DNA from: a bacterium
Lineage (GTDB): Bacteria > Ratteibacteria > UBA8468 > B48-G9 > DSTR01
Direction: 5' to 3'
DNA length: 64,000 nucleotides
Assembly: GCA_029551285.1 (NCBI GenBank)
Contig: JAKPFT010000081.1
Span: forward strand, 18,620 to 82,619
The translations under genes and the position numbers were made by a program. Of the stretch, positions 1-64,000 are shown piece after piece (positions within the stretch are counted from its first letter, which is position 1; each line of letters begins with the position of its first letter). The notes below the pieces were generated by a model. That model searched no databases. It was not told the DNA's origin and was given only the letters and a program-made list of their open reading frames with translations.

Positions 1-22
1 TCTGCCTTCACCTGTTAAACCC

Positions 23-1345
23 ATGGAAAAAAGCTGGAGACAAATCGCCTGGTTTGGTGGATACGGTCATGATACCACCGGATACAGATACTATGGTGAT
101 AGTGTAGACGGGTTTGCACTCCATACTGAAGAAGATTTTGAAGGGTTAAAAAAGCATCTTGCAACAGGTAAATACCATAGCAATTCTTCTGGCAATGTAA
201 AACATAATGGAAGTATTTGTATTGCTTATCAAAAAGGACAGCCCTACGTTTTATATGGTTCTACATGGATGACAGGAATGGGGATGGACGAGTTTGACAC
301 TTTTGGAGGAGAGTGGCTTGGTATAACTAATTGGAAACCAAATCCAGATACAACTTTTTATGGTGATAGCAATTATGGTGGAACAATTATCTGGGATACA
401 CCAAGAGAACTATCACCTACAGCAGTAAATTTCAATAGAAGTTTTATGGAATGTTTCATATGGTATCACAAAAAACTTGTTGAAAAATGCCGACTTAATG
501 GAACATGGTGGGATAATTCTTCTATAGGACTTATCTGGGATATTGACCCAAAAACAGGTGAAAAAAAGTATAGATGGAATACTTTTCTCCGAAGAGAACT
601 TACCAAAAGATTGGCTACAATGTGCTGGGAACTTGGTGTAGAACCTTGGTGGATTATGAATATGCACATTGATTTTTCCTGGTGTAAAATTGCATGGCAT
701 GTAGAAAATGATTTTTATGTGTCCACTACTGGTATGGACCAGATAGACCAACTTTCACCTGATGAGTTTCGTTCACTTACTCGGACAAAAGGAGGAATTA
801 TCCATCGGCTCTGGACAAATATACCTGACCTGAACAATAAAGAAACTCCTGAATCTATTAAGAAACAACGGTTAAGAAGTATACAAGCACTTCTGTTTAC
901 TCATGATATTGGAACTTACTGGGGACAACCAACTGAACTTTTGCAAAAATTAAATGACCAGTTAAAATTTCTTGATGATGGAATAAATTGTGAATTTATA
1001 GGTTACTGGCGTTCTAAACCATTGGTTTCATCAGATAAACAAATACATATATCTATCTATCGGAATTTGAAATTAAACCGTGCTGCGATTGTTGTTATGA
1101 ATGCTGGTTCTGAACCAGTAAAATGTACCCTCACAATTAATCCGAAAATGTTAATGAATAATGGAAAAACTGTTATCAAGAAAATATACGATGTTGAAAA
1201 CCCTGAGGATATTCTTACTGACCCTAAAAATGGAAGTATTTTAAAAGGTATAGAAATTCCAAGGCATGATTTCCGTATTCTCCTTGTTGAAACAGAGAGA
1301 AGGCGTAATTCTAACATTGAAGGTTCTTCTATTTCAGATAATTAA
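23..1345 (+). CDS. hypothetical protein in an AT-rich gene; possible glycoside-hydrolase-like fold with a C-terminal beta-sandwich
   Basis: 440-aa ORF. Local GC is about 38% against about 55% in the rest of the window. The reading frame is open back to the window edge, so the 5' end may be truncated. Trp/Tyr/Asn-rich with no recognisable catalytic motif. Confidence 0.4.
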   Translation: MEKSWRQIAWFGGYGHDTTGYRYYGDSVDGFALHTEEDFEGLKKHLATGKYHSNSSGNVKHNGSICIAYQKGQPYVLYGSTWMTGMGMDEFDTFGGEWLGITNWKPNPDTTFYGDSNYGGTIIWDTPRELSPTAVNFNRSFMECFIWYHKKLVEKCRLNGTWWDNSSIGLIWDIDPKTGEKKYRWNTFLRRELTKRLATMCWELGVEPWWIMNMHIDFSWCKIAWHVENDFYVSTTGMDQIDQLSPDEFRSLTRTKGGIIHRLWTNIPDLNNKETPESIKKQRLRSIQALLFTHDIGTYWGQPTELLQKLNDQLKFLDDGINCEFIGYWRSKPLVSSDKQIHISIYRNLKLNRAAIVVMNAGSEPVKCTLTINPKMLMNNGKTVIKKIYDVENPEDILTDPKNGSILKGIEIPRHDFRILLVETERRRNSNIEGSSISDN

Positions 1346-1417
1346 AAACGGATTTTCCCCCTGTGTTCTCTTCTCAAAATGTGCCTTTTTTTATAAATAA
1401 GTAAGACATATACAAAA

Positions 1418-1450
1418 TGTCAATCGCTAGATAATTGACGCTGGTCAATT
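1418..1450. promoter_or_regulatory. operator-like inverted/direct repeat gtcaat-N9-attgac-N4-gtcaat
   Basis: TGTCAATcgctagataATTGACgctgGTCAATT lies in the AT-rich intergenic region upstream of tilS. Confidence 0.2.
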
Positions 1451-1708
1451 TCCGGATGTGACCGTCCAGACTGATTATCATGTACCATTTTCCCTCTGCA
1501 TGCAGTGACCGGCGGTAGTAGCACTATTGTGCTGAGGAAGTCGTGCTTAAGAGTCGCTGAATACCCGCCAGTTATGACATTTCTTGCTTCCCCGGAGTGA
1601 AATTATTTCTGCTATTCTTGGTGGTCAGAAAGAGCGTATTTTCAATTCTTAATTGGCATTCTGAGAAAGCGTTTGACTTTTAAGGTCTTGTTCCGCTATT
1701 TTATATAC

Positions 1709-2716
1709 ATGGACACACTTTTTCGCCGGGTTCTTACCTTTGCCGCAAACAATTCCCTTTTCTCCCCTGGTGAACGGCTTCTGATCGCAGTCTCTGGCGG
1801 CGCTGATTCCACCTTCCTGCTGCATTTTCTGGCCAGCGTGGCTCCGGAGAAAAAAATCAGGCTCAGAGTCGCATACATTCATCACCATCTTCGGCCTGAG
1901 GCTGACCGGGAATTGGAATTTGTAAAAAAACTATGCCTTTCCAGGAGTCTGCCCTTTTCCTGCCGCCATCTCCACCTGCCAAACCGTTCTTCCCTGGAAA
2001 ACCAGGCCAGGCTGGCTCGTTATGCTGCCCTGGCAGGTATCGCTCGACAAACCAGGTGCCAGGCTATTGCTACCGGCCACACCCTGGACGACCAGGCCGA
2101 AACAGTGCTGATGAGAATTCTGCGGGGCTGCGGCCTGGCCGGACTGAGGGGCATTCTTCCTTTCGCACCCTGTCTCCCGCGTTGCCCCGTGCCGGTGGTC
2201 CGTCCGCTTCTGGTGGTCACCCGGCAGGAAATAGAAAAATTTCTGAGAGAAAAAAATCTTCCTTTTCTTCAGGATGCCTCCAACTTCAGCCCAGAATTCT
2301 TCCGCAATAAAATCCGGCACGAAATAATCCCCTTCTTAGAAAAGTCAAGTCCACGGCTGAAATATCACCTGGCCAGAACCTCACTCCTGGCCCGGGACGA
2401 TTTTCAGATTCTGGAGAGAGAAGCCGAATCCGCTAAGACCTGTTTGTGTCGGAAAGAGAAAAACAGATTGTTTCTTGACCGACGGGGCTATCTCCTGCTT
2501 CCAGCAGGGATTCAGCGGCTCCTGCTCAGTTTAATCCTGTGCGAAATCACCGGTTGCCCTTATCGGCGTTTCTCTCAGCTGGAGACTATCCGGCAGATTA
2601 TCAGCCTGGGGAAACAGATGGAGTTTTCCCTTCCAAACAGCCTCAAACTGACGGTTAAACCGGAAAGAGTCATTTTCGCTAAAAAGTTGACCGAAAAAGC
2701 GGCTGTGGTAAAATAA
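1709..2716 (+). CDS. tilS: tRNA(Ile)-lysidine synthetase
   Basis: PP-loop motif LLIAVSGGADSTFLL (SGGxDS). The length fits TilS. Start chosen at MDTLFRR rather than the longer ORF start at 1673. Confidence 0.8.
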   Translation: MDTLFRRVLTFAANNSLFSPGERLLIAVSGGADSTFLLHFLASVAPEKKIRLRVAYIHHHLRPEADRELEFVKKLCLSRSLPFSCRHLHLPNRSSLENQARLARYAALAGIARQTRCQAIATGHTLDDQAETVLMRILRGCGLAGLRGILPFAPCLPRCPVPVVRPLLVVTRQEIEKFLREKNLPFLQDASNFSPEFFRNKIRHEIIPFLEKSSPRLKYHLARTSLLARDDFQILEREAESAKTCLCRKEKNRLFLDRRGYLLLPAGIQRLLLSLILCEITGCPYRRFSQLETIRQIISLGKQMEFSLPNSLKLTVKPERVIFAKKLTEKAAVVK

Positions 2717-2754
2717 ACGGCTACTATTATCGTATCGTCTAATAGGCGAACGCC

Positions 2755-3981
2755 ATGCGGGAACGAAAACTGCTCTGGACCGCAGCCGGAACACTCATCG
2801 TCCTGGTCAGCCTCATTCTGGTAGGAAACAGTGCCTGGCTGGTGCCTGAGTTGCCACTCAGAACGGTTTTTCTTAAGAGTGTGTGGGTGCTGACCTTGTG
2901 TGGCCTGCTTTTTCTGCTGGTATTCAAGGTTCTGGACCATTACTATCTGAAACTCAATCGCCAGGTGGGACACCTGGCCACGCTCCATGAATCCCTGCTG
3001 CACCTGAATGCTAACCTGAGCATAGAGCATCGCTGCTGCCAGGCTCTTTCCATTCTGATGGAACTAACCCGGGGCAGCAAAGGATTGTTTGTCATTCTGG
3101 ATCCTGAGCTGAAAAAATACAGTGAGGCGGAGTCCTTTTCTATTCAAAAGAGTGAGGCCAGATTTCCCCTGGCCAGTCACTTTCGCTACCAGATTTTTAC
3201 CCCCGGCCGGCTTCCGGCTGAGTCCAGACAGCAACTGGACGAACTGGTTAAAACCCACCGTTTTTCATCTTTCCCCTCAGTAATCGTCGTGCCTTTTTAC
3301 AATGAGAAAAAGACCCTGGCCATGGCAATTATCGGCAGCAACCATGGCGACCGGAAATTTTTTCTGGAATTGAATGACATCATCTCTATTCTTGTGTCTC
3401 ATGTGGTTATATCTTTTGAAAACTCCCTGCTCCACGAGGAAGTTCACGAAACTTCCATCACTGACCCGCTGACCTCGCTGTATAACCGTCGGTATTTCCG
3501 GCTGAGGTTGCAGACCACCTTTGCGGAAGCGAAAAGAATTGGCTTTCCGGTTTCGGTGATGATCTCCGACCTGGATAACTTTAAACACTACGTGGATACT
3601 TATGGACACCCGCGGGGAGATATCATCCTGGCCGAAGCTGCCAGTATCATCAAAGAGACGGTGCGCACCAGCGATATTGTCTGCCGGTTCGGGGGCGACG
3701 AGTTTGCCTACATCTTGCCTTACGCCTCTTCTCAGGAAGCCCTGACCGTGGCGGAAAGAATCAGGAAGGCAGTGGCCTCCTGTACCTTCCAGCAATCAGA
3801 AAATGACCCGCCGGTTTACCTGACCTTAAGCCTGGGTGTTGCCAGTTTTCCTGAGCATGGCGAAACCGAAGAAGAACTGTTAAAAAATGCCGACATGGCT
3901 CTTTTCTGGGCAAAATCAAAAGGAAAGGATAGAATCATTGTCTATCATCAGCCGACGGAGGTTAATCATGAATTACGTTAG
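2755..3981 (+). CDS. membrane-anchored diguanylate cyclase (GGDEF domain)
   Basis: N-terminal TM helices are followed by a sensor-like region. C-terminal GGDEF signature RFGGDEFAYILP with flanking conserved RYGGEEF-type context. Confidence 0.8.
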   Translation: MRERKLLWTAAGTLIVLVSLILVGNSAWLVPELPLRTVFLKSVWVLTLCGLLFLLVFKVLDHYYLKLNRQVGHLATLHESLLHLNANLSIEHRCCQALSILMELTRGSKGLFVILDPELKKYSEAESFSIQKSEARFPLASHFRYQIFTPGRLPAESRQQLDELVKTHRFSSFPSVIVVPFYNEKKTLAMAIIGSNHGDRKFFLELNDIISILVSHVVISFENSLLHEEVHETSITDPLTSLYNRRYFRLRLQTTFAEAKRIGFPVSVMISDLDNFKHYVDTYGHPRGDIILAEAASIIKETVRTSDIVCRFGGDEFAYILPYASSQEALTVAERIRKAVASCTFQQSENDPPVYLTLSLGVASFPEHGETEEELLKNADMALFWAKSKGKDRIIVYHQPTEVNHELR

Positions 3982-4519
3982 CGGCCCGGTCTTTTTCGTT
4001 CTGGCACTGGCAGTGCTCATGCTACTGGTCACCTTTCTGTTTTTTCTGTTCAACAAGAAAAAGGCTATCGTCTGCCTGGTGATTTCTCTCGTTTACCTTG
4101 GAGTCGCCGGCTATTACGTCTATCTGGTTCTCTTTCTACCAGGACCGGCCCAGCCGGTGACGGCAGCACTACCGGCGCCTGCGCCAGCCGCTGCTGTTCC
4201 GGATCGGCCGCAGTTGATTCTTAAGGTCAACGGTCAGGAAATTGTGGCTGAGCCTGATGATGAGTTGACCGTTGGAAAATCAGCGACCATTGAACTTATT
4301 AAGGTGGTAGCCCCGAACTGTCAGGGACCGTTGAAAGCCAACTTCGTCGGCTTTGAAGCCAGGCCCGGCGTTAATGATGGTCAGGACATCGGGGCTGTGA
4401 TTACTTATGACAGAATAGACAGGCGCCGGGCAGTGAACCGCGCTACCAACAAGTACAAAATAGAACTGAAAGACAACCAGAAAATTATCGGACGCATCTA
4501 CATAGAATTTACTGAATAA
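3968..4519 (+). CDS. hypothetical membrane-anchored protein
   Basis: ATG at 3968 (MNYVSGPVFFVLALAV...). One or two TM helices, then an Ala/Pro-rich linker. Overlaps the end of the GGDEF gene, and its stop overlaps the tmk start (TAATG). Confidence 0.45.
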   Translation: MNYVSGPVFFVLALAVLMLLVTFLFFLFNKKKAIVCLVISLVYLGVAGYYVYLVLFLPGPAQPVTAALPAPAPAAAVPDRPQLILKVNGQEIVAEPDDELTVGKSATIELIKVVAPNCQGPLKANFVGFEARPGVNDGQDIGAVITYDRIDRRRAVNRATNKYKIELKDNQKIIGRIYIEFTE

Positions 4520-5202
4520 TGTCCCCTGTTAAGCAGCCTGCCCCTGCCAGAATGTCCCGCGGGTATCTGGTAACCTTTGAAGGAATTGATGGCTGCGGAA
4601 AAAGTACTCAGGCCTTACTTTTCTGCCGCTACCTGAAAGCGAAAAAAATCCCGGTCATCCTCTTGCAGGAGCCGGGCGGAACTTTTATCGGCCAGCGCAT
4701 CCGCCGCTTGCTCCTGCACCAGCGGAAGCCTCTCACACCCTGGTGTGAACTCTTTCTTTACCTGGCCAGTCGCGCCCAGTTAGTGGAAGAAAAGGTGAAG
4801 CCAGCCTTGCTTTCCGGAAAAGTGGTAGTCCTTGACCGGCATACCGATTCCACCCTGGCCTACCAGGGATACGGAAGAAAATTACCTCTTTCCTTTATCC
4901 GGGCAGCCCACGCCTGTTTTCTCAAACGGGTGAGACCTGACCTGACCTTTTTGATTGACGCCTCTGCGGAGAAACTCTCCGGAATTCTCAGTGCTAAAGG
5001 TCGGGACCGGATGGAGCAGGAAACTCTCGCCTTCCAGAAAAGTGTCCGCCGCGGTTATTTGCACCTGGCGCGGCATGAGAAAAAACGTATCCGCGTCATA
5101 CCGCGTGAAAGTATTGCGGAAACTTCTGAGAAGATTATCAGAGAATGGGAAAGTTTCTGCCAGAAAGAAGTTTCTTCCCCGGCAAAATCAGAGAAACAAT
5201 GA
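4519..5202 (+). CDS. tmk: thymidylate kinase
   Basis: YLVTFEGIDGCGKSTQ P-loop and the DRH/LID region are typical of Tmk. An alternative start is 4552 (MSRGYLV). Confidence 0.8.
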   Translation: MSPVKQPAPARMSRGYLVTFEGIDGCGKSTQALLFCRYLKAKKIPVILLQEPGGTFIGQRIRRLLLHQRKPLTPWCELFLYLASRAQLVEEKVKPALLSGKVVVLDRHTDSTLAYQGYGRKLPLSFIRAAHACFLKRVRPDLTFLIDASAEKLSGILSAKGRDRMEQETLAFQKSVRRGYLHLARHEKKRIRVIPRESIAETSEKIIREWESFCQKEVSSPAKSEKQ

Positions 5203-6050
5203 CCCTGGAACAACTTAAATCCTTTCTTCTCCAGGCTGAGAAAAAGAACCGGCTGGCGACTTCTTATCTCCTGACCGGCGGAACTGCTTCTCTGCGGGAG
5301 CAACTGGCCATGTTTTTTTCCCAGTTGCTGGTCTGCGAAAAAGAAAGCCAAAAACCGTGCGGCCGTTGTTTAGCCTGTCGCCAGGCTAAAAAGCAACAGC
5401 ATCCTGACCTTCACTGGATTGTGCCGGAGAAGGGTAGCCTGGGTATTGACGAAGTGAGGAAGGTGAAGGAGGACATCTACCTGCGGCCATTTTCTGGAAA
5501 CCGAAAAGGTTACCTTTTTTTTGTGGAGCTGATGAAAGAGGAGGCCGCCAATTCTTTTTTGAAAATTCTGGAGGAACCACCCCTGTACGGTTCCATGATT
5601 ATTATCACCGCTAACATCCACAATTTTCTGCCGACGATTATCTCCCGGTGCCAGCCGCTGAAAATCAACTATGGTCTTCCCGAGTTTAACAAAGCCATGA
5701 AAGAAAGCCACCGGCGCTGCCTTTCTCTTCTCTCGGCGTTACAGCGGGATTCTCTCAGGTCTTTTTTTGAGGAGTTAGAGGCGCTGATAAAAAATCTTGA
5801 CCGGCAGGAGGTGGAGAAATGGCTGGAAAACATTCTCTGGCTTTATCGCGACCAGTTGCTGCGGAAACATCATTTTACCGGTAACCTCTTGCTAACCGAA
5901 GAAAGTTATGATATCCTTCAGGTAAGAGCCGACTTACTGGAAAAAACAGAGTTAATTCTGGAGATGAAGCAGCGGATAAGGCTCAACATTAACCTGAGAA
6001 TTGCGCTGGAGTATCTTTTTGTGGAACTGGCGGTACCGTCGGTAACATAA
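5199..6050 (+). CDS. holB: DNA polymerase III delta' subunit
   Basis: The gene sits immediately after tmk, the conserved bacterial order. Motifs: ATSYLLTGG, a zinc-module CxxC (CGRCLAC), and a clamp-loader AAA+ fold. Start MTLEQL overlaps the tmk stop (ATGA). Confidence 0.7.
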   Translation: MTLEQLKSFLLQAEKKNRLATSYLLTGGTASLREQLAMFFSQLLVCEKESQKPCGRCLACRQAKKQQHPDLHWIVPEKGSLGIDEVRKVKEDIYLRPFSGNRKGYLFFVELMKEEAANSFLKILEEPPLYGSMIIITANIHNFLPTIISRCQPLKINYGLPEFNKAMKESHRRCLSLLSALQRDSLRSFFEELEALIKNLDRQEVEKWLENILWLYRDQLLRKHHFTGNLLLTEESYDILQVRADLLEKTELILEMKQRIRLNINLRIALEYLFVELAVPSVT

Positions 6051-6062
6051 AAGATTTTTCAG

Positions 6063-6145
6063 CCGAAGTGGCGGAATTGGCAGACGCGCTAGGTTCAGGA
6101 CCTAGTGGAGGAAACTCCGTTGGGGTTCGACTCCCCACTTCGGCA
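6063..6145 (+). tRNA. tRNA-Leu (anticodon CAG)
   Basis: Acceptor stem gccgaag/cttcggc. D-arm, anticodon stem ctagg/cctag with loop ttCAGga, long variable arm, T-arm ggttcgactcc, and discriminator A. Confidence 0.8.
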
Positions 6146-6218
6146 TTTCTTTTTGGCTACCCTAAAACTATCCCTTAACTGAGCGGGGAAGTTTAACTAC
6201 TTACTGATAAACCGGCCT

Positions 6219-7631
6219 TCATTTTCCTAAAAGACGGGCAGGCAGTTTGACCAGAAAGGTAGCACCTTTGCCTGGTTCCGAACGAACCTCCACGGTCCCG
6301 CCATGTTCCTTCGCCACCTTCTGAACAATGGCCAGACCAAAACCTGTCCCCCGGGCACCCTTGGTAGAATAGAACAGGTCAAAAATTCTTCCCTGAACCT
6401 CCGGTTTGATGCCGCAGCCGTTGTCCCTCACCCACACACTGACTGTTTTCGCTTCAGGGTCATATCTGGTACCCAGATAGATTTTGCCTTTACCTTTTTC
6501 CACCGCGTCCAGGGCATTGTCCAGCAGGTTAGCCACGGCTCGCTCCATCCGTACCGAATCCACCAGCACCACAGGAAGTTTATCGTCCAGTTCTTTCTTC
6601 AGTTTCGCCTGCTTCTCCTTAAACCGCTCCTTCATTCCGGCGGCTACCTCAGCCACCAGGCTGTTCAGATTGGTGGGTTTTAGCTCCGGTTCCCGCTGAC
6701 GGGAGTAATCCACCATAGACAGCACCAGTTCTTTCAGGCGCTGGTAACTGCGTTTAACGACAGAGTATCCTAATTGAAATGTTTCCGGCCTGTTTTCCCT
6801 GTGTCCGACTTCCAGAAGATTAAGTCCCCCCTCCAGGTTACTAAGAATGTTCCTCATATCATGAGACAGCCCGGCAATTGTCTGGCCAATCACCACCAGC
6901 TGTTTGTCCCGGAGCATCTGCTGATGGAGCTTGATGTTGCTCAGCATAAAACCGACCACGGCTGTCCCGGCCACGGCTAAACTGATTTCCTCCGGACGAA
7001 ACGACTTCTCCTCGCGGCGACCCATCATAAACAGACCAAATCGTTCTGAGGTGGAACGCAGCGGTATGGAGACAACAGTGTAGAAATGGCCATCAATTCT
7101 TGTGTTTTCACGGATTAATTCTTCTCCTTTATCAAAATCTTCCTCAGCCACCCTATCCAGTGCGGTTAAGCGGTCTTCCCACTCCGGTGGATGTCTAAAT
7201 GCCGGTAACAGCCGACCTTCGGCAGACTTTGTATAGGCGACCACAAAGTCGGGTTTAAGAAACTGAATCGTTCTCCGGCATAAGATTTCAATAAGGGTCA
7301 ACTCATTTTCCAGGCTGGCCACCCGCTCAGCCAGATTCTGGGCAAAAAGCATCTCACTGAAAAAGGCAAACAAACCCTTTTCCGCATCCCGGGCTTCTTC
7401 AATCAAACTGTCCACAAAACCATCCACCACCGAGACAATTTCTTTTCTGGCAGACTGGCCTTCTAACTTTCTCATAAGCTCGTCCAGTCGGTCAGCCATA
7501 AAAGAAAGCGGCAGAGTCACCGGCCTGGCAATTGTTTCTACGGCTTCTTTAATTTTTTCAGACGTTTTCTTCTTAACCATTTTGCCTTTTCTCCAGTTAA
7601 CTTCCTGTAGAAAAAAGGTAATCTTACACAA
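6219..7631 (-). CDS. cytoplasmic sensor histidine kinase (GAF-like sensor + HisKA + HATPase_c)
   Basis: H-box LSHDMRNILSNL. N, G1 and G2 boxes (DNALDA, DNGCGI, GTGFGLAIV). No TM segment. No response regulator is adjacent. Confidence 0.75.
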   Translation of the reverse strand: MCKITFFLQEVNWRKGKMVKKKTSEKIKEAVETIARPVTLPLSFMADRLDELMRKLEGQSARKEIVSVVDGFVDSLIEEARDAEKGLFAFFSEMLFAQNLAERVASLENELTLIEILCRRTIQFLKPDFVVAYTKSAEGRLLPAFRHPPEWEDRLTALDRVAEEDFDKGEELIRENTRIDGHFYTVVSIPLRSTSERFGLFMMGRREEKSFRPEEISLAVAGTAVVGFMLSNIKLHQQMLRDKQLVVIGQTIAGLSHDMRNILSNLEGGLNLLEVGHRENRPETFQLGYSVVKRSYQRLKELVLSMVDYSRQREPELKPTNLNSLVAEVAAGMKERFKEKQAKLKKELDDKLPVVLVDSVRMERAVANLLDNALDAVEKGKGKIYLGTRYDPEAKTVSVWVRDNGCGIKPEVQGRIFDLFYSTKGARGTGFGLAIVQKVAKEHGGTVEVRSEPGKGATFLVKLPARLLGK

Positions 7632-7784
7632 CCCCGGACCTTAGAGGTTTTTTCAGGAGGCCCTGCCAGCGGCACATTACAGGGGTTGGCCACTTCCGTT
7701 TCGGTTCGGGCCGGCCACCGGCGCTGGACAGCCTCCCTTCTTGTGGCTTACCCAGGGGGCTTGTGCCAGAAAAGAAAGTGAATA

Positions 7785-7857
7785 TGGGCGGTACAGGACT
7801 TGAACCTGTGACCTCCTCCGTGTGAGGGAGGCGCTCTATCCACTGAGCCAACCGCCC
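7785..7857 (-). tRNA. tRNA-Val (anticodon CAC)
   Basis: The reverse complement gggcggttggctcagtggatagagcgcctccCTCACACggaggaggtcacaggttcaagtcctgtaccgccca folds as a cloverleaf. T-loop GGTTCAAGTCC. Confidence 0.8.
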
Positions 7858-7928
7858 GGGTTCTGCCTTCCTGTTAGTTGTGAATATTTTACCCTGGTCC
7901 GGAAAGAATGCCAAAACCGGCTCAGCTT

Positions 7929-9011
7929 TCATTCCCTGAGCAGAGTTTTCAAACTGCGGCGATAAGGTGGCCGAATGATACCTTTTTCGGTGATAAAACC
8001 CGCGATGAACCTGGCCGGGGTGATATCAAAGGCGGGATTATAAACCTTCGTTCCTTCAGGGGCTAACCTGTATCCGTGAATGGTAGTCACTTCTTCAGCG
8101 GCTCTTTCTTCCACTGGAATGGCCTGGCCGTCAGGCAGTTCAGGATGGAAAGTGGAAAGCGGCGCCGCTACATAAAAGGGGAGATGATGCCGGTGGGCCG
8201 CCAGGGCTAACTGATAAGTGCCAATTTTATTAGCGGTATCCCCGTTGCCGGCAATCCGGTCCGCCCCGACCACGACCAGGTCAACTTTGCCTTGCGCCAT
8301 AAGAAAAGCAGCCATGCTGTCGCAGATTAAGGTGCAGGGAATGCCGGCTTTCTTCAATTCGTAAGCCGTCAGTCTGGCACCCTGAAGAACTGGCCTGGTT
8401 TCATCAACGTACACATGAAAGTTGACCCCGTGTCTTACCGCAGCGTAACAGAGTGATAAGGCAGTGCCGAAACCGGAGGTGGCCAGAGCGCCGGCGTTGC
8501 AGTGAGTGAGAAGATTGCTGTTGGGTTTTACCAGTCGCCAGCCATACTCACCGATGCTCCATCCAGACCGAAGGTCTTCCTGGTGAAACGTCCGGGCCTC
8601 ACAGAGAAGAGCCGCGACCAGTTCCTCAGAAGTTCCCTTAACACAGGCCAGCACTTTTTCCATACGGTCCAGGGCATAGAAAAGGTTGTATGCGGTGGGT
8701 CTGGCCTGCCGCAGCCGGGCAATGGTCCTGGCAACCTCTGTCCGCAACCTGCCCGGTGGGCTATGAAGGTATTTTTTCGCGGCCAGCACCACCCCGTAGG
8801 CGGCCGCCACACCAATAGCCGGAGCCCCGCGCACCTTCAGGGAACGAATGGCCTGGTATACCTGGCTGGCCCTGTCCAGCCGGAGAATTTTTTCCTGTCC
8901 TGGCAGCAGAGACTGGTCCAGAAGACACAAAACTTTCCCGTCCCACCACAGTGGACGCAAGGGTGGTTCCGGTAAGTTTTGACTTTTTCCCTTTCTGGTG
9001 GAGCCCGCCAT
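7929..9011 (-). CDS. mtnA: S-methyl-5-thioribose-1-phosphate isomerase (eIF-2B alpha/beta/delta family)
   Basis: LRLDRASQVYQAIRSLKVRGAPAIGVAAAYGVVLAA and C-terminal GADRIAANGDTANKIGTYQLA are family signatures. Start chosen at MAGS; the longer ORF runs to 9059. Confidence 0.75.
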   Translation of the reverse strand: MAGSTRKGKSQNLPEPPLRPLWWDGKVLCLLDQSLLPGQEKILRLDRASQVYQAIRSLKVRGAPAIGVAAAYGVVLAAKKYLHSPPGRLRTEVARTIARLRQARPTAYNLFYALDRMEKVLACVKGTSEELVAALLCEARTFHQEDLRSGWSIGEYGWRLVKPNSNLLTHCNAGALATSGFGTALSLCYAAVRHGVNFHVYVDETRPVLQGARLTAYELKKAGIPCTLICDSMAAFLMAQGKVDLVVVGADRIAGNGDTANKIGTYQLALAAHRHHLPFYVAAPLSTFHPELPDGQAIPVEERAAEEVTTIHGYRLAPEGTKVYNPAFDITPARFIAGFITEKGIIRPPYRRSLKTLLRE

Positions 9012-9030
9012 TTTTCCCCCTGAAAGCTGA

Positions 9031-12000
9031 TTAACCGATCCTGATACTGTCTTTATCAAACAAATTTCGCAGTTCTTCCAGCAGGTCCAGGGTTGGATTA
9101 ACCGAAAGATTCTTCGCCCTGATTCTGACAGCGCCGGCCCGGGGCTGGATGAGCCGTAAATAGACCGAACAACTGCCCCGATGCTTGAGACAGATACTGC
9201 GCAACGTCTCCATCTTTTCTTTGGCCACCGGTAGCACCAGAGTGACCTCCAGCTGACTGTTCACCCGTTCGGCAATAGTATTGAGACTGGCCACTTCTTC
9301 CGCTACCATCTTGGTTGCCTCCCCGCGGTGTTCAATCCTGCCCTTGACAAACACGATATTGCTTACCCGGATCAGCCCCGAAAATTCCTCAAAAACCTTC
9401 GGGTAAAAGACGACCTCCAGTTTGCCGTCAAGGTCTTCCAGTTCAATCACAGCCATCCGTTCGCCTTTCCGGGTATTCAAGCGCCGGAGAGAGGCAACAA
9501 TCCCACCCAGCCAGAGGCAGGTGTTGTCCTTCACCTGGCTGACCTGGCCGAGGGAAATCGGGCAGTAGGTGCGAAGCACCGAAACGGCTTTCTCCAGGGG
9601 ATGTCCGGTCAGGTATACCCCTAACATATCTTTTTCGTAGGCGAGAAGTTTGGCCTCCGACCATTCCGGAAGGTTTCTGATGGCCTCGTAGTTAACCCTG
9701 GGAACAATGCGGTGTTCGGAAGCGGCAAAGATAGCCATCTCACTGCCGCTGTTTAATTTCTGCACCTGATTACCGTGCTCCACCGCATCTTCTATCAGCG
9801 CAAATAATTGCGAACGGGGCATCTCCAGAAAGTCAAAGGCTCCTGCTTTAATCAGACTTTCCATTACCTTCCGGTTCACCGCCCGCAGGTCAACGCGTTC
9901 ACAAAAATCAAAGAGGGACTTGAACGGACCGGCCTGTCGGGCTTTCACAATAGAACGAATGGCTCCGGAGCCAACATTCTTAATAGCAGCCAGAGCAAAG
10001 ACGATATCGTTGCCCATGATTTTGAAGTTGCCTTCACTTTCTTCAATATCCGGCGGCAAAATCCAGATGTTCATCCGTTCACACTCGGCAATGTACTCGG
10101 CGATTTTATCGGTATTGCCGATTTCGCTGTTGAGCAAAGATGTCATAAATTCCAGCGGATGGTTGGCCTTAAGATAGGCGGTCTGGTAGGAGAGGACAGC
10201 ATAACCGGTGCTGTGGGACTTATTGAAACCATATCCGGCAAACTGCTCCACCTGCTTGAAGACATGCTCGGCTGTTTTCTCCGGGACACCACGCTGTTTT
10301 GCTCCAGCAATAAATCTCTCCTTCAACTTCTCCATTTCCTCCCGGTCCTTCTTACTCATCGCCTTGCGCAGATGGTCAGCCTCAGCCATAGTGAAATTGC
10401 TGAAATGATGGGCAATCTGCATAGCCTGTTCCTGGTAGACAATGACTCCGTAGGTACCTTTCAAAATGGGTTCCAGGAGCGGATGGTCGTACTCAACCAG
10501 GTCAGGATTCCGGCGCCTCTGGATATAAACATCCAGCGTACCGCTTTTCATCACCCCCGGTCGGTAGAGGGCTAAAATGGCAATCAGGTCCTCAAACTTC
10601 TCCGGTTTGATCTGCCGCAGCAGGTCCTGCATCCCTTTGCTTTCCAGCTGGAAGATACCAAGGGATTCTCCGCGGGAGAGAAGCTGGTAGGTTTTCTCGT
10701 CATCCAGGGGAAAATCATTCAGGCTAATCCCCTTGCGCTGTCGGACTAATTTGACCGTCTCATCAATCACCGAAAGGGTCTTCAAACCGAGGAGGTCCAC
10801 CTTCAGCAAACCGACGGTGGCTACCTGGTTCATATCAAACTGGGTGGCTGCTTCACCGGCCGCATTCTTAAACAGGGGAACATACTCGGTGACAGGCCTG
10901 TCGGTAATAACCACGCCAGCGGCATGAATGGAGGCATGTCGCGCCAGTCCTTCCAGTTTAAGAGAGATGTCAAACAACTTTTTCATTCTGGGGTCAGCCT
11001 CAACAAGATTTTTGATTTCCGGATTGTGCTGCATTTCCACCTTCAGGCTGGCCCCCGGCTCCGAAGAAATCAGCTTGGTAATTCGGTCAAGTTCTCCGAA
11101 ACTGATGTTCAGCGCCCGGCCCACATCCTTTACCACCGCCCGGGCAGCCATGGTACCGAAGGTGCCAATCTGGGCAACATTTTCCCGACCGTACTTTGAG
11201 CGTAAATACTGAATTACTTCCTCCCGGCGGTAGTCGCAGAAATCAACATCAATATCAGGCAGGGTAATCCGGTCTGGATTAAGAAAACGCTCAAAAAACA
11301 GGTCGTACTGGAGAGGATTGATCTCGGTGATGCCCAGAAGGTAAGCCACCAGACTGCCCACTGCGGAACCGCGGCCTGGTCCCACTCTGATGCCCCGGCG
11401 TTTTGCCTCAGAGACAAAATCCTGAATGATGAGAAAGTAACTGGCAAAACCCATCCGGATAATGGTCATCAACTCAAACCGCGCTCTTTCTATCACTTCG
11501 TTACTGACGCTCCTGTCCAGCACGCCATCCCAGTCAAGGTGGCATTTTTCCTTCAGACCCTGCTGCACCTGTTTCCGGAGATACTCCTCAGGGGTCAAAC
11601 CGTCCGGAGGGTGAAAAACCGGCAGGTGGTAGGTATTGAAATTCATCTGGACCGTGCAGCGTTCGGCAATTTCCAGGGTATTCTTGACCGTTTCAGGAAT
11701 TTCACTGAAAATGGCTGCCATCTCTTCCGGCGATTTGAAATAGAATTGGTCAGTGGCAAACTTCAGGTGGCGTGGGTCCTCCAGATTGGTATTGGTCTGG
11801 ATGCACAGCAGCGCTTCGTGGGCCACGGCGTCCTGTTGTCTCAGGTAATGGCAATCGTTGGTCGCGACCGGTCTGGCTCCCAGACGCCGTCCTAACTCTA
11901 TCAGCAAACGGTTTACCTGCCGCTGCTGCGGCATCCCGTTGTCCATCAGTTCCAGGTAAACATTATCCCTGCCTGCGATCTCCTGGTACCGGCCCAGAAC

Positions 12001-12474
12001 CTGAGCGGCCTTTTCCACTTCGTTCTGCGCCAGCAGGGTGGGGATTTCACCTTTCAGACAGCCGGTGAGCCAGATTAACCCGCGACTGTGCCGGCTGAGA
12101 ATTTCGCAGTCAGTTCTTGGCCGCCAGTAAAATCCTTCCAGATAGGCATCCGTGGAAAGCTCCAGCAGATGATGATAGCCGGTTTCATTCTCGGCCAGAA
12201 GGGTAAGATGAAAACAAGCCTCCTTGCTGCTGGTGGAACCGGTTTCCTTCCGGCTTCCCGGCGCCAGATACATCTCGCTGCCGATGATCGGTTTGACCCC
12301 GTGTTTGATGGCTTCCTGATAGAAGTTCACCACTCCGTGAAGATTGCCGTGGTCGGTGATGGCCACCGCTGGCATCTGGTACTGCCGGGCCTGCCTGGCA
12401 ACTTCCTCAATCCGGCACATACCATCCAGAAGGCTGTACTCCGTGTGAAGATGCAGATGAACAAATTTATTCAT
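9031..12474 (-). CDS. dnaE: DNA polymerase III alpha subunit
   Basis: 1147 aa. N-terminal PHP domain (HLHLHTEYSLLDG), polymerase core, HhH, and C-terminal OB fold. Confidence 0.95.
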   Translation of the reverse strand: MNKFVHLHLHTEYSLLDGMCRIEEVARQARQYQMPAVAITDHGNLHGVVNFYQEAIKHGVKPIIGSEMYLAPGSRKETGSTSSKEACFHLTLLAENETGYHHLLELSTDAYLEGFYWRPRTDCEILSRHSRGLIWLTGCLKGEIPTLLAQNEVEKAAQVLGRYQEIAGRDNVYLELMDNGMPQQRQVNRLLIELGRRLGARPVATNDCHYLRQQDAVAHEALLCIQTNTNLEDPRHLKFATDQFYFKSPEEMAAIFSEIPETVKNTLEIAERCTVQMNFNTYHLPVFHPPDGLTPEEYLRKQVQQGLKEKCHLDWDGVLDRSVSNEVIERARFELMTIIRMGFASYFLIIQDFVSEAKRRGIRVGPGRGSAVGSLVAYLLGITEINPLQYDLFFERFLNPDRITLPDIDVDFCDYRREEVIQYLRSKYGRENVAQIGTFGTMAARAVVKDVGRALNISFGELDRITKLISSEPGASLKVEMQHNPEIKNLVEADPRMKKLFDISLKLEGLARHASIHAAGVVITDRPVTEYVPLFKNAAGEAATQFDMNQVATVGLLKVDLLGLKTLSVIDETVKLVRQRKGISLNDFPLDDEKTYQLLSRGESLGIFQLESKGMQDLLRQIKPEKFEDLIAILALYRPGVMKSGTLDVYIQRRRNPDLVEYDHPLLEPILKGTYGVIVYQEQAMQIAHHFSNFTMAEADHLRKAMSKKDREEMEKLKERFIAGAKQRGVPEKTAEHVFKQVEQFAGYGFNKSHSTGYAVLSYQTAYLKANHPLEFMTSLLNSEIGNTDKIAEYIAECERMNIWILPPDIEESEGNFKIMGNDIVFALAAIKNVGSGAIRSIVKARQAGPFKSLFDFCERVDLRAVNRKVMESLIKAGAFDFLEMPRSQLFALIEDAVEHGNQVQKLNSGSEMAIFAASEHRIVPRVNYEAIRNLPEWSEAKLLAYEKDMLGVYLTGHPLEKAVSVLRTYCPISLGQVSQVKDNTCLWLGGIVASLRRLNTRKGERMAVIELEDLDGKLEVVFYPKVFEEFSGLIRVSNIVFVKGRIEHRGEATKMVAEEVASLNTIAERVNSQLEVTLVLPVAKEKMETLRSICLKHRGSCSVYLRLIQPRAGAVRIRAKNLSVNPTLDLLEELRNLFDKDSIRIG

Positions 12475-13385
12475 GGACTCGTCAACCGGTTACTGATTTT
12501 TTCCCGGGCTAAAAAGTCTTCCCTGACCCTGGATTTTTCGCCCGGCTTCCCCAGAAGACGAAAAAGAAACAGGGTTTGCTCCGGAGAAAGTTGTTCCATG
12601 CGTACCGTGGCCGGCAGCCCTGCCTGCTTCAACCTGGCCTCAAAAACAGCCTTGTCCACGTTGAATATCTTTTCAAGAACATTGGAAAGTTTCTTCCGGC
12701 GAAAACGAAAAGATAGCGACAGAAAACTCTCAAATTCTTGAAGGTCTTTTCCAGGAAGCTTCGGCTCAGCATAGGGTAAAATTTTCACCACCACGGAATC
12801 AACTTCCGGCTGAGGGAAGAATACTGTTTTCTTCAGAGCGTAACATATCCGGGCACTGGCGTAAAGAGAAAGAAGCACCGAAACCGGCGCGTAATCCTTG
12901 CTTCCGCATCCGGCTACCAGCCGCTGGCCAACCTCTTTCTGAACAGTGAGCAGTATCAGGGACAACCGCTGGAAATGGGGCAACAGGTGGCAGACAATCG
13001 CCGTGGAAAGATTGTAAGGCGTATTGCTGATTACCTTCACCTTCTCGGGAAGTGTGTCCCACCAGGCAGCATCGCTTTTCAGAAAATCCTGTTCCAGCAG
13101 AACCAGCCCCGGGCGCTGTCCCAGACGTTGCCGGAGCAACCGGCAAAACCTGGCGTCTACCTCAAAGGCATAGACCCGGGCCACCTTCTCCAGCAAAACT
13201 TCGGTCAGAGCACCCAGCCCGGCCCCAATCTCTATTACCACATCGTCCCTGCTCAGGTCAGCAAAAGAGAGCAGTTTGTCCCGTCCCTGACGGTCAATCA
13301 GAAGGTTCTGACCGCGTGACTTCTTCAGGTCAATACCTTCCTGTTTTAGAACCGCCTTTACCTGGGTCAGGGTCAGAAAGTCCAC
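12471..13385 (-). CDS. rsmA: 16S rRNA (adenine1518/1519-N6)-dimethyltransferase
   Basis: KsgA family. SAM-binding motif VIEIGAGLGALT. Start overlaps the dnaE stop. Confidence 0.85.
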   Translation of the reverse strand: MDFLTLTQVKAVLKQEGIDLKKSRGQNLLIDRQGRDKLLSFADLSRDDVVIEIGAGLGALTEVLLEKVARVYAFEVDARFCRLLRQRLGQRPGLVLLEQDFLKSDAAWWDTLPEKVKVISNTPYNLSTAIVCHLLPHFQRLSLILLTVQKEVGQRLVAGCGSKDYAPVSVLLSLYASARICYALKKTVFFPQPEVDSVVVKILPYAEPKLPGKDLQEFESFLSLSFRFRRKKLSNVLEKIFNVDKAVFEARLKQAGLPATVRMEQLSPEQTLFLFRLLGKPGEKSRVREDFLAREKISNRLTSP

Positions 13386-13426
13386 CCGGTCTTACCTCCT
13401 GCTGCTTACCGGCAAGTGATACCCTT

Positions 13427-16400
13427 TTATCCAGTCCGGTCCAGTTCAAACTTGACCGTGATAATCTGATAGGGCTGATAAGAAAAACTGACGCCTTCTG
13501 CTCCGTAGCGCTCGGCGAGAAGATGCTCGGGTTGCTCCAGCAGATTGCAGAGCCAGACCCGGCCAAAGGTTAACCGTGGCAGATTTAACTTCAGACAGAC
13601 CTGCCCGGCGGTGTTGAAAGCCTCATAAAGTCTGAGAATCAGACTTTTTCTGTCCTGCCCCATTTTGGCTGTCTCCACCAGAAGATGGCTCCTGTCTCTT
13701 CCGGCTTCCTTCAGAACAAGATGGGCCCCCTTTAGTTCTGGCCGGACAAACCCGCGGCAGCATAGCACCGGCTGATTAAACTGGCCGGCATACTCTGGCA
13801 CCCTGGCAGCCGACCAGCGGCCCCGGTGCGGATAAAGAGCATAAGAGAAAACATGGTGGCCCCGGTCAGCCTGGCTATCCGGGGAAATACTGCTGCGCAG
13901 AAGTGTCAGACGAAACTCACCACGGCTAAAACTGTGGCCATATTTGCCATCATTGATGAGGGCCAGACCTGCTTCCTCCCGCGATAAATCCACCCAGCGC
14001 TGCGCCGGGACCTCAAAACGGGCCTGTTCGTAGGAAGTATTGGTGTGGCTTGGCCTTTCCAGGGCTCCAAACTGGACCTCACAGGTAGCCTGAGCGGTCC
14101 TGAAAGCTGTGGGAAACCAGGCCTTCAGGACACATTCCCTTTCCTGCCAGTTCACCTCGGTGAGAATCCTCACCATCGGTTCTTTGCGGAAAAGGTAGAG
14201 ATGTTGAACCACGGTGGAGTGCCCGATCTTTCTGACAAGGGTGGCTTTCTGAAAGAGGACTGTCTCCACCAGCGACAGCGGCCTCAGCAGGGAACCGCCT
14301 CGCTGGTACAACATTGATTGGTGAACCTCATCTAAATTCCAGGCGCTCATTTTGGGGTCAAGGGACTTATCCTGATAGAGTTCCAGGATATTCAGCCCGG
14401 GCTGACCGGCCAGTTCCAAAACCGGCTGCTTCAACTTCAAAGAGACGATGGTTCCACTTTCCGGGTCCAGCCGTAACCTGCAAAAAGCATTCTCCAGAAC
14501 TGGCTCTTCCCTGCGCTTTTTCTGTCGCACTCTTTCGGGCTTGCCTGCGGAGGCAGACTTCAGCGCTATCTCAGCGAAACTCCACGGCGCCAGATTTTCC
14601 ACTTCCACCCAGAGGGATTTTTCATCCCGGGCCCACGGAAAGGCTACCGGGGCCGGCCAATCACCTGGCAGTTGCAAATAGCCGCTCCAGTTCCAGGAAA
14701 AGGGATTGAAAACTGTCAGGGAGCTTTCAGCCGGTTGACTGAGCCTGGTCCAGACCTCATGTTGAAGCTTCCGACAGACATCCTTAACGGCTTTTAGTTG
14801 TCTGTTGCTTTCCCGATAAACCTCGCCAATGGAAGAACCGGGAAGAATGTCATGAAACTGGTTAACCAGCACTGTCTTCCAGGCCTGCTCCAGGGTAGTC
14901 TGGACGCTTTGAGGCTCAGGCAAAAACCAGGAGAAAATTTCTGTTGCCTTCAGCGAGTTTTCCGCTTCCCGGTTGAGTTTCTTGACGGTGGCCTGGGTCG
15001 TGTATGTTCCCCGATGGAATTCTAAATATAGTTCCCCGACCCAGACCGGCAGTTTCTGGCCCTGCGCCTGGCGCAGCAGACATCTGCGGAAATTTTCCAG
15101 GGTCGCTTCCTTCACCCGGACATTGCCGGAAAGACCCTGCCTTAAAATCTGGAAACGCCTCACCATCGCTTCTTTCGGGCCACCGCCCCCATCGCCATAG
15201 CCGAACGGTATCAGTTGACAGCGACAGGCCTGGCTCTGGCGGTATACCTGATATGTCCGGTAAACCTGCTGCGGGGAAAGGATGGTGTTACAGGTGGCGT
15301 AACCGGAAGCAGTTGGCGTCACCAGAAAGTGAGCGAGAATCTGGCTGCCATCAATACCTTCCCACCAGAAGGTGTGGTAAGGGAAGTCATTGGTTTCATT
15401 CCAGCTGATCTTGGAGGTGATGAACAGTTTGATGCCACTCCGGGACAAAATCTGCGGCAGATTGGCGGAAAACCCGAAAGAATCAGGCAGCCACACTGTT
15501 TGACAGTCAACGCCAAATTCTTTTTTGAAAAATTCCTTCCCGTAAAGAACCTGTCTGATAAGAGATTCACCACCCGGCAGGTTGGTATCACACTCCACCC
15601 AGAGAGCGCCGGAAGCATCCCAGCGCCCCTGCCGGGCCAGTTCTTGAATCTGCTGGTAGAGGGCCGGGGCATCTTCCGTCAGGTACTGGTAGAGCTGCGC
15701 CTGGCCCTGTTGAAAAATCCAGTAAGGATAATTTTTCAGGAGAAAAACCTGGGTGGCAAAAGTTCTAATAGCTTTCTCCCGCGTCACCGCAAGTTCCCAG
15801 AGCCAGGCAAGGTCAAGGTGGGCGTGACCGAAAGCATACAGAGTAAAAGGTAAGGTTTTCTCCTGGCCCAGAAGGTTCTCCCGGAGAAAGCCTGCCACCT
15901 GGCGGCAACTTTGTTCCAGGTTTTCCGGGTAAAGGAAATCTATTCTCCGGAAGGCTTCATGCAGAATGGCGTAGTAAGGCTCTGCCGCTGCCTTTTCCTG
16001 GTCAAGCACCTGGGCCATCTCCACCAGGCAACCGAAAAGTTCTGACAGATTGAAAATCGCTTTGCTTACCCGGCGCAGTTCTAATTTCTGGAGAACCTGC
16101 GGTCCGAAACTGGCCAAACTCCCCCAGTGAGCACCGCTGTACAGTCTTATCTGCAGCTTCAACTTCCGACCGGGCTCAAGCGCCGGCAGGGAAACAGGCT
16201 GCCGGTCATCCCAGATCGCCGTGGCCAGCCCGGAATACATCTTTCCGTCAAGATAGACCAGGCCCTCGGTAATCGTTCCCCAGTCCAGAAACACCTGCAG
16301 GAACTCGTTCTCAGGGTCATACTCCGGCACGACAAAATCCTTAACCAGATACCAGTAACGGCCATCTGGCTGAAGGACGCTGCCGAAATTTACCATTCTA

Positions 16401-16558
16401 ACCCGTTTCCCTGGACAGGCCACCTCTTCCGGTTTGTCCCCGGCCAGGTGAAGCTGGACTGGTAACAGATTGAATATTTCTTTTACCGCCAGCTCGTCCA
16501 GGTCCTGGCGCCGGTTAGTTAGAAATTTCTTTAACGATTCGGAAGGCCAGTAAGCCAC
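13427..16558 (-). CDS. glycoside hydrolase family 38 alpha-mannosidase-like protein
   Basis: 1043 aa. GH38 N-terminal motif AFGHAHLDLAWLW (HxHxDxxW). GYGDGGGGP loop and C-terminal beta-sandwich. Confidence 0.8.
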   Translation of the reverse strand: MAYWPSESLKKFLTNRRQDLDELAVKEIFNLLPVQLHLAGDKPEEVACPGKRVRMVNFGSVLQPDGRYWYLVKDFVVPEYDPENEFLQVFLDWGTITEGLVYLDGKMYSGLATAIWDDRQPVSLPALEPGRKLKLQIRLYSGAHWGSLASFGPQVLQKLELRRVSKAIFNLSELFGCLVEMAQVLDQEKAAAEPYYAILHEAFRRIDFLYPENLEQSCRQVAGFLRENLLGQEKTLPFTLYAFGHAHLDLAWLWELAVTREKAIRTFATQVFLLKNYPYWIFQQGQAQLYQYLTEDAPALYQQIQELARQGRWDASGALWVECDTNLPGGESLIRQVLYGKEFFKKEFGVDCQTVWLPDSFGFSANLPQILSRSGIKLFITSKISWNETNDFPYHTFWWEGIDGSQILAHFLVTPTASGYATCNTILSPQQVYRTYQVYRQSQACRCQLIPFGYGDGGGGPKEAMVRRFQILRQGLSGNVRVKEATLENFRRCLLRQAQGQKLPVWVGELYLEFHRGTYTTQATVKKLNREAENSLKATEIFSWFLPEPQSVQTTLEQAWKTVLVNQFHDILPGSSIGEVYRESNRQLKAVKDVCRKLQHEVWTRLSQPAESSLTVFNPFSWNWSGYLQLPGDWPAPVAFPWARDEKSLWVEVENLAPWSFAEIALKSASAGKPERVRQKKRREEPVLENAFCRLRLDPESGTIVSLKLKQPVLELAGQPGLNILELYQDKSLDPKMSAWNLDEVHQSMLYQRGGSLLRPLSLVETVLFQKATLVRKIGHSTVVQHLYLFRKEPMVRILTEVNWQERECVLKAWFPTAFRTAQATCEVQFGALERPSHTNTSYEQARFEVPAQRWVDLSREEAGLALINDGKYGHSFSRGEFRLTLLRSSISPDSQADRGHHVFSYALYPHRGRWSAARVPEYAGQFNQPVLCCRGFVRPELKGAHLVLKEAGRDRSHLLVETAKMGQDRKSLILRLYEAFNTAGQVCLKLNLPRLTFGRVWLCNLLEQPEHLLAERYGAEGVSFSYQPYQIITVKFELDRTG

Positions 16559-16616
16559 TGTCTCCTCCTGTTTCCTGAGTTACCTTTTCTGGCGGGGAAA
16601 ATACTCTTAAAGGAAA

Positions 16617-17432
16617 TCACTTCTCCGCAACAAAAACCCTGACCGGAATTTTCTTCTGAAGTTGTTCCAGAAGGTTGGAAAAAGCCTGGGCATATTTTTT
16701 CTGGTAGAGTTCCTCCCTGACCCGGTTCATCATTTCCCGGGGAAGACTTTTTTCCTTCACCTCAGTCACCACAAAGACATGCCACCGTGTCTCCACCATC
16801 ACCGGTTCTGTCAACTGTCCCGGAGCAGTTCGGGTTACCACCGCCTGCACCGCTGGCTTGATTTCGTCGTGGGCCAGCCAGCCTACATCTTCCAGTTCCG
16901 ATATTTTCCCCGGGTTCCAGGCCCGGTAAAAGTTGTCGGCCTCTTCCCTGGAAGTAAAATCCTTTCCCTTGAGGTAGTAAAGGGGCTGCGTCTGAAACTG
17001 TTTGCTGGCCTGGAGTACTTCCCCGGCGCTGACCTTAACTTCCCGGCCAATTTTCTCCGCCAGGAAGGCTCTCACCTTCAGGTTGTCTTCTAAATTCTTC
17101 AGGAAGCCTTCGTAAGAGAAATTGTTTTCTTTTAATTTTTGCCGCCAGGCCTGCTCGCCACCCAGCCTCTTCCGGATAGCCGCCACCTCCTGTCTCAACT
17201 CCTCTCTGGTAATCTGCACTTTCTCCTCTTCCGCTGCCACCAGCAGCAATTTTTGAGTAATCATCCGGCTGAGGGCTGTCCGGTAATCAACCCTGTCCTC
17301 CTGCATACACCGACGAACCTCACTTTCTAAGACGGCTTTCCGGCCGACCAGCGCCACCGTTTTATCATCAGAGTACAGACCACTGGCCGCCAGCGTCCAG
17401 ACTGACAGCAGCAGCATAAACTTTTTTTTCAC
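16617..17432 (-). CDS. periplasmic chaperone, SurA N-terminal-domain-like
   Basis: Signal peptide MKKKFMLLLSVWTLAASG. Resembles the SurA/PpiD chaperone domain. No clear parvulin domain. Confidence 0.45.
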   Translation of the reverse strand: MKKKFMLLLSVWTLAASGLYSDDKTVALVGRKAVLESEVRRCMQEDRVDYRTALSRMITQKLLLVAAEEEKVQITREELRQEVAAIRKRLGGEQAWRQKLKENNFSYEGFLKNLEDNLKVRAFLAEKIGREVKVSAGEVLQASKQFQTQPLYYLKGKDFTSREEADNFYRAWNPGKISELEDVGWLAHDEIKPAVQAVVTRTAPGQLTEPVMVETRWHVFVVTEVKEKSLPREMMNRVREELYQKKYAQAFSNLLEQLQKKIPVRVFVAEK

Positions 17433-18364
17433 TGGAGTTGCTCCTTCAAAAGTTCAAGTTTTCCCTCATAAATTTTTACCGCACAGCGGTCCCGAAGCTC
17501 CTTGATGTATTTCTCTATCGCCGCTCGCTTTTCCTGAGCAATGAAAACGTTTCGCAGATAAGGTTTAGCCTCTTCAAAGCTCTGGAAACGTTCTGGTTCA
17601 TGCCCCACCAGTTTAATCAGATGGTATCCCAGGCTGGTCTTGATGACCTTGCCCAGGATCTGTCCCGGCTTCATCTGGGCCACCACTTCCTGCAGTACCG
17701 GGTCAAGTTTGTCCTTAGGAATCCAGCCCAGGTCTCCGCCCCTATCCCGGCTGCTGCTGATGGAGTCGCGGCGGGCCACCGCTTCAAAATCTTCTCCCAA
17801 AATAAGCCGGTTAAGGATATTTTCCGCATCCTCCTGGGTGGCCACCACTATTTCCTGCAGGCGGTATTTCTCCGGAATCAAAAAATCATTCAGGTGGGTT
17901 TGATAGTAACTGCGCAGTTGTTCCTCCGGTACCTGCAGCCGGGCCACGATTTCCTGTTCCACAAATTCTCTGACCAGTAACTCCTGGTAATACTGCTGGA
18001 CCAGCGGCTGTATCCGTGACTGGTAGCGGCGCCGCCTTTTTGAAGCCTCCTGAAGAAGAAGGTCCTGATTAATCTGGTCTTCCACAATGAGACGCACATC
18101 GCCCTTAAGGTATTCCTGGTAGACCTCAGGCGCTTTTTTAACCCTTCTGACAATCTCCTCAAGAGTCAAAACTCGGCCGTTGACGACCGCCACCGCATTT
18201 CTCTTTATCCACCAGTGATACCAGAGCCAGGAACCAATCACAATCATGACTACCGCGGCCAGCCCGGACCAGAACCGCCATTTCCGCCGGCCGGTCAGCA
18301 CGTGGCGAAGCCCAAGACGCACCTGGCTGCCCCACGCGGTGGGGAAAAGAGTCAAATTTCTCAA
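17429..18364 (-). CDS. membrane-anchored parvulin-type peptidyl-prolyl isomerase (PpiD/PrsA-like)
   Basis: N-terminal TM helix. C-terminal PpiC domain with GDLGWIPKDKL...LGYHLIKL. Confidence 0.7.
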   Translation of the reverse strand: MRNLTLFPTAWGSQVRLGLRHVLTGRRKWRFWSGLAAVVMIVIGSWLWYHWWIKRNAVAVVNGRVLTLEEIVRRVKKAPEVYQEYLKGDVRLIVEDQINQDLLLQEASKRRRRYQSRIQPLVQQYYQELLVREFVEQEIVARLQVPEEQLRSYYQTHLNDFLIPEKYRLQEIVVATQEDAENILNRLILGEDFEAVARRDSISSSRDRGGDLGWIPKDKLDPVLQEVVAQMKPGQILGKVIKTSLGYHLIKLVGHEPERFQSFEEAKPYLRNVFIAQEKRAAIEKYIKELRDRCAVKIYEGKLELLKEQLQ

Positions 18365-18391
18365 GAGTGCCTCATCCTGGTGACCGACCGG

Positions 18392-20722
18392 TTAAAGATT
18401 CTGCCGCCACATCACTTTTTTCCGGCGCCGGTCGTAAACTGCCCGGAACTTCTTTTCTGCGGCCACTTCCTTTTCTTCTATTTTACCATTGCCATTTCTA
18501 TCTGCCACTTTCTGGCCGGTGACGGTGACGGAAAAGATGTTACTGCGCACGGTGATCAATCCGACCACCTTAGAAAAAACCAGTTCTTTTTCCGCTTCAT
18601 CATCAAGGTATCCATCGCCGTTGTTATCCATCAGGTCAAAACCGAACCGGGTTATCTCCCGGTTTAATTCTTCGCCTGGCGATGACCCCTGCCCGAATTG
18701 GCCCAGAATTTCCGAAATGTCCCGGAATGGCCGGCTGGCCAGGAGCCGTTCAGTCAGCTTCGGCGAGAAAAGCGGCAGACACAGTAACACCGTCTCACTG
18801 GCCGTATTCACATTCAAACGTCCCAGTGTGGCCAGCGCCGGTCTGGCCACCACCGTGACCTCATCTAAAATGGCCCGGTCTTCTCCAGTCCTCCAGAAGT
18901 CAAGGGTACGCCACTGCTGCTGCCGATGCACAAAGGATAACTCGGCAATGGTGGAGAAGGAGCGGTTCTTAACACAGAAGGATGATGGCCACAGATGCAC
19001 CCAGCCGACTTTTCCGAACTCACCGCTGACCCATGGTTGAAAGACAGAATTCTGCTGGCCGGGACTGCCTTCAAAGGGGAACCAGTCCAGAGTGCCCCTC
19101 ATTCTGGGGTCGTTCTTCTGAACCGTCGTCCAGGGCGTATCCACCGGATAGCGTGCTTCTTCAATGAGCTGGTCGTGGTTGTCATAAAGACGCAGGGTGA
19201 AATCAAATCCCAGTTTCTCCAGGAAAGGCAATTTTCTGAGAAAGATGGAAAACTTTTCCGATCCGGCTGGATTGAGCACCAGAATTGGCTCATACTGCTG
19301 ACACCCATCGGGGTCTCGCAGAGGCAAAACCAGAGGGAAAGGGGTCCCTTCCACAGGAATGATTATGACCAGTCGCACCAGGTCCCCGATCGTGTAGTAG
19401 GAATGAGCCTTCAGAACAGTCCCCGGTGGAATAAGAATAGAAGTTGGGTTAATGGCTTCCAGAAGATCGCGTATCCTTCCTGCGTCCACCTGCGTTTCTC
19501 CCCGGGTAACATCATCATAAACGGTCCGGGATTCCTTCAGCAGCACATTCAACACTGAGAGGGGAACCGTAACAACTCCGGTAATCTTCCAGCCGCCGAT
19601 GTCCAGGTCCTCCGGGTAAGGATTAAAAATTTCTATGAACTGCCCTGCTTTTTCCGCGACCTCAAGACCAATGGGAATTTCTTTAATTTCAAAGGGGACG
19701 ACGGCCTCAACCTCGTTAAAAGCAGGAACTTTTTCCACGCCGATAATCTTGTGGCCGTCCAGTTCTACCACTGTAGGCAGACTATCTTTATCCCGGAAAT
19801 CAATGCTGTTAGCGGCCAGTTGAGCCGCGTGAAATTTTTCATATCCCAGCCGTTTGAAGAGTTCAAAGAAATCGTCAAAGGAGGCCTGGTTCAGATTGAG
19901 CCGGGTGACTTTCTGGCGGTTCTCGTTGAAATCCACGGAAAACGTGGAAAGAAAAGGCTGGACCTGCCAGAATAACTTCTCGCTGCAGCCCGGTACCAGC
20001 CGCAGGTCCTGCGGAATGATATAGGGTCTGTCTCCTCCGCGCGGCCAGCGAATAGAGAATTCGTCTGGTTCGTCAATGCCTTCGCCTTCTTCGTCAACCA
20101 GACCGTCGCCATCATTGTCAATGCCATCTGAAGAAAGTAACATCTGGTCCCGATCGTCATCCTGGTCGGCGACCCCTGGCAGACCATCAGCGCCGTAGCG
20201 AAAACGGACCACCGCTGCCGACAGCGACCTTCCTAACAACTGTGGCAACAGGCTGATCTCCGCCACGGAGTGACCCTGGTTAAAACTGCCGGTGACATTA
20301 CCGCAGGCATTAAGGTTGATTTTGCCATTTTCATCCTCCACCAGAACCGCGTACCGGCCGATGAGGCGGCCCTGCCGGTCAAGAATTGGAAACCACCGGG
20401 AATCAGGTGTCCCGTCGCCATCGTTGTCCACATCTTCGCCGGAAAAAACGGTCCGCCAGCTGTCCAGATAACTGTCACATTCCTGGCTGTCATGGTCCAG
20501 TTCCCAGATGGCCTGCTCCAGGCCTGCCCTGGCGTGCCGCATGGCTTCCCGGCCAGACATCATCTTGAAGAAGGTTCGTTCCCCGAACTTAAACAGGAGC
20601 AGCAGACTCAGAACAAAGGTAAACAGAATCATAAGCACGGCCAGGGTAAACAGCAGCAGCCCTCCCCGGGTAGTTTTCCTTTCACAGCTTGAAACTTTTG
20701 GCTCCAGTTTTTCTCGGTTCAT
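18392..20722 (-). CDS. GspK-like giant minor pseudopilin with Asp-rich putative Ca-binding insert and C-terminal HhH motifs
   Basis: 776 aa. N-terminus TRGGLLLFTLAVLMILF is a GspK-type hydrophobic segment without Glu+5. Asp-rich loops DVDNDGDGTPDS, DQDDDRDQ..DGIDNDGDGLVDEEGEGIDEPDE, DLMDNNGDGYLDDEAEKE. C-terminal LNVNTASETVLLCLP is HhH-like, as in GspK. It is the last gene of a G-H-I-J pseudopilin operon. Confidence 0.55.
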   Translation of the reverse strand: MNREKLEPKVSSCERKTTRGGLLLFTLAVLMILFTFVLSLLLLFKFGERTFFKMMSGREAMRHARAGLEQAIWELDHDSQECDSYLDSWRTVFSGEDVDNDGDGTPDSRWFPILDRQGRLIGRYAVLVEDENGKINLNACGNVTGSFNQGHSVAEISLLPQLLGRSLSAAVVRFRYGADGLPGVADQDDDRDQMLLSSDGIDNDGDGLVDEEGEGIDEPDEFSIRWPRGGDRPYIIPQDLRLVPGCSEKLFWQVQPFLSTFSVDFNENRQKVTRLNLNQASFDDFFELFKRLGYEKFHAAQLAANSIDFRDKDSLPTVVELDGHKIIGVEKVPAFNEVEAVVPFEIKEIPIGLEVAEKAGQFIEIFNPYPEDLDIGGWKITGVVTVPLSVLNVLLKESRTVYDDVTRGETQVDAGRIRDLLEAINPTSILIPPGTVLKAHSYYTIGDLVRLVIIIPVEGTPFPLVLPLRDPDGCQQYEPILVLNPAGSEKFSIFLRKLPFLEKLGFDFTLRLYDNHDQLIEEARYPVDTPWTTVQKNDPRMRGTLDWFPFEGSPGQQNSVFQPWVSGEFGKVGWVHLWPSSFCVKNRSFSTIAELSFVHRQQQWRTLDFWRTGEDRAILDEVTVVARPALATLGRLNVNTASETVLLCLPLFSPKLTERLLASRPFRDISEILGQFGQGSSPGEELNREITRFGFDLMDNNGDGYLDDEAEKELVFSKVVGLITVRSNIFSVTVTGQKVADRNGNGKIEEKEVAAEKKFRAVYDRRRKKVMWRQNL

Positions 20723-20736
20723 AAAAGCAGTCCGGT

Positions 20737-21432
20737 TTAACTTCCTCCCGCCGCGGTAAAAGATCTGAAACTGATAGTTTTTTCTTCGGTATCAGGTGTT
20801 TGCTCCAGTTTGAAAGTACGGCTAAATTCTCTGGTCAGCCGCCGGCCCTCCACCCGGGAAGAACTCTGAACAACCACCGTCACCTTCACCTGCAGGGGTA
20901 ACCTGACCAGCATCTCCTCTTCTCTGGTATCCCAGGACGAACGCCACTTCTGGCCATCAAAATAAAGAAAGCTCAGGCTGAGAATGTTTCTGGCCACCGG
21001 TTGTGCTCCAGAAAAACCCTCGGGAAGAACAAAATCCGGATTGTCTCTGTCCACACGCATAACACTGACCTTCACCACCTGCCCGTCAAGGTAGAGACCA
21101 AATTTAGCCAGGTCAGAACCTTCACCGGGAGAAAAGGGCGCAATAAATTTTACCCGGTGTTCTTCCCCGAGAAAATGCATGCGCCACCGGCCCGGCAGGT
21201 CATTAACCTGGGACAGGGAAAGATGTCTTTCCACAAAGTCCAGAAGTTCCGTGGCTTCTGCCAGCACTTCTTTTTCCGCCATTTTCTGGCGGCTATCCAG
21301 CAATGTTTTCCGAAAGAGCATCAGGCTGGCCGTCATGACCAGAACCGAGATGAGCAGAGCGACCACCACCTCCAGAAGAGTTAGGCCTCTTTCACCTTCT
21401 CCGGAAGGAGTAATAGAAACTTCTCTTCTCAA
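20737..21432 (-). CDS. GspJ-like minor pseudopilin
   Basis: Prepilin motif G|LTLLEVVVALLIS (Glu+5). The I-like gene stops at 21392, so the start is most likely the in-frame TTG at 21432 (leader MRREVSITPSGEGERG) rather than the ATG at 21618. Confidence 0.5.
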   Translation of the reverse strand: MRREVSITPSGEGERGLTLLEVVVALLISVLVMTASLMLFRKTLLDSRQKMAEKEVLAEATELLDFVERHLSLSQVNDLPGRWRMHFLGEEHRVKFIAPFSPGEGSDLAKFGLYLDGQVVKVSVMRVDRDNPDFVLPEGFSGAQPVARNILSLSFLYFDGQKWRSSWDTREEEMLVRLPLQVKVTVVVQSSSRVEGRRLTREFSRTFKLEQTPDTEEKTISFRSFTAAGGS

Positions 21433-21772
21433 CTTTGCCCCCTCGCTGCCAGTAGATTTCCAGGTCCACGCGGTAAAGCCCTTCTTTTTCCTCACGCAAC
21501 CAGGCCCGATAGGTGTATCCGGGCAAATCAGGTTCCGCACCCTCCAGATAATCGGGAACTTCCGGTCCTCCGGAGGCAGCATATTTCTCCTCCACTTTCT
21601 GAAAAACCCTGTCGGCAAGCTGACTGCAGGAAACGTAGGTGCGGGAACGACGCGAAAGGTTGTTCAGGACGGGCAAAACACGGAATAAAGTGGCAATGCC
21701 TGTTGCCAGAAGGCACAGGGAGACCAGCACCGTAATTAAGGTCAACCCATACCGGCTTTTATCCCGGGCCAT
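21392..21772 (-). CDS. GspI-like minor pseudopilin
   Basis: Leader MARDKSRY then G|LTLITVLVSL (Thr at +5). 126 aa. Confidence 0.55.
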   Translation of the reverse strand: MARDKSRYGLTLITVLVSLCLLATGIATLFRVLPVLNNLSRRSRTYVSCSQLADRVFQKVEEKYAASGGPEVPDYLEGAEPDLPGYTYRAWLREEKEGLYRVDLEIYWQRGGKVEKRSFYYSFRRR

Positions 21773-21791
21773 TCAGTTTGCTCTTTCCCTT

Positions 21792-22250
21792 TCACCGGCG
21801 CAGACATTTTCCGGTGAGATTGTAAAGCACCAATTTCTGCTCCTGGCCGGTCCTTTCATGGCGCAGAATAAGGTGCCCTGCCTGGCTGCAAGTGCCATCC
21901 GGCCGGAAAATCACCGGGTCAAACCCCTCGGTTTTTTCTGCTATCAGAACATGCTCCGGCAACTTATAGATTTTTTCTATCCGTTCCTTTCCCAGGCGGT
22001 AGATGGCAAAAGAAGATTCGGAAAAAACTACCTGGAACTCCCTGCGTTCGTTGAGAGCCGCCGCCCTGGCCATCTCCAGGGCAGCCAGTACCTGGCGGGT
22101 GGCGTTTTCCAGGGCAAAGGATTGCTGGCAGCGGTGAACAACGGTCAGGGTCGGAATCAGCAACAGGGCGAAGATGAAGAGGACTACCACCACTTCCAGA
22201 AGCGTCAACCCCTTTGCCGCTTTTTCCCTGAAAGGTGGCCGTTGCTTCAT
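21792..22250 (-). CDS. GspH-like minor pseudopilin
   Basis: Leader then G|LTLLEVVVVLFIF. 152 aa. Confidence 0.55.
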   Translation of the reverse strand: MKQRPPFREKAAKGLTLLEVVVVLFIFALLLIPTLTVVHRCQQSFALENATRQVLAALEMARAAALNERREFQVVFSESSFAIYRLGKERIEKIYKLPEHVLIAEKTEGFDPVIFRPDGTCSQAGHLILRHERTGQEQKLVLYNLTGKCLRR

Positions 22251-22256
22251 CAGTAG

Positions 22257-22709
22257 TTACCAGTTGCCGATATCATCCCCGGTGCCAAACTGTCTGTCCG
22301 GTCCGGCGGAAAGAATCACAAACGGGGTGCTGGTCCGGTCAGACTGAGGATATTTATAGACAAAGGGTGTCTTCCAGGCATCAACAATGTTGAGAGATTC
22401 ATCAAGGTCTTCCTGTTTTATCCTGAGGTATGGCCCCTGCCAGAGTTCATTCTCCACCGGTCCCTGGAGAAGTTCCACCAGGATCCGGTTGCCCTGCCCC
22501 TGCCAGTGCGGATAGTCTCCAAAGTCGGCTTCGTAGAGAGAAAGGGCGGCTTCCAGGGAAGCGATGAGACTTTTCGTTTTGACGGTCACGGCCTTGACGC
22601 GAGCCCGGTGAATTACCGGAAGCAGCAGGGCAGCCAGGACCATCGCAATGGCAATTACAACCAGAAGTTCTATCAGGGTTAGCGCCTTTTGCTCTTTAAT
22701 TTTTCCCAT
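22257..22709 (-). CDS. GspG/PulG-like major pseudopilin
   Basis: KEQKA|LTLIELLVVIAIA is the N-methylation/cleavage motif with Glu+5. 150 aa, typical GspG length. Confidence 0.7.
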   Translation of the reverse strand: MGKIKEQKALTLIELLVVIAIAMVLAALLLPVIHRARVKAVTVKTKSLIASLEAALSLYEADFGDYPHWQGQGNRILVELLQGPVENELWQGPYLRIKQEDLDESLNIVDAWKTPFVYKYPQSDRTSTPFVILSAGPDRQFGTGDDIGNW

Positions 22710-22802
22710 CTTTCACCTTTCAGACCTGACCGGCCTTTCATTTTATCCTTTTTTCACCGCCGAAGGGAAGAAGAACGTTTTCCCGGGACCAGCCGGATAT
22801 GC

Positions 22803-22808
22803 TATAAT
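22803..22808 (+). promoter_or_regulatory. -10-like TATAAT box upstream of the DUF167 gene
   Basis: gcTATAATca lies 7 nt upstream of the ATG at 22815. Confidence 0.25.
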
Positions 22809-22814
22809 CAGACC

Positions 22815-23030
22815 ATGAAAGTGAGCGTTACGGTGAAGCCATACGCCCGCCAGGCCAGAGTAATTGCCACGGACCAGGGCTTGATTGTTTATGTCGATGC
22901 CGCGCCGGTGGAAGGCAAGGCTAACCGGCGACTTCTGGAACTGTGCGCCCGACACTTCGGAGTGGCCCGTTCTCAAGTCCGCATCTGTCATGGAACTTCT
23001 GGCCGGCACAAAATCCTGGAAATCTCCTGA
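22815..23030 (+). CDS. DUF167 (YggU) family protein
   Basis: MKVSVTVKPYARQARV...LIVYVDAAPVEGKANRRL.ELCARHFGVARSQVRI..G.SGRHK is the YggU family pattern. Confidence 0.65.
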   Translation: MKVSVTVKPYARQARVIATDQGLIVYVDAAPVEGKANRRLLELCARHFGVARSQVRICHGTSGRHKILEIS

Positions 23031-23034
23031 CGCC

Positions 23035-23616
23035 ATGTCCCTCACAGAAACAGAACTGGTTCAAAGAGCAAAAAGCGGCGATAATAAAGCCTTTGAGCAA
23101 CTGATGCTGATGAACCAGGGAAAAATTTACAATCTGGGATTGAAACTGCTGCGCAATCGGGAAGATGCCGCGGACCTGCTTCAGGAAACATTCATCAAGG
23201 CTTACCAGAATCTGGGCGAGTTTGAAGGCAAGTCTTCTTTTTCCACCTGGATCTACCGGATTGCCACCAATTTTGCCCTCATGAAACTGCGCCAGCGTAA
23301 GACCAGAAACGTTTCCCTGGAAACAATGGCTGACCAGGCCAGGTCAACGTACAACCGGGAAATTTTAGACTGGTCAGACAATCCCCAGGCCCATCTTAAA
23401 AACCAGGAACTGAAGATGCTGCTGGAAGCAGCCATTACTTCCCTGCCGCCCAAATACAAAACCGTCTTCATTCTTCACGATATTGAGGGACTGCCCCTCG
23501 CCAGGGTGGCGGAGATTCTCTCCCTTTCCATTCCAGCAGTGAAAACCAGAATTCACCGCAGCCGTCTTTATCTTCGCGAGAAACTCTCCAGGTATTTCCG
23601 GGAAAGAGAGAACTGA
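23035..23616 (+). CDS. ECF (sigma-24 family) RNA polymerase sigma factor
   Basis: Region 2 (QETFIKAYQNLGEF...FSTWIYRIATNFAL) and region 4 (LPLARVAEILSLSIPAVKTRIHRSR). Confidence 0.85.
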   Translation: MSLTETELVQRAKSGDNKAFEQLMLMNQGKIYNLGLKLLRNREDAADLLQETFIKAYQNLGEFEGKSSFSTWIYRIATNFALMKLRQRKTRNVSLETMADQARSTYNREILDWSDNPQAHLKNQELKMLLEAAITSLPPKYKTVFILHDIEGLPLARVAEILSLSIPAVKTRIHRSRLYLREKLSRYFREREN

Positions 23617-23617
23617 A

Positions 23618-23857
23618 ATGAGGTGTGAAGATATTCTGCGCTGCCTGTGTGATTACATTGACGAGGAACTGGACGCGCTGACCGAAAGCTGTTTTCTGGA
23701 CCATCTGGAGCAATGCGCTCGCTGTGCGGCGCTTTTGCACACGGTGGAAAAAACGATAGACCTATCCCGTGACATCTGGCCCAGACAGGCGCGTCTTCCT
23801 AAGAAGGTAATCCGGCGCGTCTACTACCAGGTGCGGATTCATTATCGGCAGAGATAA
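23618..23857 (+). CDS. zf-HC2 anti-sigma factor (RsrA/ChrR-like)
   Basis: A small protein that starts 2 nt after the sigma factor stop. C..C...(H)...C..C pattern: CLCDYIDEELD...CFLDHLEQCARCAALLH. Confidence 0.65.
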   Translation: MRCEDILRCLCDYIDEELDALTESCFLDHLEQCARCAALLHTVEKTIDLSRDIWPRQARLPKKVIRRVYYQVRIHYRQR

Positions 23858-23872
23858 GCTGCCCATGACTTC

Positions 23873-24796
23873 ATGGAAAGAAAGGTCTTGATTGCGGGAG
23901 CCGGACCAGCCGGGTTAACTGCTGGTATCTACGGCCGGCGGGCAAAACTTGAAACCATTATCGTGGAGCAGTCCTTCCCTGGCGGAACCATAACCCTGGC
24001 CGATAAAATTGAAAATTATCCCGGTTTTCCCCGGGGTGTTAGTGGCCAGGAACTGGCCGCTTTGATGGAACAACAGTACCGAAACTTAGGTGGCCAGATT
24101 CTGAACGGAGAAATCAGCCAGGTTGTTCCCGGCAAGCAACAGCATACCCTAATTCTCTCTGACGGACAGAAACTGATCGGCCCGGCCCTGATTATTGCCA
24201 CGGGAACCACCAGAAAAAAACTCGGGGTCCCTGGAGAAGAAAACCTCGCTGGCCGTGGAGTTTCATACTGCGCTGTCTGTGATGGCGCCTTTTTTAAGAA
24301 CCGTACTGTAGCCGTGGTGGGCGGGGGAGATGCGGCCCTGATGGAGGCTCTTCATCTGGCCCATCTGGCCGCTCGTTGTTTTTTGATTCACCGTCGGGAC
24401 AGTTTCCGCGCCGCGGCCAGTCTTCAGGAGGAAGTTTTCAAAAATCCCAAAATCACGCCAGTTTTATCCGCGGTCGTGGAAAGCATCACCGGTAGCACCC
24501 GGGTGGAAAGTATCGTGGTCCGGTCTCTGGCCACCGGAAAGACTGAACCAATCGCGGTGGACGGCGTCTTCGTCTCGGTTGGACAGCAACCCCGGAGCGA
24601 GTTTCTGAATGAGGTGGTCCGGCTGAGCCCCTCCGGCCACATCCTTACCGATGAAACAATGGCCACCTCCTGCCCGGGCATTTTTGCCTGCGGAGATGTC
24701 AGGAAAAAACACCTCTACCAGATTGTTTCCGCATGCAGCGACGGCGCCATAGCGGCATACTTCGCCGAAAGATATCTGACGCAGTCGGGAAAATGA
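23873..24796 (+). CDS. trxB: thioredoxin-disulfide reductase
   Basis: FAD motif AGAGPAGLTAG. Redox-active CAVCDG. NADPH motif GGGDAALMEA. 307 aa. Confidence 0.9.
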   Translation: MERKVLIAGAGPAGLTAGIYGRRAKLETIIVEQSFPGGTITLADKIENYPGFPRGVSGQELAALMEQQYRNLGGQILNGEISQVVPGKQQHTLILSDGQKLIGPALIIATGTTRKKLGVPGEENLAGRGVSYCAVCDGAFFKNRTVAVVGGGDAALMEALHLAHLAARCFLIHRRDSFRAAASLQEEVFKNPKITPVLSAVVESITGSTRVESIVVRSLATGKTEPIAVDGVFVSVGQQPRSEFLNEVVRLSPSGHILTDETMATSCPGIFACGDVRKKHLYQIVSACSDGAIAAYFAERYLTQSGK

Positions 24797-24841
24797 ATAG
24801 CCCGTTGCCTTGATTGCGGCTGACCCGCAGAAAGGAGCACC

Positions 24842-25975
24842 ATGACACCAGTCCAGGTTACACAGGCTAAACCCCAGGAGTACCAGCAGATTCAACGGTT
24901 TCTGGAGGATGCCTACGGTCATTCCCGGAACTTCTTCCCGCTTTTTTACCCTCAGGTCTGGCGAGAAGAAAATACTGACTACGCTCACACCCTGCTGGTC
25001 CGCGAAGACAATCAGATAGTCTCTCTGGTGAGAATTTTTCCCATGAAGTTAGTGCTGGCAGAGGTACTTCTGCCGGTGGCCGGTATCGGTGGGGTCTCCA
25101 CTTTGCCCCGGGCCCGCGGCCGGGGTTACATGAGCAGCCTGATGAACGAAGCCATCAAAGTGATGGACCGGGAAAATTTTCCCCTTTCTGTTCTCTGGGG
25201 TGACCGACACCGCTACCGCCATTTCGGTTATGAAAACGGAGGCCAGCTGCTGGAGGTCCAGATTGGTCCGCGCGGTCTTCAGCAAACTGCCGGGCCACAG
25301 TTACCTGTACACCGTTATCAGGGAGAACCTTATCTCCTGGAACGGATGTTCAAACTTTACCAGAAAAATCCTTTCCGGAAGGAACGTTCTCTCAAAGAAA
25401 TGCAGCACCTCTTAGAACGCACCGGGCTCAACACCTACTATGTGGAAGATGGCCAGGAACTGACTTATGCCTGCTTTGCGGGCGAAAGAGGCGGTCAGGA
25501 CGTGGTGGAATACGGAGGCAAACCCCTTCCTCTTCTAACTATTTTCCAGCACCATCATGCCAGATTTGGCTATTCCTCTTTTGTCCTGCGCTACCCTGGT
25601 CCGGAATTTGTTCCCCGGGAAATACTTGAAGCCGCTTCTTCCTGGTGGTTTAAGGCTGCCGGAATGCTGAAGGTGGTCAACCTCAGGAAAATGCTTGAGG
25701 CTTACCGGCCAGCCCTGGAAAAAGTTTTTCCCCGGGACAGCCGCCTTGTTCTGAAGAGAGAGACTGAACCGGCGGTCGCGCTTGGCTGGCAGGCAGGCAA
25801 ACTTGTCATTTCCTCTGCACCAGCGTCGGAAGCCATAACTTTCACCGACCCGGAACTGGTCAGATTTCTTTTTGGGCCTGGCCGGTGGCCGCCTTTTAAG
25901 GAAGTGACGGCCGATTCCCGGGCGGGACAGATAGAGCCGCTGCCATTTTTCATCTGGCCGCTGGACCACATTTGA
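24842..25975 (+). CDS. GNAT family N-acetyltransferase (Eis-like, with C-terminal SCP2-like domain)
   Basis: Acetyl-CoA binding region GIGGVSTLPRARGRGYMSSLM. Eis-like architecture, about 377 aa. Confidence 0.55.
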   Translation: MTPVQVTQAKPQEYQQIQRFLEDAYGHSRNFFPLFYPQVWREENTDYAHTLLVREDNQIVSLVRIFPMKLVLAEVLLPVAGIGGVSTLPRARGRGYMSSLMNEAIKVMDRENFPLSVLWGDRHRYRHFGYENGGQLLEVQIGPRGLQQTAGPQLPVHRYQGEPYLLERMFKLYQKNPFRKERSLKEMQHLLERTGLNTYYVEDGQELTYACFAGERGGQDVVEYGGKPLPLLTIFQHHHARFGYSSFVLRYPGPEFVPREILEAASSWWFKAAGMLKVVNLRKMLEAYRPALEKVFPRDSRLVLKRETEPAVALGWQAGKLVISSAPASEAITFTDPELVRFLFGPGRWPPFKEVTADSRAGQIEPLPFFIWPLDHI

Positions 25976-26017
25976 CAGAATTTTCCCGCTATCTTAAAGT
26001 AATAACAAAGGAGTCTG

Positions 26018-26851
26018 ATGAAAAAAAGTATCAACATCGGAGCCGTACCTGCGGCCTGGCCCCTGAAGGAAAAACTCCAGGCCATCAAGAAGGCCGGGTT
26101 TGAAGCGGTGGAACTCAACCTGGCCGAAGAAGGTTTTCTCAGTCTAACCAGCAGTCAGGAAGAAATTCTGGCTGTCCGCCAGCAGGTTAACCAGGCGGGA
26201 CTGGAAATAGCCAGTTTGCTGGCCGGTGGGTTCTGGCGGCATCCGCTGACCAGTTCTGACCAGACTACCCGCAGTCAGGGGGAGAACCTGCTGAAGAAAG
26301 CCATAGAAATCTGTTCCTGGCTGGGTACCGAGGCGCTCCTGGTCGTGCCAGGCGTGGTCGGCCCCGAGCCTCAAACAGGACTGGTAACCGGCTACGATGA
26401 AGCCTACCAGCGCAGTCAGGAATGCCTTCGCCGGGCCGCGGCCTTCGCAGAGAAATCCCGGGTTTACCTGTGCGTGGAAAATGTCTGGAACCGTTTCCTG
26501 TTAAGCCCGCTGGAGATGAAACGTTATGTGGAAGAAATAGGTTCTCCCTATGTCCAGGTCTATTTTGATGTCGGCAATGTGTTGTTGTTTGGTTTCCCGG
26601 AAATGTGGATCAGAATTCTGGGTAAACTTATCCGGCGCATTCACCTGAAGGATTTCAAGACCGGCGTAGGTACCGGATACGGTTTCTGCACACTTCTGGA
26701 GGGCGATGTCAACTGGCCGGAAGTACTGAAAGCCCTTCAAGAAGTCGGTTATGACAGTTATCTGACCGCGGAAGTTGGACCGTACCGGTACTATCCGGAG
26801 ACAGTGCTGCTGCACACTTCTACCAGTATGGACCGAATCATGGGCAGGTGA
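26018..26851 (+). CDS. sugar phosphate isomerase/epimerase (xylose isomerase-like TIM barrel)
   Basis: AP-endonuclease 2 / TIM-barrel family pattern (VELNLAE..., YLCVENVWN, HLKDF). Confidence 0.7.
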   Translation: MKKSINIGAVPAAWPLKEKLQAIKKAGFEAVELNLAEEGFLSLTSSQEEILAVRQQVNQAGLEIASLLAGGFWRHPLTSSDQTTRSQGENLLKKAIEICSWLGTEALLVVPGVVGPEPQTGLVTGYDEAYQRSQECLRRAAAFAEKSRVYLCVENVWNRFLLSPLEMKRYVEEIGSPYVQVYFDVGNVLLFGFPEMWIRILGKLIRRIHLKDFKTGVGTGYGFCTLLEGDVNWPEVLKALQEVGYDSYLTAEVGPYRYYPETVLLHTSTSMDRIMGR

Positions 26852-26858
26852 GACCTGT

Positions 26859-28010
26859 ATGACCAGCCGGGAACGGATCAGTCGGGTACTTTCGGGCTTG
26901 TTACCTGACCGGGTCCCTGTTTCTCTTTATCGGCTTGACCCTTTTGAAAACAACAGTTTCTGGGCTCAACATCCCAGCTGTCGTCGTCTTCTGGAAGAAG
27001 CCCGGAAAATCCAGGATACCTTCCACTTTTATCAACCCCGGACAGGCTTTTTCTTTTCCGCGCCGGAAGCCGTGCCACTGAAAGTCGTGGAAAACCAGGA
27101 TACACCCATTTCCCGGACGATTGCCCTGACTGTGGAGACAAGCCTTGGTCCCCTGACCAGGATTGCCCGGCGGACTACTGTCAGCAGTATTGAATGGGTC
27201 CAGAAACCCTGGATTGAGAAAACCTCGGACATAGAGAAATTTCTCAGCCTGCCCTATACACCCTATCTTCCTGACCTCAGCGACTTCTTCCAGCAGCAAC
27301 AACAATTAGGGGAGAAGGGAATGATGGTGGTCAGACTGCCTGACCCCCTGGGAGTGGTGGGAACTCTTTTTGCTCCAGGAGACCTGGCCAGGTTCGCCCT
27401 GGAATATCCCCAGATGGTCAACCGGCTTCTGGACCATGTCCAGGAAAGGTTGCTACCACTTTACACCTACCTTGGCTCCCACCTGGATAATGCCATTGTC
27501 AGAATCCGCGGTTCTGAGTATGTGACGCCGCCGGCTCTGCCCCGAGAGTATTTCCGGGACATAAAAGGTATTTTCAACGATTATGTTGTCCGGTACGACC
27601 GGGTTCTGATAGAGGCCTTACGCCGGGGAGGTCGCCGGCTGCATCTTTGCTTCCACTGGCACGAGTTTGTGGAACCCCTGGTGCCGCTGATTGTTAGACT
27701 GCAACCGGATATTGTTGAACCTATGGCCAATACCCAGGAACTTCCCAACGTCATCCTGCGCAGCCGCCGAACCTTTGGAGAAAATATGGTGATCATGGGC
27801 GGGCTGGCAGCAGAGGAATTGGAGTTTGGCGAGCCGGCTGACATTGAACAACGGGTGAAAGACGCTCTTTTGCAGGGAGGGAGAAGAGGTCGGTTTGTTT
27901 TAATCACCTGCGGGTTGCCCACTTCCGTTCCCCTGGCACCCAATATTGAACAGAACTATCTAACCTTCCTTGAAGCCGGCCAGAGGTTCGGAACCTATCC
28001 CCTGCGCTGA
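26859..28010 (+). CDS. uroporphyrinogen decarboxylase (URO-D) family protein, MtaA/CmuA-like
   Basis: N-terminal ERISRVLSGLLPDRVPVSL is the typical URO-D/MtaA start. Paralog of 61470..62609. Confidence 0.6.
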   Translation: MTSRERISRVLSGLLPDRVPVSLYRLDPFENNSFWAQHPSCRRLLEEARKIQDTFHFYQPRTGFFFSAPEAVPLKVVENQDTPISRTIALTVETSLGPLTRIARRTTVSSIEWVQKPWIEKTSDIEKFLSLPYTPYLPDLSDFFQQQQQLGEKGMMVVRLPDPLGVVGTLFAPGDLARFALEYPQMVNRLLDHVQERLLPLYTYLGSHLDNAIVRIRGSEYVTPPALPREYFRDIKGIFNDYVVRYDRVLIEALRRGGRRLHLCFHWHEFVEPLVPLIVRLQPDIVEPMANTQELPNVILRSRRTFGENMVIMGGLAAEELEFGEPADIEQRVKDALLQGGRRGRFVLITCGLPTSVPLAPNIEQNYLTFLEAGQRFGTYPLR

Positions 28011-28057
28011 AAAACTCATCTTTTGCGCCAGGTACCTCAAAACGTTAAAATAGTCTC

Positions 28058-29149
28058 ATGTGGAAACTGCTCTGTCTGGCCACCCTGATTATCTCAGCCG
28101 GCCTTTCCTATCTTCTGGTCTTCCTCTGCCAGCGAATGGCCTGGCTCTTGGGTATCGTTGACTACCCGGCTGCCCGCAAAGTCCATCAGCAACCCACGCC
28201 ACTTTTGGGCGGGCTGGCCATCTATTTCTCTTTCGCCCTCACCATTTCCGGGGCCCTGGCTCTGGTCGCTGCCCACCGTGTTCCGGGTATAGTTCAACCG
28301 TATATCCCGGGAATTTTGCGGGTAACCGGAAAACTGTCTGCGGTGCTGGCCGGCGGCTTGCTGGTTGTGGCTTTCGGCCTGATTGATGATGTCCTCGGAT
28401 TGAAACCCTGGCAGAAACTCTCCCTTCAAATCCTGAGCAGTCTGATTATTTTTGCCGCTGGTATCCGGATTTCCATGCTGGTGGAGAATCCTGCGTGGCA
28501 GGCCGTCCTCACCGTGGCCTGGCTGGTGGTGATGATGAACAGTTTCAATCTTCTGGACAACATGGACGGTTTGAGTTCCGGAGTGGCGCTGGTGGCTGGA
28601 ACCGTTCTTTTCCTGGCCGCCCTCGGTCAGGGACAGCTTTTTGTAGCTACTATTCTGGCGGTTTTTCTGGGAAGCGTGGCTGGTTTTTTCTGCCACAATT
28701 TTCCTCCGGCTAAGATTTTTATGGGTGAATGCGGCAGCAGTTTCTTAGGTTATTTTCTCGGTACGGCGGTCGTGCTCTTGACCTTTTACCGGTACGAACA
28801 GAGTCAGACCTTTCTTCCTTTTTTTACCCCTCTGGTCGTCTTTGCCGTTCCCTTCTTTGATACGCTTTCGGTCATCTGGATCCGCAGGCGGAGAAACCTG
28901 CCAATCTTCCAGGCTGACAAGAACCATTTCTCGCATCGTCTGGTAAGTCTGGGAATGACGCCGAAACAGGCTGTTGGCGTCATCTATCTGCTCACTTTCT
29001 GTACCGGGCTGGGGGCTTTGCTGCTGCCGCATCTCGGTTTGCCCGGGGGCGTGCTCATTCTCGTTCAGACCGTGGCTATTTTACTGATTGTCAGTATCCT
29101 GGAAACAACTGGAAGGAAAAACTATGGCGAAACTGATCGTGGCTCTTGA
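28058..29149 (+). CDS. glycosyltransferase family 4 polyprenyl-phosphate sugar-1-phosphate transferase (WecA/MraY family)
   Basis: Multi-TM. Motifs LIDDVLGL and MMNSFNLLDNMDGLSSG (the NxxNxxDGIDGL-type motif). Confidence 0.8.
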   Translation: MWKLLCLATLIISAGLSYLLVFLCQRMAWLLGIVDYPAARKVHQQPTPLLGGLAIYFSFALTISGALALVAAHRVPGIVQPYIPGILRVTGKLSAVLAGGLLVVAFGLIDDVLGLKPWQKLSLQILSSLIIFAAGIRISMLVENPAWQAVLTVAWLVVMMNSFNLLDNMDGLSSGVALVAGTVLFLAALGQGQLFVATILAVFLGSVAGFFCHNFPPAKIFMGECGSSFLGYFLGTAVVLLTFYRYEQSQTFLPFFTPLVVFAVPFFDTLSVIWIRRRRNLPIFQADKNHFSHRLVSLGMTPKQAVGVIYLLTFCTGLGALLLPHLGLPGGVLILVQTVAILLIVSILETTGRKNYGETDRGS

Positions 29150-29828
29150 CCTGCCTCACCCGCCGGCCATCTGGCAACTGGTGGAAAACCTGGCCGAGTT
29201 AGTTGAATACTACAAGGTGGGTCCGGTTCCCTTCACGGTTGGTGGCGTCTCGTTAGTGGAGCAGTTGCGCCGGAAAGGGAAACGAGTTTTCTTGGACCTG
29301 AAGTTTTTTGATATTCCCCATGTTGTCGGGGAAACGGTGCAGCGGCTCTGTCAGTCAGGAGTTGACCTGATAACCGTGCATCTTCTGGGTGGCCGCCGGA
29401 TGGCTGAAGCCGCCCTTGAGGCTAAAATTAAAAGCGGCTCACCAGCAGCCCTGTTAGGTGTGACCGTGCTGACATCCATGACCGAAGATGACTGGAGGCC
29501 GCTGGGGGTGAAAACGGATTTGAAGCAGATGGTGAAAAACCTGGCCTGCCTGGGCCGGGAATGGGGACTGGACGGAGTGGTATGCTCCCCGGAGGAAGCT
29601 GGTTTTCTCAGAAACCTGTGTCCTTCCCCGTTCCTGCTGGTCTGCCCCGGAATCAGGTGGTCAGCCGCGACTGATGACCAGAAACGGGTGGCCTCTCCTG
29701 GTCTGGCCGCGGCGCAAGGAGCTGATTTTCTGGTGGTGGGCCGACCGGTATACCAGGCACCGGACCCGGTCAGGATTGTCACCGAGATTCTCAAGGAGAT
29801 ACAGCGTGGAGAGAAGGGCCTGGCTTGA
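29124..29828 (+). CDS. pyrF: orotidine 5'-phosphate decarboxylase
   Basis: KLIVALDLP and FLDLKFFDIPHVV (DxKxxDIP). Short bacterial PyrF. Confidence 0.8.
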   Translation: MAKLIVALDLPHPPAIWQLVENLAELVEYYKVGPVPFTVGGVSLVEQLRRKGKRVFLDLKFFDIPHVVGETVQRLCQSGVDLITVHLLGGRRMAEAALEAKIKSGSPAALLGVTVLTSMTEDDWRPLGVKTDLKQMVKNLACLGREWGLDGVVCSPEEAGFLRNLCPSPFLLVCPGIRWSAATDDQKRVASPGLAAAQGADFLVVGRPVYQAPDPVRIVTEILKEIQRGEKGLA

Positions 29829-30927
29829 GATTTCCCTGAAAACCTGTCTGGACAACCTTAAGAAAATCAAGCGGTATACCGGGCGCCGGGTAATGGCCTG
29901 CGTCAAGGCCAGCTGTTATGGTCTGGGCCTTCAACCTCTCGCCGGCGTCCTGGCAGAGGCCGCCGACTGGTTCGGTGTCGCCACGGTGGCTGAAGCCCTG
30001 AAACTGAGAGAAACCGGCGTCGCCAAACCTATTCTGGTTCTGGGTCCAGTCCTGCCGGCAGAAGTGGAACCAGCCCTTAAGAAAGGAATTACTCTGACGC
30101 TATTTACCAGACCGATGCTTAAAGAAATCTCAAAGAAGGCACTCCGGCTGGGAAAGCCTGCCACGGTCCATGTGAAGGTGGATACCGGGATGGGACGGAT
30201 TGGTGTCAGGCCTGATAAAACAGCTGACTTTTTGACGCAAGTCAGCCAGACAGCCGGAGTTCACCTTCAGGGCCTTTTCACCCATCTGGCGACGGCGGAA
30301 AGCGCTGATAAGTCTTATGCTCGCTACCAGTTGCAGCAATTTCATCAGGTACTTAAAACACCGGTGGCTTCCTCCATTGCCCTCAAGCATGTGGCCAACT
30401 CGGCCGGCGTGCTTAACCTGCCGGAAGCCTGGCGTCCCTTTGACCTGGTGCGGGTTGGGTTATTACTTTACGGAGTCTACCCTGAGGAAAGACTGCGCCA
30501 CGTGTTGCCGCTTCAGTGTGCCCTGGCCGGTTATGCCAGAATTGTTTTTGTGAAAACTGTCCCTGCCGGAAGCCGCCTCAGTTACGGGGCTACCTACACC
30601 GCTGAAAGAAGGAGCCGCATTGCCACTTTAGGTCTTGGCTATGCCGATGGTTTGCGCCGCGGTCTTTCTAACAGGTTTCACCTCACGGTGCAGGGGCGGC
30701 CGGTACCCATTGTTGGGGCTATCTGCATGGACCAGACACTCATCAATGTCACCGGAGTTCCGGCAAAATGCGGGGATGTGGTCTGCTTCCTGAAAAGGGG
30801 CCATGTGGAGGAGATGGCCAGGGTTCTTCAAACCGCACCCCAGGAAATCCTCTGCGGGCTGGCGGCTCCGCGGCTGGAAAAGGTTTACCGGAATAGTTTT
30901 TGCCTGAAAGAAAAAGAAGTGGTATAA
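29806..30927 (+). CDS. alr: alanine racemase
   Basis: PLP-binding MACVKASCYGLG (AVVKANAYGHG-type). The only in-frame ATG (29674) lies 155 nt inside pyrF, so a GTG start at 29806 (VERRAWLEISL) is proposed. Confidence 0.75.
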   Translation: MERRAWLEISLKTCLDNLKKIKRYTGRRVMACVKASCYGLGLQPLAGVLAEAADWFGVATVAEALKLRETGVAKPILVLGPVLPAEVEPALKKGITLTLFTRPMLKEISKKALRLGKPATVHVKVDTGMGRIGVRPDKTADFLTQVSQTAGVHLQGLFTHLATAESADKSYARYQLQQFHQVLKTPVASSIALKHVANSAGVLNLPEAWRPFDLVRVGLLLYGVYPEERLRHVLPLQCALAGYARIVFVKTVPAGSRLSYGATYTAERRSRIATLGLGYADGLRRGLSNRFHLTVQGRPVPIVGAICMDQTLINVTGVPAKCGDVVCFLKRGHVEEMARVLQTAPQEILCGLAAPRLEKVYRNSFCLKEKEVV

Positions 30928-30928
30928 T
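30923..30928 (+). promoter_or_regulatory. -10-like TATAAT box upstream of the ABC transporter operon
   Basis: ggTATAATtt lies about 28 nt upstream of the ATG at 30956. A GGAGGG RBS follows. Confidence 0.3.
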
Positions 30929-30955
30929 TTCAAGCTACGTTCACCTGGAGGGTTT

Positions 30956-31708
30956 ATGGCACTGATTGAAACGAAGGAACTGACCAAAATTTACGAACTG
31001 GGCTGGAAAAAAAGAGTGGTTGGTCTTAACCGGGTAAATCTTCAGATTGAAGAAGGGGAAATTTTTGGCATTCTGGGTCCAAACGGTTCCGGCAAAACCA
31101 CCTGCCTGAAGTTGTTGCTGGGCGTTCTTTTTCCGACTTCCGGCGAAGCCCTGATTATGGGCAAAGGCCCCCTGGATGTGGAGATGAAAAAGAATGTCGG
31201 GTTTCTGCCGGAGAATCCCTATTACTACGACTATCTCACCGGACCGGAACTTCTTAAGTTTTATGGTCGCCTCTTTGACCTGGCACCGGAGACCATCAGA
31301 AAACGAACCGGAGAGCTGCTGGAACTGGTGGGCTTAAACGACGCTAAAAGATTGGCTCTCCGGCATTACTCCAAGGGAATGCTGGAAAGAATCGGTCTGG
31401 CTGCCAGCCTGATTAATGACCCTAAGATTTTAGTCCTGGATGAGCCCACGACCGGACTGGACCCGATTGGCTGCAAAGAAACCAGAGACCTTTTGCTCCG
31501 GTTGAACCAGGAGGGTAAAACCATCCTTCTTTCCAGCCACTTCCTTTCAGAAGTGGAAAGGGTTTGCAGCCGCATTGCCATTTTCCACCGGGGAAATCTG
31601 ATTGAACTGGGAACCTTAAAAGATTTACTTGTCCAGTATGAGGCCAGCACCCTGGAAGACCTGTTTGTGAAGTCAATTGAAAAGTTTGACCAACAGCATC
31701 CGGCATAG
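30956..31708 (+). CDS. ABC transporter ATP-binding protein
   Basis: Walker A GPNGSGKTT. Signature YSKGMLERIGLA. Walker B ILVLDEPTTGLD. Confidence 0.85.
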   Translation: MALIETKELTKIYELGWKKRVVGLNRVNLQIEEGEIFGILGPNGSGKTTCLKLLLGVLFPTSGEALIMGKGPLDVEMKKNVGFLPENPYYYDYLTGPELLKFYGRLFDLAPETIRKRTGELLELVGLNDAKRLALRHYSKGMLERIGLAASLINDPKILVLDEPTTGLDPIGCKETRDLLLRLNQEGKTILLSSHFLSEVERVCSRIAIFHRGNLIELGTLKDLLVQYEASTLEDLFVKSIEKFDQQHPA

Positions 31709-31742
31709 CCACTGCCTGGCAGCTTGTGAAACAGGAGAAACC

Positions 31743-32507
31743 ATGAAAAAGATATGGGTAATTGCCCAGAATACCTTCCACGAGTCCCTGCGGAAAAGAA
31801 CGCTTTACATTGTCCTGGTCTTCGGTCTGGTGGTCATTGGCGCTTCCAAGTTTTTTTCCTTTCTCACCGCCCAGGAAGAACTGAAAATGATTCAGGATGT
31901 GAGCTTCTCGGCCATTGAATTCTTCGGCGCCCTGATCGCTATCTTTGGAGCCCTGGGAGCCATTTCCTCGGAAATTGAGAAAAGAACCATCTACACGCTG
32001 CTGTCCAAACCCATCACCCGGTATCATTTCGTCATTGGCAAGTTTGTTGGCCAGATTCTCATCCTGCTGGTAAATTTTCTTCTGCTGTGCCTGTTTTTTG
32101 TCGGGCTGCTTCTTTTCAAGAAATCCGTGCCCAACATAGAAATTTTCAAGGCGCTCTTTTTAATCTTCGTGGAGCTGCTTTTAATCAGCTCCATTACCCT
32201 GGCTCTGGCCACCTTTACCAGCGACGCCTTCAACATCATCTTTTCCTTCTTTCTTTACATTGTCGGGCATCTCACCAGTTATGGCCGGCAACTGATTGAG
32301 CGCACCGAAAATATTATTCTGAAAGGGCTGGGCGATATGCTTTACACCATCGTGCCCAATTACGAAAACTTTGCCATCCGGGACAAGGTGGTGGTCGGAG
32401 TGCCGGTGAGCTGGCAGTATGTGGGGAAAACTGTTTCTTACGGATTGATTTACATCGTCATCGCTATTCTGATTGGTATCTACTGTTTCCAGAAGAGGGA
32501 AGTATGA
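31743..32507 (+). CDS. ABC-2 type transporter permease
   Basis: Six predicted TM helices, translationally adjacent to the ATPase gene. Start at MKKIWVIAQNTF. Confidence 0.6.
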   Translation: MKKIWVIAQNTFHESLRKRTLYIVLVFGLVVIGASKFFSFLTAQEELKMIQDVSFSAIEFFGALIAIFGALGAISSEIEKRTIYTLLSKPITRYHFVIGKFVGQILILLVNFLLLCLFFVGLLLFKKSVPNIEIFKALFLIFVELLLISSITLALATFTSDAFNIIFSFFLYIVGHLTSYGRQLIERTENIILKGLGDMLYTIVPNYENFAIRDKVVVGVPVSWQYVGKTVSYGLIYIVIAILIGIYCFQKREV

Positions 32508-33442
32508 AGAAAAACTGGGTGAATCTCTTTGTCGCCTTGCTGCTGTTTATTCCGCTCCGATTTCTGCAGGTAAGCATAGATTACAGCCGGAAACTGGAGG
32601 ATCTGGAAACAGGGCTCCTGTTGCTGCCGGGGCAGGCCGCAGGTAGTTTAGTCCTGAGCGGGTTCAAAGGACTGGCCGCTGATTTGCTCTGGTTGAATGT
32701 GGAGGAATACTGGCACTCAGGACAGCACTACAAAATGCTGCCGTTGCTGGAAGCCGTGGCCTGGCTGCAACCTACCTATGTCACGGTCTGGGCTGTCGGC
32801 GGCTGGCACATGGCTTACAACATCTACGTCCAGGTGGGTCAGGATGAGTCTAAAATCAGCGAAGCCTTCCAGAAACAGCAGGAAACCTGGTCTGCTGGTG
32901 ACCGGGCAAAATACGAGGTCCTGGTGGAAGCCGTCAGAGAAAACAAAGCCATCTTACAACAGCTGGACAAAAAAGGGAAAACCGATGAACTGGTCAAGGA
33001 CTACCTGAGCCGGCTGGAAAAATACCAGGCCAGAATTGCCGCCCTGGAGGAAAAAGAAGCAGATAAGAAACTGGTGGAGACGGTGAAAACCCTTCTGGAG
33101 ATCCCGCGCAACAAAATTTTCTGGTACCGGCAGGGAGTGCAGTTTTTGAAAAAAGGCATCACCTATAATCCTGATAAGTACGACCTTTACTTTGAACTGG
33201 GCTGGACATACTACCACAAGGGGATGGATTATCCCAATGCCGTGAAGTATTTAGAAAAAGCCATTAAACACCCTCACCCTGATTATGTGGACGATGTCCT
33301 GGCCCACGCCTACGAGAAAAACGGTCAGATTGACAGAGCCATCGCTCAGTGGGAATATCTGATAACCAGGGCTCCTTCCTTCCGCAGTATTGCGGAACGA
33401 ATGATTCACGACCTGAAAACAAAGGGTAAAGCCACTCCCTGA
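32504..33442 (+). CDS. secreted TPR-repeat protein
   Basis: N-terminal hydrophobic segment. C-terminal TPR-like helical repeats (YNPDKYDLYFELGWTYYHKG, AVKYLEKAIK, AHAYEKNGQIDRA). Start overlaps the permease stop. Confidence 0.5.
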   Translation: MKKNWVNLFVALLLFIPLRFLQVSIDYSRKLEDLETGLLLLPGQAAGSLVLSGFKGLAADLLWLNVEEYWHSGQHYKMLPLLEAVAWLQPTYVTVWAVGGWHMAYNIYVQVGQDESKISEAFQKQQETWSAGDRAKYEVLVEAVRENKAILQQLDKKGKTDELVKDYLSRLEKYQARIAALEEKEADKKLVETVKTLLEIPRNKIFWYRQGVQFLKKGITYNPDKYDLYFELGWTYYHKGMDYPNAVKYLEKAIKHPHPDYVDDVLAHAYEKNGQIDRAIAQWEYLITRAPSFRSIAERMIHDLKTKGKATP

Positions 33443-33465
33443 AGTTAAGACGTCAACGTTTCACC

Positions 33466-34026
33466 ATGAAGCCGGGGAAAATCTTTGTCTTGTCCGCTCC
33501 TTCCGGGACCGGCAAGACCACCATTGCCCGAAGACTCGTCCAGGAAATACCCGGTTTAGCCCTGAGTGTCTCCCTGACTACCAGAAAGCCGCGACCCGGG
33601 GAAAAAAACGGCCAGGACTACTTTTTTGTTTCCCGGAGGCATTTTCAAAAACTGATTCAGGAAAAGGCTCTGGTTGAATGGGCCTGCGTCTTCGGGAATT
33701 ATTACGGGACACTCCGCTCTTTCGTGGAGGAAAACCTCAGGGCCGGACGGCCGGTGTTACTTAACATTGACACCCGGGGAGGGCTGCAAATTAAAAAAAG
33801 GTTCCCCGGGGCCAGATTAATTGGCTTGCTACCTCCTTCTCTGCGGGAACAGGAAAGGCGCCTGCGCCAGCGAGGAGACCTTGCGGAAGAAGAAATCAGA
33901 AAGAGGCTGGAGGAAGCCCGAAGAGAAAGAAAAACACTGCTGCAGTTTTACCAGGTGAGGTTCGTTAACCGTGACCTGCAAAGTACTGTTGAGAAGATAA
34001 AAAAGTTTATCCTTAGGCATGCCTGA
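33466..34026 (+). CDS. gmk: guanylate kinase
   Basis: P-loop SAPSGTGKTT and the GMP-binding region are typical of Gmk. 186 aa. Confidence 0.85.
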   Translation: MKPGKIFVLSAPSGTGKTTIARRLVQEIPGLALSVSLTTRKPRPGEKNGQDYFFVSRRHFQKLIQEKALVEWACVFGNYYGTLRSFVEENLRAGRPVLLNIDTRGGLQIKKRFPGARLIGLLPPSLREQERRLRQRGDLAEEEIRKRLEEARRERKTLLQFYQVRFVNRDLQSTVEKIKKFILRHA

Positions 34027-34849
34027 ACTACCCCGGGTCAAGCTTGGCCGGTTAGAAGTTTCCAGGTTGCTCATCGGCGGCAACCCATTTTCCGGTATTT
34101 CCCATCAGCATCCTGGACTGGACCAGGAACTGCTGGATTACTACACCACAGAAAACATCAAAAAAGCCTTAGCGCGAGCCCAGCAATCAGGCATTAATGC
34201 CTTTGTCGCCAGGGCCGACCGTCACTTCTTGCGGGTGCTCCGGGAGTGTCACCAGGAAGGAAGAATAAGCATGCACTGGGTCGCCCAGACAGTTCCAGAA
34301 CTGGCTGATTTCCGAAACGGCCTGGCCGCAGCCCTTTCCTGCCCTTACCGGCCAGCCGCCATTTACTTCCACGGTGGTCTGGCTGACAGCCTCTGGCAGG
34401 AAAAAAAGCTGCTCCAGCTTCAAGAATTTCTCCAAATGATCAAAGATACAGGTGTCCTCTGCGGGCTGGCGGCTCACCTTCCGGAAACGATTGAAGAAGC
34501 GGAAAGTCAAGACTGGCCGGTTGATTTCTATCTGACCTGCTTTTATAACCCGGCGGGCCGGGGTAAGAAAGGTCTCACCGTACTGACGGGTTCGGCCGGA
34601 GAGTACTTTGACGAGAAAGACCCCTTCCGCATGGCTCAGGCCATCCAGGCTGTTAAAAAACCCTGTCTGGCGTATAAAGTTCTGGCCGCAGGGCGAAAGT
34701 CTGTTACTCCCGGGCTGCTGAAAGAAGCCTTCCGCTTCGCTTACGCCAGTATCAAACCCGGCGATGCTGTAGTGGTGGGCGTCTTTCAAAAATACCGGGA
34801 CCAGATTGCGGAAGATGTTTCCCTTGTCCGGGAGATTCTTTCTTCCTGA
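34019..34849 (+). CDS. hypothetical protein (possible TIM-barrel fold)
   Basis: 276-aa ORF that overlaps the gmk stop by 8 nt (operon coupling). No confidently recognised motif. Confidence 0.4.
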   Translation: MPELPRVKLGRLEVSRLLIGGNPFSGISHQHPGLDQELLDYYTTENIKKALARAQQSGINAFVARADRHFLRVLRECHQEGRISMHWVAQTVPELADFRNGLAAALSCPYRPAAIYFHGGLADSLWQEKKLLQLQEFLQMIKDTGVLCGLAAHLPETIEEAESQDWPVDFYLTCFYNPAGRGKKGLTVLTGSAGEYFDEKDPFRMAQAIQAVKKPCLAYKVLAAGRKSVTPGLLKEAFRFAYASIKPGDAVVVGVFQKYRDQIAEDVSLVREILSS

Positions 34850-34864
34850 AAACTATCATTATCC

Positions 34865-36070
34865 ATGAACCAGTGGAAAAAAACTCTTTATGTCACCTGG
34901 GCGGCTGAGACTATCTGCCTCATGGGTTTTTCCTTTGCCCTGCCCTTTCTGCCTTACTTTATTCAGGACCTGGGTCTGACGGATAAGGCTTCTGTGGCCC
35001 TGTGGGCTGGTTTCCTTGGAACAGCCACGCCCTTAATGCTGGTCATCTCCGCACCTTTCTGGGGCGTACTGGCTGACCGGTTCGGACGGAAAATCATGCT
35101 GACCAGAGCCATGTTTTCCGGATGCGTTATCCTGGCGCTGATGGCCGTCGTGCGCACCCTTGGTCAACTGCTCATTCTCCGTCTGGTTCAGGGGGTGCTG
35201 ACCGGAACCTTTGTCGCTGCGGTAGCCCTGGTGGCCAGTCAGACACCGGCGGAAAATTCCGGCTACAGCCTGGGTCTGATGCAGACCGCGGTTTATGTGG
35301 GCTCGTCGCTGGGACCGCTGGTGGGCGGTCTGGCTTCTGACGCCTGGGGTTATCGTTACTCCTTCCTGGTTTCCTCCATGATGCTGGGCCTTTCCGGCCT
35401 GATGATTCTGCTGGGAGTAAATGAGAAGTTTATGCCAGGAAAGGAAGAGGAAGTCAGGGCAAGCATCAAAGAAAAAGTAAAGGAAAGCACCCCGCAGTTT
35501 AATTTGATGCTGCTGCTGACGATTCTCTTTATTTTTCAACTTTCCGGGACGATCGTCTCACCGGTGATGCCGCTCTTCATCCAGGAGATGTCCTTATCAC
35601 CTCGTTTTCTGGCTTCAGCCGCCGGCTCTATCCTGGCCACCGCTGGCGTGGCCAGCATCATTTCCGCTGTCGTCGTGGGCCGCCTCGGTGACCGTACCGG
35701 ATACGACAGGATTCTTTTCCCGCTCCTTTTTGCGGCCGGGCTGCTTTACCTGGCCCAGGCTACTTCCCGAACACCTGGCCAGCTTCTTCTCTGGCGGGTG
35801 GGCTATGGACTGGCCGCCGGTGGGATTTTGCCCCTCGTTAATTCTCTGATTAACTTAGCCAGCGAGCGAGAACATCTGGGTAAGACCTTCGGGGTGGTAG
35901 GCAGCATTTCTGCCCTTGGTTCCGGGATGGGTCCGGTGCTGGGCGGGACAATCTCCTCGCTACTGGATGTCCGGGCTCCGTTTCTTTTCAGCGGATTACT
36001 GCTTCTGCTTTCCGGTTTCACCTTCTGGGCGGTAGAGTTTTTCCTGAGAAAGGAAACAGCACGGCGCTGA
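34865..36070 (+). CDS. MFS transporter
   Basis: 12 TM segments. MFS motif A-like GVLADRFGRKIML and a second copy GRLGDRTGYDRIL. Confidence 0.8.
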   Translation: MNQWKKTLYVTWAAETICLMGFSFALPFLPYFIQDLGLTDKASVALWAGFLGTATPLMLVISAPFWGVLADRFGRKIMLTRAMFSGCVILALMAVVRTLGQLLILRLVQGVLTGTFVAAVALVASQTPAENSGYSLGLMQTAVYVGSSLGPLVGGLASDAWGYRYSFLVSSMMLGLSGLMILLGVNEKFMPGKEEEVRASIKEKVKESTPQFNLMLLLTILFIFQLSGTIVSPVMPLFIQEMSLSPRFLASAAGSILATAGVASIISAVVVGRLGDRTGYDRILFPLLFAAGLLYLAQATSRTPGQLLLWRVGYGLAAGGILPLVNSLINLASEREHLGKTFGVVGSISALGSGMGPVLGGTISSLLDVRAPFLFSGLLLLLSGFTFWAVEFFLRKETARR

Positions 36071-36092
36071 CTTTCTGAAAAGGAAACCTCTC

Positions 36093-36446
36093 TCAGAGAT
36101 ATCCCTTTAACTTTTCCTCCAGCATCCTTTCCGGCAGCGCTCCCACCATCTGGTCAATTTTCTGGCCGTTTTTGAAGACTACCAGTGTGGGAATGGAAAG
36201 AATACCAAAATCGTTAGCCAGGCTGTTTTCCTCGTCCACATTCACTTTTCCGAATACCACGGTTCCAGCCAGCTTCTTAGCCAGAGATTCAATCACCGGA
36301 GCCAGCATCCGGCACGGACCACACCAGGGCGCCCAGAAGTCCACCACCAATAAAGGATACTTTTTCACAGCTTCCGGAAAATTTTCTCCGGTCAGGTGCA
36401 GGGGATAATCCGGACTTTCTTCAGAATTTACTTTTTTCTCTTCCAT
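36093..36446 (-). CDS. trxA: thioredoxin
   Basis: WAPWCGPCR active site. Thioredoxin fold length plus a short N-terminal extension. Confidence 0.85.
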   Translation of the reverse strand: MEEKKVNSEESPDYPLHLTGENFPEAVKKYPLLVVDFWAPWCGPCRMLAPVIESLAKKLAGTVVFGKVNVDEENSLANDFGILSIPTLVVFKNGQKIDQMVGALPERMLEEKLKGYL

Positions 36447-36467
36447 CTTCCTCCCTGTCTGTTTTTT

Positions 36468-38093
36468 CTAAAAGTACATGTTCTTCGCCATGAGGTAGTC
36501 AAAATCTGCCTCCAGTTCATTCGTCCGGACATGTTCTACCCGAGCAGCGATTTCCTCAGCCGTTTGCCGGCACTCCTGACAGAGTAACATCTCCCGGGCA
36601 CCCTCCAGAGCGCCGTTACCAATCTTGACCACAAGTTGTTCCGGTACCTGCGGAATAAGACCGATGGCCATGGCGTTGGCCGTGTTGATAAAGTTACCAA
36701 AACCTCCGGAGAGATAAACATGCTTCAGGTCTTCTACCGCGGCCGGATAGTAGTGGAGAAGTATCTCCACCCCGGTTTTCATGGCCGACTTGGAGGTAAC
36801 CAGTTGAAAAATGTCCTGCTGGGTAATTTTCAGTTCTCCGTTGAGATAAAAATCATTTTCAATCCTGGCCTGCCGGTTCATCAAGCCGTGCTTTAACATC
36901 TCCGCCAGCAAATCAATCAGACCTGACCCGCAGACTCCCACCGGGTACTTGCTGCCGATGGTGCTGTAAACAACCTTGCCGTTAAGGAGCCGTATTTCCT
37001 TAATCGCTCCCTCAATGGCACCGGTGCCACAACTGACGCTGTTGCCTTCAAAGGCGCCGCCAGCCGCACAGGAAGCCGCCACCAGCCGGTCTCTGTTACC
37101 CAGGACCAGTTCTCCGTTGGTCCCGATATCAATCATCAGCGATAATTCTTCGCTCCGGTACATTTCCGAAGCCAGAATGTCTGCCAGAATATCCGCTCCG
37201 ACATGGCCCCCGATTAAGGCCGCACCGTAAATGGCTCCCTTCGGATTTACGGCCAGTCCCACCTCCGCCGGGGCTACCGTAATGGCTTCCGGGTGGACTG
37301 GCTCAAAAGGTTTCGTGCCTAAAGAAGAAACATCCAGCCCGAGAAAAATGTTGCGCATGGTGGAATTACCCACCACCACCGTATCATAAATGTACCTTTC
37401 CAGCGGTTGACCGGCCTCTGCCGACAGTTCCCGCAGACCGCTGTTGATACCTTCCACCACCACCTTCTGCAGCTGTTTCAGCCGGTGTTCTCGTTTTTCT
37501 AAGGGCAGGTACCGGTGCGTCTCCCGGTCAATCAGGGTGTATTCAATGCGAGAAATCACATCGTTACCGTAAGAAATCTGTGGGTTGGTTCTGGCCATGG
37601 TCGCCAGGATATTTCCGGTTTCCAGGTCAACCAGGTCAAACACCAGCGTCGTGGTGCCAATGTCCACGGCCAGGCCGTAAATTTTTCCGAAATAATCATC
37701 AACCTTTTTCCCCTGGTAGAAAACCTGCTGCCCACTTCTGGTGACAGCCGGAGCCATGGGTATTTTCCGTTCCAGTCCATACTTGAGAATTTCGTAGGTG
37801 CCGAACTCCTTGATGAAAACCACGATATCCGAATCATCCTTAATCACTCTGGCCTGGCAGGCTAACCGCTCCTTATCGTTCAGAGCAAACTTCTTTTCCG
37901 CTGCGGTCAGCTCGTTGAGGTTGTCCTCGCCTTTTTCTACCCGGACCACACATTTGCCGCAGACACCATGGCCGCCGCATTCAGCGTGAATTTCCAGCCC
38001 GTTATCTCTGATATAGTCAAGAATGGACAAACCCGGATGCACGCTGAACCCGGACTTGCCTTTCTTAAACTGCGGGAAAAAGATGTGTCCCAT
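36468..38093 (-). CDS. RACo-like ASKHA ATPase with N-terminal 2Fe-2S ferredoxin domain (corrinoid reductive-activase family, DUF4445)
   Basis: N-terminal plant-type ferredoxin Cys motif (CGGHGVCGKCVV...C). C-terminal actin/hexokinase-like ATPase body (DIGTTTLVFDLVD, IDIGTNGELVL). Confidence 0.7.
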   Translation of the reverse strand: MGHIFFPQFKKGKSGFSVHPGLSILDYIRDNGLEIHAECGGHGVCGKCVVRVEKGEDNLNELTAAEKKFALNDKERLACQARVIKDDSDIVVFIKEFGTYEILKYGLERKIPMAPAVTRSGQQVFYQGKKVDDYFGKIYGLAVDIGTTTLVFDLVDLETGNILATMARTNPQISYGNDVISRIEYTLIDRETHRYLPLEKREHRLKQLQKVVVEGINSGLRELSAEAGQPLERYIYDTVVVGNSTMRNIFLGLDVSSLGTKPFEPVHPEAITVAPAEVGLAVNPKGAIYGAALIGGHVGADILADILASEMYRSEELSLMIDIGTNGELVLGNRDRLVAASCAAGGAFEGNSVSCGTGAIEGAIKEIRLLNGKVVYSTIGSKYPVGVCGSGLIDLLAEMLKHGLMNRQARIENDFYLNGELKITQQDIFQLVTSKSAMKTGVEILLHYYPAAVEDLKHVYLSGGFGNFINTANAMAIGLIPQVPEQLVVKIGNGALEGAREMLLCQECRQTAEEIAARVEHVRTNELEADFDYLMAKNMYF

Positions 38094-38146
38094 ACTGTTC
38101 TCCTCAGAGTTCTTATTATAGGTTGTGGGCCGCCACCTGACAAACC

Positions 38147-38485
38147 TTAATGGTCACAGATATTTTCTCCGGTGACCAGGGTGCCGTTAAGGTAAGCCAT
38201 TACCAGAGCCTCCGGCACTTCTTCCGGCGCGCCGGTAATCACCTTCAGGCCGCACTCATCAAAAAAAGCACGCGCTCGCTGGCCCAGACCGCCGACAAGA
38301 ACTACCTGCACACCCTGTTTCTTCAACCACCGCGGAAAAAGACCCGGCGCATGCTCCGGCGCTTCCAGTACTTCCTGGCCGGTAATCTTCTTTTCCTCTT
38401 CGTCTACCTCAAAAATCGCAAACTGCTCGCAGTGTCCAAAATGCGCACTCAACCTTCCCCTGACCACAGGTATAGCCACCTTCAT
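38147..38485 (-). CDS. NifX/NifB-C-terminal-like (dinitrogenase FeMo-cofactor biosynthesis domain) protein
   Basis: MKVAIPV...FGHCEQFAIFEVDEE...VQVVLVGGLGQRA is the family pattern. 112 aa. Confidence 0.7.
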   Translation of the reverse strand: MKVAIPVVRGRLSAHFGHCEQFAIFEVDEEEKKITGQEVLEAPEHAPGLFPRWLKKQGVQVVLVGGLGQRARAFFDECGLKVITGAPEEVPEALVMAYLNGTLVTGENICDH

Positions 38486-38531
38486 CGCTCCCCCTTCTCC
38501 CGGATAGGAACTTCTCTCCTTTTTTCTGTTC

Positions 38532-38837
38532 TTATGGTTTCAACTTCTTAATTTCTTCTTCCACTTCTCTGGCTCCCCGGGCATAAAACTTTTCTTCATC
38601 AGGCGCCAGTTCCCGAAGAAGCCGCAGGAACTCGCCGGCGTGAACCCGTTCTTCGTCAGCGATGTCCTTAAGTACTTCCTGAGTTAGTTTATCATCGGTT
38701 GACTCGGCCAGTTGCAGATAAAGTTGAATTGCCTCGTACTCCGCAGCGACCATAAACCGAATTGCCCGCACCAGTTCTGCCTGGCTTAGTTTCCTTTCCG
38801 CCTTCAGCCCGGAAAAGGCTCTTCCGAAATCAGGCAT
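38532..38837 (-). CDS. ferritin-like/rubrerythrin-like diiron-carboxylate small protein
   Basis: ExxE...EERVHAGEF pairs (AAEYEAIQLY; ADEERVHAGEF) fit ferritin-like metal ligands. 101 aa. Confidence 0.45.
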   Translation of the reverse strand: MPDFGRAFSGLKAERKLSQAELVRAIRFMVAAEYEAIQLYLQLAESTDDKLTQEVLKDIADEERVHAGEFLRLLRELAPDEEKFYARGAREVEEEIKKLKP

Positions 38838-38870
38838 GTTCCCTCCTTATTCTGGACTGCCGGTTCCCGG

Positions 38871-39236
38871 TTACTTCTGCCCGAAATGACCGGGAACATT
38901 GGGACCGGAAGAATTTGAAAACTCTCCGGCTTTGAACTGTTCCACGGCCTGTCGCACCGTTCCCCTCACTCCAGTCACCACCTTGATGCCAGCCGCCTGT
39001 AATGTGCGAAAGGCATTTGGGCCGCAGTTACCTGTGAGCACATACTTGACTTCCTGCCCGGAGACCAGTTGAGCCGCCTGAATACCAGCACCTCCACCAA
39101 GCTCTGCACTGGTATTTTCTACGGCTTCATAGTCCAGAGAATCTGTATCCACAATCAAAAACCATCTGCAGCGGCCAAACCGCTGGTCCACCTGCTCGTC
39201 AAGACTTTTCCCGGTTGCCGTCACGGCAATTTTCAT
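38871..39236 (-). CDS. NifX/NifB-C-terminal-like protein (second copy)
   Basis: MKIAVTATGKSLD..VDQRFGRCRWFLIVDTD...KYVLTGNCGPNA. 121 aa. Confidence 0.7.
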   Translation of the reverse strand: MKIAVTATGKSLDEQVDQRFGRCRWFLIVDTDSLDYEAVENTSAELGGGAGIQAAQLVSGQEVKYVLTGNCGPNAFRTLQAAGIKVVTGVRGTVRQAVEQFKAGEFSNSSGPNVPGHFGQK

Positions 39237-41070
39237 GCTCCCTCCTTTCCTCTAAGAGATGGTTCAGTTTCGCCCAAATTTCCCTGATTGCCCGGGCCGC
39301 GGCGCCGTCACCGTATTCCACCACAATCCGACCGGCCTGAAGCGCCTGGTTAACTTCTAAATCAAAAGGAATGCTGCCCAGCACCGGAGAGTTCATCTGA
39401 CCAGCCAGAGTTTTAATTTCTTCCAACTGCCTCCTGTTGAGGTCCGCCTTGTTAATAACCACCAGAGCAGGTACCCGAAAATGTTTGGTCAGCTCCAGTA
39501 TCCGTTTAAGGTCATGAATACCTGAAACCGTGGGCTCTGTCACCACCAGGACCAGGTCTGCGCCAGAAACCGAGGCAATTACCGGACAGCCAGTACCCGG
39601 TGGACCATCCCCGAGAATGCGTCCCAGAGACAGTTCCTCAGCCAGCCGGGCGGCCCGGTGGCGCACCTGAGTAACCAGACGACCAGAGTTTTCCTGAGCG
39701 ATTCCAAGCCGCGCATGAACCATCAACCCGTGAGCTGTGTCGGAAACAAACCAGTTTCCACTGACCTCTTCCTCCAGACTGATGGCACCTACCGGACACA
39801 CCAGAGAGCACAGACCACATCCTTCACAGAAAGAGGCCTTCACCCGATAGGTTTTAGCCACGACCTCATTGGCGGGTCCATCCAGACCAATGGCGCCAAA
39901 GTGACACTGCTGCGCGCAACGACCGCAACCAGCACATTTTGCCGCGTCAATTATCGCCTTCCTGCTTCCCGAAAAAGGATGTCTTTCCAGAACCTCCGGT
40001 TGCAGGAGAAGATGAAGATCAGGAGCGTCAACATCGTTATCGGCCAGGACGGTTTCGCGGGAAAGGGCTGATAAAGAGGCCACCAGAGTTGTTTTGCCGG
40101 TACCGCCTTTACCGCTGATTACTGAAATTTCGCGATAGCCTTTTGCCTTTCCCGGCACAAAGGAAAACTTTTTCCTTTTCTTAGATGGTAATTCCTCAAT
40201 CCGGGGCATCTCAGGGAGCTTTCTTTTCCGCAGGAGCTTGATTTCCTCAAAAATTTTCAGCAAATCTGCTGCAAGTTCCTTATGATGTTCAATCAAAATC
40301 TTACCCCGGGCATAGGTCTCGGCATATTCCCTCCGGAAAGGTATCCGGCCAATAATGGGCATGCCTGTTTCTTCGGAATACCTGGTGATCAACCTATCCT
40401 GGCCATCGGATCTATTGACTACAATGCCGGTGGAAACTCCCAGGCTCACCGTCATGGCGGCTGCCAGACTCAGGTCGTTGAGTCCAAACGGCGTCGGTTC
40501 CGTTACCAGCACCGCAACATCAGCATGCTGAACGGCTCTGACCACCGGACAGGCAGTTCCCGGTGAAGCATCAAGAATATTGATTGCCCCGGCCATAATC
40601 TGCTTCTTGACCGCTTCCACGACGATGGGCGCCAGGGTCTCCCCAATATTCAACAGCCCATCGGCGAAGAAAAACGGCTTGTGGTCTGCAGCCACCCTGA
40701 CCCTGCCAATGACCACCTTTTCTTCGTGCAGGGCCTTCTGGGCACACACGCAGGAACAGACACCGCAGGCGTGGCAGAGTTCGTTGAAAATGAGCAGTTT
40801 TTTCTTGACGACGGCGATGGCGTTGTAGTGACAGGCCCGGGCACATTGGCCGCAGGCAATACACCGCCGCTGGTCCCAACGAGGCTTCAAGACGGCAACA
40901 GGTTTTTCCTCAGTGTAACGCGGTTTTACAAAGAGATGGCCGTTGGGCTCCTCCACATCACAGTCCAGAAGGCGGACCGAATGGTTCTTTCTAACCAGGG
41001 CATACGCCAGGTTGACGGCAAACGTTGTCTTACCGGTGCCACCTTTACCGCTGGCCACAGCAATGGTCAT
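39199..41070 (-). CDS. tandem MinD/ParA-type P-loop ATPase fused to 4Fe-4S ferredoxin domains (duplicated module)
   Basis: Two deviant Walker A boxes (VASGKGGTGKTT; ISGKGGTGKTT). Each is followed by a CxxCxxC...C ferredoxin-like cluster (CIACGQCARAC, CHACGVCSCVC; CAGCGRCAQQC, CEGCGLCSLVC). Start chosen at MTIAVAS; the ORF runs to 41127. Confidence 0.75.
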   Translation of the reverse strand: MTIAVASGKGGTGKTTFAVNLAYALVRKNHSVRLLDCDVEEPNGHLFVKPRYTEEKPVAVLKPRWDQRRCIACGQCARACHYNAIAVVKKKLLIFNELCHACGVCSCVCAQKALHEEKVVIGRVRVAADHKPFFFADGLLNIGETLAPIVVEAVKKQIMAGAINILDASPGTACPVVRAVQHADVAVLVTEPTPFGLNDLSLAAAMTVSLGVSTGIVVNRSDGQDRLITRYSEETGMPIIGRIPFRREYAETYARGKILIEHHKELAADLLKIFEEIKLLRKRKLPEMPRIEELPSKKRKKFSFVPGKAKGYREISVISGKGGTGKTTLVASLSALSRETVLADNDVDAPDLHLLLQPEVLERHPFSGSRKAIIDAAKCAGCGRCAQQCHFGAIGLDGPANEVVAKTYRVKASFCEGCGLCSLVCPVGAISLEEEVSGNWFVSDTAHGLMVHARLGIAQENSGRLVTQVRHRAARLAEELSLGRILGDGPPGTGCPVIASVSGADLVLVVTEPTVSGIHDLKRILELTKHFRVPALVVINKADLNRRQLEEIKTLAGQMNSPVLGSIPFDLEVNQALQAGRIVVEYGDGAAARAIREIWAKLNHLLEERREHENCRDGNREKS

Positions 41071-41249
41071 GCTTATTTCCTCCACGGGCAGCCGGCAACC
41101 GGTTTCTCCGTCATCTGCGGGAAACAACTGAATGGATACCTCACCTTCGCCACTTATGTGGCCACAGTTTCCTCTCTTTCTAACAGAGCCGTTGCCTGCT
41201 GGTCTAACCTTTTCTTCCGTGACTTATTTTCTCTCTGTTGATGCGCTCT

Positions 41250-41453
41250 TCACCGTTCTCTGACCATAGGCGTCCCACAACCGGGGCACTTGACCGAATA
41301 ACACGGAACACCGCGTTGATGGGGAATCTTCCGACCGCAATTGGGACAGACACAGTTACCACCTGGTCCGGCTCCAAAGCCACCCATCCGGCCAGGGCCT
41401 CGCCCCATTCCTGGCCCTCTTCCTGAAGGTCCGGTACCATCTCCTCTGGGCAT
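41250..41453 (-). CDS. DUF5320 family small protein
   Basis: MPRGDGTGPSGRGPGMGRGPG N-terminus and C-terminal CPNCG...CPGCG zinc-ribbon-like pairs. 67 aa. Confidence 0.6.
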   Translation of the reverse strand: MPRGDGTGPSGRGPGMGRGPGRMGGFGAGPGGNCVCPNCGRKIPHQRGVPCYSVKCPGCGTPMVRER

Positions 41454-41470
41454 TCTCGCCTCCTTGTTGT

Positions 41471-42160
41471 TTATGTTCTGTGAATTTCAGTTCCTTCCTT
41501 CACCAGCAGCAGCGGGAAGATAACATCACTGGTGCAGCAGGGAATGACCACCGCCAGAACCATATAAACCAGCACTGCGCCAATCTGGTGTGCCCAATCC
41601 CGCAGTCCGTAGCTTATCAGATAAAGAATGGAGGCCACCGAACTGGTTAAGACATGCAGTGAGTGAGAGAAAATCACACCTTCCTGTTTCTCCAGCGTCC
41701 CCGGTGCCAAAAATCCAATCAAAATCCCGACCACGAGAAAAGGAAGCACAATCTGCGGGTGTTCAACGATGCAGATGTGCAGTTGCATCCTGGCTCCCAG
41801 AAGGACACCGGCCAGGTAAGGAATGAAGATGTCGCTGAGGCCGCAGATACCAATTGAACCCACGATGCCGACGATGACAGCCTTCCAGAAGCGCCGCTCA
41901 TACTGCCAGAACATCGCAGTGGTTGCCATGGCTGAAAAAAGCATGTGCGACGGGTGAAAAACATGGAAAAGATCCCTGGTAAATGGGGCAGGGTCCTGCA
42001 CCTGGACCAGATTGGCGAAGAAACTCAGAACTGCCGCAAACATAAGACCGAGGGTGACACTCAAGACCGAAAACGGCAGGTGGTGGCTCAGTCCCTTCCA
42101 GAGCAGGTTTATCTTTTTCTCCATGGTCTCCTCCCTTTCCTCCTGGCCTGGTTTCTCCAT
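41471..42160 (-). CDS. His-rich integral membrane protein (possible metal transporter or metal-dependent membrane hydrolase)
   Basis: About 6 TM helices. Histidine clusters HVFHPSH, HICIVEH, SHSLHVL. The neighbouring genes are metal-related. Confidence 0.35.
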   Translation of the reverse strand: MEKPGQEEREETMEKKINLLWKGLSHHLPFSVLSVTLGLMFAAVLSFFANLVQVQDPAPFTRDLFHVFHPSHMLFSAMATTAMFWQYERRFWKAVIVGIVGSIGICGLSDIFIPYLAGVLLGARMQLHICIVEHPQIVLPFLVVGILIGFLAPGTLEKQEGVIFSHSLHVLTSSVASILYLISYGLRDWAHQIGAVLVYMVLAVVIPCCTSDVIFPLLLVKEGTEIHRT

Positions 42161-42169
42161 TTTCTCCTT

Positions 42170-42886
42170 TCAGTAAAGATAGGGGTCAGCCGGCCGGGGC
42201 ACAACCTGTACTTCGTCAGCCACAATGCAGGAGTTTCCTCCGGTACAGGACACTGTTCCGCGTACCAGAACCCAGGTGTTATCCTTCAGTTGAGAGGCAT
42301 TCTCCGATTCCACCCTGATACCAAGCGGTGTAGCGTCGGCCGCGCAGCAGGTAATTAGAAAACGAACCAGCATAAAGGCCCCTGGTGGGTCGCCGGGTTT
42401 CCGGTAAACCAGGCCTTCGGTTGCCACCAGCAATCCCCCGGCTTTTTCCGGACTTGCGCTGGCCAGAGAAACCAGTTGCTTCAGATTCATTTTCTTATAC
42501 CGGCCCTCAGTTTCCGCCCTGGCTATAAGCGCCTCCAGCAAAGAATTATCCGCTGCGGCAAGCGAGGTGCTGATTCCCCTGCTGGCAACCGCCATAATCG
42601 GCAGCGTCCCTGGCCGCACCACTATCGCCAGCACTACCGGAAACAGGAAAAGGAAAAAAGAGCGCAGCGATATTGCCACCGGCCCTGACTCCTGGCTGTC
42701 TGAGCCACCGCACCGGAGAGCCATAACCGCCAGCAGAACCAGCGACATAAGAGCCACTGGTGCGTAACTCTTGCGGATGAAGACAGAAAGTTTACCGCTG
42801 GCCAGGAGCACCAGGATAAAGCTAAACCATGTCAGTAAGACCGCTAAGACATAAACCCGCTGTGTGTCAAACCTTTTCACCGCCAT
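42170..42886 (-). CDS. DUF1980/TIGR03943 family protein (partner of DUF318 permease)
   Basis: C-terminal CCAADATPLGIRV motif. N-terminal TM helices. Start chosen at MAVKRFD, 7 nt after the permease stop. Confidence 0.55.
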   Translation of the reverse strand: MAVKRFDTQRVYVLAVLLTWFSFILVLLASGKLSVFIRKSYAPVALMSLVLLAVMALRCGGSDSQESGPVAISLRSFFLFLFPVVLAIVVRPGTLPIMAVASRGISTSLAAADNSLLEALIARAETEGRYKKMNLKQLVSLASASPEKAGGLLVATEGLVYRKPGDPPGAFMLVRFLITCCAADATPLGIRVESENASQLKDNTWVLVRGTVSCTGGNSCIVADEVQVVPRPADPYLY

Positions 42887-43899
42887 CTCCCGGCCAGTGC
42901 GGCCAAAGATGTCAGCACAAAAACACCAGTAACAGCCAGGACAATCAACCGGCTGGCAAATCCTTTTTTGAAACCACCCCAGTACAAAATAATTAAGGAC
43001 ACGCTGGTCGTCGGCCCGGCCAGAAGAAAGGTTATTTTGGCGGCAGCCGGCAACCCGGTGAACGTACTGGCTACAAAAGCATCGGCAAAGGAACACAGGG
43101 AGAAGGCCATCCCCAGAAACTGCAGAAGGACGATGGAGGCCAGCGGATTGGTTGCCAGCGCGTTAACAGCCGAACGGGGAAGCAGTGTTTGAAACAGAGC
43201 CGCAATGCTGGCTCCCAGGATAAGATAGCGACCGGTCAGGAAAAAATCATGCTCCGCATGGTCAACGATGTGTGCCCATCGCGTGCCGGCAGAAACTGTT
43301 GCCTGATGGCAATGATGCTCGCCGGCGCTCTCCCTTGAAATATCCGCAACCTCCCAGGCACCAAGAAAAAGACCCGCCAGGACCGCGAGGCAAAAAGCCA
43401 GGCTCATCCGGCCAAAAAGGACGCTTCTCTCTGCCGGAAAAGCCATGGCTGTAGAAAAAAGGGTTACCGGGTTGATGATGGGTGCCGCCAGCAGGTAAGC
43501 GACTACTCCGGCCACTGGAACCCCTTTATGGAGAAGCCTTCTGGCCACCGGAATATTGCCACAGGAACAGACCGGAAAGATAAGTCCCAGTAAAGACCCA
43601 ACAGCCGCCGCCGGTAACTTCTGCCTGGGAAAAACGCGCTCCTCAAGAAAGGCTGGCGGCACCAGAACTTCAAGGGCTCCGGAAACAAAGGAACCGGCCA
43701 GAAGAAAAGGGAAACCCTCCAGCAGAATCGCCAGAAGCATGATGGTGAACAACTGAACCTTAGGATGGCCGAGAGGCCGGGTAATCTGGCCTAACTCACC
43801 GGCCATCCACTTGTTAACCAGGACCAGAACCGCTATGACGGCTACGGTAATCCACAATTTTGTCCTGTAACTGCCAGCAGCTGCCGGCGTCGGCTCCAT
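42877..43899 (-). CDS. DUF318 (ArsP/YraQ-like) permease
   Basis: Multi-TM with conserved Cys motifs FPVCSCGNIPV and LCSFADAFV. Confidence 0.7.
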   Translation of the reverse strand: MEPTPAAAGSYRTKLWITVAVIAVLVLVNKWMAGELGQITRPLGHPKVQLFTIMLLAILLEGFPFLLAGSFVSGALEVLVPPAFLEERVFPRQKLPAAAVGSLLGLIFPVCSCGNIPVARRLLHKGVPVAGVVAYLLAAPIINPVTLFSTAMAFPAERSVLFGRMSLAFCLAVLAGLFLGAWEVADISRESAGEHHCHQATVSAGTRWAHIVDHAEHDFFLTGRYLILGASIAALFQTLLPRSAVNALATNPLASIVLLQFLGMAFSLCSFADAFVASTFTGLPAAAKITFLLAGPTTSVSLIILYWGGFKKGFASRLIVLAVTGVFVLTSLAALAGRWR

Positions 43900-43920
43900 T
43901 ATTCTTCCCCGGTTATTCTT

Positions 43921-44646
43921 TCAAAAGGTGACAATGTCTCCAACCCGCACTTTCCGGAATTGGCTACCGAAGATTGTGGCGAAAATTCTCTCTGCGGCTG
44001 GACCTGAACAGTGCGTGGGACCAACAGCCTTCACCCCCAGATGTTTTACTTCTTCCGCGACCTCACGAATCACAGTATCGGTTTCTTCTAACAGGTGAAA
44101 TCCGCCCATAACCAGATTGATGGCGTTTTCCGGCTCTTCCGGCGGAAAATGTTCCTGCACGACCTTCAGGATTTTGAGAAGCCCGGGGTGAGCACAGCCG
44201 GTAACAACCGCCATCCCTTTTTCTGTCTTGATCACCAGCGCCTGCTCGGTCAGAAAACCTGGCCCGTACCGGACAGTAATTTCTCCGGTGGTGTAAACTG
44301 AAGGGACGATTTCCTGAAACGGCTGCACCCTTACAAAGTGGGCCCCTGACAGTTTCACCTGCTCTTTGAACCTAACAGAAAAAGCCGCACCGCCAAAAAC
44401 TTTTATTCCCTTTCCTGCCTCCAGCACCTTTGCCAGGCCACCGGTATGGTCCCAGTGCTCGTGGGAAATCACCACCGAGTGGAAACTGGCCGGGTCAATC
44501 CTCAGACGTTTCAGATTAGCCAGCAGCCAGTCACCATTTTCGCCGGTGTCAAAAAGAAGGTGGTCACCGACCAAAACAGAAAGTCCCCAGCCTGTCCGGA
44601 GTTTCTCTTCTCTTGCCCGGCTATCAAAAATAATCCTGAGTGTCAT
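43921..44646 (-). CDS. MBL-fold metallo-hydrolase
   Basis: HEHWDHTGG zinc-binding motif. Start chosen at MTLRIIFD; the ORF runs to 44748. Confidence 0.7.
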   Translation of the reverse strand: MTLRIIFDSRAREEKLRTGWGLSVLVGDHLLFDTGENGDWLLANLKRLRIDPASFHSVVISHEHWDHTGGLAKVLEAGKGIKVFGGAAFSVRFKEQVKLSGAHFVRVQPFQEIVPSVYTTGEITVRYGPGFLTEQALVIKTEKGMAVVTGCAHPGLLKILKVVQEHFPPEEPENAINLVMGGFHLLEETDTVIREVAEEVKHLGVKAVGPTHCSGPAAERIFATIFGSQFRKVRVGDIVTF

Positions 44647-44710
44647 TCTTGAACCTGCGGCTGAGAAAGGCAGCCCCAGTCTGCAGCCTGAGACTGCCCA
44701 ACCCAGACCG

Positions 44711-45100
44711 TCAGCCCTCCTGCTGTTTTTTCTTAGAGATGACTGCATCCAGGTCAGCCAGCCGCTGCTGGATTTCCTTCATCTCCTGTTCCATGGCTGA
44801 GAGCTGCTGCCTGAGAAAGGCTGCTTCGGCGTCCGGAGTGAGCTCAGCCCCGGGGACGAAACCCGGGTAGCGGCCATACCAGTAGCCACCCCAGGCAGGC
44901 AGTCCGACCCGGGCCCGATACCAGCCGGGAAGCCCGGTCGCGTAGTACCAGTGTCGCCAGCCGCGTCCGCCCCAGCGAGGCCAGAAACGGCCGTAAGTGC
45001 CCCATCCGGGATAACCGGTGAGCGGAAGAGCACAAAAACCGCGACCTCCTCCAGTCATCGGCCCCAGACCCAGCGGTCCAGTTCCATCAAATCCTGGCAT
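44711..45100 (-). CDS. DUF5320-like protein with W/Y/G/R-rich low-complexity region and C-terminal coiled coil
   Basis: N-terminus MPGFDGTGPLGLGPMTGGGRG matches 41250..41453. Middle region GYPGWGTYGRFWPRWGGRGWRHWYYATGLPGWYRARVGLPAWGGYWYGRYPG. C-terminus EAAFLRQQLSAMEQEMKEIQQRLADL. Confidence 0.5.
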   Translation of the reverse strand: MPGFDGTGPLGLGPMTGGGRGFCALPLTGYPGWGTYGRFWPRWGGRGWRHWYYATGLPGWYRARVGLPAWGGYWYGRYPGFVPGAELTPDAEAAFLRQQLSAMEQEMKEIQQRLADLDAVISKKKQQEG

Positions 45101-45106
45101 ACTGTT

Positions 45107-45598
45107 TCACCTCCTTTCTGCTTGTTTCTCAGCATTTTTACACTGCTGGCACTTTCCGTAAAACTGAATTAGATGGTCGGTAATCTCAAAATTGTACTTT
45201 TCGCTCAGGCCTTTCTGGGTCGTTTGAAGAAGTTCTTTTTCCTTCTCCAGAAAATCGCTGTAATCTATCACCCGGCCGCACAAAGTGCAGATGAGGTGAT
45301 GATGGTGGCTCTTACCCCCGGAGTGGGCTGCCAGTTCAAAGCGGGCCCGACCATCCCCGAAGTCAAACTTGACCACAATCCCCATTCGCACCAGCAGGTC
45401 TAATGTCCGGTAAACCGTGGTTAACCCGATCTGCGGGTAACGGGCGTGGACCAGAAAGTAAATGTCCTCAGCGCTTAAATGCTCAGGTGTCTGCGTAAGA
45501 ACCTGCAGCACCGCTTCCCGCGGCAGGGTGTAACGGTAGCCGCACCCGTGGAGCCTCTCATACAACCAGGGCGGTCCGGCCATCCAGCGTCTGGGCAT
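45107..45598 (-). CDS. zur: Fur-family transcriptional regulator, probably Zur
   Basis: Winged helix plus HHHxxxC..C and C..C metal sites (SHHHHLICTLCG; CQQC). It lies immediately upstream of znuBCA on the same strand. Confidence 0.8.
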   Translation of the reverse strand: MPRRWMAGPPWLYERLHGCGYRYTLPREAVLQVLTQTPEHLSAEDIYFLVHARYPQIGLTTVYRTLDLLVRMGIVVKFDFGDGRARFELAAHSGGKSHHHHLICTLCGRVIDYSDFLEKEKELLQTTQKGLSEKYNFEITDHLIQFYGKCQQCKNAEKQAERR

Positions 45599-45668
45599 TT
45601 TTTCTCCTTATTGAAAATAGTTTCCATTTTCATTATACCCGGCCAGGTGGCCCCTGTCAAGAGATCGG

Positions 45669-46457
45669 TCAACGCCGTCCGGCGAGCACCGCCAGCAAGG
45701 CGGCCAGACTGTAAAGGGCAACAATAGTCGGACCGGCAGGCAGGTCAAACCTCCAGGAGACAGCCAGGCCAGCGCTGACACAGAAAACCGCCACCAGCAC
45801 CGCTATTAGAGTACTCAGGTGAATCCGCCGCGTCGCCCACAGCCCGGCCATGGGCGGAATTACCAGGGAAGCAAAAACAAAGAGAAGACCGCAACTTCTC
45901 ATCGCCAGGCCAATCAACGCACCCAGAGAAAGATAGAAAATCAGGTCCCAGAAACCGGCCGGCAATCCGAGGCTTAAAGCAAAGTCACGGTCAAAGGTAA
46001 CCGCCACGAACTCCTTCCGGAAGACAATCTGGGAACCCACCACTGCCAGGCTCACCAAACTCAATACCAGCAACTCCGGCGTGCTGATATAAAGGATGTT
46101 ACCTGAAACCAGGTCCAGACCGCGGGCTTCCGCCAGGGGGTTTTTGGCCACCAGCAAAACGGAAGCGGCGGCACACAGAGCATAAATAAACCCCACCGCG
46201 GCTTCTCCGAAACCACGTTGCTGGTGCCAGAGCTGCCAGAAGATTAAGGTAACCACCGTTGTCAGCAGAAAGGCCATCAGAAAACTGGTCTGGCCGAAGA
46301 AAAAACCGATGGCGACCCCTAATGCCGCCACCTCAGAAAGTGCTACCGACAGGAAGACAATCCTTCTCCAGATGACAAAGATGCCCAGATAGGCGCAGGC
46401 TGCGGCGATAATGCTGCCCGCGGTAAGAGCCCTCTGCATGAATGCTTCGCCAAACAT
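45669..46457 (-). CDS. znuB: zinc/manganese ABC transporter permease (ABC-3 family)
   Basis: 8 TM helices in the ABC-3 pattern. Operon with znuC and znuA. Confidence 0.8.
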   Translation of the reverse strand: MFGEAFMQRALTAGSIIAAACAYLGIFVIWRRIVFLSVALSEVAALGVAIGFFFGQTSFLMAFLLTTVVTLIFWQLWHQQRGFGEAAVGFIYALCAAASVLLVAKNPLAEARGLDLVSGNILYISTPELLVLSLVSLAVVGSQIVFRKEFVAVTFDRDFALSLGLPAGFWDLIFYLSLGALIGLAMRSCGLLFVFASLVIPPMAGLWATRRIHLSTLIAVLVAVFCVSAGLAVSWRFDLPAGPTIVALYSLAALLAVLAGRR

Positions 46458-46469
46458 CCTTCCTCCGGT

Positions 46470-47204
46470 TCAGTAAACCAGGATTCCGTTTTTACCGTTT
46501 TTTAGAAATATCTCTGTTTCCAGAACCTGCGAAAGCAAGGCAGCATTCAGCTGGTCTTTGCTGACCACCCGCAGGCCACCGGTCCTCTGAAGAAAAAGAA
46601 AATACTCGGCTTCGTTGATGACTTTAGGCAATTCGTGACTGACCAGGACCACAGTTAAACCCAACTGCTTTCTGGTCTCGGCCACCAGTTGCAGAATTTC
46701 GCGGGAACCCTTCAGGTCCAGGTCGGTGGTGGGTTCGTCCAGCAGTAGCACCTGCGGCTCTGTAGCCAGAGCCCGGGCTAAGAGCACCCGCTGTTTCTGG
46801 CCACCGGAAAGTTCAGAGAAGAGTTTTTCCGAAAGGTGACCCACACCGCACAGCCGGAGACATTTTTCCACGACCGCCCGGTCCTCATGCCGGAAAGGCC
46901 GGCCGAGCCCGGCTAACCTGGTTCTGGCCATAAGAGCAATCTCCCTCACGGTGCAGGGGAATAACTCCTCCACGGCCTTCCTTTGCTGGCAATATCCGAA
47001 AGCCAGCCGGCTATCCCGGTAAAGGTGACCCTTCAGGGGCGGCAGAATTCCCAGGATGGCTTTTAAGATGGTGGTCTTGCCGGAACCGTTAGGTCCGATA
47101 AAACCCCAGTATTGACCCGGATAGATTTTTAAGGAAAGCCCTTTTACCACCGGCTGGCTTCCGTAACCAAGGGCGACATTCTCAAAAACGATAATCGGGT
47201 TCAT
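46470..47204 (-). CDS. znuC: zinc/manganese ABC transporter ATP-binding protein
   Basis: Walker A GPNGSGKTT. LSGGQKQRVLLARAL. LLLDEPTTDLD. Confidence 0.85.
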   Translation of the reverse strand: MNPIIVFENVALGYGSQPVVKGLSLKIYPGQYWGFIGPNGSGKTTILKAILGILPPLKGHLYRDSRLAFGYCQQRKAVEELFPCTVREIALMARTRLAGLGRPFRHEDRAVVEKCLRLCGVGHLSEKLFSELSGGQKQRVLLARALATEPQVLLLDEPTTDLDLKGSREILQLVAETRKQLGLTVVLVSHELPKVINEAEYFLFLQRTGGLRVVSKDQLNAALLSQVLETEIFLKNGKNGILVY

Positions 47205-48115
47205 AATTGTTGTTCTCCGGTGATTAAAGAAACGATTGTTTCCAGAAGGCTGAAGTAATCCCTAACTTCGGGAGTACCTCCCACGGAATTGGGAAAGACA
47301 ACCACCCTGGCCCCGGTCTCCCGGGCCACAAAATCAGCCGCTTTTCTGTTATAAAAGACCTCCTGCAGGATTAGACCAACCTTTTCCTTTTTCATCAACT
47401 CCACGACCCGGGAAAGATGCGCCGGTCCAGGAGGAATACCAGGTTTTGGCTCCAGTTCCGCCACAATTTTCAGGGGAAATCTCCGGCAGAAGTAAGAAAG
47501 ACTGCGGTGGTAACTGACCGCTTTCACTTCGCCCAGTTTTTCCATCTTTTTCTGGCACCAGGCTATCAGCTCATCAATCCTGCGCTCAAATTTCTTCAGA
47601 TTGGCCTGGAAAAAATCACTGTCAGCTGGGCAAATAATACTGAGCCGTTCTGCAATCTGTCTGGCTATTAAGCGGCCATTTTCCGGGTCAAGCCAGTAGT
47701 GGGGATTACCCAGCGGGTGGACATCTCCCATAGAAGCATCAACCCTGGCACCAGAAGGCAGCACCTCTAATTTTTTTATCGGTCCGGAAAGGTCAAGAAA
47801 ACCAGTTTTACCCGTGTTCACCTTTGGATTCCGGGCCGCGTCAATCAGCGAGTAAACCCAGATGTCCAGGTCCAGCCCCACGGCCAGAACCAGGTCTGCC
47901 TTCCTGATTTTCACCACCATAGAGGGTCTGGGCTCCACAAAATGAGGGTCCTGCACCCCGGTAATCAGGGAAACTACCTCCACCCTGTCCCCGCCTATCT
48001 CCCTGGCGATTGAGGCCATGTCAGAAGTGGTGGTGACAACATTTATTTTCTCAGCCGAGGCTAAACCCACACACAGAGCCAGTACCGTCACCAGTAAAGT
48101 TATCCGCTTCATCAT
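47201..48115 (-). CDS. znuA: metal ABC transporter substrate-binding protein (ZnuA/TroA family)
   Basis: Signal peptide, then the TroA-like fold (VVTTTSDMASIAREIGGDRVEV...HPLGNPHYWLDP). Confidence 0.8.
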   Translation of the reverse strand: MMKRITLLVTVLALCVGLASAEKINVVTTTSDMASIAREIGGDRVEVVSLITGVQDPHFVEPRPSMVVKIRKADLVLAVGLDLDIWVYSLIDAARNPKVNTGKTGFLDLSGPIKKLEVLPSGARVDASMGDVHPLGNPHYWLDPENGRLIARQIAERLSIICPADSDFFQANLKKFERRIDELIAWCQKKMEKLGEVKAVSYHRSLSYFCRRFPLKIVAELEPKPGIPPGPAHLSRVVELMKKEKVGLILQEVFYNRKAADFVARETGARVVVFPNSVGGTPEVRDYFSLLETIVSLITGEQQL

Positions 48116-48181
48116 CCCTCCTTATCTGACTATTGTTTCTGTCAATGGTTTTGCAACTCCTTATCGCCTTTCCTCCTCCAC

Positions 48182-48434
48182 TGTCAGAAAAGGAAGGGAA
48201 TAACTGGCGAACGAATTGCGAAGGCACAGTTACAAGACAAGACGAAAAGCGGATGCGCTCGGTAAGCGGACCGGACAATTCCATCCGGGACGCAATACCT
48301 TACTCGGCGGTGTTTGAGCTCGCCCCCGGGCGAGCGAGTTCGCCGAGCAACCGATTTCGGCGTAGTCCTTGTCTGTGCCGGAGCATTCTGAGTGAGCCAG
48401 TTTGTTCCCTTTCTTTTCATTCCTCTTTTATTCC
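48182..48434. repeat. copy 1 of tandemly duplicated ~253-nt structured element (candidate ncRNA/riboswitch-like leader)
   Basis: Copy 1 is near-identical to copy 2 at both ends. The middle diverges, but the local hairpins are preserved (ccgga-N8-tccgg; gctcgcc-ccc-ggcgagc). Confidence 0.6.
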
Positions 48435-48481
48435 TTCTTTGGTTCTGCCTGTCCTTATCTCTCTCCCTATCCTTCCCAGTG

Positions 48482-48734
48482 TGTCAAAAAAGGAAGGGAA
48501 TAACTGGCGAACGATTTGCGAAGGCACAGTTACAAGACAAGATGAAAAGCGGATGCGTTCGGTAAGCGGCCCGGATAAGTCTAACCGGGACGCAATACCT
48601 TACTCGGCGGTGTCTGAATTCGCCACCTGGCGAATGAGTTCGACGAGCGACCGATTTCGGCGTAGTCCTTGTCTGTGCCGGAGCACCTTGAGTGAGCCAG
48701 TTTGTTCCCTTTCTTTTCATTCCTCTTTTATTCC
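48482..48734. repeat. copy 2 of tandemly duplicated ~253-nt structured element
   Basis: Period is 300 nt. Hairpins cccgg-N10-ccggg and attcgcc-acct-ggcgaat occupy the same positions as the copy-1 hairpins but use different stem sequence, i.e. compensatory changes. Confidence 0.6.
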
Positions 48735-49607
48735 TTTTTTGACACTATCCTTTTCTGTTATTGCTCCTAATCCCCGGCAAACCTCAAGGAGCGCTTCCTT
48801 CAGATATCCGTATTTTCCGCCGAACACGGCCTTACACTGTTCTATGGAAGATGCTCCTTCGTAAACCTTGCAGGCAAAAGCCGTGCAGGTTGGCTCTCCG
48901 CAGGCCCGGCAGTTGGTCCGGGGAAGACGTTTCAAAATCTCCAGGGCCGGCGGCCTCTGGCGCAAGGCGTCCGAAGGTTGAATGGTTGCCCGCTGCTGCC
49001 AGACGCGATTTACCTGGTAGCGAATCATCTCCAGAACCCGCCAGGCATCTACAATCTCATCAGCCCTGGCGACGGTAATCCGTCGCGGAGAGAGAGAAAT
49101 CATCCGGTAGCCGTCCATAAATGTCAGCACCGGAGCGCTTTTTATGTAGGACGCCGTTTCCATAACCGCGTTCAGATAAGGAAAAACCTCAGCCATATCT
49201 CCGGTAATGTGGGCGATGAGCCGGATCCGGGTCTCATCGGCCACGCACGGCGCCAGCACCATGATTGCTGCCCGGCCAAAAACATCTTCAGAGAAAATTG
49301 GCGGTTCCTCGTCAGGGACAGGTCTCTCAGTGGGACGATATTCTACCCATCCGGAACAGGTGAGGTCTCTTTTTTCTCCAAGAAAATCCCGGCCTTCATC
49401 GTCAACAACTAAGGCTGGCGCCCCTACCAGCCGATACTTAGGTTCTGGCCGGATCACTTCCGCGGCCAGAGCCGCCTGTTCTAAACCCTTCAGCGCCATT
49501 TCAAAGGCCTGTGAATCGGGAAAGGTTGTCAGCCACCGTGTCATAACTGTTTTCCTCAACCCGGCTGTTTTTCCCCGCCGGGAAAGAAAAAACACTCTGC
49601 CAGGCAT
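48717..49607 (-). CDS. protein with C-terminal Fe-S cluster domain (PF04060-like C-x2-C-G-x2-T-C-x4-C...C)
   Basis: CRACGEPTCTAFACKVYEGASSIEQC lies at the C-terminus. N-terminal region of unknown function. The start may be at MTRWL (49544). Confidence 0.5.
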   Translation of the reverse strand: MPGRVFFLSRRGKTAGLRKTVMTRWLTTFPDSQAFEMALKGLEQAALAAEVIRPEPKYRLVGAPALVVDDEGRDFLGEKRDLTCSGWVEYRPTERPVPDEEPPIFSEDVFGRAAIMVLAPCVADETRIRLIAHITGDMAEVFPYLNAVMETASYIKSAPVLTFMDGYRMISLSPRRITVARADEIVDAWRVLEMIRYQVNRVWQQRATIQPSDALRQRPPALEILKRLPRTNCRACGEPTCTAFACKVYEGASSIEQCKAVFGGKYGYLKEALLEVCRGLGAITEKDSVKKGIKEE

Positions 49608-50795
49608 TCATTTCACCAGCCACCCGAAGACAAGACCGGTGACCGTAGCCATGACAACCACCAGCGTCACATAAACAACCGTTTTCTTCGTGCCCATGAT
49701 ACTTCTGAGGACCAGCATGCTGGGCAAACTCAATGCCGGCCCAGCCAGAAGAAGGGCCAGGGCCGGGCCGTTGCCCATTCCGGAACCGAGCAAACCCTGA
49801 AGAATGGGAACTTCGGTCAATGTAGCAAAGTACATGAAGGCGCCCACAATGGAAGCGAAAAAATTGGCTCTCAGAGAATTCCCGCCGACCAGAAACATTA
49901 CCAGCCTTGAGGCAATAAGCCCCTCGTGTCCCGGCCGGCCCAGAAGTATCCCGGCCACAAAGACACCGGCAAAGAGCAAAGGGAAAATCTGTTTGGCAAA
50001 ACCCCAGGCGCTGCGTACCCATTCGGCCAGTTCCTCTTTCCGGAACCAGGCCTTGAGGACCAGGAGAAGTAATACGAGAAAACCGGCGGTGAGCATCCAC
50101 TTGATGCGAAAAATAAATAGCCAAAGGCCGGAACTGTTACCCTTTGGCGAGGCCCAGTTGGCAAAGACAAGAATCCCGACCAGAGCGGCAAACTGAAGCC
50201 CTGTCTGCCACAGGGGGTGCTTCTCCTGTTCGCCGGCCAGCACCAGGTCTCCCTCATTTTCTCTGGAAGTTTCTTCCTTCAGAAAAAGCAAATGCATCAG
50301 CAGACCGACCACCACGCTGAAGACGACCGCGCCCAGCGCCCGGGCCAGCCCCAGTCTCCAGCCCAAAATGCGCGCGGTCATGATGATCGCCAGCACATTA
50401 ATAGCCGGGCCAGAGTACAGAAACGCGGTGGCTGGACCCAGGCCGGCTCCCCGACGGTAAATTCCGGCAAAAAGTGGCAGCACCGTGCAGGAACAGACTG
50501 CCAGGATGGTCCCGGAAACTGAAGCGACACCATAGGCCAGAATTTTGTTAGCCTTCCGGCCAAAGTATTTCAGAACAGAAGCCTGGCTGACAAAAACGGC
50601 GATGGCGCCGGCAATAAAAAAAGCCGGCACCAGACAGAGAAGAACATGCTCCCGGGCGTACCACTGGAGAAGCAGCACGGCTTCGGTCAGAGGATTGGAT
50701 ACTGAGAAGCGGAAAGGAAGGAAATAAAAGAAGAGGAAGACCGCCACCATCAACAGAAACTTCGCTCGTTCGGTTCTGTACCAGGCCATGTTCAC
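49608..50795 (-). CDS. ArsP-like DUF318 permease (second copy, longer)
   Basis: AVCSCTVLPLFAGI motif (compare FPVCSCGNIPV at 42877..43899). About 10 TM helices. Located directly downstream of arsR. Confidence 0.65.
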   Translation of the reverse strand: MNMAWYRTERAKFLLMVAVFLFFYFLPFRFSVSNPLTEAVLLLQWYAREHVLLCLVPAFFIAGAIAVFVSQASVLKYFGRKANKILAYGVASVSGTILAVCSCTVLPLFAGIYRRGAGLGPATAFLYSGPAINVLAIIMTARILGWRLGLARALGAVVFSVVVGLLMHLLFLKEETSRENEGDLVLAGEQEKHPLWQTGLQFAALVGILVFANWASPKGNSSGLWLFIFRIKWMLTAGFLVLLLLVLKAWFRKEELAEWVRSAWGFAKQIFPLLFAGVFVAGILLGRPGHEGLIASRLVMFLVGGNSLRANFFASIVGAFMYFATLTEVPILQGLLGSGMGNGPALALLLAGPALSLPSMLVLRSIMGTKKTVVYVTLVVVMATVTGLVFGWLVK

Positions 50796-51172
50796 CTCTG
50801 ACAGAGTTTTTTCCGGTCAGCCAGCTTAGCTTTTTTTTCATCCTGCCTCAGTCTGGCATCAACCATGGTTAGAGCGGTTACTGTTTTTAGAAGAGGATTA
50901 AGCCAGTGGTTCTTCGGATAGAAACAGAGACGATAATCGGTCCATACCCCGTTGGTCTGGTCTTCAATCAACCCGGCTTGTTTCAGCGCCTGCAAATGGC
51001 GGGAGACCGTTGGCTGAGCAATACCCAGCACAAAGCGCAACTCACAGACACACATCGGCCTGGCCGCCAGCAACTTCAGAATCCGAATGCGGTTGCGGTT
51101 AGCCAGTGCCTTGAACACCCGTTCTGCTTCTCCCAGAGAAACCGCTCCGGGCCTGGATAGCGATATAGCCAT
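50792..51172 (-). CDS. ArsR/SmtB family metalloregulator
   Basis: HTH with metal-binding CVCEL motif (LAARPMCVCELRFVLGIAQPTVSRHLQAL). Confidence 0.8.
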   Translation of the reverse strand: MAISLSRPGAVSLGEAERVFKALANRNRIRILKLLAARPMCVCELRFVLGIAQPTVSRHLQALKQAGLIEDQTNGVWTDYRLCFYPKNHWLNPLLKTVTALTMVDARLRQDEKKAKLADRKKLCQR

Positions 51173-51221
51173 TTTGCTATTTATACCATTTTCACCCCTG
51201 GCCTGTCAAGGCCTGGAAGTT

Positions 51222-52370
51222 TTATGCAAAAAGATGTCTGGCTGAGTTCAGAAAAAAGGGCAGGTACTCCTGGAGAAGCGGCTGATGGAAATTATCCACA
51301 AAAGGCTGGCCGGCTTTGTTCATTTCTGTTCCGCAGATAACCGGTATGTTCATCCTCTGACATGTCTTTAGAAAGTTTTTCAGGTTAGCCACCTTGACCT
51401 TCCTTTCCTCCGCCTCCTTAACATTCCAGTTCCTCTCCGGAATAATCGCCATCCCTCTGACGCCCTGGCTGAGGAAAAATTCCAGAAAGACTTCAGTTTC
51501 CCTTTCACCCTCGCTGGTACCGTCCAGCCAGGTGCCGATGGGAATCCCACCGGCCTGTTCAATGCCGTGAATGACTTCCTTCAAGGACGGGAAGAGTTTT
51601 TCTTCCGGCTCCACATAACCAGGGCCGCCATACTTAATCAGCCCTGTCCGGATAAGTTCCTGAAAATCCGCCGGCCGGTTATTTCTCAACTCCGTAATCT
51701 TTTCTAATGGTTGCCGGAAAACTTCGCTCCAGAACCGGTCAATGTCTGCTCCCAGAGTTTTTTCCGAGACCCGGTGATAGGCCGCCACGATATGCCGTTC
51801 CGTAGGATTTCCCGAGGGGGTCAGCGGCAGAACATCCTGGTGATAATTAAGAGAGACCCTGCCCAGGAAACGGTTGAGCCGCTCAATCACCATCCGGTTG
51901 CGCGCCTGAGCCATTTCCTTCATCCGGTGGAAAAACTTTCCTGCGGTGGTAGTCCCATCAGGAAGTTTCTTAAAACCCATCCCGCACAGGTAGTAGATAC
52001 CAGGTTCTTTCGGTGAGTTGATTACCGTCCGGCGGTATTCCGGGACAAAAACTCTGGATTCAAAGCCGGAGACACCGGAAACACCAAGTTCCCTGGCCAC
52101 CTGAAGGGTTTCTTCCAGTCCGGCCAGAGTATCAAAATCAACAGTTCCCACCCAGACCAGACCGGTGCGCCAGGCTTCCAGGACAACCCTGGCCGGCGAC
52201 CAGTCCAGATAGTTGAAGGAGTGAAAAGTATGAAGATGCAAGTTCAGCCAGCCGGCATACTCTGCTGACGGCTTTATTCTGCCCTGCCGGCTCAGTGTCA
52301 GAAGTTCTCTGAAAGCCTGCTGCCGAACCTCAGCCCTAAAATCAGAAAGCGCCGTTAGCATTTCTTCCAT
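51222..52370 (-). CDS. hypothetical protein (possible PHP/amidohydrolase-like metal-dependent hydrolase)
   Basis: 382-aa ORF. N-terminal LNLHLHTFHSF His cluster. No confident family assignment. Confidence 0.4.
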   Translation of the reverse strand: MEEMLTALSDFRAEVRQQAFRELLTLSRQGRIKPSAEYAGWLNLHLHTFHSFNYLDWSPARVVLEAWRTGLVWVGTVDFDTLAGLEETLQVARELGVSGVSGFESRVFVPEYRRTVINSPKEPGIYYLCGMGFKKLPDGTTTAGKFFHRMKEMAQARNRMVIERLNRFLGRVSLNYHQDVLPLTPSGNPTERHIVAAYHRVSEKTLGADIDRFWSEVFRQPLEKITELRNNRPADFQELIRTGLIKYGGPGYVEPEEKLFPSLKEVIHGIEQAGGIPIGTWLDGTSEGERETEVFLEFFLSQGVRGMAIIPERNWNVKEAEERKVKVANLKNFLKTCQRMNIPVICGTEMNKAGQPFVDNFHQPLLQEYLPFFLNSARHLFA

Positions 52371-52490
52371 AACGTTTTATATTAGCCTGCTACGCTTGCT
52401 CTGACAAGCAACTTTCCAGCAGCCTTTCCGGGACCAACCAGCGCACCCTCAAAAATTTACCGTTTTCCCTCACAAATAGTAAAATAGCGC

Positions 52491-53249
52491 ATGCTGATCA
52501 TCAGATCGCTGCTGGTGGGAATGCTGGGGGGCTTTATCTCCGGCCTTACCGGAATGGGCGGCGGTTCGCTTTTTGTGCCCATCTTTTTCTTCCTTTTTAA
52601 TCTGCCCATTAAAGAGGCCATTGGAACCAGTTTAATGGTCATTGTTTTCTCCTCACTCTCAGCCTTAATTACTCACTGGAGGGGACGGCAAATTCAGGGT
52701 TTGCTTTCTCTCACCATTATCACCGGGGGGATTGTTGGGGCCAGGTTGGGCGCTTACTTAACGGCTCGGCTGCCGGATAATTTTGTCAAGTTTTTTTTCA
52801 TTGCCCTGGTGGCAGTAACCGGGGTGAAGATGTGGCAGGGTACCAATCAAAAAAACGAAGAAGCAAAGGAAGACCACACGGTCTGCCCGGAACTGGCTCT
52901 CTGGAAGGGTATCATCGCTGGCCTGGCCGGCGGGATTGCTTCCGGAATGGGTGGCGTCGGCGGGGCCATCATTATTGTTCCCCTGCTTCACCTCTGGCTT
53001 TTAGTCCCGATGAGGATTTGCGTCGGCACTGTCCTGGCCGCTGTTTTCTTCAACGCTTTTTCCGGCAGTCTGGGCTACTGGTCAGAAAAGTTGATTGATA
53101 TCCCTGCAGGATTTCCCGTAGCCGCTGGCGCGGTAGTCGCCGCGCCCTTTGGTGCCAGGTTAAGCATGCGGCTTAACCAGAGAAGACTGCGGCGAATTTT
53201 TGCCGTGGTGCTGATTCTCGGTGGTCTGGCTACCTTTTTAAAAAGATGA
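52491..53249 (+). CDS. TSUP family (TauE/SafE) sulfite/anion exporter
   Basis: Two 4-TM repeats with Gly-rich motifs GGFISGLTGMGGGSL and AGGIASGMGGVGGAII. Confidence 0.8.
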   Translation: MLIIRSLLVGMLGGFISGLTGMGGGSLFVPIFFFLFNLPIKEAIGTSLMVIVFSSLSALITHWRGRQIQGLLSLTIITGGIVGARLGAYLTARLPDNFVKFFFIALVAVTGVKMWQGTNQKNEEAKEDHTVCPELALWKGIIAGLAGGIASGMGGVGGAIIIVPLLHLWLLVPMRICVGTVLAAVFFNAFSGSLGYWSEKLIDIPAGFPVAAGAVVAAPFGARLSMRLNQRRLRRIFAVVLILGGLATFLKR

Positions 53250-54130
53250 GCTTCGTCCTTGGAGTTGATGAAAATGGTCTGGGACCGGTGATGGGACCGC
53301 TGGTGGTTACTGGCGTCCTGATGGGTGGAATTCCAGCCACCTGGCTGCCAGGGGCCGCTGACAGTAAAAAATTCTTTCTGTCTGGCGCGCCGCAGAGTCT
53401 GAGAAAACTGGAAGTGTTTTGCCTCAGCCTGTTTCAGGCCCTTTACGGTTATCTTCCAGGCGAGGCGGCCTCCTTTATCAGGGCGGTGGCTCCGGAAGCC
53501 TGCTGTCCCACCGGAACCAACCTGTGCTGGTCCAGACTGAATCATGCCTTCTCTTCAACCTGCGCCGAAGAAATCTTTGAAGCTTCCTGCAACCTGAAAA
53601 ACTGGATGGAAAAAGAGGGTGTTTCCTTCAACGGCCTTCACTGCCAGATAGTCTGTCCTGCCCGCTTGAATACCTTAATCACGCGGGGAGATTCTAAATC
53701 CTTCATTGACTTTTCCTGTTTTGCACAGGTGATTCGTCATCTGGCGGTCCCGGGCGTAAAAATCCAGGCTGGCAAAATTGGTGGTACCAAAAACTATCTG
53801 ACCTGGTTGCGGTATGCCTTCCCTGAAGCGACCATTAAACCTCTGGAAGAAAGCCATGGTCTTTCTTCTTACCAGGTCTCTCTGTCAGGAAAAACATATA
53901 ACCTTGAATTCTGGGTGGATGTGGAGGAAAAATCTCTGGCCGCGGCAGTAGCCTCTCTCATCGGCAAGTTTGTCCGGGAACTGTTTATGGAAAGCATTAA
54001 CAAAGCCCTGGATAACCAGGTGCCTGTTTCCGGATACCGGGACAGAAAAACAAAGGTTTTTCTCAGCAGAATTTTGCCCCGACTTCCCGAGAAAAAAATT
54101 CCGGTTTCCTGTCTGGTACGAAAGGCATAG
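53246..54130 (+). CDS. divergent RNase H type-2 (RNase HII)-like protein
   Basis: N-terminal GVDENGLGPVMGPLVV...DSKK resembles RNase HII GVDEAGRGP...DSKK. Later TRGDSKS resembles KGDS. About 90 aa longer than canonical RnhB. Start overlaps the TauE stop (ATGA). Confidence 0.4.
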   Translation: MSFVLGVDENGLGPVMGPLVVTGVLMGGIPATWLPGAADSKKFFLSGAPQSLRKLEVFCLSLFQALYGYLPGEAASFIRAVAPEACCPTGTNLCWSRLNHAFSSTCAEEIFEASCNLKNWMEKEGVSFNGLHCQIVCPARLNTLITRGDSKSFIDFSCFAQVIRHLAVPGVKIQAGKIGGTKNYLTWLRYAFPEATIKPLEESHGLSSYQVSLSGKTYNLEFWVDVEEKSLAAAVASLIGKFVRELFMESINKALDNQVPVSGYRDRKTKVFLSRILPRLPEKKIPVSCLVRKA

Positions 54131-54243
54131 TGCTGGAAAAACCAGTCTTTCCGAGCGAACCTGAAGGGTGGCGGGAAAATACGAGCCGGAGCCAGGCTAA
54201 GAGGAAAGAACAAAAGGAGAGCAGACGCACAACAATTTTCCCG

Positions 54244-55302
54244 ATGCGAAAACTAACTCTGGAGGAGAAGGTGAAAGAAAGTACCATTAAAATCGTGCTG
54301 GTTGGTTGTGGTGGTATCAGTCGTGCCTGGGTGAAACCTTTATTAGAAAGAAAAGACACTGTCTTGAGTGGTCTGGTAGATATCAACCGCCAGGCAGCGG
54401 AGAAACTGGCCAGTCAGTTCAACCTTGGAGCAGTACCGATAGCCACTGACCTGGCCGGTTTGCTTAAAACCGTTAAACCAGACGTGGTCTTTGACTGCAC
54501 CACTCCAGAATCTCATTACGCGGTGGCCATGACCGCCTTCCGCCATGGTTGCCATGTGCTTGCCGAAAAACCTATGGCTGATACGCTGGCTCATGCCCGG
54601 ACCCTGGTGGAAACAGCCGGCAAGAAAAGAAAAGTTTACGCTGTCATCCAGAACCGCCGATACTCCAGATGGATCAGGGGAATTGTCCGGCTGGTCCGCT
54701 CAAAGAAATTAGGGACACTGACCACGTTGACCAGCGATTTTTTTATCGGGGCTCATTTTGGCGGGTTCCGGGACCATATGAAGCATGTGCTATTACTGGA
54801 TATGGCCATTCATACCTTTGACGCTGCCAGATTTATTTCCGGGGCCGACCCGGTCTCTGTCTTCTGCCGCGAGTGGAACCCGGCAGGCTCCTGGTACGAC
54901 CACGATGCCTGCGCCATTGCCCTGTTTGAGATGAGCGGCAGCCTGATTTATTCCTACCGGGGCAGCTGGTGTGCCGAAGGCATGAACACTTCCTGGGAAA
55001 GCACCTGGAGGCTGGTCGGAACCAGAGGCAGCGCGCTCTGGGACGGTGGCAGCAACTGCCAGGCAGAAAGGGTAAAAGGGAAAACCGGCTTCAAGCGGGA
55101 GATAGAAAAAGTTGCGGTGGATTTCTCAGATATCCCCGGACTCCTGGAAGGACATGCCGGGCTGATTGATGAATTCCTGAACTGTGTCCGCCGGGGGAAG
55201 AAACCACTCACCGCCGGTGAAGACAACATCAAAAGTCTGGCGATGGTCCTGGCCGCCATTGAAAGCAGCCAGAAGAACAAACCGGTGAAGGTGAACTGGT
55301 AG
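54244..55302 (+). CDS. Gfo/Idh/MocA family NAD(P)-dependent oxidoreductase
   Basis: Rossmann motif IVLVGCGGISRAW. EKP motif (HVLAEKPMA). C-terminal alpha/beta domain. Confidence 0.8.
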   Translation: MRKLTLEEKVKESTIKIVLVGCGGISRAWVKPLLERKDTVLSGLVDINRQAAEKLASQFNLGAVPIATDLAGLLKTVKPDVVFDCTTPESHYAVAMTAFRHGCHVLAEKPMADTLAHARTLVETAGKKRKVYAVIQNRRYSRWIRGIVRLVRSKKLGTLTTLTSDFFIGAHFGGFRDHMKHVLLLDMAIHTFDAARFISGADPVSVFCREWNPAGSWYDHDACAIALFEMSGSLIYSYRGSWCAEGMNTSWESTWRLVGTRGSALWDGGSNCQAERVKGKTGFKREIEKVAVDFSDIPGLLEGHAGLIDEFLNCVRRGKKPLTAGEDNIKSLAMVLAAIESSQKNKPVKVNW

Positions 55303-55316
55303 CAGGGACAGGTGCT

Positions 55317-56279
55317 TCAAAGATATCTATGGTCCTTCAGGTAACCGACGTAGTCAGACACGGATTGCTCCAGTTCCTGGAAGGTGTGGCTGCAACCTGC
55401 CTGCCGCAGTTTGTTTAAATCGGCCTCAGTGAAGTATTGATACTGGGGTCTGACGTTTTCCGGCATGTCAATGTATTCTATCTCTGGCTCCATCCCTAAG
55501 GCGGCAAACAGCGCTTTTACCAGGTCGTTGAAAGACCTGGCTTTTCCGGTGCCAACATTGAAAATGCCCTTTCTGTCCGGATGGGTAAAGAAATACCACA
55601 TTACTTCCACCGCATCCTTTACATAAACAAAGTCCCGTTTCTGCTCGCCGTGGGCATACTGCGGTTGATATGACTTAAACAGCACTGCCTTTCCTTCTCT
55701 CTTGATGCGTTCAAAGGTTTTAAGCACCACACTTCTCATCTCTCCCTTGTGGTATTCATTGGGTCCGAAGACATTGAAAAACTTAAAGCCGGTGACCTGG
55801 CGGGAGAGACCGTTCTGAATGAGCCATAAATCAAACCAGTGTTTTGACCACCCGTAAGGATTTAACGGCTTAAGTTTTAAGGTGATTTCATCTTCGTCCG
55901 AGAAGCCAGACTCGCCCTGCCCGTAGGTCGCCGCTGAAGAGGCATAAAAGAAAGGCACCCTTTCTTTCAGGGCCCATTCTGCCAGGCGCCGGGAATAAAG
56001 GTAGTTATTCTCCCTCAGGTAAGCCTCATCCTTCTCCGTGGTGGAACTGCACGCGCCCAGGTGGACCAGAAAATCAATCTTTCCCAGGGCTCCGGAAAAA
56101 AGCCTTTCCGGGAAAACATCTTTCTCCAGACAATCTTTGACCTTCTTGCCTTTCAGGTTCTTGCTTTTGACCTGGTCAAACTCGTCCACCACGTAAACAT
56201 CTTCCAGCCCGGCCTGGTTCAGACGCCAGAGAAAAACACTGCCGATAAATCCGGCTCCACCGGTAAGAACAATTCTCAT
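55317..56279 (-). CDS. hldD: ADP-L-glycero-D-manno-heptose-6-epimerase
   Basis: Close pattern match to HldD: MRIVLTGGAGFIGS, GACSSTTE, NNYLYS, FFYASSAATYG, FKFFNVFGPNEYHKG. Confidence 0.85.
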   Translation of the reverse strand: MRIVLTGGAGFIGSVFLWRLNQAGLEDVYVVDEFDQVKSKNLKGKKVKDCLEKDVFPERLFSGALGKIDFLVHLGACSSTTEKDEAYLRENNYLYSRRLAEWALKERVPFFYASSAATYGQGESGFSDEDEITLKLKPLNPYGWSKHWFDLWLIQNGLSRQVTGFKFFNVFGPNEYHKGEMRSVVLKTFERIKREGKAVLFKSYQPQYAHGEQKRDFVYVKDAVEVMWYFFTHPDRKGIFNVGTGKARSFNDLVKALFAALGMEPEIEYIDMPENVRPQYQYFTEADLNKLRQAGCSHTFQELEQSVSDYVGYLKDHRYL

Positions 56280-56363
56280 CTTTTCCCTTTCTTCACTCTG
56301 ATAAAATGTACCGTATCAGCCGGGTTAACTCAAGCCCGATTTTTCTTACCGGTCTGGTTCAGG

Positions 56364-56369
56364 TATAAT
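56364..56369 (+). promoter_or_regulatory. -10-like TATAAT box and AGGAG RBS upstream of the nitroreductase gene
   Basis: aggTATAATtt is followed by aggagaaaaaATG (start 56391). Confidence 0.3.
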
Positions 56370-56390
56370 TTAAGGCAACCAGGAGAAAAA

Positions 56391-57041
56391 ATGGGCAAGA
56401 AACTTTTTCTCTCAGGCAGTTTGATTTTTCTGACAGTCACCGCGGTGATAGTTTCCAGCCAGGAACTGCAGCCAATCAGTCTGCCCAAGCCGCAGATGGC
56501 CGGTGGAAAAACCCTGATGGAAGCACTCAGTTTAAGAAAGTCAACCAGGGAGTTCAGTCCACAGGAATTGCCACTTCAGACCCTTTCTGATCTGCTCTGG
56601 GCTGCTTTCGGGATTAACCGGCCAGAGTCCGGTAAGCGAACCGCTCCTTCAGCGGTCAACTGGCAGGAGATAGACCTTTACGTAGCCACTCCCAAAGGAG
56701 TTTACCTGTACGAAGCCAGGACCAACCAGTTGAAGCCAGTGGCAGCGGGAGACCTCAGAGCCTCTTTTGGCCGCCAGCCTTTTGTGAAGACAGCACCGGT
56801 GGTGCTGGCTTATGTGGCTGATTACTCTAAGATGGGTCGGGCTTCCCAGACTGACAAGGACTTTTACTCGGCTGTGGACACCGGTTTCATCAGCCAGAAT
56901 GTTTATCTCTTCTGTGCCTCAGCCGGTCTGAACACGGTGGTCCTGGGAATCGTGGACAGGAATGCCCTCAGCCAGGCGCTGTCTCTGAAACCGGAACAGA
57001 AAGTAATTCTGACCCAGCCGGTTGGTTACCCGAAGAAGTGA
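56391..57041 (+). CDS. SagB-type nitroreductase-family protein (secreted/membrane-anchored)
   Basis: N-terminal hydrophobic segment. LSDLLWAAFGINRP...YVA....GVYLY is typical of the SagB/ThcOx nitroreductase subfamily. Confidence 0.7.
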   Translation: MGKKLFLSGSLIFLTVTAVIVSSQELQPISLPKPQMAGGKTLMEALSLRKSTREFSPQELPLQTLSDLLWAAFGINRPESGKRTAPSAVNWQEIDLYVATPKGVYLYEARTNQLKPVAAGDLRASFGRQPFVKTAPVVLAYVADYSKMGRASQTDKDFYSAVDTGFISQNVYLFCASAGLNTVVLGIVDRNALSQALSLKPEQKVILTQPVGYPKK

Positions 57042-57061
57042 TCCTAACTTCACGGTATCTC

Positions 57062-58417
57062 TTAGATTTTGGAGAGCCGGGGCTGGCAGACTGCCACGTG
57101 AGGAAGGTCAAACTTCACCTGGCCATCCGGTGTGCGGTAAGGCTGGCTTAAGCAGCTCAGGATAAGGGTGCGGCCGCCACGGAGGTCAACTTCTACTTTC
57201 TGCAGGGGCTGGCCGGGCACAAGTTCTACCCGGGCTAATCTTCTGGCGTGATACTCCATATCCTCGGAATAGATAAGGTTTTCTTCCTCATCCATCTCTA
57301 CGAAAAATGAAGTCCGGGTGTTTGGCGTCTGGCCTTCCCGATGACGGCTGGCCAGTCCTACCTGGCAAGAAAATTTCGGATAGACATCCCCGTTAACAAA
57401 AAACTTGGCAGCCATGTGACCGCCCATGCCAAAACCATCCCTTACTTCAATTTCCCGACCATCTTCCGCCCAAACATGGATGGGAATTTTTCGGCCCTCC
57501 TTCACCAGGAAGCCTGGCAGTAAATCCACGTACTGGCAATGATGCCAGAAATAGGGGACCAGCGCGGTTAAAGAAAGGTTCTTCAACCCTTCCACTTCCT
57601 CCGGCGAAAACCGGGAAAAGGCAATACAGAAAGCCGTGTGCCAGGCGCTGGCCGTTACAAAGGTTGCTCGCTGACACTGGCCTGACAGTAACTTCTGCCG
57701 GTAGTGGTCTGGCTTTCCCTGATAGACCGACTGGATAACCCTGCCCACCAGTTTCATGCCTTCAACTATGCCCCTGTCTATCTCCACCTGAAGACGAAAG
57801 ACGGCTTCGGCGATACTGGTGCCCAGCAGCCTGGCAGGCAGAGGTTCAAAATCGCCGATGGCCGCGTCAAAAGCATGGTGCAATCTGAGGTGGCGGTTAG
57901 GGTCCGGGTCAGGGAACAGAAGGTGAAAAAGATTGTTATCCATGGCATGACCCGGGCTAAAGGGCTCCTGAAGGAAATGGCCCAGCGCTCCGCCCCAACG
58001 GATAGTTTCTTCCCAGTCTTTTTTCTTAATGGCTTCCACCATCTGGCTGAAGAGAGATGATAGGAGCTGGCTCATGGCAGTGTGTGACCTTCTCTGACCG
58101 CTGCCTGAGCAGGACTGCATGTTCTCGTCAGGGGGACTGTGGGGAATCCAGCGACCATCAGGCAAAGTAGCGTAGGGACGGCACTCCTCGTAGTAGACCC
58201 AGTCAAGAATTGAACACATCGCGGCCACCTTTTCTCCGACGGTCCTTATTCCGGCTGGCAGGTAAGGCCTGGAAAGAGCCTGGCTGTTCATCTCTAACTG
58301 GATGAGTGCCTGTTCCCACCCGGGCAGACTCTCAAAAGCCTTTTTCCCCAGCAGGGAATGACCGTTTCCTGTCATCCTCAGTTCACCTCGCCAGGAAGGG
58401 GTTAGCCAGGACGGCAT
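57062..58417 (-). CDS. hypothetical protein (possible zinc-dependent phospholipase C / S1-P1 nuclease-like fold)
   Basis: 451-aa ORF. The His-rich motifs GNGHSLLGKKA, GALGHFLQEPFSPGHAMD and HLRLHHAFD are weakly reminiscent of Zn-dependent PLC/P1 nuclease. Confidence 0.35.
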   Translation of the reverse strand: MPSWLTPSWRGELRMTGNGHSLLGKKAFESLPGWEQALIQLEMNSQALSRPYLPAGIRTVGEKVAAMCSILDWVYYEECRPYATLPDGRWIPHSPPDENMQSCSGSGQRRSHTAMSQLLSSLFSQMVEAIKKKDWEETIRWGGALGHFLQEPFSPGHAMDNNLFHLLFPDPDPNRHLRLHHAFDAAIGDFEPLPARLLGTSIAEAVFRLQVEIDRGIVEGMKLVGRVIQSVYQGKPDHYRQKLLSGQCQRATFVTASAWHTAFCIAFSRFSPEEVEGLKNLSLTALVPYFWHHCQYVDLLPGFLVKEGRKIPIHVWAEDGREIEVRDGFGMGGHMAAKFFVNGDVYPKFSCQVGLASRHREGQTPNTRTSFFVEMDEEENLIYSEDMEYHARRLARVELVPGQPLQKVEVDLRGGRTLILSCLSQPYRTPDGQVKFDLPHVAVCQPRLSKI

Positions 58418-58934
58418 AAAGTGGTCGGGGATAACCGATATTCACCACCGCTTCGGCTTTCACCACATCCAGTCCGCCATCTTCTGAGAGAAGGTCCTCT
58501 TCAATGTGACCGGCCAGACACCTTACCACCACAAGGTTGTGGTAACCTATCTCCATTTCTTTGAGAAAGCGCGCTTCAATATTAACCGGGCACTCCCTGA
58601 TGAGCGGCACCTTCACCATTCTGGCTGGCTCAGGGTGCAGGCCGGCTTTATCCAGTTCACTTTCTGTGGCTGGGATTTCCTCAGCGCAGATTTCGGCAGC
58701 CAGGGCCAGCGGTCTGGTCACTACATTAATGACCAGTTCCCCTGTTCTTTTGATATTCTGGTAAGTATGACTGGGCCGGCCAATGGCAAGACCGATTTCT
58801 GTGGCTGAAAGATTGGTGTAAGCGCCAAAAGTTCCGGCGTTGACCAGCCCGGACTGATGAAGGGTGGTAATGATAATTACCGGCTTGCCCCTGACTAACC
58901 TGGATAATCCTCTGGTCAGGTACTTTTTAGCCAT
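58383..58934 (-). CDS. flavin reductase-like FMN-binding domain protein
   Basis: Flavin_reduct pattern (IITTLHQSGLVNAGTFGAYTNLS...GELVINV). Start chosen at MAKKYL; the ORF runs to 59078. Confidence 0.65.
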   Translation of the reverse strand: MAKKYLTRGLSRLVRGKPVIIITTLHQSGLVNAGTFGAYTNLSATEIGLAIGRPSHTYQNIKRTGELVINVVTRPLALAAEICAEEIPATESELDKAGLHPEPARMVKVPLIRECPVNIEARFLKEMEIGYHNLVVVRCLAGHIEEDLLSEDGGLDVVKAEAVVNIGYPRPLYAVLANPFLAR

Positions 58935-59003
58935 AGGTTCCTCCAGTTGATTGCTTTGATTGTAGCCGTAGCCGATTTTCAGGGCAAATGTTAGAATAAG
59001 GCG

Positions 59004-61481
59004 ATGCGGATTAAAAAAATTTTTATCGTCCCTTACTGTCACGCTGACTGGGCCTGGACCTTTCACCGCCGCTGGCACGAAAAGCGCTATGTCCTGGTCT
59101 TCAAGGAAGTGTTGGCACTCTGTCGCCGATGGCCTGACTTCCGCTGGTATTTTGACACTTACCTCACCCAGTTAGAACCGTTTCTCCGCAGCTGTCCCGA
59201 ACTGCTGCCAGAACTGAGAAAACGCATCTCTCACGGACAGATTAATATCTGCGGAACCTATACCAATCTGCGACCGACCATGACCGGAGAAGAAACGCAG
59301 ATTCGGGACATCCTCATCGGCCAGAAAATGTACCGGCAGATTTTTCCTGAGGCTGACCTTTCTGTCTGTGCTTCTCCGATTGACGTTTCCCTGGGCCATC
59401 CGCAAATGCCCCAGCTTTTGACCTTGGGGGGATACCGCTACTTTCGTTTCTGGCGACCCCATGCGGCCCTTTCCGCCAAAAAAGTACCGCTGGAGTTTTA
59501 CTGGCAGGGTCTGGACGGAAGCCTAATTCTCTGCTCCCGGGGAAGTTATAGCGGACTCAACTACCATCAGAATTTTGAGAAGGGCTTTCAGAAAGAACTG
59601 GCCTATGATGCCGACCTGTCCCCTACCGGACTGCGCTGGCTGAGCCAGGGAATGGACGATGGTCGTCCGCTCCGGTCATCCTATGAGGACAGGCCTGTAC
59701 CGCTTCTGGCGCTGATGCGGCGGTGGAACCGGAGCAGGAAGCCTCCTCTCTGCCTGGCCACGCCTCTGGAATTCTTCCGGGTGATGGAAAAGGAAAAAGA
59801 CAACTTGCCGGTCATCTCTGGTTCTCTTGACCCCTGCGATGTGGCTTATAACGTGGGCTGGGGCGGTCAGCACGGTCTTTTCCGTTACCGCGGGGAAAAC
59901 GAGCGCCTCTTAACAGAAACAGAACTTTGCTGTGCCCTGGCCAGTCTTTTCGGAGAACCTTACCCGGCCGAAGCCCTGGAGAGGTTCTGGCAGGAACATC
60001 TTCTCAGCTGTGCCCATGCCACTCAGTGGCTCTTCACCCCCGATTTTGAGGAAATAAAAAATCGGGCTGTCCGGGTCAATCTTTCTGTCAGGGAACTGAA
60101 GCGGAAAACTCTAAAAAAGATAACCAGCCAGTTTTCTTTTCCCGGGGACGCAGAAGCAGTGGTTTTCAATCCTCTGCCGTTCAGGAGAGAAACCAACCTT
60201 TCTTTAGTGATTTCCTTCCCGGAGAAAAACAGGAAGTTAGTTCTGACTGACGAGACCGGCCGACAACTTCCCATCCAGATAACCGAGCGCAATCGGGACC
60301 AGAAAACCGTCTGGGAATATCTAATTACGACCAGGGTGAAACTACCGGCCTCGGGTTTTACTTTCCTGCGTCTTAGTCCCCGCAAAAAGCCTTGCCCTGA
60401 AAAAGTTTCCCCGGCTTTAAAAATTCTCTGGGAGAACCAGGAAATTACTTCTGTCGTTGCTGGAGAGAGAAAATACCGCTGCCCGGAGGGCTCCGGGTTT
60501 GGTGTCTTAAGACTGTACCGGATAGATACCACCAGAGGCATCCTGCACGTCGGGCCCGTCACAGGGATGGAAACAGTTACCTGGGAGAAAACCTGGCCGC
60601 CACAGGATGGTCCGTTGTTCACCCTCTGGGAAAGCCAGGGCCGGATTGGTCCCCATCGCCTCCTCCGGAGAGTATTCCTCCATAAGAAAGAACCAAGGTT
60701 GGAATTCCAGGTGGTACTGGACTGGCAGGAAGAAGATGGTTTTCTCACCATAGAATGGCCGCGTCTGAACCAGGGTCAAATTTTTGCTGATGTTCCCTTC
60801 GGAGTGGAAGAAAAAAGGATAGAGGAAGAACCCTTCCAACTGTCCACGGCCAGGGTCTGGGACGCAATTGAACGGCAGCGAAAAAATCTTTTCTACGCCA
60901 GGTCTTTTCTTCTGCAACAAAGTCGGGACATCGGCTTCGGTTACATCAACCATGACGCTACCCGCTATTACCTTCTGGGAGAAGCCACTGTCGCCCACAT
61001 TCTGCACAACAGTGTCACGCGCCTGTCAGGCTGGGAAAAATTCGTGAATGATTCCATTAAGGGCAGGGGACAGCACCGGTTTGTGTCTCATCTTGTTTTC
61101 CCTGAAGGTGACCGCAAAGCAACCTACCTTGCCTGTCTGGCCCAGAGCCTGGCCAGCCCGCCGGAACTGCTCTGGCTGGACCGTCCCTTAACCGGAAAAA
61201 AGAAAGCACCGGTCAGCTTTCTTTCGCTGAAGCCGGCCAATCTTATCTTCACTGCCTTTTATCGTGACGGAACAGATTACATTCTCAGGTTTTATGAGAC
61301 CGAAGGCCGCAAAACTACGGCCACCATTGAATTGGGCTGGCCAGTCTTCAGGGTAAACCAGACGGACTTGAGGGGAAACATCATCCGGAGACTGCCGTCC
61401 GGCCAGACCATAAAGTTTTCGGTGAACCCCTGGCAGATTGTGACGCTCCGTCTTCAGACGAAAGGGGCATCACCGGTATAA
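59004..61481 (+). CDS. glycoside hydrolase family 38 alpha-mannosidase-like protein (second copy)
   Basis: N-terminal IVPYCHADWAWTF (HxDxxW). 825 aa. The domain order resembles 13427..16558 but with a shorter C-terminus. Confidence 0.65.
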   Translation: MRIKKIFIVPYCHADWAWTFHRRWHEKRYVLVFKEVLALCRRWPDFRWYFDTYLTQLEPFLRSCPELLPELRKRISHGQINICGTYTNLRPTMTGEETQIRDILIGQKMYRQIFPEADLSVCASPIDVSLGHPQMPQLLTLGGYRYFRFWRPHAALSAKKVPLEFYWQGLDGSLILCSRGSYSGLNYHQNFEKGFQKELAYDADLSPTGLRWLSQGMDDGRPLRSSYEDRPVPLLALMRRWNRSRKPPLCLATPLEFFRVMEKEKDNLPVISGSLDPCDVAYNVGWGGQHGLFRYRGENERLLTETELCCALASLFGEPYPAEALERFWQEHLLSCAHATQWLFTPDFEEIKNRAVRVNLSVRELKRKTLKKITSQFSFPGDAEAVVFNPLPFRRETNLSLVISFPEKNRKLVLTDETGRQLPIQITERNRDQKTVWEYLITTRVKLPASGFTFLRLSPRKKPCPEKVSPALKILWENQEITSVVAGERKYRCPEGSGFGVLRLYRIDTTRGILHVGPVTGMETVTWEKTWPPQDGPLFTLWESQGRIGPHRLLRRVFLHKKEPRLEFQVVLDWQEEDGFLTIEWPRLNQGQIFADVPFGVEEKRIEEEPFQLSTARVWDAIERQRKNLFYARSFLLQQSRDIGFGYINHDATRYYLLGEATVAHILHNSVTRLSGWEKFVNDSIKGRGQHRFVSHLVFPEGDRKATYLACLAQSLASPPELLWLDRPLTGKKKAPVSFLSLKPANLIFTAFYRDGTDYILRFYETEGRKTTATIELGWPVFRVNQTDLRGNIIRRLPSGQTIKFSVNPWQIVTLRLQTKGASPV

Positions 61482-62609
61482 AGAGGGATGCTCCCGGCTA
61501 TGTCTTTCCAGACCGGCCATGATCGCCTGACAGCTACCCGGCCAGCGATGAGGTGGTATATCCTCTGTGATGCCCATAATTAATCCGTCCACACTCTCCA
61601 GTTCGTTGAGAAGTTCCACCGTGGCTTTCTCCACTTCTTCGTCACTCTTCAGATGGAGCGAGGACGGAAAGTTCAACCAGAGGACTTTGTCCGGCCAGGC
61701 TTTTCTCGCCTCGGCCAGGGTCAGGTCAGTATCAGGAGCCGGGGTAAAAGCTTCAATATAGTCCAGGTCAGTTCTGGAAATCGCTTCCGCCAGCAACCGG
61801 CAGTTGGCATCAAAATGGGAACCAAGTAACTTTCCGTGCCGGTGCATAATTTCCGCTGCTTCCTGATAATGAGGCACATAATATTTCTCAAAATTCTCCA
61901 GGCCGATGATTTCCGGGACAACATTGCCGCCATAGTTAGCGTGAAGAAGCGGAGAACGCGCCACTATCGGATAAACCTTCCTTCGCTGTTCGGCAATCGC
62001 CTGGTAAAGTTTCAAGACCTCGTCCCGGCGTTCCATCCATTCGTAGCAAAAAGTTTCAGTGCCCATGTATCTGGAAATTAACTGCTGGAGAGGTTCTGAC
62101 CCGATCCCGGCCCGGAAGAGCCCATCTCCGCCCATCATCTTTTCCTTCTCCAGAACTTCCTCATAGGCTGGCTCATACCGTTCATTTTGAATCATAAAAA
62201 GCAACGGTTTGTAATCTTCAGGCTTCTCAAAAAGCCATTTCAGGTGCCAGGACGTGAACCCGGCTGGTTCCTCAACACTGCTCAGGGTGCCCACCGGCGT
62301 TTCATACAGGGTCCGAATCCGTTTCCTACCGTTTTCTTCCCAGCTGTACTGGGTAACCTTCACCTCAGGCAGATGAACCCTGAAAACCGAAGTCCGGCAG
62401 AGAATACAGAGGCCCTGGTTCCTCATCATCCTTTCGGCCTCACATTGAGGAATCTTGCTTTCATAAATAGTGAAAGGCACCTTCTCGGCATGGCCTCCCC
62501 GGAGAACCTTTTCCACCCGCTCTTTGGCTGTCACAGCCACCTCCTTTATTCCTTCCACCCGCATCCATCTGAAGACTAAAGGAAAGGACCTTTCTTGCCG
62601 CAAGGACAA
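61470..62609 (-). CDS. uroporphyrinogen decarboxylase (URO-D) family protein, MtaA-like (second paralog)
   Basis: N-terminal RVEKVLRGGHAEKVPF, then a TIM-barrel body similar to 26859..28010. Confidence 0.55.
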   Translation of the reverse strand: MSLRQERSFPLVFRWMRVEGIKEVAVTAKERVEKVLRGGHAEKVPFTIYESKIPQCEAERMMRNQGLCILCRTSVFRVHLPEVKVTQYSWEENGRKRIRTLYETPVGTLSSVEEPAGFTSWHLKWLFEKPEDYKPLLFMIQNERYEPAYEEVLEKEKMMGGDGLFRAGIGSEPLQQLISRYMGTETFCYEWMERRDEVLKLYQAIAEQRRKVYPIVARSPLLHANYGGNVVPEIIGLENFEKYYVPHYQEAAEIMHRHGKLLGSHFDANCRLLAEAISRTDLDYIEAFTPAPDTDLTLAEARKAWPDKVLWLNFPSSLHLKSDEEVEKATVELLNELESVDGLIMGITEDIPPHRWPGSCQAIMAGLERHSREHPSLYR

Positions 62610-62616
62610 ATTAAGG

Positions 62617-63831
62617 CTAAATCTTCTTCAGATACTTTTTAAGCTGGTCTGTTTTGCCCACCATCTTCCTGAGATTATGAGAGAAATACTCCGCCACCAG
62701 TTTCTCCATCAGTCTTTCCCTCTGATAGTAAAGTCTCTTCAATTTTCTTGGTTTTCTCCGGGCCAGGGCATAGTGGGCCACAATGGGCAGGGCTACGGTA
62801 GAGTCAAGGTAACAGACAATGGCATCCGGAAGCCTTTCCGGGTCAACCTTGCCCCAGGAAACAGCCTCGTGAGGTGTGGCCCCGGAAAGACCGCCAGTAT
62901 CAGGTCGCGCGTCAGTAATCTGGAAAAAATAGTCGTGGCCGAACTCCCGAATAAGAAGCACTTCCTGAATCTGGGGCTCGGTCTGCAGGAGAAAGTTCTT
63001 GGGACTGCCACCACCTACCAGAAAGGCTGCGGACTTACCGCCGGATCTTTTCGCGTGGAGAACAAGGGAAGTGGTCTCGTTGACGTCAAGGCTGGGATTG
63101 ATTTTCAGTTTGTTCCCCTCAATCTCCAGTCCGGCAATATCCATTCCGATGGTTGAATCGCCGGGAGAACTGGTGAAAAGCGGCACCCCAGCCCGATAGG
63201 CTGCAGCCAGAATAGAGACACCAGCAAGGCCGGTTTGCTTCTCCCCGGCATCGGCATATTTTCCCAGGTGATGATAAAATTCGCAGGTGCCCATTTCCTT
63301 CTGAAATTCAGGTTGCACCAGAATCGTCCGCAGAATTTTATCTGTTTCCATCAGACAGTCGGTGTAGCCCAGGAAAATGTCGTAAATGCGCACGACATCA
63401 TTTTTCCTCAGGTCAGTGTCATCCACCAGGGGAGAGCCGACATAAAGCGGCAGATTAAAAGCAAAATGAAGGTCGTGATAGAGATTGGCCCCGGTAGCCA
63501 CCATCCAGTCAATAAAGCCGGCTTCCAGCAACGGAACAATGGTGGAAGGGCCAAGGCCAGCCGGAGTAAGCGCTCCAGCCAGGCTCATGCCCACCGTGAC
63601 ATCATCAGCCAGCATTTTCTCGGTAAACAACCGGCAACCTTCCCTTAAGCGCGCGGCATTATAAGCCAAAAAAGCGTTTTCAATCAGCTCTTCCAGACTC
63701 TCCTGTCCAGTAATTTTTCGGGGGAGAATTCTGCGACCGGAAAGATACTTTGATTTATGAGGACATTTCTTCTTTCTCATCCAGTCAGGCAGGTCACTCA
63801 AGTCCTGCCTCATCCGGCGACATGGCTTCAT
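62617..63831 (-). CDS. deoxyhypusine synthase-like protein
   Basis: DHS-family pattern ([17 protein letters not shown]... and a C-terminal NAD-binding region). The true start may be an internal Met (MRKKKCPHK). Confidence 0.7.
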
Positions 63832-64000
63832 TTTCTTCCTCCCGGTAATAAGGTTTTCTTTTGGCCTTGATTAAACTTTATTTAGCCAGTTGTGTCAATC
63901 TTATCCGGGCAAGACCCAGAACATAACTGGAAAGCTGTTTCCCGCTGAAGTTTTTGGCAGTTGAGCCATTTTTCGGGTATAATATTAACTGTACGCTAAC

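Follow-up and report, generated by a model that had tools for sequence, protein, structure and literature searches.

A dispersed, probably MITE-like element with a conserved structured core upstream of znuA in an uncultured Omnitrophota-related bacterium

The window analyzed here, a stretch of 64,000 nt, carries a metal-homeostasis cluster (arsR, ArsP permease, FeS protein, znuACB and zur) around a tandem array of two repeat units. The array occupies 48133..48749 on the plus strand and is complete at the side of the FeS gene and truncated at the side of znuA. Gene context and open reading frames agree with an earlier note on this DNA. The minus-strand znuA, a PF01297 member, has its start at 48115, the ORF with the FeS domain (PF04060) ends at 48717, and one 243-aa ORF on the plus strand and two 78-aa ORFs on the minus strand exist. 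The start codon and Shine-Dalgarno sequence of znuA (GGAGGG; 48113..48122, minus strand) lie outside the element and directly adjoin its truncated end. The last 10 codons of the FeS-domain ORF and its TGA (DSVKKGIKEE and stop; 48717..48749, minus strand) are encoded by the element.

Tandem Repeats Finder reported the array at 48182-48741 with a period of 300, 1.9 copies, 91% matches, no indels and a score of 966, and pairwise alignment of the two units gave 92% column identity with the differences concentrated centrally. The tandem duplication of structured copies upstream of znuA described in the earlier note is thus real, with a 300-nt period and 91-92% identity. The unit length of ~253 nt proposed there is too short: a CT-rich leader also belongs to the repeated unit, which measures 300 nt in full, and homology extends over 48133-48749. 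Matches with nhmmer within the window span 48142-48441 and 48436-48741. According to the folds and a 45-copy consensus structure, unit 1 (48142..48441, plus strand) consists of the CT-rich leader (48142-48181, plus strand), a structured core (about 48187-48422, plus strand) with a long closing stem P1, a stem P2 and a junction with 3-4 hairpins, and a U-rich tail. Unit 2 (48442..48741, plus strand) is 91.5% identical to it, and the two meet at ...CCTTCTTTG followed by GTTCTGCC..., which is the usual internal junction of such arrays. At the FeS-gene side the array ends with GATAGTGTCAAA at 48749, where the terminal inverted repeat of the upstream-gene side, TTTTTTGACACTATC, occupies 48735..48749 on the plus strand (other strand, read inward: GATAGTGTCAAAAAA).

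The opposite end is reduced to a remnant of a module that we call U (TTGTTTCTGTCAATGG; 48133..48148, plus strand), as recognized by alignment of the 5' flanks. In complete elements ~45 more nt and a second terminal repeat, GGTTCTGTCAAAG, precede this remnant, so that, when the window and L001 are compared with the single elements at other loci (L008, L019, L044 and others), the znuA side proves to have lost the larger part of module U together with the terminal repeat. Judged from this deletion, the znuA-locus copy is probably immobile. An identical copy of unit 1 adjoins znuA in two independent contigs (L001 and L061), and unit 2 lies beside the FeS gene at 100% identity in L002-L007. The two-unit array of the window may be collapsed in the assembly, because other assemblies of the locus show at least three units after the FeS gene (L003).

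The unit is not confined to this locus. In metagenomes of anaerobic digesters, a pattern search with GGCGTAGTYCTTGTCTGTGCC found it on 69 contigs, many of which end inside the repeat, in arrays of as many as 4 matches, and a sequence profile recovered all copies, with 105 unit matches and 47 unique full-length units. At least 47 distinct genomic flanks carry it, either as a single element or in arrays of up to 4-5 or more 300-nt units (leader, core and tail) with periods of 297-302 nt. Three-unit arrays with both flanks fully assembled are present in a 33-kb and a 64-kb contig. Units within an array are diverged from one another, and the arrays probably arose when copies recombined or underwent end-targeted integration into one another, not through recent duplication in place. 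As a side observation, the repeat family breaks the metagenome assemblies of this lineage, with contigs ending within the repeat, and at least one 33-kb contig is apparently chimeric across it. The host is an uncultured Omnitrophota-related bacterium of anaerobic digesters, and a few digesters, with one or two closely related populations, account for all copies. Phage and plasmid collections gave no match to the element by BLASTN at 'distant' sensitivity, viral contigs and GTDB representative genomes none in a transition-tolerant scan with a 36-nt pattern, and nhmmer detected no repeat in the dnaE surroundings (1.58 Mb in total) from 80 GTDB genomes, among them the two closest relatives, whose DnaE is 76-77% identical.

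This distribution bears on the proposal of the earlier note that the array forms a tandem riboswitch-like leader, that is, a metal-sensing cis-regulator of the znuACB operon. Its position directly upstream of znuA in a metal-homeostasis cluster and its structure with compensatory changes are in favor of such a leader. However, the element is found upstream of at least 19 unrelated genes, and the genes downstream of it (GGDEF, ribH, thioredoxin, znuA, glycosidase-cluster genes and others) share no single functional class. Its neighbors include ispH/GGDEF, ribH/mutL, thioredoxin, sulfatase-cluster and glycosidase-cluster genes as well as 5S rRNA. Because copies sit at at least 47 places by unrelated genes, we consider the unit a mobile repeat and not a zinc leader. 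The alternative suggestion of a locus-specific sRNA pair does not hold either, given the dispersal of the unit over these flanks. None of the findings that the earlier note had named as refutations occurred, since Rfam gave no match, no genuine protein homologue exists and homologous copies are present; it is these copies that reveal a mobile repeat.

A complete single element measures ~358 bp (about 356-360 bp), and its termini are inverted repeats, GGTTCTGTCAAAG...TTTTGACACTACC, the second end reading GGTAGTGTCAAAA inward. The terminus ...TTTTTTGACACTACC is conserved and is an inverted match to GGTTCTGTCAAAG, with flanks diverging directly outside it at 47 loci. In between lie, in order, the ~52-nt module U, the CT-rich leader of variable sequence, the 235-nt core and a pyrimidine-rich tail, the core being formed by the long closing stem and a multibranched junction. 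Target duplications of 8 bp flank the element, with matches of 8/8 at L014 and L044, 7/8 at L019, L021 and L052, and 6/8 at L036, L040 and L077, some of them thus being degraded; the three-unit array in L160 showed none. At these eight loci the 8 nt just outside one end find their best match exactly at the other terminus, out of ~143 possible positions per locus, while in random sequence the best match among 143 positions reached 8/8 in 2 of 2000 trials. The element is also small, occurs in many dispersed copies and lacks a conserved ORF or a match to an ORF family. From the terminal inverted repeats, the 8-bp target duplications and the lack of a conserved ORF it follows that the repeat is most probably a dispersed, non-autonomous DNA transposon of the MITE type, a reading to which we assign a probability of roughly three in four. 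The znuA locus then holds one array of this dispersed element, truncated on the znuA side and without specific relation to zinc.

The most distinctive part of the element is its core. Copy 1 folds at -114.7 kcal/mol (z -5.6) on the plus strand and at -105.4 kcal/mol (z -4.3) on the minus strand, both strands folding better than shuffled controls. The hairpins that the earlier note had quoted are present in both copies, their stems being rebuilt by compensatory changes. The tip of hairpin H2 reads CCGGA-caattcca-TCCGG in unit 1 (48271..48288, plus strand; ccgga at 48271-75, tccgg at 48284-88) and is formed by cccgg/ccggg in unit 2 (48570-48589, plus strand), with 5 bp retained through a shift of one pair. 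The tip of H3 changes from GCTCGCC-CCCG-GGCGAGC (48318..48335, plus strand; arms 48318-24 and 48329-35) to ATTCGCC-ACCT-GGCGAAT (48618-48635, plus strand) by two true double changes. Across the family, H2 (columns 135-171 of alignment A2) displays GC>AU at 143/163 in 6 copies, and a long-H2 subfamily GC>CG and CG>UA at 135-136/170-171, whereas H3 (columns 199-216) carries GC/AU plus CG/UA double changes in 17 copies, a third form (GCCCAC/GUGGGC) in 5 copies, and hybrid stems in L002_X, L012 and L076. In the consensus structure of 45 distinct copies, 99.5% of the pair cells are standard pairs, compared with only 36-43% pairing in slid controls, and double changes occur at 7 pairs, a number reached by 0 of 500 shuffles. 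In one copy of a divergent subfamily the same core is enclosed by an entirely rebuilt P1 (GGGAAGAUUUC/GGAAAUCUUCCC). Copies differ pairwise by a mean of 0.053 in the paired core, 0.164 in the unpaired core and 0.373 in the leader columns. Purifying selection acts strongly on the core in its folded, single-stranded form.

These data also speak to the possibility that the 78-aa minus-strand or the 243-aa plus-strand ORFs encode small or repeat proteins. The ORFs are open, the 78-aa frame is kept in 29 of 47 copies, and at the FeS and ispH loci its ATG shares bases with the preceding TGA (ATGA). Yet the frame is shifted or lacks its ATG in the other 18 unique copies with nucleotide conservation unchanged, array periods of 297-302 nt do not hold a frame, and the sites that vary lie in loops of the RNA, where they alter the encoded residues radically. 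Pfam gave no match to the ORFs, and they have no genuine protein homologue, their only database relatives being translations of the repeat itself (including P0124, P0125, P0128 and P0130). A coding function therefore appears extremely improbable, and the earlier judgment that the region is non-coding with its secondary structure under selection is borne out by the double changes and the broken frames.

Wobble pairs bear on which strand the selected structure belongs to. On the plus strand G·U occurs in 22 pair columns and A·C in 3, and the minimum free energy of the plus strand is lower in 47 of 47 copies, an asymmetry not explained by composition, since the G+U content is 50.8%. On statistical grounds, in a test built on related, recombining copies, the best-supported strand of the core is the one antisense to the host genes and opposite to znuA. 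This weighs further against a zinc-responsive leader, as do the terminal repeats and target duplications, the truncation of the znuA copy itself and the terminator scan, which found no expression platform with the long stem; we regard such a leader as next to untenable. The same scan called no terminator with the long closing stem and no canonical one on the plus strand, and on the gene-sense strand it yielded only a small 5-bp terminator-like hairpin in the core, which is within what shuffled sequence produces. TTGACA/TATAAT promoters are in use in this organism, and promoter scans of the element interior detected no consistent sigma-70-like promoter on the G·U-favored strand, the only 10/12 match lying in module U of L160 and none in the window or L008. 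As a single locus matched, we claim neither an outward nor a plus-strand promoter.

The element could also be viewed as a multicopy small-RNA gene family serving the host, each unit being a plus-strand gene with the leader as promoter region, the core as RNA and the U-rich tail as terminator, the arrays as tandem sRNA genes and mobility as incidental or ancient. The strong purifying selection on the core compared with the leader, the G·U asymmetry, the U-rich tail after P1, the arrays of diverged units and anti-Shine-Dalgarno-like CCUCC motifs in the CT-rich leader all agree with this. Against it stand a leader of variable length without a conserved promoter, the lack of a canonical plus-strand terminator call, and the combination of strict 5-nt Shine-Dalgarno spacing, three-frame stops, terminal inverted repeats and target duplications, which are properties of insertion elements. 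We therefore consider a host-serving gene family unlikely. As in the earlier note, the core could not be matched to a known RNA family: an Rfam search of both strands of the locus at permissive E-values gave best matches of E ≥1.8, far below gathering scores, and at gathering scores the whole window contains two tRNAs only. Three further ideas were discarded, namely hammerhead-like motifs seen by eye (CUGAGUGA, GAAA), which had no Rfam ribozyme match, a CsrA sponge, as GGA motifs are not conserved in the loops, and guide RNAs. Regarding the latter, the hypervariable loops cannot each encode a target, because they have only about 10 alleles for at least 47 targets.

The placement of the element relative to genes is unusually uniform. 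On its module-U side the element directly adjoins a gene start in all 34 contig instances, and the orientation is strict. The element ends ~5 nt upstream of the Shine-Dalgarno sequence of the next gene, from which it is separated by the duplicated target; of 19 distinct loci, 17 have the Shine-Dalgarno G at +14, and 16 have the start codon at a distance of 21-24 nt from the element end. Insertion sites are tiny spacers between genes. The other end of the element holds stop codons in all three frames (TAG, TAA and TGA within 33 nt) that close the upstream reading frame, and 23 of 47 distinct loci have the stop of an upstream ORF within the element, at +5, +19..22 or +33. Owing to the fixed orientation next to the ribosome-binding site and the three-frame stops, insertion leaves both neighboring genes intact. 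The fixed Shine-Dalgarno distance could reflect selection in very short intergenic spacers instead of target choice.

Strict orientation to genes, and hence probably to replication, would also be expected of a site for recombination or transposition that adopts its fold as single-stranded DNA, such as integron attC or IS200/IS605-derived palindromes, where strand-specific folding serves movement. The strand-asymmetric pairing (G·T being tolerated) and the position between a stop codon and the next ribosome-binding site, which resembles cassette boundaries, fit this idea. Nevertheless, the terminal inverted repeats and the 8-bp duplications, which vary in sequence, indicate a DDE transposase working on double-stranded DNA. 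A conserved target tetranucleotide and attC R''/R' core sites are lacking, and neither an integrase nor a Y1 transposase is encoded nearby. Where a gene is transcribed in the direction of replication, it would moreover be the gene-sense strand, and not the favored one, that is exposed as lagging-strand template. A single-stranded site is thus very improbable. Integron attC sites in particular were rejected, as the ends do not fit RYYYAAC/GTTRRRY and housekeeping genes are the neighbors on dozens of contigs with no integrase nearby, and so were REP/BIME sequences (20-40 nt GC-rich palindromes with RAYT), given a unit of 300 nt and no RAYT nearby.

The MITE-like reading places the element beside several known repeats. 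Bacterial MITEs such as Correia/NEMIS of Neisseria, ERIC, RUP, Nezha and Chunjie of Geobacter are likewise non-autonomous, dispersed in intergenic DNA and up to about 400 bp in size, and, like the element described here, they have terminal inverted repeats, flanking direct repeats, no transposase gene and very stable RNA folds. The interior of the present element is more than a long hairpin formed by its inverted ends: its multibranched core of 235 nt combines junctions that are invariant with loops that are hypervariable, and shows compensatory changes. The element further differs from these MITEs by its fixed Shine-Dalgarno offset, strict orientation and arrays of 300-nt units. Another point of comparison is MIRU (mycobacterial interspersed repetitive units), variable-number tandem repeats in operon intergenic regions that are oriented with transcription and whose ends overlap flanking stop and start codons; MIRU units are about 50-100 bp long and are not known to carry terminal repeats or target duplications or to adopt a complex fold. 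For Chunjie, 9-bp duplications, RNA folds predicted at about -98 to -130 kcal/mol and an overlap of several copies with protein genes are described (PMC3184786). The bcr1 repeat of the Bacillus cereus group is transcribed (PMC3184786) and resembles our element as a mobile repeat with short flanking direct repeats and compensatory changes that maintain an RNA structure. As far as the same source describes it, Neisseria REP2 lies directly upstream of genes and carries a promoter and a ribosome-binding site within the repeat, whereas here the ribosome-binding site is the host's own. The Porphyromonas gingivalis MITE, in the description available from PMC4596501, contains a short minisatellite inside one MITE, whereas here the whole 300-nt structured unit repeats.

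With regard to the transposase, the IS6 family offers points of contact, as it shows 8-bp duplications, GG tips, a cTGT...caaa motif and known MITE derivatives (PMC7986276), of which two are listed, 227 and 336 bp in size, along with tandem amplification and integration next to a resident copy (PMC7986276, PMC8477213). Our element shares with IS6/IS26 the 8-bp duplication, the GG tips and TGT at positions 6-8 followed by an A-rich run. Unlike the IS26 family it has A instead of the highly conserved G at position 10 (GGTTCTGTCAAAG versus GGCACTGTTGCAAA), no Tnp26-like transposase was found in ~0.4 Mb of loci, and its array junctions lack a complete end. Its ends are equally close to that of ISCth4 of the IS256 family (GGCAGTGTAAATA; IS26 and ISCth4 ends from PMC8477213). 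Because of position 10, the lack of a transposase in these loci and the equal closeness to ISCth4, we do not file the element in the IS6/IS26 family; its ends merely look IS6/IS256-like in sequence. About 0.4 Mb (408 kb) of loci from the host population contained no transposase gene with the element's ends, and likewise no orphan ends or inverted GGTnnTGTCAAA pairs around a transposase gene. We infer an autonomous partner with GGTWSTGTCAAA ends, and posit that the element is moved in trans by a DDE transposase making 8-bp target duplications.

The core itself may be an element-borne structured RNA that serves the element, its transcription being presumed, and it does not look like a ligand sensor. 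It might insulate or process transcripts that cross the element, or regulate its transposase. A stronger version, in which the 235-nt core is a genuine RNA gene on a DDE-type MITE, expressed antisense to the host genes and acting in the biology of the element, is in our view doubtful. Such an RNA could direct or license insertion 5 nt upstream of the Shine-Dalgarno sequence, control the transposase or insulate operon transcripts, and would, if real, define a class of cut/copy transposons that carry an RNA and target the regions of translation initiation.

Taken together, the repeat upstream of znuA is most probably a member of a new MITE family with a conserved structured core, and a false lead, that of a new zinc riboswitch at znuA, is removed. 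If its unusual features hold, the family would show how a transposon can colonize the few nucleotides between the genes of an operon without killing them, and it would provide a candidate transposon-borne structured RNA in a poorly studied phylum related to Omnitrophota.

Two copies of a repeat unit lie in tandem upstream of znuA at 48182-48741 (period 300, 1.9 copies, 91% matches, zero indels). The earlier note had described them from the sequence alone, and alignment of unit 1 (48142-48441) with unit 2 (48442-48741) bears it out, with 92% column identity and the differences clustered centrally. The hairpins it quoted are present as well: the second (GCTCGCC/GGCGAGC in one unit, ATTCGCC/GGCGAAT in the other) carries two true double changes, and the first retains five pairs through a shift of one pair. 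Both units are more stable than shuffled controls on the + and - strands alike: on the + strand unit 1 folds at -114.7 kcal/mol (z -5.6) and unit 2 at -98.0, and on the - strand at -105.4 (z -4.3) and -87.4, respectively. An Rfam search of the array on both strands gave no family match; across the whole window, Rfam at gathering score finds two tRNA genes only, at 6062-6145 (+) and 7785-7857 (-). No further copy of the unit was found elsewhere in the 64-kb window.

On the minus strand the gene order is arsR, an ArsP-type permease, a PF04060 FeS-domain protein, the array, znuA, znuC, znuB, a Fur-family regulator and DUF5320. For the genes at 48717-51172 (arsR, ArsP_1 permease and PF04060 'FeS' protein), identity to the closest homologues outside the organism itself reaches only 63% (Omnitrophica, Planctomycetota, Brocadiia), and JGI annotates PF04060 homologues as 'ArsR family metal-binding transcriptional regulator'. 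A RACo-type corrinoid activase (Fer2 and RACo domains) and a CbiA/ParA-4Fe-4S fusion protein, at 36468-38093 (-) and 39199-41127 (-), bear no relation to the repeat.

Profile searches returned 105 unit hits across dispersed loci (47 unique full-length units), and 47 distinct classes of flank lie beyond one terminus; the copies all belong to one or two populations that are closely related. This dispersal does not support the zinc-riboswitch leader or the locus-specific sRNA pair proposed in the earlier note, and we consider the riboswitch reading highly improbable. Scanning metagenome contigs with a conserved 21-nt pattern identified 69 loci, all from a few anaerobic-digester data sets, many at contig ends and with at most four matches at a spacing of ~299 nt. 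No copy was found in the phages, plasmids, viral contigs and GTDB representative genomes searched, or in 1.58 Mb surrounding dnaE in 80 GTDB genomes. By its DnaE (9031-12474, -), the organism lies nearest to the uncultured bacterium CAZYCA01, at 77%, and to a Tibetan Candidatus Omnitrophota MAG, at 76%; the values for Ratteibacteria are 55-57%.

The 78-aa minus-strand ORF overlapping each unit was searched against 5.8 billion proteins and has two relatives only, both translations of further repeat copies: one between ispH and a GGDEF gene (L008), the other in a second MAG near a 5S rRNA gene (L009; 80% identity, hairpins H2 and H3 rebuilt). The frame is broken or lost in 18 of 47 copies with undiminished nucleotide conservation, array periods keep no reading frame, the ORF has no family match and its sole protein relatives are translated copies of the repeat. 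On these grounds a protein-coding reading was excluded, its probability being negligible, and the non-coding interpretation of the note stands. The copy in L009 (1150-1290) and L016 ends ~100 nt upstream of a perfect TTGACA-N18-TATAAT promoter and the 5S gene, both recognised by eye; no 23S rRNA precedes this 5S gene, which thus appears unlinked.

Exact look-up of the FeS protein recovered six contigs, the majority broken within the repeat. In L003 at least three units follow the FeS gene, so the window array may be collapsed. In L002, a 33-kb JGI contig, the repeat links the FeS gene to a thioredoxin/arsenate-reductase cluster in place of znuA; the FeS gene and unit 2 are here fused to a single element that elsewhere lies upstream of a thioredoxin gene (L002 4868-5471, L062 5790-6093 and window 48133-48749 compared). 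This junction is either a chimeric assembly or genuine recombination through the repeat. Arrays of three units are fully assembled in two long contigs, in the ribH/mutL interval and in a sulfatase/transporter cluster.

Homology between single copies reaches past the 300-nt unit, and the complete single element measures 356-360 bp. In window + orientation it starts with GGTTCTGTCAAAGAC and the remainder of module U (~52 nt in total, ending CTGTCAATGG), followed by TTTTGCAA, a CT-rich leader variable in sequence and length, CACTGTCAAAAAAGG, a 235-nt core and a final CCCTTTCTTTTCATTCCTCTTTTATTCCTTTTTTGACACTACC. The termini GGTTCTGTCAAAG and GGTAGTGTCAAAA are inverted repeats of each other. At eight loci the 8 nt outside one end recur directly beside the other terminus, with 8/8 matches in L014 (TCATGGTT) and L044 (AAAAGTGC), 7/8 in L019, L021 and L052, and 6/8 in L036, L040 and L077. 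Only 2 of 2000 random-sequence trials yielded an 8/8 match at the best of 143 positions. Within arrays (periods 297-302 nt) the internal junction reads ...CCTTTTTTG|GTTCTGCC..., without module U or a full end. The window array is intact at the FeS side, where its terminus is 48749, and lacks most of module U and the terminal repeat at the znuA side. The two units share 91.5% identity, less than unit 1 shares with its closest relative, a single element in L019 (95.2%), or unit 2 with its own, a unit in L029 (96.1%); array neighbours are thus not mutual closest relatives, and arrays probably did not arise by recent local duplication.

Terminal inverted repeats and target duplication, named as the defining marks of a MITE in PMC3184786, are both found here, the duplications being of 8 bp. 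PMC7986276 and PMC8477213 describe the IS6/IS26-family end signature as GG tips and TGT at positions 6-8 together with an 8-bp duplication, and report for this family MITE derivatives in ISfinder as well as tandem amplification and integration beside a resident copy. The element shares all three end features but lacks the conserved G at position 10, and its ends resemble equally well the ISCth4 end (IS256 family) that PMC8477213 quotes. No transposase bearing matching ends was found in the loci analysed, so we only infer a partner element; its autonomous transposase would act on the repeat. We posit, with a probability of about 0.75, that the element represents a new MITE-like family with IS6/IS256-like ends.

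In 34/34 contig instances the module-U end borders the start of a gene that is transcribed outward, and in 47/59 the opposite end borders a co-directional gene at its 3' end. Among 19 distinct loci, the first 8 nt beyond the element end, which are the duplicated target, show no consensus; a Shine-Dalgarno G lies at +14 in 17 and the start codon at 21-24 nt in 16. ACAGG before the Shine-Dalgarno is common at element-adjoining genes but occurs at only 7/55 of the window's other genes. The fixed offset may reflect either target choice or selection. The opposite end offers TAG, TAA and TGA, one per frame, within 33 nt, and one of them terminates a long upstream ORF at 23 of the 47 distinct loci. 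Examples are IspH in L008 (7972-8004) and the window FeS ORF (48717-48749, -), in which the element supplies the final ten codons (DSVKKGIKEE); both share the element-encoded tail ...KKGIKEE*. The element thus fits into gaps of a few nucleotides in tightly packed gene arrangements, and the genes on both sides stay usable. In divergent-gene settings (L160 8955-8983; L040/L051 and L069 flanks), a canonical promoter just outside the element, such as CTGGCA-N17-TATAAT ahead of mutL, belongs to the gene on the terminal-repeat side, and 0.36-0.9 kb of repeat separates the module-U-side gene from any upstream promoter.

The consensus structure of 45 distinct copies comprises 68 pairs, arranged as a long closing stem P1, a stem P2 and a junction bearing hairpins H1-H4. 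Standard pairs make up 99.5% of cells, compared with 36-43% pairing in slid controls, and seven pairs show two-sided changes (54 cells, a count inflated by recombination among copies), a level reached by 0/500 shuffles; the note's claim of selected secondary structure is thereby upheld. Paired core columns differ least (mean pairwise difference 0.053; 74% invariant), followed by unpaired core columns (0.164; 42%) and the leader (0.373; 2%). The unpaired core combines invariant junction sequences with loops and bulges of 3-4 alleles. In one divergent subfamily copy (L160 14288-14512), P1 is rebuilt from unrelated sequence (GGGAAGAUUUC/GGAAAUCUUCCC) around an unchanged junction; its nhmmer score is 99, against ~350 for others, and it is the sole such copy in the data fetched. 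Since a MITE requires only its ends, conservation of the core indicates a sequence- and structure-specific role. The main rival reading, a host-serving multicopy sRNA gene family merely riding on the element, we regard as unlikely; a single-stranded-DNA recombination site appears more doubtful still.

On the window + strand, nearly all one-sided stem changes preserve G·U pairing: G·U occurs in 22 pair columns and 304 cells, A·C in 3 columns and 5 cells, these cell counts likewise being inflated by recombination. About half of the copies, for instance, have GACAGC in place of AAUAAC in P1, facing an unchanged GUUUGUUC; read on the - strand, these changes are A·C mismatches. Minimum free energy is lower on the + strand in 47/47 copies (mean -109.3 against -96.6), and G+U content is 50.8%, so that composition does not explain the bias. 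RNAalifold gives a weaker consensus on the reverse strand (-57 against -80 kcal/mol), and most of the G·U columns in that fold are invariant register shifts. The strand favoured by these measures is the antisense strand of every flanking gene. A scan for sigma-70-like promoters inside the element on this strand gave no consistent match, and an outward 10/12 match in module U occurs at one locus only; the host itself uses canonical TTGACA/TATAAT promoters (L016, L160).

On this entirely computational evidence, a MITE-like family would colonise operon junctions in fixed orientation and form arrays, and its strongly constrained 235-nt fold would probably be an element-borne RNA of the antisense strand.
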